Source: Chloroflexota bacterium (GTDB lineage Bacteria; Chloroflexota; Limnocylindria; Limnocylindrales; CSP1-4). From it: a stretch of DNA of 27,044 bases. Made by a program: the position numbers and the translations under genes. This document shows positions 1-27,044 of the stretch, piece by piece. The notes below the pieces were generated by a model that saw only the letters and a program-made list of their open reading frames with translations, searched no databases and had not been told where the DNA came from. The stretch lies in contig JAOUEG010000001.1 of the NCBI GenBank assembly GCA_029858845.1, positions 1 through 27,044 of the forward strand, read 5' to 3'. How positions within the stretch are numbered: position 1 is the stretch's first letter; each line of letters opens with the position of its first letter.

Positions 1-678
1 GCGGACGAGCACGGGACGTTCATCCACCAGCTCCAGGTGACGGGCCTGCTGATGTACTACCTCGCCGAGCATCGCGGCTGGCGCGAGCCCGTCGTCGTCA
101 GCGTCAACAACACGTCGATGGCGGCCCGCCTCGGTGAGCGGTACGGCATCGAAACGCCCGAGACTCCGGTCGGGTTCAAGTACATCGGGCCGAAGATGAT
201 CGAGGTCGGCGCGATGATGGGTGCCGAGGAATCGGGTGGCTTCGGCTTCGGCATGCACCTCCCGGAACGGGATGGCATCTACGCCGACCTGTTGCTGCTC
301 GATCTCTTCCTCCGCGAGAAGGCCGCCGGCCGGTGGCCGGCGTCCTCGGCGCTGCAGCACTTCCACGAGATCGCGGGCCCCTCCTTCTACCTCCGCGTGG
401 ACGTTCACGTCGAGCGGTCGAGATACGCGGACACCAAGCGCCACCTCCTGGTCGATCTCGCGTCATCAGGGCCGACATCGCTGGCAGGCCACGCCATCGT
501 GCGCACGGTCGCGCTCGACACGAAGGATGGCTTCAAGTTCTTCCTCGACGACGGCTCGTGGCTGCTGATCCGAGCCTCCGGTACCGAGCCACTGGTGCGG
601 GTGTACACGGAGGCGACATCGGCCGACCTGCGCGACGCGCTGCTGGCGGCCGGCGAGCGGCTGGTCCGGGGGTCGTGA
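1..678 (+). CDS. Phosphomannomutase/phosphoglucomutase (alpha-D-phosphohexomutase family), 5'-truncated by the window edge
   Basis: Frame 1 is open from base 1 (ADEHGTFIHQLQVTG...). Contains TPVGFKYI, sugar-binding GAEESGG, ERDG and the C-terminal phosphate loop RASGTEPLVRVY. Stop TGA 676-678. Confidence 0.9.
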   Translation, partial: ADEHGTFIHQLQVTGLLMYYLAEHRGWREPVVVSVNNTSMAARLGERYGIETPETPVGFKYIGPKMIEVGAMMGAEESGGFGFGMHLPERDGIYADLLLLDLFLREKAAGRWPASSALQHFHEIAGPSFYLRVDVHVERSRYADTKRHLLVDLASSGPTSLAGHAIVRTVALDTKDGFKFFLDDGSWLLIRASGTEPLVRVYTEATSADLRDALLAAGERLVRGS

Positions 679-1046
679 TGGAGGACGGGACGCGTCGGGT
701 CGAGAAACCATGGGGCCACGAATTGATCTGGGCGCACACCGACCGGTATGTCGGAAAGCTGCTCGTCATCGAGTCGGGCAAGCGTCTGTCACTCCAGCGG
801 CACGAGCGCAAGGACGAATCGATCCTGGTCGTCAGTGGGCGCCTTCTGCTGTCGCTCGAAGCCGACGACGGGGCGCTCGCGACCGAGGAGATCGGGCCCG
901 GGGATGCGCGTCATGTGGCGACCGGGCGTGTGCACCGCTACGAGGCCATCACGCGCTGCGAGCTGATGGAAGTGTCCACGCCGGAGCTCGACGACGTGGT
1001 CCGGCTCGAGGACGATTTCGGTCGCGAGGGGACGACCGCACCCTGA
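678..1046 (+). CDS. Cupin-domain protein resembling the mannose-6-phosphate isomerase (type II) C-terminal domain, 122 aa
   Basis: ATG at 678 overlaps the PMM stop (TGATG). Motifs EKPWG, KRLSLQRH, ESILVVSG, GRVHRY, EVSTPELDDVVRLEDDFGR. Adjacent to PMM. Confidence 0.8.
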   Translation: MEDGTRRVEKPWGHELIWAHTDRYVGKLLVIESGKRLSLQRHERKDESILVVSGRLLLSLEADDGALATEEIGPGDARHVATGRVHRYEAITRCELMEVSTPELDDVVRLEDDFGREGTTAP

Positions 1047-1067
1047 GCCGGGCGGTACGGTTCGGGG

Positions 1068-1096
1068 ATGACCGGCAGCCGTTGCGGGTGTAGTCT
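1068..1096 (+). promoter_or_regulatory. Candidate sigma70-type promoter for the SWIM gene
   Basis: ATGACC (1068-1073), 17 bp, TAGTCT (1091-1096) in the intergenic gap. Confidence 0.35.
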
Positions 1097-1184
1097 TGGA
1101 TGACGCGACCGCCATCACCGGTCGAGGTGCATGACCGGACGGCGGCCTCGTGAACGCCCATGTGGCGACGGAGGTAGCACGACG

Positions 1185-1463
1185 ATGCACAGCTCCCTGA
1201 TCGGCAAGGTCGAGAAGGCGAATCGCTACGCGCGGGAACTCGATCGGATCACCATCGATCGACTCTCGCTCACATTCCGAGGCGATAACGACACACATCA
1301 CGTCTCTCTCGATGCCGGCCAGTGGCGCTGCACCTGCCACTACTTCGAGAGTTGGGGCTCCTGTGCCCATCTGCTCGCTCTGCAGAAGGTGATGGGCGTG
1401 ATGCTCCCCGAGGAGGCACAGGTCTCGATCTTCTCGGCCGGCCAACCGGTGCCGAGCGCCTGA
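1185..1463 (+). CDS. Small standalone SWIM zinc-finger protein, 92 aa
   Basis: SD GGAGGT (1170-1175) then ATG 1185. Contains CTC-x8-CAH (C-x-C-xn-C-x-H, the SWIM signature). Confidence 0.8.
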   Translation: MHSSLIGKVEKANRYARELDRITIDRLSLTFRGDNDTHHVSLDAGQWRCTCHYFESWGSCAHLLALQKVMGVMLPEEAQVSIFSAGQPVPSA

Positions 1464-1473
1464 CCTTCGCCTC

Positions 1474-1510
1474 CGGGGACCGCCCAGGGCGGGCCCAGGT
1501 GCGGACCCCG
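1474..1510. terminator. GC-rich hairpin between convergent genes, candidate bidirectional terminator
   Basis: CGGGG-A-CCGC (1474-1483) pairs with GCGG-A-CCCCG (1501-1510), with an inner GGG/CCC stem. No U-tract. Confidence 0.4.
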
Positions 1511-1514
1511 CGTC

Positions 1515-2018
1515 TCACTTCACGTTGACCCGCCAGTAGTAGCTGGCCGAGTCCGCGCCCGTCCGGAGATCGACCTGCACCTCGACCGTCCAAAGCCCGA
1601 TGGGCGGGACGGGGAAGATGGGTGGACCCACGCCGTCACCGAGCGCGATAGCGCCGGTCGCGTCGTGGCGGCCGGCCGGGACATAGCGAGCCCGCCAGGC
1701 GCCGATCGCCGCGGGTGGGACGAGCCCCACGCGCAACGACTCGCCGGCGCCCGCAGCGAGTGGTGCCCCGGGCAGCCAAGGCGCGTCGGATCCCGTTTCG
1801 CGCCAGACGTACGAGCCGACCTGGCCGTCGACCGGGTCACCGCCCTCGACGGCGATGATGGCCTGGGGCGGGCCATCCGGATCCCCGTGGTCTGCGGTCG
1901 CGTTGGCGGTCCGCTCGTCCACGGGCGGGCTGGGCTGCTGCCCGGGTCGCCCGGCGCCGCCGCAGCCCGCGAGGCTCACGATCGCCAGGCACAGCAGGGT
2001 GAAGCCGCGGCGTGTCAT
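1515..2018 (-). CDS. Putative lipoprotein of unknown function, 167 aa
   Basis: ATG 2018 overlaps the upstream stop (ATGA). MTRRGFTLLCLAIVSLAGC gives a basic N-region, hydrophobic core and lipobox LAG-C. A Pro-rich linker precedes a beta-rich domain (GSYVW ... SASYYWRVNV). Confidence 0.7.
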   Translation of the reverse strand: MTRRGFTLLCLAIVSLAGCGGAGRPGQQPSPPVDERTANATADHGDPDGPPQAIIAVEGGDPVDGQVGSYVWRETGSDAPWLPGAPLAAGAGESLRVGLVPPAAIGAWRARYVPAGRHDATGAIALGDGVGPPIFPVPPIGLWTVEVQVDLRTGADSASYYWRVNVK

Positions 2019-3076
2019 CGCGGGGACGGGAGCAGACACGGCGCGCCAGCGCACGACGCGACCAGGACGGAGAGGACGGGGCTGGCATCGCCGTTGAGCC
2101 CCTCGGTCGAGCTCGCCGAGTAGAGCGCCCGGAACTCGCTGCTCGACAGGAGCTTGACGCTGGCAACGTAGGTCCCTGACGCGGTCCCCACGGTCATCGT
2201 CGCGACCGTCGACCACGTCGTCGTCCCAACGGCTCGCTGTTGAAGCTTCACGGTCCGGCCGGACAGGGCGTTGTTCGCGAGGCGCCCATAGTCCGCATCG
2301 CCGGCGATCCGCAGGCCGGCGGTGAATCCGACGGTCCCGCCATAGACCACCGCGGTCGCCGTTGCGCCGAGGGTGGCGATCGTATCGAGGTGAAGACAGG
2401 TCGAGATCCCTGTCGCCGACGAAGGGACGTCGTACTCGCGTTGCAGTGTCGCCACGTCGCATCGGCCGAGGGCATGCTCGTTCCAGCCGCTCTTCGCCTT
2501 CGTTCGGGAGTAGGTCTGCACGACGGCGTCCAGGTAGTCCGTGTCGTCCCCGAAATTGAGGTGATGACCGAGACCCTCGACGTGTCCGAATTCGTCCAGC
2601 GCGATGGTCTCCGCGTCGTAGCAGCCGGTGGGCGCGGTCGTATACATCTGGCACCAGCGCAGCGTTCCCCAGTCGAAGACCCGGCCCTGCTCGCGGAGCC
2701 ACATCGTGAAGCTGGTCGGAGCGGAGCGCGTGAAGCAGGCGATGCCGTTGACGCCGCATGTCGCCCCGGCGCCATAGCCGATCAGACTGCCCCCGGCGGA
2801 GGCATACGGGAACGTCGCGGCACGGGAGCGGCGGCTGGCGGCGATCCCGGCCGCCGCCGCCTTGACCGCGGTCTTGATCGCCGACGGCGGCTCGGACCCG
2901 GTCCGCCACCGGAAGGACACCGCCTGGTCCTGTCCGAAGAGCTTGCTGCTCAGCATCGGATCTGGTCCGTGTGCCGAGACCCGGCCGGCGAACGGCGGTG
3001 ATGTCACGCCGGCGATGAGCAGCAGGAGCGCGAAGGCTCCGGATGAGGCCTGGCGAAGCCGGATGGGGCGACTCAC
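2015..3076 (-). CDS. Secreted matrixin/metzincin-like protein with variant metal motif DEFGHVEGLGH and a C-terminal Ig-like beta domain, 353 aa
   Basis: Signal peptide ending ...RVSA-H. YDAETIALDEFGHVEGLGHH aligns with metzincin HExxHxxGxxH. Eight Cys. The beta-rich tail resembles Ig-like domains. GTG overlaps the upstream stop. Confidence 0.75.
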   Translation of the reverse strand: MSRPIRLRQASSGAFALLLLIAGVTSPPFAGRVSAHGPDPMLSSKLFGQDQAVSFRWRTGSEPPSAIKTAVKAAAAGIAASRRSRAATFPYASAGGSLIGYGAGATCGVNGIACFTRSAPTSFTMWLREQGRVFDWGTLRWCQMYTTAPTGCYDAETIALDEFGHVEGLGHHLNFGDDTDYLDAVVQTYSRTKAKSGWNEHALGRCDVATLQREYDVPSSATGISTCLHLDTIATLGATATAVVYGGTVGFTAGLRIAGDADYGRLANNALSGRTVKLQQRAVGTTTWSTVATMTVGTASGTYVASVKLLSSSEFRALYSASSTEGLNGDASPVLSVLVASCAGAPCLLPSPR

Positions 3077-4191
3077 GGGAGTACCTCCTCGAATGGCAGG
3101 AGGGCGCCGTCAGAGAGGCGCCACAGCACGGGAGTGAGCGGGCCTTCGAGCGGCATCCGACCGCCGGGGCCAAGGACCACCACACCCGGGTCGAGCTCCG
3201 CGGCGCTGCCAGCGCGACCCGCCCCCGGCACGAGACCGAGCCCGTTCGGGATCAGCCGATCCACTTCGCCAACGGGGACCCCGTCCACGTCGATCGAGCG
3301 AAGCCGCGCGCCGTCCACCTGCTCATAGACGACGACGGATCGATCCGACGGGCCGGTCGCGATCACGGCCTGTCCGGCGGCCTCGGCCAATGTCGTCCTG
3401 CTGCCGTCGCGAAGGTCGACGGAGATCAGCGGACACGGCGTCCCGCCGCAGGCTCCATGCACGACGAGGCGCTCCTCCGTCAGTCCGACGATGTCGCCGT
3501 GCGCCGGGTCGACCGTCTGGCTGACCATCCCTGCGGCGGGGTCGACGATGCGCGTGCGGCAGCTGACGGCGCCGCAGGACTGCATCGCCAGCGTTCGGCC
3601 GTCCGTGCTCCATTGGAGTTCCGTCGTCCACGTCGGCCCGAACCTGGCGTCCGGGTCGAGTGGTCCGAGGAGGCGTTCCGGGGATCCATCGGCGGCGAGT
3701 GGCCGCCGGAACAGCCCGAGGTCCGTCCGAGTCGCGCGGTCCACGCGGAACTCCAGCACCGTCCCACCATCGGTGTCGAGAGTCGCCCGCCGGATCACGT
3801 CGTCCGACGCGCCGATCGGCGTCGCGCAGCCACCCGGCACATCGATCAGGGAGAGCACGGAGTGGTCGCCGTCGTCCGAGCCCACGAGGACCACACCGCC
3901 GAAGGGGCCGGCCGCGAACGCTTCGGCGGGCAGATCCACGAAGGTCCGGCGCCCGTCGCGTCCGCTGCCGAGCGTCAGTCGCTGTCCCACCAGCCAGCCT
4001 GCCCGGAGTCGCGGATCCAGTCGCCACCATGTACCCGCCGATGTCGTCGATGGAGCCACCTGCCTGGTGCACGGCGGCGGCTCCCAGGGGCGTTCGGCCC
4101 CGCCGGCCACCGTTGCCGTCACGAGGGCGCCTGACAACGCCACCAGTCCCACCGCGAGCGACCTTGTCTTTCTGGACATCCCTGCAGGCAC
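3073..4191 (-). CDS. Secreted protein of unknown function, probable beta-propeller (TolB/WD40-like), 372 aa
   Basis: SD GGAGGAGG (complement of 4200-4207) lies 8 nt before GTG 4191 (alternative ATG 4179). Signal peptide SLAVGLVALSGALVTATVA. Blade-like strings LQWSTDGRTLA, LSLIDVPGG, LISVDLRDG. Confidence 0.7.
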   Translation of the reverse strand: MPAGMSRKTRSLAVGLVALSGALVTATVAGGAERPWEPPPCTRQVAPSTTSAGTWWRLDPRLRAGWLVGQRLTLGSGRDGRRTFVDLPAEAFAAGPFGGVVLVGSDDGDHSVLSLIDVPGGCATPIGASDDVIRRATLDTDGGTVLEFRVDRATRTDLGLFRRPLAADGSPERLLGPLDPDARFGPTWTTELQWSTDGRTLAMQSCGAVSCRTRIVDPAAGMVSQTVDPAHGDIVGLTEERLVVHGACGGTPCPLISVDLRDGSRTTLAEAAGQAVIATGPSDRSVVVYEQVDGARLRSIDVDGVPVGEVDRLIPNGLGLVPGAGRAGSAAELDPGVVVLGPGGRMPLEGPLTPVLWRLSDGALLPFEEVLP

Positions 4192-4254
4192 GACGTTGAC
4201 CTCCTCCGGCGGCGTAACGGGCGGCCGATGCGGCGGGTCACGAGGGCGGACGGC

Positions 4255-4309
4255 GCGAGATCTCGCAGTCTGGTGGCCGGCGGTCCACTGGGACTTACCG
4301 AGATCTCGC
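4255..4309. repeat. Two copies of the palindrome CGAGATCTCG, 43 bp apart
   Basis: GCGAGATCTCGC at 4255-4266 and CGAGATCTCGC at 4299-4309, in the divergent intergenic region. Confidence 0.85.
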
Positions 4310-4368
4310 CGAGGCCCAGCGGACAGGCGGCCATGCGGCAGATTCGGGCCCGGAACGGCGTGCCGGTG

Positions 4369-4377
4369 TGCTAGGCT
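4369..4377 (+). promoter_or_regulatory. Extended -10 promoter (TG-n-TAGGCT) for the riboswitch-btu transcript
   Basis: TGcTAGGCT immediately upstream of the riboswitch aptamer. Confidence 0.6.
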
Positions 4378-4381
4378 CGAC

Positions 4382-4517
4382 GTCGATCCTCGTCGACGCC
4401 GCGTGGTCGCGAAGCCGGTGCGAATCCGGCACAGTCCCGCTACGGTGACCGCCCCTGCCGGGGCGGAAGTCCGGTCGCCGGCCTCACGGTGCATGCTCGA
4501 ACCTTCGAGAGAAAGGT
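4382..4517 (+). promoter_or_regulatory. Cobalamin (B12) riboswitch, short form
   Basis: Core GCGAAGCCGGTGCGAATCCGGCACAGTCCCGCTACGGTGA (4409-4448) matches the cobalamin pattern GGAAnnnGGTGnnAnTCCnnnCnGnCCCnnnACnGTnA. It is followed by a GCCCC/GGGGC hairpin, a B12-box-like AAGTCCGGTCGCC and a P13-like hairpin ACCTT-cgagaga-AAGGT. It lies upstream of a BtuF/C/D-like operon. Confidence 0.88.
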
Positions 4518-4527
4518 AGGCAGGACC

Positions 4528-4545
4528 GTGCGCATCTCCACCTGA
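4528..4545 (+). other. Possible 5-codon uORF (GTG CGC ATC TCC ACC TGA; MRIST) inside the riboswitch platform
   Basis: Preceded by SD-like AAGGTAGG (4513-4520) at 7 nt. The stop codon abuts the terminator-like stem. May be incidental. Confidence 0.25.
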
Positions 4546-4581
4546 ACCCCTCCTTCGATCGGTTCGAAGCGAGGGGTCTTT
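4546..4581 (+). terminator. Terminator-like/attenuator hairpin downstream of the B12 aptamer
   Basis: ACCCCTC-CTTCGA (4546-4558), loop TCGGT, TCGAAG-C-GAGGGGT (4564-4577) gives 13 bp with one bulge, followed by CTTT (short U-tract). Confidence 0.55.
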
Positions 4582-4630
4582 GCGATCGCGATCGCGGCCC
4601 CTCCGGTGCACCACTCCCGGAGGTCCCGAG

Positions 4631-5653
4631 TTGCCTGCCCATCCTCGCCGGCGTGTCGCCGGCCTCGCCCCCGCCCTGGTCGCCTCGATCGCCCTGCTGC
4701 TGGCGGGTTGCACGAGCGCGGGCGTCACCCCCACGCTGACGGCGCCGCCCCTCAGCCCAGCTCCCGTGGCTGATCCCACGACGCCGGCCAGCCCGTCGCC
4801 CGCGATCTTCGCCACCGTGACCGACGACGAGGGGACGATCGTCGAGATCCCCATGGAACCGCAGCGGATCGTGTCGCTCACCCCGGCGACGACCGAGATC
4901 CTGTTCGCGCTCGGCGCCGGCCCGCGGGTCATCGCCACGACCGACTTCGATGACTACCCTCCCGAGGCGGTCGAGCTTCCGGACGTCGCCAGCTACCAGG
5001 CGGTCGACGTCGAGAAGATCGTGGGCCTCGATGCCGATCTCGTCATCGCCGGAGGGAATTTCTTCAACGACCCGAATGCCATCGCCCAACTGCGAGGACT
5101 CGGGATCCCGGTCGTCGTCACGTATGCTCCGGACACCGAGGGCGTGCTGGCGGACATCGAGTTGGTCGGGAGGTCGACCGGCCTGACCGGGCCCGCCAGC
5201 AGCCTGGTCGCGTCGATGCGGCAGGGATTCGACCAGGTCGGCGCGGCCGTCGCAGGACTGCCGCGCCCGCGCGTGTTCTACGAACTCGACGCCACATCCG
5301 ACATCTACACGGCGGCGGACGATTCGTTCATCGCGGAGATGATCGTCCTCGCCGGCGGTGAGCCCATCACGACGGGCAGCCCGACCGACTTCGCGATCTC
5401 GCTGGAGAAGCTCATCACGGCCGATCCGGAGGTGATCGTCCTTGGTGATGCTGCCTATGGCGTCACGGCTGACGCCGTTGCCGGACGCGCCGGGTGGGGG
5501 GTCATGACGGCGGTCCGGGACGGGGCCATTCGCCCGGCGAACGACGTGATCGTCACGCGGCCCGGTCCGCGCCTCGTGGAAGGGCTGCGTGAACTGGCAC
5601 TGGCCATCCATCCGGGTGCAGCGGTCCCGACCCCGGAGGTCGCGGCGCCCTGA
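4631..5653 (+). CDS. btuF: Cobalamin ABC transporter substrate-binding lipoprotein (BtuF-like), 340 aa
   Basis: SD GGAGGT 4619-4624, TTG start 4631, lipobox LLAG-C. Helical-backbone SBP motifs PQRIVSLTPATTEILFALG, DYPPEA, SLEKLITADPEVI, RPGPRL. Substrate inferred from the riboswitch. Confidence 0.85.
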   Translation: MPAHPRRRVAGLAPALVASIALLLAGCTSAGVTPTLTAPPLSPAPVADPTTPASPSPAIFATVTDDEGTIVEIPMEPQRIVSLTPATTEILFALGAGPRVIATTDFDDYPPEAVELPDVASYQAVDVEKIVGLDADLVIAGGNFFNDPNAIAQLRGLGIPVVVTYAPDTEGVLADIELVGRSTGLTGPASSLVASMRQGFDQVGAAVAGLPRPRVFYELDATSDIYTAADDSFIAEMIVLAGGEPITTGSPTDFAISLEKLITADPEVIVLGDAAYGVTADAVAGRAGWGVMTAVRDGAIRPANDVIVTRPGPRLVEGLRELALAIHPGAAVPTPEVAAP

Positions 5654-5668
5654 GGGCGCCCGGTCCCC

Positions 5669-6754
5669 ATGGCGACGCGTCAGGAGGTCGTGGCCGTCGA
5701 CAGCCCGCGTGTGTGGCGGGCGGCGGCGGGCCTGCGCAGCCGCCCGGTCGTGATCGCTTTGCTCGGCATCGGCGCCCTCGTCGTGGCCCTCGTGCTGGGG
5801 GTCGGCATGGGATCCGTGGCGATCGTGCCCGGGGAGACCATCGGCATCCTGGGTCATCGGTTGCTCGGTTTGGACATCGCGGGCAGATGGAGCGAGGCGA
5901 GCGAGACGATCGTCATGGATCTGCGGCTCCCGCGCGTCCTCACGGCGATGATCGTGGGTACGGGCCTGGCCGTGGCCGGCGCCACGTTCCAGGGCCTGCT
6001 GCGCAATCCCCTTGCGGATCCCTACGTCCTGGGTACCGCCTCGGGCGCGGCGCTCGGCGCGGCGATCGCGGTCCTGATCCCGGTGCGGATCGTGGTGCTG
6101 GAATTCGGGCTCCTCCACGGGTTCGCGTTCATCGGGGCCCTGGCCGCCGTCTACACGGTGTATCGGCTCGCGCATTCCGGCGGGCTCGCGCCCCTGACCA
6201 GTCTGTTGCTGACCGGCTACGCAGTCGGGTCGCTGCTGGCGGCCGGTCTCGCGATGGCGATGTACCTGTCCGGAGCCGCGCTCAACCAGATCTTCTCGTA
6301 CCTGCTCGGCGGGTTCGACGGCTCGTCGTGGGTCCGGCTCGCCGGCGCCGCGCCGCTCATCATCCTGGGCGGCACGGCGATCATGCTGCGAGCGCGTTCC
6401 ATCAACGGGATGCTGCTTGGCGAGGAGACGGCCGGCCACCTGGGCATCGACGTCCCGCGTGAACGGGCGATCCTGCTGGCCCTCGCCTCGCTGGTCACCG
6501 CGGCCGCCGTCGCTGTCAGCGGCCTGATCGGTTTCGTCGGGCTGGTCGTCCCGCACGTCGTCCGCATGCTAGTCGGCCCTTCGGCGCGGCTGGTCCTCCC
6601 CCTCTCCGCCATCGGAGGGGCCGCCCTGCTGACGTTCGCCGACCTGGCGGCGCGGATGCTCGGGGAGATCCCGGTCGGGGTGGTCACGGCCGTGATCGGT
6701 GCGCCGTTCTTCCTGGTCCTGCTGCGCCGCGTCCGCGCCGGGTATGAGCTGTGA
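5669..6754 (+). CDS. btuC: FecCD/BtuC-family ABC permease, 361 aa
   Basis: Motifs RLPRVL, QGLLRNPLADPYVLGTASGA, SGLIGFVGLVVPH, IPVGVVTA. Confidence 0.88.
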   Translation: MATRQEVVAVDSPRVWRAAAGLRSRPVVIALLGIGALVVALVLGVGMGSVAIVPGETIGILGHRLLGLDIAGRWSEASETIVMDLRLPRVLTAMIVGTGLAVAGATFQGLLRNPLADPYVLGTASGAALGAAIAVLIPVRIVVLEFGLLHGFAFIGALAAVYTVYRLAHSGGLAPLTSLLLTGYAVGSLLAAGLAMAMYLSGAALNQIFSYLLGGFDGSSWVRLAGAAPLIILGGTAIMLRARSINGMLLGEETAGHLGIDVPRERAILLALASLVTAAAVAVSGLIGFVGLVVPHVVRMLVGPSARLVLPLSAIGGAALLTFADLAARMLGEIPVGVVTAVIGAPFFLVLLRRVRAGYEL

Positions 6755-7503
6755 GCAGACCCGCGATCCGGCTTGCCGGGGTCGACGTCCGCTATCGCGA
6801 GCGGGCCGCCCTGCGCAACGTGGACCTCGAGATCGCCACCGGCGAGCGCGTCGCACTCATCGGCGGCAACGGAGCCGGCAAGTCCACCCTGCTGCGGGTC
6901 GCCGTCGGGACGCTCGGACCGTCCGCCGGCGGCGTGGAGCTGCTGGGGCAGTCGATCGACGTGCTCGATCGGATGGCCGTCGCGCGTCGGGTCGCCGTCG
7001 TGCCACAGGCTGCGACCCTTCCCTTTGCCACGCGCGTCGAGGAGGTCGTGGGACTGGGCCGGATCCCGCACGAGGACCCGTTCCGCGGCGCCCGCGCGTC
7101 GGACCGCGCCGCGATCGCGGCGGCGATCGAGCGCGTGGGCGTGGGCCATCTGCTCGGACGTGACGCTCGAGAGCTGTCGCTCGGCGAGCGGCAGCTCGTC
7201 CTGATCGCGATGGCGGTCGCGCAGGCGGCCCCGATCCTGATCTTGGACGAGCCGACGGTCCACCTGGACCTGCGGCACCAGGTGGGGACGATGGACCTGT
7301 TGGTGGATCTCAACGAGCGTGACGGGACCACCGTCGTCGCCGTGCTCCACGACCTGACCCTCGCCGCGCACTTCTTCCCCAGGCTCGTGCTGCTCGACCA
7401 CGGCTGCGTCGTGGCGGACGGGAACCCCTCGGAGGTGCTGACGCCGGATCGGATCCGCGACGTCTTCGGGGTGGACCCGGCACTGGTTCGGCTCGGCGCC
7501 TGA
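6751..7503 (+). CDS. btuD: Cobalamin/iron-chelate ABC transporter ATPase (BtuD/FecE-like), 250 aa
   Basis: Walker A GGNGAGKST, signature LSLGE, Walker B ILDEPT..LD, H-loop VLHD. GTG overlaps the btuC stop. Confidence 0.88.
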   Translation: MSRPAIRLAGVDVRYRERAALRNVDLEIATGERVALIGGNGAGKSTLLRVAVGTLGPSAGGVELLGQSIDVLDRMAVARRVAVVPQAATLPFATRVEEVVGLGRIPHEDPFRGARASDRAAIAAAIERVGVGHLLGRDARELSLGERQLVLIAMAVAQAAPILILDEPTVHLDLRHQVGTMDLLVDLNERDGTTVVAVLHDLTLAAHFFPRLVLLDHGCVVADGNPSEVLTPDRIRDVFGVDPALVRLGA

Positions 7504-7507
7504 CGCG

Positions 7508-7516
7508 TGGTACGCT
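7508..7516 (+). promoter_or_regulatory. Extended -10 (TGgTACGCT), probably driving a leaderless transcript
   Basis: TACGCT 7511-7516 lies 7 nt before GTG 7524. No SD. Confidence 0.5.
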
Positions 7517-7523
7517 CCCCGAC

Positions 7524-8234
7524 GTGACGCGACGTCGATCGAACGCGCCGGGACGCGTCGGTCCCGACCGCCGTCGGTCCCTCTCGATCCTGGCCGTGCT
7601 CGTCGCCCTGGTCGCGGTGGGCTGCGGCGGCTCGCCCGACTCGTCAGGATCCCCATCGCCCGCCGTCCCGACGGCCACGGGCGAGGCAACGGATCCGGCG
7701 ACGGGCCCGGCTACCACGGGACCCGGTCCCACAGCCGCTCCGGTCACGCCGACGCCGACCGCGCTCGCAAGCGAGGCACCGGCGACCGACGCGCCGACCT
7801 CGAGCGCACCAGGTGGGTCAGCCGCGGTCTGTGCCGGAAACGACGACAACCGCGACTTCTATGCGGCGGTCGCGGACGCGGTCGCGTGGCCCGTCTACTG
7901 TCCGGTGCTGGGCGAAGGATGGTTCGTCGACGCTGGTCAGTACCGTCTAGCCGGAGGCGGGTGGATGGAGATCGCCTATCAGGGCCCGCGGGGATTGCGA
8001 CTGGAGCTGCGCGAAGGCGCGGTCTGTGCGGTCGGCGATTGCGTCCTGAACGGGGCCGACGGCGGGGGAGCTGCCTTCGGCGACATGGCCGGCACGCTGC
8101 TGCTCCTCGACGAGGGTCGGCTGGCGATCGTCGTGGACGCCGGGGCGAATCCGAGCTGGACGATCGTCGCCAGCGGATTGGATCAGGCGGCGTTCGAGAG
8201 CATCGCCGCGGAGCTGGTGCGCGTCGGCGACTGA
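7524..8234 (+). CDS. Putative lipoprotein with Pro/Thr/Ala-rich linker and an unknown C-terminal domain, 236 aa
   Basis: RRR followed by hydrophobic LSILAVLVALVAVG-C. Low-complexity PTA linker. Globular domain with 4 Cys (AVADAVAWPVYCPVLGEGW...). Confidence 0.75.
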   Translation: MTRRRSNAPGRVGPDRRRSLSILAVLVALVAVGCGGSPDSSGSPSPAVPTATGEATDPATGPATTGPGPTAAPVTPTPTALASEAPATDAPTSSAPGGSAAVCAGNDDNRDFYAAVADAVAWPVYCPVLGEGWFVDAGQYRLAGGGWMEIAYQGPRGLRLELREGAVCAVGDCVLNGADGGGAAFGDMAGTLLLLDEGRLAIVVDAGANPSWTIVASGLDQAAFESIAAELVRVGD

Positions 8235-8247
8235 CCGCTCCGAAGAT

Positions 8248-8271
8248 GCCGGGCGTGGGCCATGTCCCGGC
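8248..8271 (+). terminator. GC hairpin after the lipoprotein gene
   Basis: GCCGGG (8248-8253) pairs with CCCGGC (8266-8271), with inner CGTGG/CCATG pairing. Confidence 0.3.
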
Positions 8272-8284
8272 GGCCGCGGTCGGG

Positions 8285-8290
8285 CATGAT
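8285..8290 (+). promoter_or_regulatory. Candidate -10 (CATGAT) for a leaderless aminotransferase
   Basis: 6 nt before ATG 8297. No SD. Confidence 0.4.
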
Positions 8291-8296
8291 GGTGGC

Positions 8297-9421
8297 ATGC
8301 GGATCGCCGATTTCGCCCTGGAGCGGTACTTCGCCCGCTGGGAGTTCAGCGTCCGACACATGCTGTGCGCCTCGGATGTCCAGGGGATGTCCATGAGTGA
8401 CGTCCTAAGGCTGGCCGACGACGAGGCACGGGGCCTGTGGGACGACCTGACCCTCGGCTACACGGAGTCGACCGGCCACCCTCTGCTCCGACGGGAGATC
8501 GCGCGGCTCTATTCGCACATCGAAGCGGACGATGTCCTGGTCTTCGCCGGTGCCGAGGAGGCCATCTTCTGCATCGCCAACGTGCTTCTGGCGCCCGGAG
8601 ATCATGCCATCGTGACCTGGCCTGGGTACCAGAGCCTGTACGAGGTGGCCCGGGCGACCGGCGCGGAGGTGGCGCTCCACGAACTGCGCGAGGAATCCGG
8701 TTGGGCCGTGGATCTGGGACTCCTTCGTCGGCAGGTCACACCGGCCACGCGACTCATCGTCGTCAACGCCCCCCACAACCCGACCGGGATGCTGCCGGAC
8801 CGAACCACGTTCGACGGGCTGGCCGAGATCGCCGCAGAGGCAGGTGCGCATCTCCTGGTCGACGAGGTCTACCGCTACCTGGAGTACGACCCATCGGGTC
8901 GCCTGCCGGCCGGTGCGGACGCGCTCGCGAACGGTATCTCCCTGGGCGTGATGTCCAAGTCGTTCGCGATGGCCGGCCTGCGGATCGGATGGCTCGCCAC
9001 CCGCGATCGTGATCTTCTGGCGCGCTGTGCCGCGTTCAAGGACTACACCAGCATCTGCTCGTCAGCGCCCTCCGAGATCCTGGCGCTCATCGGCTTGCGT
9101 GCGCGCGACGCGGTCCTCGATCGCTCACGGGCGATCGTGGCGGCAAACCTGGAGCGCCTCGACGCGTTCTTCGACGGCTGGGCAGACCGATTCGCGTGGA
9201 CCCGGCCCCAGGCAGGACCGGTCGGGTTCGCCAGGCTGACCGTGCCGGGAGTGTCGATCGACGACTGGGCCGCGGGCCTGGTCGAGACCGAAGGCGTCCT
9301 CCTGCTGCCGGGTTCGCTGTTCGGCTACGGTGGGAACCACTTCCGGCTCGGTTTCGGTCGGACCGATCTACCGGCCGCACTCGATCGGATGGAAGCGTAC
9401 GCCGGCGCGACGCTACGCTGA
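8297..9421 (+). CDS. PLP-dependent aminotransferase class I/II, 374 aa
   Basis: LGYTESTGHPLLR, GAEEA, NAPHNPTG, DEVY, PLP lysine in SKSFAMAGLRIGW, FRLGFGR. Confidence 0.9.
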   Translation: MRIADFALERYFARWEFSVRHMLCASDVQGMSMSDVLRLADDEARGLWDDLTLGYTESTGHPLLRREIARLYSHIEADDVLVFAGAEEAIFCIANVLLAPGDHAIVTWPGYQSLYEVARATGAEVALHELREESGWAVDLGLLRRQVTPATRLIVVNAPHNPTGMLPDRTTFDGLAEIAAEAGAHLLVDEVYRYLEYDPSGRLPAGADALANGISLGVMSKSFAMAGLRIGWLATRDRDLLARCAAFKDYTSICSSAPSEILALIGLRARDAVLDRSRAIVAANLERLDAFFDGWADRFAWTRPQAGPVGFARLTVPGVSIDDWAAGLVETEGVLLLPGSLFGYGGNHFRLGFGRTDLPAALDRMEAYAGATLR

Positions 9422-9474
9422 CCGGTGGCTTGCGCGCCCCTGACGTGAAGCGGGTCGGAGGCGTGGTCGGCGGC

Positions 9475-9480
9475 TATAAT
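9475..9480 (+). promoter_or_regulatory. Consensus -10 TATAAT for the FtsX-type ABC operon
   Basis: A perfect TATAAT in a GC-rich intergenic gap, ~105 nt before ATG 9585. Confidence 0.65.
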
Positions 9481-9584
9481 CCGCCCTGGTTCAGGCCCGA
9501 CGCCCCCGTCGCGGATCCGCTCCGCCCGTCGTCTTCGGCGCGCCGGCCGGACGCAGGCGCAGCCGGCCCGGGAGTTGTCCTCGG

Positions 9585-12500
9585 ATGCCCTCGACGCTGA
9601 TCGCCACCCTGCTCGTCAGCCTCCGCCGGACGCGTGCCGCCTGGCCGATCGCCCTCGCCGCCGGCCTCACCTGCATGCTGGCCTCCACCCTGTTGGCGGC
9701 GGGCCCGATCTACGCCAGCGCCGTGTCCGTGGCGGGCCTTCAGCGGGTCCTCTCCGATTCTCCGGTGGACGCCGCGAACATCGAAGTGTCGCTGCGGACG
9801 GAGGCCGATCAGGCCGATTCCGTGGACGGCGTCGTGTCGTCCGAGCTCGAGCAGGTCCTCGCGGGCATCGGGGGCCCACTGGCGCGCTTCGGTCGTTCGG
9901 ATTCGTTCGATCTCCCGACGGCGCTGCCGGGACCGATCCCCGACCTCGTCGAGCTCGGCTTCGCCGAGGGGCTGTCCGAGCACGCGACGCTTCTGGACGG
10001 AGCGTGGCCCCGGGACGAGGATCGGGGCAGTGGGTCGACGGAGCCCGTGCCGGTCGCGGTCGGCGAGCACGTGGCCATGCCGCTCGGACTCGCCGTTGGC
10101 GACGTCCTGCAGCTGGACAGCCGCATCCACCAGGCGTTCTCGGTCCCGGTCCGGATCGCCGGAGTGTTCCGGATCGACGATCCGGCGGACGCATACTGGT
10201 GGGGCGAGTCACAGGTTCTCGACGGGCTCGTCACCAGCCAGGACTTCGCGACCCACGGTCCCTTCTTCACCACCCGCGACCAGTTGCTGGCCCGGACGAC
10301 CGTGGGCCGGCTGCGACTGATCTGGCGCGCCTTCCCGGACCCGGGGAACGTGACGATCGACGACATCGCCGGCCTCGAGGAGCGGATCGGACAACTTGAC
10401 GGCCGGATCGAGGCCTCGACGTCCGGGATCCCCGTCACGGTGTCGACGACGCTCCCGGAGATCCTCGCCAGGGCCGAGCGCTCGCTCCTGGTGAGCCGCA
10501 CCGGCGTCCTGCTCCTGACGGTGCAACTCGCAGTCCTGGCTGCCTACGCCGTCCTGCTCAGTGCGGCGCTCCTTGTCGAGCATCGCCGTGTCGACACGGC
10601 GATGCTCCGGTCGCGGGGTGCCGGCCCGGTCCGGATCGCCGGCCTGACCCTGGTCGAGGCGGTGCTCCTGACGGTGCCGGCTGCGGTGATCGCCCCATGG
10701 GTCGCCGTCATCGCCTTGACGGCCTTCAACGTCGTGGGACCCCTCGCCGCCATCGAGCTGCCGATCGAGCCGGTGGTTTCGCCGGAGGCCTACCTGGCCG
10801 CTGCGGCGGGGGCGGCAGGCTGCCTGATCGCCCTGGTGCTCCCGGCCCTCCCGACGAGAAGGTCGTTCGCTGCCGTCCAGCGCGGTGTCTCACGGGCCTC
10901 CACGACGCCCACGAGCCAGCGGATCGGGCTCGACCTGGCGCTGCTGGCCGTGGCCGGCCTCGGCCTATGGCAGCTCCGCCTCTACGGCGCTCCGCTCACC
11001 CGAACCGTGCAGGGAGCGGTGGGGATCGACCCGCTCCTTGTCGCGGCGCCGGCGATCGGCCTGCTGGCGGGAGCAGTCGTCGCGCTCCGGCTGCTGCCGC
11101 TGGTCGCCGGCCTGGTCGAGCGGGCGACGAGCCGCGGCCGGGGCCTCGTCTCGGCGCTGGGCGCTCGCCAGCTCGCCCGCCGGCCGCTCCGCTACACGCG
11201 CGCCGCGCTGCTGCTGATGCTCGCCATGTCGATGGGGGTCTTCGCCGTGTCATACGGTTGGACGTGGTCCGCATCGCAACACGATCAGGCCGGCTATCAG
11301 GTCGGAGCGGACCTCCGCGTCGAGCCTGGGCTGCGCTCGGCGGCGCTTCCGCGCTGGGCGCTGGACAGCGCCTACGGATCGGTCCCCGGGGTGGTCGTGC
11401 ACATGCCGGTCGACCGGGCCCCGGTGGCGGCCTCCCGCTCGGAGAGTGGTGAGATCGTCGCGCTCGACGCCGCCACCGCGCCATCGATCGTCGTCTTCCG
11501 CCCGGACCTCGCCGATGCTGCGCTCCCTGACCTGCTGGCGCCACTCGCCGATGCCCGGCCGGGTCCGGAGCTGGTACGCCTCGCCGGGAAGCCGAGCAGA
11601 TTGCGCGTCGACGTCTCCACCGCTCTCGACGAGGTCGGCGAGATCGAGTTCGATCCGGTTGCCGACGCGTTCGTCGATACCCCTGCGGACCCGACCCGCA
11701 TCTCGGCGTGGCGCGGCCTCCGGGCCTCGGTCGTGGTGCGCGACGCCTCGGGGATGCTCTATCGCTTCGCGGGCGAGGCAGACATGATCGGCGGCGGCAG
11801 GCACGAGCTCGTCGTGGGGCTCGGGGATCCGGGCGACACGTCCGCCGCCCTCGCCTACCCGCTGGACCTGCTCGCCATCGAGCTCGCCATCAGCCTGCCG
11901 CCGAACCACCAGGTATCCGAGGGCGCCATTGTCGTGCTGGGACTCCAGGCCGCCCCCGGAGACGATCCATGGCAGCCTGTCCCCCTCGACCTGGGCGATG
12001 GCTGGCGACTGTCGTCCTCGGTCTACGGCCAGCCGCACGACCTCGTCGAGCCGGTTCTGCCGGCTGGCGGGTTGACGGCCACCGTGGGCCGACGGGGCCT
12101 CAGCTCCCTGGTCGGCGTCGATGCGTATGGACGGGCAACCGTCCTGACGTTCGCGCCGGCCGTCCTCACCGCCATCGGCGAGGCGACGATCCCGGTCGTT
12201 GCCAGCACGCCGTTCCTCGACGCGAGCGCCCGCAGCGTCGGCGATGAACTCATGATCGACCTCGAGGGCCGCCGGCACATGATCGAGGTCGTCGGGGAGG
12301 TGCTCGCGTTCCCGACCGTCGAGGCCGACGAGCCGGTCCTCGTGATGGACTTCCCGACGTTGGCCCTCGTTCGCTTCGAGGGCACGGACAGCGTGGATCC
12401 GGCGAACGAGTGGTGGCTCGACCTCGGGCCGGGAGAGAGCGCGTCCGTCTCGGCCCGCCTCGAGGCCGCTCCGTTCCAGAGCCGATCCGTGGTCAGCCTG

Positions 12501-12968
12501 GAGGGCCGGGAGCAGGCGCTCGCGACCGATCCGGTGGCGCTCGGGATCATCGGGGCCCTGAGCATCGGATTCGTCGCCGCCGCGCTGTTCGCCGTCGTCG
12601 GTTTCGTGGTGAGTGCGGCCGTCTCTGCGCGGGAGCGCGTGTCGGAGTTCGCCCTGCTGCGCGCCCTCGGCCTGTCTCCCGGGCAGCTGTCCGGCTGGCT
12701 GTCGCTGGAGAACGTGGTCCTTGCCGCGGTCAGCCTCGTGGCGGGCACGGCACTGGGCCTGCTGATCGCCTGGGTCGTCCTCCCGTTCGTCACGGTCACC
12801 CAGGAGGCCCGGATCCCGTATCCGCCGGTCATCCTGGAGGTGCCCTGGGCGACCATCGTTGTCCTCGAGGTCGTGAGTATCATCGCCCTCGGGGCGACGG
12901 TCATCGTCCTTGCCTGGCTGCTGCGTCGGATCGGCCTGGCAGCCGTCCTGCGGACCGGGGAGGACTGA
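9585..12968 (+). CDS. Giant FtsX/MacB-type (type VII) ABC permease 1, 1127 aa
   Basis: N-terminal TM, large extracytoplasmic region, then FtsX motif EHRRVDTAMLRSRGAG. A second TM block and large loop lead to RERVSEFALLRALGLS. Confidence 0.88.
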   Translation: MPSTLIATLLVSLRRTRAAWPIALAAGLTCMLASTLLAAGPIYASAVSVAGLQRVLSDSPVDAANIEVSLRTEADQADSVDGVVSSELEQVLAGIGGPLARFGRSDSFDLPTALPGPIPDLVELGFAEGLSEHATLLDGAWPRDEDRGSGSTEPVPVAVGEHVAMPLGLAVGDVLQLDSRIHQAFSVPVRIAGVFRIDDPADAYWWGESQVLDGLVTSQDFATHGPFFTTRDQLLARTTVGRLRLIWRAFPDPGNVTIDDIAGLEERIGQLDGRIEASTSGIPVTVSTTLPEILARAERSLLVSRTGVLLLTVQLAVLAAYAVLLSAALLVEHRRVDTAMLRSRGAGPVRIAGLTLVEAVLLTVPAAVIAPWVAVIALTAFNVVGPLAAIELPIEPVVSPEAYLAAAAGAAGCLIALVLPALPTRRSFAAVQRGVSRASTTPTSQRIGLDLALLAVAGLGLWQLRLYGAPLTRTVQGAVGIDPLLVAAPAIGLLAGAVVALRLLPLVAGLVERATSRGRGLVSALGARQLARRPLRYTRAALLLMLAMSMGVFAVSYGWTWSASQHDQAGYQVGADLRVEPGLRSAALPRWALDSAYGSVPGVVVHMPVDRAPVAASRSESGEIVALDAATAPSIVVFRPDLADAALPDLLAPLADARPGPELVRLAGKPSRLRVDVSTALDEVGEIEFDPVADAFVDTPADPTRISAWRGLRASVVVRDASGMLYRFAGEADMIGGGRHELVVGLGDPGDTSAALAYPLDLLAIELAISLPPNHQVSEGAIVVLGLQAAPGDDPWQPVPLDLGDGWRLSSSVYGQPHDLVEPVLPAGGLTATVGRRGLSSLVGVDAYGRATVLTFAPAVLTAIGEATIPVVASTPFLDASARSVGDELMIDLEGRRHMIEVVGEVLAFPTVEADEPVLVMDFPTLALVRFEGTDSVDPANEWWLDLGPGESASVSARLEAAPFQSRSVVSLEGREQALATDPVALGIIGALSIGFVAAALFAVVGFVVSAAVSARERVSEFALLRALGLSPGQLSGWLSLENVVLAAVSLVAGTALGLLIAWVVLPFVTVTQEARIPYPPVILEVPWATIVVLEVVSIIALGATVIVLAWLLRRIGLAAVLRTGED

Positions 12969-12970
12969 CG

Positions 12971-15709
12971 GTGCGCACGGTCGCAGCGGTCGCCGCCCTG
13001 CTCCGCCGCCTCCGGGTGGAGCGTGAGGCCGTCGTGCTCCTGTTCGTCCTGGTCGCTGTCACCAGCCTCCTCGTCGCGATCAGCCCCCGGCTCTTCCAGC
13101 GCGTGAGCGACGACGGCCTGCAGTACGAACTGGCCGACTCCACGGTCGTGCAGCGCAACCTCCAGTTCTCGACCGTGTCCCAATTCACGCGCGTGGAGGC
13201 TCGCGGCCAGGAGATCTGGGAGCGCCTTCCTCCATCGGTCCAGGCGATCGTGGACCAGCGGCGCTTTGCCCTCGAGACGCCGCGATTCGTCCTGCTCGAT
13301 CCCCCCAACTACGCCACCAGCGTCGCCTTCCAGTACCAGGACGGCATCGAGGAGCAGGTCACGTTCGAAGCAGGCCGCCGGCCACTCGCCGTGACCCCAC
13401 GCACCGATGGCGCGGGCGTACCTCGTTTCGAGGTCGCCGTATCGACGGCCACGGCAGAGGCGATCCTGGTGGGGATCGGCGACGTCCTTCGGGCCCGCGT
13501 CGATGCGTCAGACCCGATGCTCCGGCGCATCTGGCCCCGCCCCGTCACCGAGATCGACTTCGAGGTCGTGGGCCTGTACCGGGTCGACGAGCTGGAGGAC
13601 CCCTTCTGGTTCGGCGAGAGCCGGATGGCCCGCATCGCCGTGACCGGGACGGAGGAGTTCCCGCTGGCGCTTGCCTCGGCCATGTTCGCGCCCGGTGCGT
13701 ACCCGGACTTCCGCGAGCTCGGGCTTCCGATGTCATACCGCTGGCGCTACTTCGTTGCCACGGACCGCATCGACGATGCCTATCTCGAGACGCTCACGCC
13801 GGACCTTCGGCGCCTGGAATCGACCTTCGGATCCACGACCGGGACGCCGGGGGACCTGACCTATCGCACCGGGCTACTGGACATCGTGGACCGGTACGAG
13901 GCCCTCCGGGCAACGACGCAGGCAGCAGTCTCGGTCGCGGCGATCGGTCCCATCGGCGTCGCCATCGGCGCCGTGAGCCTCATCGCGCTCATCATCGTCG
14001 GGCGCCGGCGAACAGCCCTGGTGCTCGTCCGAGGCCGGGGCGCGTCCGCGAGGCAGGTCCTCGCCGCCCAGCTGTGGGAAGGCCTCCTGGTCACGGTGCC
14101 GGCGGCCCTCATGGGCGTGGTCCTGGCCTACCTGGCGGTCGAGGCCCGACCCGATCCGTCATCGACGCGCGGGGCCGTCGTGGTCGCGCTCGCCACGACC
14201 GCCCTGCTGCTTGCGGCAGCCTGGCCGTGGGCACGTCGCGCCCGTCGCGATCTCGAGCGCGACGACCCAGACGTGCGGCGCACGACCCCCCGGCGGCTAG
14301 TGGTGGAAGCGACCGTCGTCGGTGTCGCCCTGTCTGCTACGTGGCTCCTCCGGGAACGAAGCATCGGCGGGGAGGGGGTCCTTGGATTCGATCCGTTCCT
14401 TGCCGCCGCCCCGGTGCTGGTGGGCATCGCCGTCGGCTTGATGGCGATCCGCGTCTATCCGCTGCCGATCCACCTGCTCGCGGCTGTCACCGCACGTCGG
14501 AGGGACCTGGTGCCCGTCCACGGCTTGCGCAGTATCGGTCGCCACCCCGGGGCGGCCTACCTGCCGCTGCTCGTCATGACCCTCACGATCGCGATCGGCG
14601 TGTTCTCCTCGGTCATCGAGACGAGCATCCAGCGCGGCCAGTTCGCGGCATCGTGGCAGGAGGTCGGCGCCGATTTCCGGATCGAGGCGGTTCCAGGCAG
14701 CACGCTCGGATCGGTCGCGGACCCGGTCACGGTCGATGGTGTCGAGGCCTCCGCCGCCGCGCTCAACCTCCTTGTCCCGCCGGCATTCGGATCACCCGGC
14801 AGTGCCACCGGCGTGATCCTCCATGCCATCGAGCCGGTCGACTACGAGGCGGTCGTGGCGGATTCGCCGGCCGCGATCTCCCTGCCGCCGGTGATCCGGC
14901 AGGCGCCAACGGATCCGGCGATCGGCACGCCCGCGATGCCGATCCCGGCGCTCCTCTCGAGCCGGGCTCCCAATGGCTGGCCCGTTCGCGGTGTGGGGGA
15001 CACGCTCGCGCTCCAGGTCAAGGGGCAGGCATTGGAGTTCGTCATCGTTGGTTTCGTCGAATCGTTCCCAGGTCTTCGCTTGGGTTCGACCTTCGTCGTG
15101 GCTCCGCTCGAATCGGTGTTCGCCGCGTACGACGTGGCACCTATCGCGCCGTCGATGCTGTTCGTTCGCGGACCCGCCTCCGTCGGGCCGGGGCTGCACG
15201 GGCTGCTGGACGCCACGTCGGGCGAGGAGACGGAGATCTCGCGCCAGCAGCAGTACGACGCGGTCCGCGCGGCGCCGCTCGTGGCAGCCGTCGGAGGCGG
15301 GTTCCTGATGGCGCTCGCCATCGCGACTGCGTACGCCGCCCTGGCCGTCGTGGCCGTGGTCGCGCTCGATGCCCGGCGTCGAGCGCGCGAACTCGCCTTC
15401 CTTCGGACGCTGGGCTTGAGCGAGCGCCAGCTCGTCGGCCTCACGGTCGTCGAACATGCGCCGCCGGTCCTCGTAGCGGTCGCGATGGGGGTCGGGCTCG
15501 GCCTCGTCGTCGCCTGGCTGCTGGAGCCGGGTCTGGGGCTCGCGGTGTTCATCGGCCCGCAGGCCCCGGTGACCGTCCAGGTGGATTGGGCGGCCGTCGC
15601 CGCCGTGATCGGGGCGGTCATCGCGGTGGTGATCGTGGCGATCGGGTCCAGCTCGTGGGTGGCCCGCCGATCCAGCCCGACGGATGCGCTCCGGATGGGC
15701 GAGGGCTGA
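12971..15709 (+). CDS. Giant FtsX/MacB-type ABC permease 2, 912 aa
   Basis: GTG 12971 lies 2 nt after the permease 1 stop. Same duplicated architecture: RRRTALVLVRGRGAS and RRARELAFLRTLGLS, with GADFRI. Confidence 0.88.
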   Translation: MRTVAAVAALLRRLRVEREAVVLLFVLVAVTSLLVAISPRLFQRVSDDGLQYELADSTVVQRNLQFSTVSQFTRVEARGQEIWERLPPSVQAIVDQRRFALETPRFVLLDPPNYATSVAFQYQDGIEEQVTFEAGRRPLAVTPRTDGAGVPRFEVAVSTATAEAILVGIGDVLRARVDASDPMLRRIWPRPVTEIDFEVVGLYRVDELEDPFWFGESRMARIAVTGTEEFPLALASAMFAPGAYPDFRELGLPMSYRWRYFVATDRIDDAYLETLTPDLRRLESTFGSTTGTPGDLTYRTGLLDIVDRYEALRATTQAAVSVAAIGPIGVAIGAVSLIALIIVGRRRTALVLVRGRGASARQVLAAQLWEGLLVTVPAALMGVVLAYLAVEARPDPSSTRGAVVVALATTALLLAAAWPWARRARRDLERDDPDVRRTTPRRLVVEATVVGVALSATWLLRERSIGGEGVLGFDPFLAAAPVLVGIAVGLMAIRVYPLPIHLLAAVTARRRDLVPVHGLRSIGRHPGAAYLPLLVMTLTIAIGVFSSVIETSIQRGQFAASWQEVGADFRIEAVPGSTLGSVADPVTVDGVEASAAALNLLVPPAFGSPGSATGVILHAIEPVDYEAVVADSPAAISLPPVIRQAPTDPAIGTPAMPIPALLSSRAPNGWPVRGVGDTLALQVKGQALEFVIVGFVESFPGLRLGSTFVVAPLESVFAAYDVAPIAPSMLFVRGPASVGPGLHGLLDATSGEETEISRQQQYDAVRAAPLVAAVGGGFLMALAIATAYAALAVVAVVALDARRRARELAFLRTLGLSERQLVGLTVVEHAPPVLVAVAMGVGLGLVVAWLLEPGLGLAVFIGPQAPVTVQVDWAAVAAVIGAVIAVVIVAIGSSSWVARRSSPTDALRMGEG

Positions 15710-15712
15710 GCG

Positions 15713-16780
15713 GTGGATGATAGGAGCGACATGAACGGATCCCTGCCCGAGATCATCGATCTGCCGAGCGCGGAGAGGCGCGCCCGCCAGCCGCGTCCGC
15801 GGTTCGGCGAGCGGACCATGATCGTGTGCGACAACCTGGTCAAGATCTACAAGATCGCGGACCTCGAGGTGGTCGCCCTGCAGGGCCTCGATCTCCTCGT
15901 GGAGCGGGGCGAGTTCGTCGCCATGGTCGGAGCGTCGGGGTCCGGCAAGAGCACCCTGCTCAACGTCCTCGGCGGGCTCGACGTCCCATCCGCCGGACGT
16001 GCCGTCGTCGCGGGCCATCAACTGACCGAGCTCAGCTCGCAGGAGCAGACGCTCTACCTGCGGCGGGTGATCGGGTTCGTGTGGCAGCAGACGGCCCGCA
16101 ACCTGCTCGGGTATCTGACCGCGCAGGAGAACGTCGAGTTGCCGATGGTCTTCGACGGCGTTCCACGCCCCGCCCGGGAGGCGCGCGCCCGGGAGCTGTT
16201 GGCGCAGGTCGGCCTGGCCGATCGTGCCGGTCATCGGCCGGACCGGCTGTCCGGAGGCGAGCAGCAGCGGGTGGCGATCGCCGTCGCCCTCGCCAATGAG
16301 CCGGACGTCCTGTTGGCGGACGAGCCGACCGGCGAGCTGGACACGGCGACGGCGGGCGAGATCTTCGATCTCATGCGCCGGGTCAACCGCGAATCCGGCG
16401 TGACCATCGTGGTGGCGACCCACGACCCATTGGTCAGCACCCAGGTGAGTCGCACCGTGGCCATCCGGGACGGACGCGTCAGCAGCGAGGTGCTCCGGGA
16501 GCGGGCCGGGTCGGAGGAGAGTGGCCACCACGTGGAGGCTACCGAGTACGCGGTCCTGGACCGGGTCGGTCGGCTCCAGTTGCCACGGACCCATGTCGAG
16601 GCCCTCGGCCTGGAGCGGCGGGTCCGGCTGGATCTCGAGGAGGACCACATCGCCGTCTGGCCGGATCGCCGTGCTGACGGTCCGTCGTCACCGCCGCGAG
16701 ACCCGGGAACCACGCGACCGGAGGGCCAGCCACGCGCATCGGATGGGCCCGAGCAACGCGACGGAGCGCCGGAGCGATGA
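15713..16780 (+). CDS. LolD/MacB-like ABC ATPase with a C-terminal AbrB-like extension (start 15713 or 15731 uncertain)
   Basis: GASGSGKST, FVWQ, LSGGEQQRVAIA, LLADEPTGELD, ATHD. Tail EYAVLDRVGRLQLP...IAVWP. Confidence 0.9.
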   Translation: MDDRSDMNGSLPEIIDLPSAERRARQPRPRFGERTMIVCDNLVKIYKIADLEVVALQGLDLLVERGEFVAMVGASGSGKSTLLNVLGGLDVPSAGRAVVAGHQLTELSSQEQTLYLRRVIGFVWQQTARNLLGYLTAQENVELPMVFDGVPRPAREARARELLAQVGLADRAGHRPDRLSGGEQQRVAIAVALANEPDVLLADEPTGELDTATAGEIFDLMRRVNRESGVTIVVATHDPLVSTQVSRTVAIRDGRVSSEVLRERAGSEESGHHVEATEYAVLDRVGRLQLPRTHVEALGLERRVRLDLEEDHIAVWPDRRADGPSSPPRDPGTTRPEGQPRASDGPEQRDGAPER

Positions 16781-17490
16781 CCGGACCGATGGACCGGTCG
16801 ACCATCGGACCGATGGTGGAGACCCGCGGCCTCGGCCGGGAGTTCGAGGTGGGGACGGTCGTGGTCCATGCCCTGCAGGACGCCGATCTTCGCGTCCACC
16901 GCGGCGAACTCGTCGCCATTCGCGGGCGCTCCGGTTCCGGCAAGACCACGTTGCTGTCGTTGATCGGTGGGCTGGATCGTCCGACGGCCGGCCAGGCCTT
17001 CGTCGACGGGGCATCGGTCGGTGAGATGAAGTCGGATGAGCTTGTGGAACTGCGGCGTCGGAAGATCGGTTTCATCTTCCAGGCCTTCGGCCTGCTCTCG
17101 ATCCTGACCGCGGCGGAGAACGTCGAAGTGCCGCTTCGCCTTGTCCAGACGCCGCCGCAGGAGCGCGAGGACCGGGTGCGCGTCCTGCTCGAGCTGGTGG
17201 GCCTCGGAGAGCGGGCTCAGCACCGACCACATGAGTTGTCGGGCGGCGAGCAGCAGCGGGTCGCCATCGCCCGAGCCTTGGCCAACCGTCCGGACCTCCT
17301 GCTGGCCGACGAGCCGACCGGCCAGCTCGACTCGCACACGGGACGCGCGATCATGAGCCTGCTTCGCGCGGTCGTCCGCAGCGAGGGGGTGACCGCGCTG
17401 ATCGCCACGCACGATCCGATGCTGATCGACCTGGCCGATCGTGTCATCGAGCTTCGCGACGGCCGGATCGTCAGCGAAGACGGATCGTGA
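16777..17490 (+). CDS. LolD/MacB-like ABC ATPase, 237 aa
   Basis: GRSGSGKTT, FIFQ, LSGGEQQRVAIA, LLADEPTGQLD, ATHD. ATGA overlap with the upstream gene. Confidence 0.92.
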   Translation: MTGPMDRSTIGPMVETRGLGREFEVGTVVVHALQDADLRVHRGELVAIRGRSGSGKTTLLSLIGGLDRPTAGQAFVDGASVGEMKSDELVELRRRKIGFIFQAFGLLSILTAAENVEVPLRLVQTPPQEREDRVRVLLELVGLGERAQHRPHELSGGEQQRVAIARALANRPDLLLADEPTGQLDSHTGRAIMSLLRAVVRSEGVTALIATHDPMLIDLADRVIELRDGRIVSEDGS

Positions 17491-17515
17491 TTCGCGGACG
17501 CTGATCGGAGACCGA

Positions 17516-18505
17516 CTAGCGCGCGTCGTCCGGGGCGCCGGGAACGTCGACCGTGGGCAGCTCCCATGTCCATGTGTGCAGGCGCTTGAGCAGTCGTCGG
17601 CCGGTCAGGTCCAGATGGATCGGCGTGACCGCGATCCGGCGGTTCACGACCGCGTGGAAGTCGGTTCCCGGGACCGACAGGCCGGAAGGTGGCGGCCCTC
17701 CGATCCAGAAGTACGGGATCCCGCGCGGATCCATGCGCTCCAGCAGTTCATCCGAATAGACCCGGCGACCGAGGCGGGTGATCTCGATGCCCTCGCACTC
17801 CTCCAGGGTGACCGCGGGCACGTTGACGTTGATGAGTTCGCCGCGAGACAGCCCCTCTCTGAGGATGTTGCGCGCCACCACGGTCGCGGCCATGGCGGCC
17901 AACGAGAAATCGGGGTGCTCGTAGTACTCCTGCGAGATCGCGAAGGCCGGACAGCTGTTGATGACGGCCTCCATCGCGGCGCTGACCGTGCCCGAGTAGG
18001 TGATGTCGTCGCCGAGGTTGGCCCCGTAGTTGATGCCGGACGCGACGAGGTCGAAGCCGTGTCCGAAATACCCGAGGAACGCGATGCTGACGGCATCGGT
18101 CGGCGATCCGTCCACCGAATAGGCGAGTGACCCGTCGGTCAGGGTCCGTTCCCGGACCCGCAGCGGACGCATCAGCGTCTTCTGATGCCCGACGGCGCTC
18201 TGGTTCGTGTCCGGCGCCACGACCGTGACGTCGCCCATCGGCTCGAGCGCCTGCTTGAGGGCGAGCAGGCCCCGTGATTCCACGCCGTCATCGTTGGTGA
18301 TGAGGATGCGCGGCCGGCTGGTCCATGTCGGGACAGGTCGGGCCGGGGTCCGCAGCGCGCGCGGCCCACCCCGGAGGGCACCGCCGGCGAGTGGCTCGCC
18401 GCGCTCCTTGTCCACGTCCCGGCGCTCCGAACGAGCTCGCTCGCGGGTCATGTCCATGTCCGGACTGCCAGGGGGTGACGGCGGCGTCGATGGATCCTTG
18501 CTCAC
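17516..18505 (-). CDS. surE: 5'/3'-nucleotidase SurE with an N-terminal extension (start uncertain: 18505, 18457, 18451 or 18415)
   Basis: ILITNDDG, VVAPDTNQSAVG, VDGSPTDAV, SGINYGANLG, YSGTVSAAMEA, INVNVP. Confidence 0.92.
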   Translation of the reverse strand: MSKDPSTPPSPPGSPDMDMTRERARSERRDVDKERGEPLAGGALRGGPRALRTPARPVPTWTSRPRILITNDDGVESRGLLALKQALEPMGDVTVVAPDTNQSAVGHQKTLMRPLRVRERTLTDGSLAYSVDGSPTDAVSIAFLGYFGHGFDLVASGINYGANLGDDITYSGTVSAAMEAVINSCPAFAISQEYYEHPDFSLAAMAATVVARNILREGLSRGELINVNVPAVTLEECEGIEITRLGRRVYSDELLERMDPRGIPYFWIGGPPPSGLSVPGTDFHAVVNRRIAVTPIHLDLTGRRLLKRLHTWTWELPTVDVPGAPDDAR

Positions 18506-19695
18506 GTCTCGTCCGCGACATCCTCGGCCTGACCGGGTGCCGGTTCGCGCGGCACGCGCACGGGTCGGCCTTCCCGCTCGCTCAGGCGCCGAGCCGCCCG
18601 ATCGGCGACCGTCCGCTCCCCGGATGTCAGGTGCAGGTAGTGCAGGAAGAAGGCGGACGCGACCGCCGCGACCGGGATGCCGAAGATGGCGCCCGGGATG
18701 CCCGCCACGCGAGACCCGATGAGGACGGAGCCGAGGACGACGATCGGGTGGATCCCGACAGCCCCCTGCATGATCCGTGGCTGCAGGACGTTCATCACGA
18801 CGAACCAGCCGATCACCATGATGATGAGCGTCGGCAGTAGGGCGGATGGCACGAATACGAGGGCGACGATGACCGGCGGTGCCCAGGATACGAACGGTCC
18901 GAAGAACGGGATCGCCATCAGGATGCCGGCACTGACCGACGTGAGCGCCTGGAGCGGCAGGCCCAGCAGCAGCGAGGCGAGCAGCGCCACGCCGAAGTAG
19001 GTGACGCCCATGACCACCTGGCCACGGAGGAAGCCGCCGAACGAGCGGGCCACGGATGTCTGCAGGAGGCGGGCCTCGTCCGCGAACGACGGCGGGACGA
19101 GCCGGAACAGGAACGCCATGATCGGGTCGCGGTCGATGACCATGTAGATGGACAGGAAGAAGATGATCAGCGTCAATCCGATCGCGCCGATGCTGGCCAC
19201 GGCGAAGGACTGCAGCGGCTGGATGAGGGTGACCGCGACGTCGTCGAGATTGTCCAGCAGCGTCAGGGCCTGGGCCGCGACGTCCACCTGGCCGAGGCCG
19301 ATCGAGTCGAGCAGGCCTTGGAGCGGGGCGACGATCGTGTCGATGTCCTGCCGGATCTGCGGGATCGAGGCGACGAACTGGGTGATCGAGGTGGCCAGGG
19401 CCTCGGCGACCACCAGTCCCACGACGACAAGGGTGACGACGATCAGGGTGTAGACGAGGACGACGGCGAGCACTCTCGGCAGGCCCGGGAGCCCGGCCGC
19501 GATCCGCGTCACGATCGGGCTTACGACGAACGCCAGCAGCCAGGCCAGGAAGAACGCCAGCAGGATGTCGCTGAAGATGCTCAGCGCCGACGCCGTCAGG
19601 CTGACGGCGATGAAGAACAGCACGACCGTGCCGAAGGTCAGGACGAGGCCGACGAGTCGGCGCTCGCGATCGGTCGGACGGAAGGCCTCCATCAT
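18502..19695 (-). CDS. AI-2E family transporter (PerM/TqsA-like), 397 aa
   Basis: Multi-TM. FLLAWLLAFVVSP, GGFLRGQ, IPFFGPFVSWAPP, LQPRIMQGAVGIHP, GIPGAIFGIPVAA. Confidence 0.88.
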   Translation of the reverse strand: MMEAFRPTDRERRLVGLVLTFGTVVLFFIAVSLTASALSIFSDILLAFFLAWLLAFVVSPIVTRIAAGLPGLPRVLAVVLVYTLIVVTLVVVGLVVAEALATSITQFVASIPQIRQDIDTIVAPLQGLLDSIGLGQVDVAAQALTLLDNLDDVAVTLIQPLQSFAVASIGAIGLTLIIFFLSIYMVIDRDPIMAFLFRLVPPSFADEARLLQTSVARSFGGFLRGQVVMGVTYFGVALLASLLLGLPLQALTSVSAGILMAIPFFGPFVSWAPPVIVALVFVPSALLPTLIIMVIGWFVVMNVLQPRIMQGAVGIHPIVVLGSVLIGSRVAGIPGAIFGIPVAAVASAFFLHYLHLTSGERTVADRAARRLSEREGRPVRVPREPAPGQAEDVADET

Positions 19696-19702
19696 CGTCC
19701 CG

Positions 19703-20722
19703 TCAGCGCAGGCCCATCTTCTCGCGGACCTCGGCCATCGTTGCCTGGGCGATCGGGCGAACGCGTTCGGCGCCCGCGTCCAGGATGCGCTCGATCCGCT
19801 TCGGATCGGCCATCAGTTCCCGGTAGCGCTCGCGCGGCTCTGCGTAGTGGCGGAGGACCCGTTCCGCGAGAAGCTTCTTGGTGTCCACGCAACCGGTGCG
19901 GGCGGTCCGCTCGCCCTCCCAGATCTCCTCGTAGTCGTCCCCGAACGAGCGATGGAGCTGGCAGACGTTGCAGACGTCCGGCCGACCCGGATCGGTGCGC
20001 AGGATGCGGCGAGTATCCGTGACCATGGACATGATCTGGCGACGGACATCCTCCTCGGGGGCGAAGATATCGATGGCGTTGCCGATCGATTTGCTCATCT
20101 TGCGGACCCCATCCGTGCCGAGGACGATCGGCGCCTCGGTGTGGACCGCGAGGGGTTCCGGAAAGGTCTCGCCGTAGCGGTTGTTGAAGCTGCGAACGAT
20201 CTCCCGTGACAACTCCAGATGCGCCGCCTGGTCCTTGCCGACCGGCACGAGGCTCGCCTTGTAGATGATGATGTCGGCCGCCTGCAGGACCGGATACGAC
20301 AGCAGGCCGTGGTTGACGTCCTCCGGCTGGTTCTGCTTCTTCTCCTTGTAGGTCGGGGTGCGCTCCAGCCACGAGACCGGCGTGACCGTCATCAGCAGCC
20401 AGGCCAGCTCTGTGTGCTCCGGACGATGGCTCTGCACGAACAGGGTGCACCGTTCGGGGTCCAGTCCCAGGGCGAGCAGGGCGGCCGCCATCTCGCGTGT
20501 CTGGAGCCGCAGCCGGTCGGCATCATGGAGGCTGGTCAGCGCGTGGTAGTCGACGATGCAGTAGATCGCCTCGTAGTCCCATTGCAGGCGCACGTAGTTG
20601 CGGATCGCCCCCAGGTCGTTCCCGATGTGGGGGGCGCCGGATGGCTGGATCCCCGAGAAGATCCGCGGCCGCGAGGTCGGCGCATCGACGGGGGACGGGG
20701 CCGGGGCGGTCTCTGTCGTCAT
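19703..20722 (-). CDS. trpS: Tryptophan--tRNA ligase, 339 aa
   Basis: FSGIQPSG.PHIGN (HIGH motif), VDYHALT, YPVLQAADI, VPVGKDQ..HLE, KMSKS. Start ATG 20722 (MTTETA...). Confidence 0.96.
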   Translation of the reverse strand: MTTETAPAPSPVDAPTSRPRIFSGIQPSGAPHIGNDLGAIRNYVRLQWDYEAIYCIVDYHALTSLHDADRLRLQTREMAAALLALGLDPERCTLFVQSHRPEHTELAWLLMTVTPVSWLERTPTYKEKKQNQPEDVNHGLLSYPVLQAADIIIYKASLVPVGKDQAAHLELSREIVRSFNNRYGETFPEPLAVHTEAPIVLGTDGVRKMSKSIGNAIDIFAPEEDVRRQIMSMVTDTRRILRTDPGRPDVCNVCQLHRSFGDDYEEIWEGERTARTGCVDTKKLLAERVLRHYAEPRERYRELMADPKRIERILDAGAERVRPIAQATMAEVREKMGLR

Positions 20723-20730
20723 CGCGCCCG

Positions 20731-20736
20731 AGTGTA
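20731..20736 (-). promoter_or_regulatory. Candidate -10 (TACACT) for leaderless trpS
   Basis: 8 nt before ATG 20722 on the minus strand. No SD. Confidence 0.5.
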
Positions 20737-20774
20737 GCCCACGCTTCATGCTCCGCGAACGGCGGTCGTTGGGG

Positions 20775-20780
20775 TAGAGT
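20775..20780 (+). promoter_or_regulatory. Candidate -10 (TAGAGT) for the leaderless acyl-CoA ligase
   Basis: 6 nt before ATG 20787. No SD. Back-to-back with the trpS promoter. Confidence 0.5.
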
Positions 20781-20786
20781 CCGTCC

Positions 20787-22697
20787 ATGGTCGCCATGCA
20801 TCCACTGGATGCTCTGTGTGCAGCGGCGAGAGCGGATCCGGAGCGTTTCTGGGGCGAGGTCGCCGAGGACATCGTTCCGTGGTTCCGTCGCCCCGACCGG
20901 GTCCTCGTCCATGAGCCACCGACCTTCCGCTGGTTCGAGGGCGGTCGCACGAACATGGCCTGGACCGCGCTCGACCACCAGGTCGAGCAAGGTCGCGGTG
21001 AGCAGGTCGCCCTGATCGCCGCGGACGAGCGCGGCGGACGCCGCCGGTGGACCTACCGGGAGCTCCTTGACGAGGTTCGGAGCATCGCCGCCGCCCTGCG
21101 CGGCCTCGGCGTCGGTCGCGGCGACCGGGTCACCATCTACATGCCGACGACGGTCGAGGCGATCGCCACGATGCTGGCCGTCGTACGGATCGGCGCCATC
21201 CACTCCGTGGTGTTCGCGGGGTTCGGCGCAGGCGCACTCGGCAACCGGATCCGGGCCTCGGGCTCGCGCGTGGTGGTGGCCGCCGACCTGACCTACCGGA
21301 AGGGCAAGGACGTCCCGCTGGAGGGCATCGTCGACGCGGCCCTGCGGGATGACCCGGGTTCGGTGGACGTGATCGTCATGCACCGTCGCGGCAGCGATCG
21401 CGCCGGGCCCGCCTCCGGCAACGCTCCGCCCAAGCTGGACTGGGATGACTTCATCAGCGGTGGCGCGGGGCATCCGGATCGGCACGAGGAGATGGAGTCG
21501 AACGAGCCCGCCTACATCCTGGCCACGTCCGGGACGACGGCCACACCGAAACTCGCCGTCCACACTCACGGCGGCAACCAGGTGCAGATCGCGGCGATGG
21601 GCCAGTGGCTGATGGGGCTGCGCGCCGGAGAGGTGTGGTGGTCGATGTCCGACATCGGCTGGATCGTCGGCCACAGCTACATCGTGTATGCGCCGCTCAT
21701 GGCCGGGGTCACGACCATCGCCTACGAAGGTGCTCTCGATCACCCCGGACCGGATGCGACCTGGGCACTCATCGAGGAGCTCGGCGTCCAGGGTCTGTTC
21801 ACGTCGCCGACGGGCGTCCGGCTGCTGATGCGAGCCGGAGCCGAACCGGCCCGAGCCCACGACCTGTCCAGCCTGGAGCGGATCTTCTGTGCCGGTGAGG
21901 TCCTCAACGCCCCCGCCTGGCGATGGCTGACCGAGGAGGTCTTCGAGGGCCGCGTCCCGGTCATCGACAACATGTGGCAGACGGAGACCGGCGGCCCGAT
22001 CTTCGGCAACCCCTATGGCCTCGGCCTCCTGCCGATCAAGCCGGGCTCGGCAGGCGTGCCGCTGCCGGGCACGGAGGCGGCGGTGGTCGGTCCGGATGGC
22101 GAGCAGCTGCCGGCTGGCCAGAAGGGCATCATGGTGCTGCGTCGTCCGTTCCCCGGCCTGATCGCGACGCTGTGGGGCGAGCCGGAGCGATACGCGACGG
22201 ACTATTGGTCGCGGATCCCGGGGTCGTACTACGTCGGTGACGCGGCGCATATCGACGAGGACGGTTATGTCTGGTTCTCCGGCCGCGCCGACGAGATCAT
22301 CAAGATCGCCGCCCACCGCCTTGGCACGATCGAGGTCGAATCCGCCTTCCTGCGCCATCCGGGCGTCGCGGAGGCGGGCGTGACCGGGCGGCCAGACGAG
22401 CTCCGTGGCGAGGTCATCGCGGCGTTCATCGTGCTCAGGGCCGGGTACGTGCCGTCGGACGATTTGCGCTCGGAGCTGTTGGCGACGCTGCGCGACGAAC
22501 TCGGCCCGATCGCCGTGGTCGGGGAGCTTTCGTTCGTCGACATGCTGCCGAAGACGCGGAGCGGCAAGATCATGCGGCGCGTCCTGAAGGCCGTGGTCGC
22601 CGGGGTCGACCCGGGCGATATCACGACGATCGAGGACGGCGCCTCCGTCGACGAGGCGCGTGCCGCGATCGCGCTGCTCAAAGATGGCGCCCGCTGA
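20787..22697 (+). CDS. Acetate/propionate--CoA ligase (Acs/PrpE family), 636 aa
   Basis: WFEGGRTN, GAIHSVVFAGF, YILATSGTTATPK, SDIGWIVGHSY, DNMWQTETGG, GRADE, LPKTRSGKIMRRVL. Confidence 0.92.
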   Translation: MVAMHPLDALCAAARADPERFWGEVAEDIVPWFRRPDRVLVHEPPTFRWFEGGRTNMAWTALDHQVEQGRGEQVALIAADERGGRRRWTYRELLDEVRSIAAALRGLGVGRGDRVTIYMPTTVEAIATMLAVVRIGAIHSVVFAGFGAGALGNRIRASGSRVVVAADLTYRKGKDVPLEGIVDAALRDDPGSVDVIVMHRRGSDRAGPASGNAPPKLDWDDFISGGAGHPDRHEEMESNEPAYILATSGTTATPKLAVHTHGGNQVQIAAMGQWLMGLRAGEVWWSMSDIGWIVGHSYIVYAPLMAGVTTIAYEGALDHPGPDATWALIEELGVQGLFTSPTGVRLLMRAGAEPARAHDLSSLERIFCAGEVLNAPAWRWLTEEVFEGRVPVIDNMWQTETGGPIFGNPYGLGLLPIKPGSAGVPLPGTEAAVVGPDGEQLPAGQKGIMVLRRPFPGLIATLWGEPERYATDYWSRIPGSYYVGDAAHIDEDGYVWFSGRADEIIKIAAHRLGTIEVESAFLRHPGVAEAGVTGRPDELRGEVIAAFIVLRAGYVPSDDLRSELLATLRDELGPIAVVGELSFVDMLPKTRSGKIMRRVLKAVVAGVDPGDITTIEDGASVDEARAAIALLKDGAR

Positions 22698-23394
22698 GCG
22701 GAGCGCCGCCATCGCCCGCGTCGGCGCCGTCTACTTCGACCTGTATGGGACCCTGGTCGACCTGGGCCCGCTCGACGCGGCCTGCGAGGCCGTCGTTCCC
22801 GGTCATGGCGCGGACTTCGCCAGGGCGTGGCGGGCCGAGCAGATCCGCCTGACGTGGCTGAGGACGATCATGGTCACGTGGGTCGACTTCGAGCGGGTGA
22901 CCGAGGCCGCGCTGCGAGCGATCGCCACCCGCTTCGATGTCGATCCGTCGACCGCTTCGGGTCTCCTCGGCGGGGCTTTCGACGCCCTTCCGGCACGGCC
23001 TGAGGCACCGGCGGCCATCGGATCGCTGCGGGCCGCCGGCATCCGCGTCGGCGTGCTCTCCAACGGGAGCCGCCCGATGATCGGTCGGGCGCTGGCCGAC
23101 ACGACCCTGGCCGGGCTGTTCGATGACCTGCTCTCGGTCGACCAGGTCCGTCGGTTCAAGCCGGATCCTGCCGTCTACGCGATGGCCGTGCGTGCGAGTG
23201 GCCTGGAACCCGCCGAGATCGGGTTCGTCACGGCCAATGACTGGGATGCCGTGGGCGCCGCCGCGTACGGCTTCCGGGTCGCCTGGCTCCGTTCGCCGGG
23301 TGCCCCGGAGCCGCCGTCCGTCGGTGCTCCCGACCCTGCGGTGGCCACCTGGGCCGGTCTGTCACGGTTCGCGACCGACTCTTCCGGGATGTGA
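22684..23394 (+). CDS. Haloacid dehalogenase type II (HAD superfamily), 236 aa
   Basis: FDLYGTL, WRAEQ, LSNG, FKPDPAVY, FVTANDWDAVGA, matching the L-2-haloacid dehalogenase residue pattern. ATG 22684 overlaps the ligase 3' end. Confidence 0.85.
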   Translation: MAPAERSAAIARVGAVYFDLYGTLVDLGPLDAACEAVVPGHGADFARAWRAEQIRLTWLRTIMVTWVDFERVTEAALRAIATRFDVDPSTASGLLGGAFDALPARPEAPAAIGSLRAAGIRVGVLSNGSRPMIGRALADTTLAGLFDDLLSVDQVRRFKPDPAVYAMAVRASGLEPAEIGFVTANDWDAVGAAAYGFRVAWLRSPGAPEPPSVGAPDPAVATWAGLSRFATDSSGM

Positions 23395-23421
23395 GGACCG
23401 GCCGCCGGCCACGGGGTCCGC

Positions 23422-23427
23422 TACCAT
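23422..23427 (+). promoter_or_regulatory. Candidate -10 (TACCAT) for the hom-thrC-thrB operon
   Basis: The best TAnnnT in the gap, following a GGACC/GGTCC hairpin (23395-23419). Confidence 0.5.
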
Positions 23428-23435
23428 TCCACGCG

Positions 23436-23468
23436 ATGCTCGCCCGTCACCGCTCCACGTGCCCGTGA
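23436..23468 (+). other. Possible leaderless 10-aa u[13 protein letters not shown] whose stop overlaps the hom start
   Basis: ATG 8 nt after TACCAT. TGA 23466-23468 overlaps GTG 23465 (GTGA). Confidence 0.3.
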
Positions 23469-24733
23469 CTCGTCCGCCGCTTCGCGTCGGGGTGCTTGGT
23501 GCCGGCACGGTCGGGCGTGCCGTCGTGGATGGATTGACGAACCATCCGGAGCGTCTCGTCGCGACTGATGGAGCGCCGCTGCGACTGGCGGGCATCGCCG
23601 TGCGCGACCTGGACCGGGCTCGCCTTGCCGGTCTGCCGGCGGAGCTGCTGACGGACGCGCCCGCCCACCTGGTGGCCGACCCCGATGTCGATGTCATCGT
23701 CGAGTTGATGGGAGGCGACGAGCCCGCACGAACGCTCATCGCCGCCGCGCTCGCCGCGGGCAAGGCGGTCGTCACCGCCAACAAGCACGTCATCGCCCAC
23801 CACGGCCCGGTCCTGGAGGCTGCCGCCCGTCGGACCGGGGCGGCGTTCCGTTTCGAGGCGGCCGTTGGCGGGGGGATCCCCGTCCTGTCGCCCCTGGCCT
23901 CCGACCTCGCCGGCAACGAGATCCGGCGCGTCCGCGGGATCATCAACGGGACCACCAACTACATCCTCACCGCGATGGCGCAGGACGGTCGGTCGTACGA
24001 GGAGGTCCTGGCGGATGCCCAGGAACTGGGCTACGCCGAGGCCGACCCGAGCGGCGACGTCGAGGGTGACGACGCCGCCAACAAGCTCGTGATCCTGGCT
24101 CGTCTCGCCTTCGGTCGGTGGCTCGACCCGGCCACGATCGGCCGGCGAGCGCCCACCGCCCGGGGGATGGGCCGCCCGGGGATCACCGGTGTGACCGACC
24201 TCGAGATGGAGGGTGCGGCAGCCCTGGGCCTGACGATCAAGCTACTGGCGACGGCGACCCGACGCGACGACGAGGTGGAGGCGGCCGTCATGCCGACCGC
24301 GATCCCGGCGGACAGCCCGTTCGGGTGGACCGATGGCGTGGTCAACCGGGTCGAGGTGGATGCGGATCCGCTCGGCACCGTCAGGCTCGCCGGCCCCGGC
24401 GCCGGCGGTCCCGCCACGAGCAGCGCGGTACTGGGCGATCTCGTGGCCGTCGCCCGCGACCGCGGCTCCACGTGGGCCGGGCTGTTGCCCGCGACCGACC
24501 CGGCTGGGCCGGCTGCCGATCCCCTGGACGGTCCCCGCCACTGGTATGCATTCCTGCCGGCAGTCCGCGCCGACGTCCCGCTCCCCGGCGCCCTGGACCA
24601 CGCTGCCGCGGTGGACTTCGAGGACGGCACCGCGATCCGCAGTGAAGTCGTGTCGCTTGCCGAGGCCAAGGCGGCCTTCACGGCGATCCTGCCCGAGGGC
24701 GCGGACGTCACGCTCTATCCCGTCGATGACTGA
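23465..24733 (+). CDS. hom: Homoserine dehydrogenase, 422 aa (start 23465 or 23459)
   Basis: [67 protein letters not shown]. Confidence 0.95.
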
Positions 24734-25817
24734 TCGGCGATCCGAGGCGAGCCTGCAGGCCAGGCCCCGTCTTCTGGAGCGCTATCGCCGATTCCTGCCC
24801 GTGACGGACGCGACGCCCGCGCTCACGCTCGGCGAGGGTTTCACCCCCCTCGTGCACGCGCCGCGACTCGGTGCCGCCATCGGCGCGCCGAACCTGTACC
24901 TCAAGTTCGAGGGCCAGAACCCGACCGGCTCGTTCAAGGATCGCGGCATGGTGATGGCGGTGGCCAAGGCGATCGAGCGTGGCGCCCGGGCCATCGTGTG
25001 TGCCTCCACGGGCAATACCTCCGCGTCGGCGGCCGCCTACGGAGCAGCTGCCGGCCTCGAGGTCATCGTCATCCTGCCGCGAGGGCAGATCGCGCTCGGC
25101 AAGCTGCTCCAGGCGCTCGTCGCGGGCGCCAGGGTCGTCGCGGTCGACGGCAACTTCGACCAGGCGCTCGACATCGTGCGCCGCCTGGCCGAGCAGGACG
25201 ACCACCCTGTGACCCTGGTCAACTCGGTCAACCCGTTCCGCATCGAAGGGCAGAAGACCGGCGCTTTCGAGATCTGCGACGACTTGGGCAGGGCGCCGGA
25301 CGTCCTGGCGATCCCGGTCGGGAACGCTGGCAACATCACCGCGTACTGGGCCGGCTTCAAGGAGTACGCGGCGGTCGGGATGGTCGGCTCGACGCCGGCG
25401 ATGTGGGGGTTCCAGGCGGCCGGCGCCGCCCCGATCGTCCAAGGGCGACGGGTTGACCGGCCGGAGACGGTCGCGACCGCGATCCGCATCGGCAATCCGG
25501 CATCCTGGGAGCGTGCCGTTGCCGCTCGCGACGAATCCGGCGGCGGGATCGAGGCCGTGACGGACGAGGAGATCCTCGCCGCCTACCGGGACCTGCCCCG
25601 ACTCACCGGGATATTCTGCGAGCCCGCTTCGGCGGCCAGCATCGCCGGCGTCCGCAAGATGGCTGCGTCCGGTCGGATCGATCCGGATGCCACCGTAGTG
25701 GCTGTGCTCACCGGGCATGGCCTCAAGGATCCCGACACGGCCGGAACGCAGGTTCCGGGCGTCATCGAATCAGCACCGACTCTCGGGGCGGTCGCCGTCG
25801 CCCTCGGTTGGACGTAG
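24726..25817 (+). CDS. thrC: Threonine synthase, 363 aa
   Basis: [25 protein letters not shown] (PLP lysine), [30 protein letters not shown]. Confidence 0.96.
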
Positions 25818-25827
25818 GGAGACGAAC

Positions 25828-26790
25828 GTGGTTGCCAACTGGCTTGCGGAACTCGATGGTCGCAGCGTCACGGTCGAGGCGCCCGCATCCTCCGCCAATC
25901 TCGGGGCTGGATACGACTGCCTGGGTGTCGCCCTTGCGCTGGTGAACCGTGTCGAGGTCGAGGTCCGCTCCTGGAGTCGCGGCGAGATCGAGCTGGAGAT
26001 CGACGGCGAGGGTCGCGGCGAGCTGCCCGGGAACCACGAGAACCGCTTCGTTCGCGGCCTCGAGTCGGCGCTCGAGTCGGCGCGAGGGCCGCTCCCTGAC
26101 GGCGTCGGCTGGCGCATCAAGATGCACAACGAGATCCCCCTGGCGCGCGGCCTCGGGTCCTCCGCCGCCGCGACGACGGCGGGCGTCGTTGCCGCCAACG
26201 CGCTCCTTGACGGTTCGCTTGACCGGGCGACGCAGCTGCGGGTCGCGACCGAGGTCGAGGGCCATCCGGACAACGCCGCGGCCGTGCTCCTGGGTGGGTT
26301 CGTGGTGAGCGCGTTGACAGCGGAGGGAGTCGAGGCGGTCCGCTTCGATGTGCCGCGCGACCTTCGGGCGGTCCTGTTCGTGCCTGAGTTGCGCCTGTCC
26401 ACCGATGCCATGCGACGGGCGCTGCCGGCCAAGGTGCCCCTGGAGGACGCGGTCGCCAATCTCGGCGCCGTCGCGGTCGGCGTCGCGGGCCTCGCGGCTG
26501 GCCGGACGGACCTGCTGCGCCACCTGACCGTGGATCGGCTCCATGAGCCGTATCGAGCGAAGGCCTTTCCCCAGCTTCCGCGGCTCGTCGCGGCGGCCCG
26601 TGACGCCGGGGCCCTCGGCGCCTGCCTGTCCGGCGCCGGGTCCTCCGTCCTCGCCTTCACGGACTCGATGGCCGACATCACGAGGATCGAGGCAGCATTC
26701 GCGGCCGTCGCCGCGGATACGGATCTCGAGGGTCGCATCCGGGTCATCGAGCCGCGGAACGCGGGGGCCAAGGTCGTCGCGACGGCCTGA
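25828..26790 (+). CDS. thrB: Homoserine kinase (GHMP family), 320 aa
   Basis: SD AGGGAG before GTG 25828. PASSANLGAGYDCLG, IPLARGLGSSAA, EGHPDN, GACLSGAG. Confidence 0.95.
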   Translation: MVANWLAELDGRSVTVEAPASSANLGAGYDCLGVALALVNRVEVEVRSWSRGEIELEIDGEGRGELPGNHENRFVRGLESALESARGPLPDGVGWRIKMHNEIPLARGLGSSAAATTAGVVAANALLDGSLDRATQLRVATEVEGHPDNAAAVLLGGFVVSALTAEGVEAVRFDVPRDLRAVLFVPELRLSTDAMRRALPAKVPLEDAVANLGAVAVGVAGLAAGRTDLLRHLTVDRLHEPYRAKAFPQLPRLVAAARDAGALGACLSGAGSSVLAFTDSMADITRIEAAFAAVAADTDLEGRIRVIEPRNAGAKVVATA

Positions 26791-26829
26791 GCGCCCCGGG
26801 CCGCTTGACGGCCGGGCCAGACTCGTGGC

Positions 26830-27015
26830 ATGGACGGTCTCGGTCAGGCGGTCGGAGACGGCATCACGGGTCTCATGTCCGGGGCGTTCGACGCGATCGG
26901 CGCGGCGTTGCGCGGCATCGTGGACGCCGGCAACCGCGCGCTCCCGAGCGGTCTGTTCTGGGTCCTGATCTTCGTCCTCCTCGTGGCCGGAGCTTGGACC
27001 CTGGCCAAGCGCTAG
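26830..27015 (+). CDS. Small hypothetical membrane protein, 61 aa
   Basis: GC-rich coding-like codon usage. An amphipathic N-half is followed by one hydrophobic segment (LFWVLIFVLLVAGAWTL) and KR. CAGACT lies 6 nt before the ATG. Confidence 0.65.
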   Translation: MDGLGQAVGDGITGLMSGAFDAIGAALRGIVDAGNRALPSGLFWVLIFVLLVAGAWTLAKR

Positions 27016-27044
27016 GGTGCGATCAGGTTCCTTCCGTCCACTCC

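Follow-up and report, generated by a model that had tools for sequence, protein, structure and literature searches.

A predicted cobalamin riboswitch and a conserved five-codon upstream ORF ahead of a btuFCD-like operon in Limnocylindrales

The locus and its aptamer

The stretch of DNA analysed here, the window, comprises 27,044 nucleotides of an uncultured Chloroflexota bacterium of the order Limnocylindrales (assembly GCA_029858845.1, contig JAOUEG010000001.1, positions 1 to 27,044 of the forward strand). The aptamer and the genes behind it are the following.

4384-4523, forward strand: cobalamin (AdoCbl, RF01482) riboswitch aptamer including P13 (Rfam cmscan)
4397-4408 with 4480-4491 (span 4397-4491), forward strand: P1 helix round the aptamer core (Rfam alignment)
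4415-4429, forward strand: P5/L5, with the loop UGCGAAU at 4419-4425 (Rfam alignment)
4494-4522, forward strand: P13, aligned to P13 of RF01482
4494-4496 with 4520-4522, forward strand: outer stem of P13, UGC with GCA
4501-4505 with 4513-4517, forward strand: inner stem of P13, ACCUU with AAGGU (-3.2 kcal/mol)
4506-4512, forward strand: L13 loop, CGAGAGA
4631-5653, forward strand: BtuF-like lipoprotein, an ABC transporter substrate-binding protein (start TTG 4631; lipobox LLAGC)
5669-6754, forward strand: FecCD-type permease (Pfam FecCD, 8e-80)
6751-7503, forward strand: ABC ATPase (Pfam ABC_tran, 2.8e-29), in the same operon as the two preceding genes

The riboswitch thus sits upstream of a btuFCD-like ABC operon (Peripla_BP_2, FecCD, ABC_tran). 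The product of its first gene, in whose translation a signal peptide is visible, matches Pfam Peripla_BP_2 (1.4e-27), and scores 94.5 bits with the NCBIfam BtuF model NF002894, below the cut-off of 234. The start column of this gene is kept in 30 homologues, and 7 nt before TTG 4631 is a strong and conserved Shine-Dalgarno (SD) sequence, GGAGG at 4619-4623.

An earlier note on this DNA had proposed a cobalamin aptamer with a P13, and the Rfam search bears it out. RF01482 matches 4384-4523 over model positions 1-149 with 58.6 bits (gathering score 50), and RF00174 matches 4387-4500 with 32.6 bits against 31.5, which confirms a predicted aptamer of Rfam clan CL00101 with its P13 present. Homologous aptamers in five other genera likewise score above the Rfam gathering threshold; P13 aligns to its RF01482 counterpart both in the window and in five other genera, and is nearly invariant among 34 congeneric species. 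L13, CGAGAGA, is nearly invariant in 90 leaders. As L5 takes about 20 different sequences (UGNRANY) opposite this constant L13, no Watson-Crick L5-L13 covariation is detectable, and the kissing loop is without covariation support in these leaders. In the class with its ribosome binding site (RBS) in P13, that of env8 HyCbl, the L5-L13 kissing loop is cobalamin-dependent (Polaski et al. 2016, PMC5028336).

Three hairpins before the transporter start

Between the aptamer and TTG 4631 the leader has potential for three further hairpins, the first and the last of them divided here into regions 1 to 4.

4546-4577, forward strand: H1 (regions 1 and 2), a 13-bp stem of 4546-4558 with 4564-4577 with a bulged C4570
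4582-4595, forward strand: h3, a small hairpin GCGAU/AUCGC (-5.4 kcal/mol)
4600-4623, forward strand: H2 (regions 3 and 4), CCUCCGG 4600-4606 with CCGGAGG 4617-4623, masking the SD GGAGG 4619-4623

H1 has a computed energy of -22.0 kcal/mol and is followed by CUUU; its 5′ arm, ACCCCUCCUUCGA, mimics an anti-SD and its 3′ arm, UCGAAG-C-GAGGGGU, is SD-like. H2 has -12.3 kcal/mol. The earlier note had drawn two mutually exclusive sets of helices, an OFF set to which P13, H1 and H2 belong and an ON set that overlaps it, and every pairing that it listed does exist at its stated position. But is either set more than complementarity? For the OFF set the answer is favourable. In 34 congeneric leaders compensatory changes occur in 9 of its pairs against 5.2 in shuffles (1/500), with a covariation score of 0.085 against 0.064 in shuffles (0/500). 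For H1 such changes affect 4 of its 13 pairs in the genus (34 species) and 7 of 12 in 61 family leaders (0/500 shuffles); for h3, three of the four counted pairs are changed on both sides (34 species); for H2, 88% of cells pair and two pairs have compensatory changes (34 species). In the leader L025 the SD is GAGAGGG and is matched by an anti-SD CCCGUCUC. Judged by such comparison, H1, h3 and H2 are real structures conserved beyond chance, and the occlusion of the btuF SD by a hairpin, as the earlier note had it, holds. An alternative, nested OFF fold in which region 1 pairs with the SD and encloses a helix of regions 2 and 3 is possible, but on average 5.8 kcal/mol weaker, and was rejected.

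A five-codon upstream ORF

Absent from the model of the earlier note is a putative upstream ORF (uORF), which lies between P13 and H1.

4510-4520, forward strand: uORF SD, AGAAAGG(U)AGG, made up of the 3′ half of L13 together with the P13 3′ strand and separated from GUG 4528 by 7 nt
4528-4545, forward strand: uORF, GUG CGC AUC UCC ACC UGA (M-R-I-S-T-stop), from translation and leader comparison; H1 follows directly after its stop

Its SD is invariant in the alignments and is complementary to the 16S 3′ end, ...GGAUCACCUCCUUUCU, which was found once each in 16 congeneric genomes. The uORF has exactly five codons and a stop in 70 of 90 leaders of the family (over 40 genera), and again exactly five in 65 of the 75 leaders of a second set, found independently via the permease gene, 44 of these being new. 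Among 61 aligned leaders the start is GTG in 39 and ATG in 22, and the stop is TGA in 49, TAG in 11, TAA in one and TGG in none; gaps inside the uORF number 0, against 118 and 337 in the 10 columns on either side. Its Arg (CGA, CGT, CGC) and Gly codons vary synonymously. The leader peptide of the family is M-R-(S/P)-T-G, with no repeated regulatory codon. H1 starts 0-1 nt past the stop in 61 of 70 leaders, the stop is UGA-C in 33 of 70, and 39 of 61 leaders encode a peptide ending in Gly or Pro.

Two observations on neighbouring pairings belong here. Pairing of the linker 4532-4545 with the P5 5′ strand (CACCGGCU with AGCCGGUG), noticed by eye in about half of the species, is explained by the uORF codons ACC GGC. 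A 6-bp helix of CACGGU 4485-4490 with ACCGUG 4525-4530, an extended P13 that competes with P1, is favoured by secondary-structure energy and chosen by RNAalifold, and 97% of its cells pair within the genus; outside the genus, complementarity within sequences does not exceed that between species (-7.3 against -6.9 kcal/mol, p = 0.12). With P1 open, this helix could tie up the uORF start in the genus, a poor fit with OFF logic.

Where does such an ORF come from? Sequence comparison makes its start codon the homologue of the main start in a sister family, f2, where the transporter ORF itself opens 5-6 nt after P13 and there is no uORF. In 13 of 90 leaders the same start reads straight into the lipoprotein ORF, and in one genus, g32, fused, five-codon and 25-codon forms occur side by side, so the uORF stop codon is evolutionarily labile. 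Both the homology and the g32 mixture lend themselves to the view that the uORF is just what remains of the transporter’s original N-terminus and has no part in a relay, with H1 and H2 constitutive, a low translation rate, and cobalamin acting via mRNA stability or having largely lost its control of btuF in the genus. However, a remnant sits oddly with the five codons, three stop spellings, freedom from indels and 0-1 nt gap to H1 kept across more than 40 genera, and with a leader conserved above its protein (81-93% nucleotide against 45-80% amino-acid identity), and we regard that view as quite unlikely.

Can the RNA alone convey the signal?

The ON-set helices, which would have to replace those of the OFF set, are these.

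4496-4500 with 4505-4509, forward strand: CUCGA with UCGAG (-5.5 kcal/mol)
4513-4520 with 4549-4555, forward strand: the 0:1 helix, AAGG(U)AGG with CCUCCUU (-3.6 kcal/mol)
4571-4578 with 4596-4603 (span 4571-4603), forward strand: candidate relay helix 2:3, GAGGGGUC with GGCCCCUC, its function presumed; h3 would cap it

An answer in RNA alone, along the lines of the earlier note, is a domino: without cobalamin the 3′ strand of P13 (AAGGUAGG) exchanges its P13 partner for the H1 5′ arm, CUCGA:UCGAG replaces P13, the freed H1 3′ arm takes the anti-SD and the SD opens, H1 being also a terminator. Every helix needed can be drawn, each overlapping its rival, and 94.5% of ON-set cells are paired in the 34 species. 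Yet the set totals only -29.3 kcal/mol against -42.9 for the OFF set, 13.6 weaker, with a mere -3.6 from the 0:1 helix on which the domino depends, and unlike the OFF set it is conserved without covariation (266/500 for the 34 species, 401/500 for the family alignment). Nine of the 34 species lack G4515:C4553 and six lack A4518:U4551, with no compensating change, and the second half of the 0:1 helix is broken in 20-24 of 60 family leaders. UCGAG is fixed, but other genera have CUCUA, CUCA or CACCA as its partner arm. Nor does P13 act as a trigger in constrained folding: the cost of opening the SD is 7.37 kcal/mol with P13 forced closed and 7.35 with it free (34 species). For these three reasons, energy, missing covariation and constrained folding, the link from P13 to H1 by way of the 0:1 helix and the CUCGA hairpin was rejected. 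Why then is the ON set conserved? The P13 purine run complements CCUCCUU because the run is itself an SD while the H1 arm resembles the 16S 3′ tail, and the SD, anti-SD and P13/L13 roles read from the sequences are the explanation of ON-set conservation as a whole. With a U tract also missing behind H1, the RNA-only domino is very improbable.

One half of the proposed relay survives this. The H1 3′ arm and the SD share one anti-SD target, with an overlap of at least 4 nt in 29 of 34 species and little or none in the other five, so the 1:2 / 2:3 / 3:4 architecture of a relay exists; what finds no support is its input, the P13 3′ strand, which at -3.6 kcal/mol would have to invade an H1 of -22. 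The 2:3 helix and its h3 cap together have -20.2 kcal/mol, and 93% of the 2:3 cells pair in the 34 species, without covariation. That complementarity could simply be a by-product of two anti-SD:SD hairpins, H1 and H2.

Transcription across H1

The earlier note took H1 for a terminator-like stem that may end transcription. It has the G+C-rich stem of an intrinsic one but no conserved U tract: the mean is 2.8 U in the 8 nt past H1, with at least 5 U in only 3 of 70 leaders, no terminator-like site was called at the locus (the H1 tail is CUUUGCGA), and in related genera H1 holds a working SD or falls inside coding sequence. By its sequence H1 is not a canonical intrinsic terminator, and that claim was dropped. 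Metatranscriptome contigs span 4349-4611 at a depth of 2-4, too thin for 5′ or 3′ ends or for regulation. One RNA-library contig passes through H1 to 4611, and at this very low depth none of those over the leader bridges into the coding region.

A subtler role in transcription can be envisaged, in which the riboswitch gates the uORF, the ribosome terminating there blocks H1 or Rho loading, and otherwise H1 or Rho ends transcription before btuF, H2 being a constitutive damper. H1 is indeed very stable, adjoins the stop codon and is followed by a mildly U-rich stretch, the contigs end short of the gene, and Rho termination is often coupled to translational riboswitches (PMC11260477; PMC12810186). 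Against it are the low U counts and the lack of a called site, the contig through H1, the genera in which H1 inside an ORF or with a working SD is hard to square with a terminator, and the anti-SD target shared in 29 of 34 species, which it leaves unexplained. Attenuation of this sort is unlikely.

A ribosome as possible carrier of the signal

The reading we prefer, with a probability of roughly 55%, is that a cobalamin OFF riboswitch at this locus acts directly on the RBS of the five-codon uORF and not on that of the btuF-like gene. With cobalamin, the L5-L13 kissing loop would lock P13, as the riboswitch class suggests, and with it the uORF SD; the uORF would go untranslated, H1 (4546-4577) and H2 (4600-4623) would fold, and the btuF SD would be buried. 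Without cobalamin the uORF would be translated, and since H1 comes directly after the stop, a terminating ribosome with UGA 4543-4545 in its A site would extend over some 9-10 nt of the 5′ arm of H1 and melt the hairpin. The freed SD-like 3′ arm GAGGGGUC (4571-4578) could then pair with the anti-SD GGCCCCUC (4596-4603), stacked on h3, and the true SD at 4619-4623 would be open to a second ribosome. What sequence comparison shows is the aptamer, the hairpins, the conserved uORF with its geometry and the homology of its start codon; translation of the uORF, its block by cobalamin, and the relay via a ribosome and the 2:3 helix are inferred.

How far does computed folding go along with this? With the 9 nt after the stop masked, the mean computed cost of opening the SD falls from 8.8 to 5.0 kcal/mol, a drop of 3.8, and the effect is seen in 32 of 34 species and absent in two. 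About 5 kcal/mol is thus still needed. The ribosome footprint extends to H1 and not to H2, and in equilibrium folding with the H1 arm or ribosome footprint masked the minimum-energy structure never flips to SD-open, H2 being retained in 34 of 34. Because of this retention the relay would have to be kinetic or partial; the same folded H2 suits the remnant view of the uORF.

A stronger form of the preferred reading, plausible but somewhat short of even odds in our estimate, sees the minimal uORF as a mechanical actuator, driven by the ribosome, that links a riboswitch to a distant RBS and is conserved in more than 40 Limnocylindrales genera. The 18-nt uORF would put H1 just beyond the footprint of the initiating ribosome, so that H1 would be no block to initiation, and would have it fully melted when the ribosome is at the stop codon. 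UGA-C and a C-terminal Gly or Pro, as features of slow termination, would detain the ribosome at the stop, and pairing of the H1 3′ arm with the anti-SD would meanwhile expose the btuF SD. Part of the same tentative estimate is that one-step versions of the design exist in the genera g38 and g36 and the two-step version in that of the window. In g36 the arm after the stop pairs directly with the main SD, with its own matching sequence in each species.

Relation to known systems

The nearest precedent is the ppe2 B12 riboswitch of Mycobacterium tuberculosis, where the downstream gene needs translation of the uORF uPPE2 (Kipkorir et al., NAR 2024, PMC11260477). That is a B12 OFF switch acting on translation of a short uORF, as is proposed for the present locus with its predicted uORF RBS in the expression platform. 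In ppe2, termination-reinitiation at overlapping stop and start codons (AUGA) provides the coupling, and no SD precedes the downstream ORF, whereas here 85 nt separate UGA 4545 from TTG 4631, a hairpin masks the SD that belongs to the main gene itself, the uORF is of fixed five-codon length and adjoins a hairpin, the coupling would be RNA unfolding, and the phylum is Chloroflexota. Might a 70S or 30S ribosome nonetheless stay on after the uORF, travel the 85 nt and reinitiate at TTG 4631? Reinitiation has been shown for ppe2 (PMC11260477) and scanning models are discussed in a recent review (PMC12548453), but three hairpins lie along the way, coupling fades within tens of nucleotides (PMC12548453), there is no NUGA overlap and an SD of its own, strong and conserved, precedes the main start, so that this route is extremely improbable.

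The platform also resembles that of the env8 HyCbl type (PMC5028336), with an SD in the P13 loop and 3′ strand and a start a few nucleotides downstream. Sister family f2 has exactly that arrangement, for the transporter gene; in the window, by contrast, the start behind P13 opens only a five-codon ORF, and the real gene begins only after another 85 nt and two more hairpins. Coupling of translation through RNA unfolding is known for rpmI-rplT of Escherichia coli, at +52 nt spacing, and for coat-lysis of MS2 (reviewed in PMC12548453). There a ribosome on the upstream ORF prevents an inhibitory structure and a second one can bind a distant RBS, as is proposed for this locus, but here the upstream ORF is a minimal, riboswitch-controlled leader and the effect would pass via the 2:3 helix and not by direct melting of the RBS hairpin. 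The four successive segments with mutually exclusive hairpins, and a ribosome position on a short leader ORF that would decide between them, are reminiscent of the trp-type attenuator. However, 3:4 here masks an SD, has no U tract and is not a terminator, the peptide has no regulatory codons, and the input would be riboswitch control of initiation and not tRNA-dependent stalling.

In the usual description, a riboswitch acts on the RBS or the terminator of the gene under its control. Passage of the signal from riboswitch to tiny uORF, to be carried on by a ribosome, was shown only recently, in M. tuberculosis. The locus is most likely a variant of the uORF-coupled riboswitches already known, and it is the variant that is new. 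What it adds is a comparative series in another phylum, of more than 110 leaders with five codons and a hairpin 0-1 nt past the stop, and with what may be evolutionary intermediates: the direct P13-RBS of the sister family, ORFs fused with the start next to P13, and relays of one hairpin or, as proposed for the window, of two. The series makes the route of the signal from aptamer to distant RBS testable with few reporter constructs. It also counsels caution about RNA-only readings of long expression platforms, as purine/pyrimidine complementarity can just reflect SD and anti-SD roles.

Lastly, TTG 4580, 3 nt after H1 and in the btuF frame, was considered as the true start or a second uORF; no more than 9 of 34 congeners have an in-frame start 2-8 nt past H1, roughly what chance would give, and the candidate was rejected. 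(The unpublished genomes G140, G196 and G250 enter one tally only; their sequences are not in the analyses.) In genus g38 a start after H1 is in frame in all five of the five loci, and there it may be real.

A probable riboswitch-controlled upstream ORF

The leader is best explained, with a probability of roughly 0.55 for the model as a whole, by a cobalamin riboswitch that would gate a five-codon upstream ORF (uORF), the ribosome terminating on that uORF then setting off a hairpin relay, with coupling to the main gene by RNA unfolding. The closest known system is the B12 switch of M. tuberculosis ppe2, where the gene behind the uORF needs the uORF to be translated, through termination-reinitiation at an AUGA overlap (PMC11260477). 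Here, by contrast, 85 nt separate the uORF stop from the start of the main gene, which carries a masked Shine-Dalgarno sequence (SD) of its own, and for that reason coupling would be by RNA unfolding. Such coupling is known at +52 nt for rpmI-rplT (PMC12548453), and an M. tuberculosis Mbox likewise controls a small uORF (PMC12810186).

Features of the leader and the genes behind it
4384-4523, +, AdoCbl/cobalamin aptamer, RF01482 full model (Rfam 58.6 bits, gathering score 50)
4494-4522, +, P13, the regulatory hairpin, aligned within the RF01482 match
4510-4520, +, predicted uORF SD AGAAAGG(U)AGG, in loop L13 and the P13 3′ strand, 7 nt upstream of GUG
4528-4545, +, uORF: GUG 4528, four codons, UGA 4543-4545; translation M-R-I-S-T
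from TTG 4631, +, lipoprotein of the Peripla_BP_2 family, lipobox LLAGC; BtuF-like, score below the NCBIfam cut-off
downstream of the lipoprotein gene, +, FecCD-type permease, one of three genes after the riboswitch
third gene after the riboswitch, +, ABC ATPase

The B12 aptamer recognized in the earlier note is borne out by the Rfam covariance models, RF01482 scoring above its gathering score with P13 included and the RF00174 threshold being passed likewise. The contig is from a 65% complete MAG. The leader is present in 33/36 genomes of the genus and 182/201 of the family, with the same binding-protein gene 3′ of it in all 29 full-length congeneric loci tested; it is better conserved (81–93% nucleotide identity) than the protein (45–80% amino-acid identity). 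Metatranscriptome contigs of very low depth lie over 4349-4611, one of them, identical, covering 4426-4611 with all of the hairpin H1 (4546-4577), which hints weakly at transcription of the leader and at H1 being no absolute stop.

The uORF is the element missing from the earlier model. In 90 leaders (34 from the genus, 56 from other genera) an ATG or GTG invariably stands 9–14 nt past the P13 3′ strand. It opens exactly five codons in 70, runs in frame into the lipoprotein ORF in 13, begins a 25-codon ORF behind a paralogous riboswitch of another genus (g32) in four and has other arrangements in three. A second, independent locus set, reached via the permease gene, has five codons in 65/75, 44 of them new. 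Among 61 aligned leaders the start is GTG in 39 and ATG in 22, and the stop TGA in 49, TAG in 11 and TAA in one, never TGG; the interior is gap-free, while the flanking ten columns hold 118 gaps before and 337 after. The Arg codons are CGA, CGT and CGC, those for Gly GGC, GGA, GGG and GGT. Given the 16S rRNA 3′ end, GGCUGGAUCACCUCCUUUCU, which occurs once in each of 16 congeneric genomes, AGAAAGG(U)AGG is a strong SD.

In a sister family with ~1.1-Mb genomes (L172-L181) there is no uORF, no H1 and no SD-masking hairpin H2. There the lipoprotein ORF starts 5–6 nt past P13 (CCCUCGAGGCAAGGGAGGAAGCAUG), L13 is CGAGGCA and the P13 3′ strand, AAGGGAGGA, acts as SD. This is the layout of canonical cobalamin riboswitches, whose kissing loop governs ribosome loading (PMC5028336). 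The uORF start thus has as its homologue a true start codon under riboswitch control. By rough estimate the uORF ribosome-binding site is probably the direct target of the riboswitch.

Two hairpin sets compared

The earlier note had arranged its pairings, all found in place by a sequence check, in an OFF set, including P13, H1 and H2, and an ON set of CUCGA:UCGAG, helix 0:1 (4513-4520 with 4549-4555) and helix 2:3 (4571-4578 with 4596-4603) with the small hairpin h3.

Nearest-neighbour helix energies (kcal/mol)
P13 inner stem, -3.2
H1, 4546-4577, 13 bp with bulged C4570, -22.0
h3, 4582-4595, -5.4
H2, 4600-4606:4617-4623, -12.3
CUCGA:UCGAG, -5.5
AAGG(U)AGG:CCUCCUU (0:1), -3.6
GAGGGGUC:GGCCCCUC together with h3, -20.2
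OFF set, sum, -42.9
ON set, sum, -29.3

Covariation supports the OFF hairpins. In an alignment of 34 species of the genus 92.4% of cells pair, both-side changes occur at 9 pairs against 5.2 in shuffles (1/500), and covariation scores 0.085, with 0.064 in shuffles (0/500); double changes fall at 4/13 pairs of H1, 3/4 of h3 and 2/7 of H2. Across 61 leaders of many genera H1 has compensatory changes at 7/12 pairs (0/500 shuffles), concentrated in the upper half, with sequence conservation in the basal part, CCCCUC:GAGGGG. RNAalifold returns the long P13 hairpin and H1 and no other helix. The ON set is conserved in the 34 species without covariation (266/500 shuffles). In 0:1, G4515:C4553 is lost in 9/34 and A4518:U4551 in 6/34 with no compensation, its second half being broken in 20–24/60 leaders family-wide, and the CUCGA arm varies across the family without matching change in UCGAG (401/500 shuffles). 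The 0:1 complementarity is accounted for by an SD in its upstream strand and by the resemblance of the 5′ arm of H1 (ACCCCUCCUU) to the 16S tail.

CACGGU 4485-4490, the P1 3′ strand, is also complementary to ACCGUG 4525-4530, spacer and uORF start codon; this pairing would lengthen P13 to a 46-nt hairpin and exclude P1. Within the genus 97% of cells pair, and on secondary structure alone it outdoes the P1 fold by ~5.5 kcal/mol; the other genera examined gave no support.

From stop codon to main SD

Could RNA alone carry the signal from P13 to the main SD, as had been proposed? When the stretch between P13 and the start codon, both included, was folded for each of 34 leaders, opening the SD cost 7.35 kcal/mol unconstrained and 7.37 with P13 forced and L13 single-stranded, the differences scattering around zero, so such a path is not supported. 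Nor does H1 qualify as the canonical terminator once suggested: a terminator search called no site there, and the following 8 nt average 2.8 U, with at least 5 in just 3/70 leaders. What stands is the alternative-hairpin relay, likely real, with neither the RNA-only input nor the terminator role supported.

By established ribosome footprints, a ribosome initiating on GUG 4528 would reach to ~+15, not quite to H1, and one with the stop codon in the A site would cover ~9–10 nt of the 5′ arm of H1, with 3–4 bp left. The gap from uORF stop to H1 is 0 nt in 47 leaders and 1 nt in 14, together 61/70. UGA is followed by C in 33/70 leaders, and the final residue is Gly or Pro in 39/61. Both UGA-C and C-terminal Gly/Pro are linked with slow termination in E. 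coli; speculatively, they might lengthen ribosome dwell on H1.

In 29/34 species the best targets of the H1 3′ arm and of the SD share at least 4 nt of linker. With the 9 nt behind the uORF stop masked, opening the SD is computed to cost 5.0 kcal/mol on average instead of 8.8, with a drop in 32/34 species, and H2 is still in the minimum-energy structure in 34/34. The median barrier from that masked-state fold to the unconstrained one, 8.5 kcal/mol, is no gauge of SD-open lifetime since H2 is formed at the outset. As a kinetic or a partial effect the relay would be plausible in this genus. Passage of the signal through helix 2:3, for which covariation was not found in the 34 species, is a tentative proposal at slightly under even odds by rough estimate. 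One congener (L027) has its anti-SD segment, CGACCCCU, tandemly duplicated in the linker after H1; there, H1-arm masking leaves the SD unchanged in the computation.

Variants and neighbouring features

Three species of genus g36 (L075, L076, L078) are without H1; a long-range hairpin begins directly after the uORF stop, its 3′ arm, ~50–80 nt off, being the main SD, and the arm pair differs in each species with complementarity kept. The common principle is a stop codon abutting an SD-masking arm, the window's genus having one step more. In g38 the main start is apparently 4–6 nt past H1, in frame in all five loci, so GAGGGG would there be a working SD. The window has TTG 4580-4582, 3 nt past H1 and in frame with the btuF-like ORF (+17 residues), which is probably unused, as only 9/34 congeners have an in-frame start at that site.

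In g32 the riboswitch paralogue (L040, L044, L045, L081) precedes a different gene, and its 25-codon uORF runs through H1 to a stop 5 nt upstream of the next GTG; that genus also holds the five-codon (L041) and fused (L043) forms.

ORF 7524-8234 is without any family match. Downstream of the transporter genes, 7886-9421 encodes a class I/II aminotransferase; none of its best NCBIfam matches reaches the cut-off, CobD being matched only weakly. The large protein encoded at 9585-12968 is an FtsX-like permease. Upstream of the riboswitch the palindrome CGAGATCTCG occurs twice within 4255-4309, the copies 43 bp apart.
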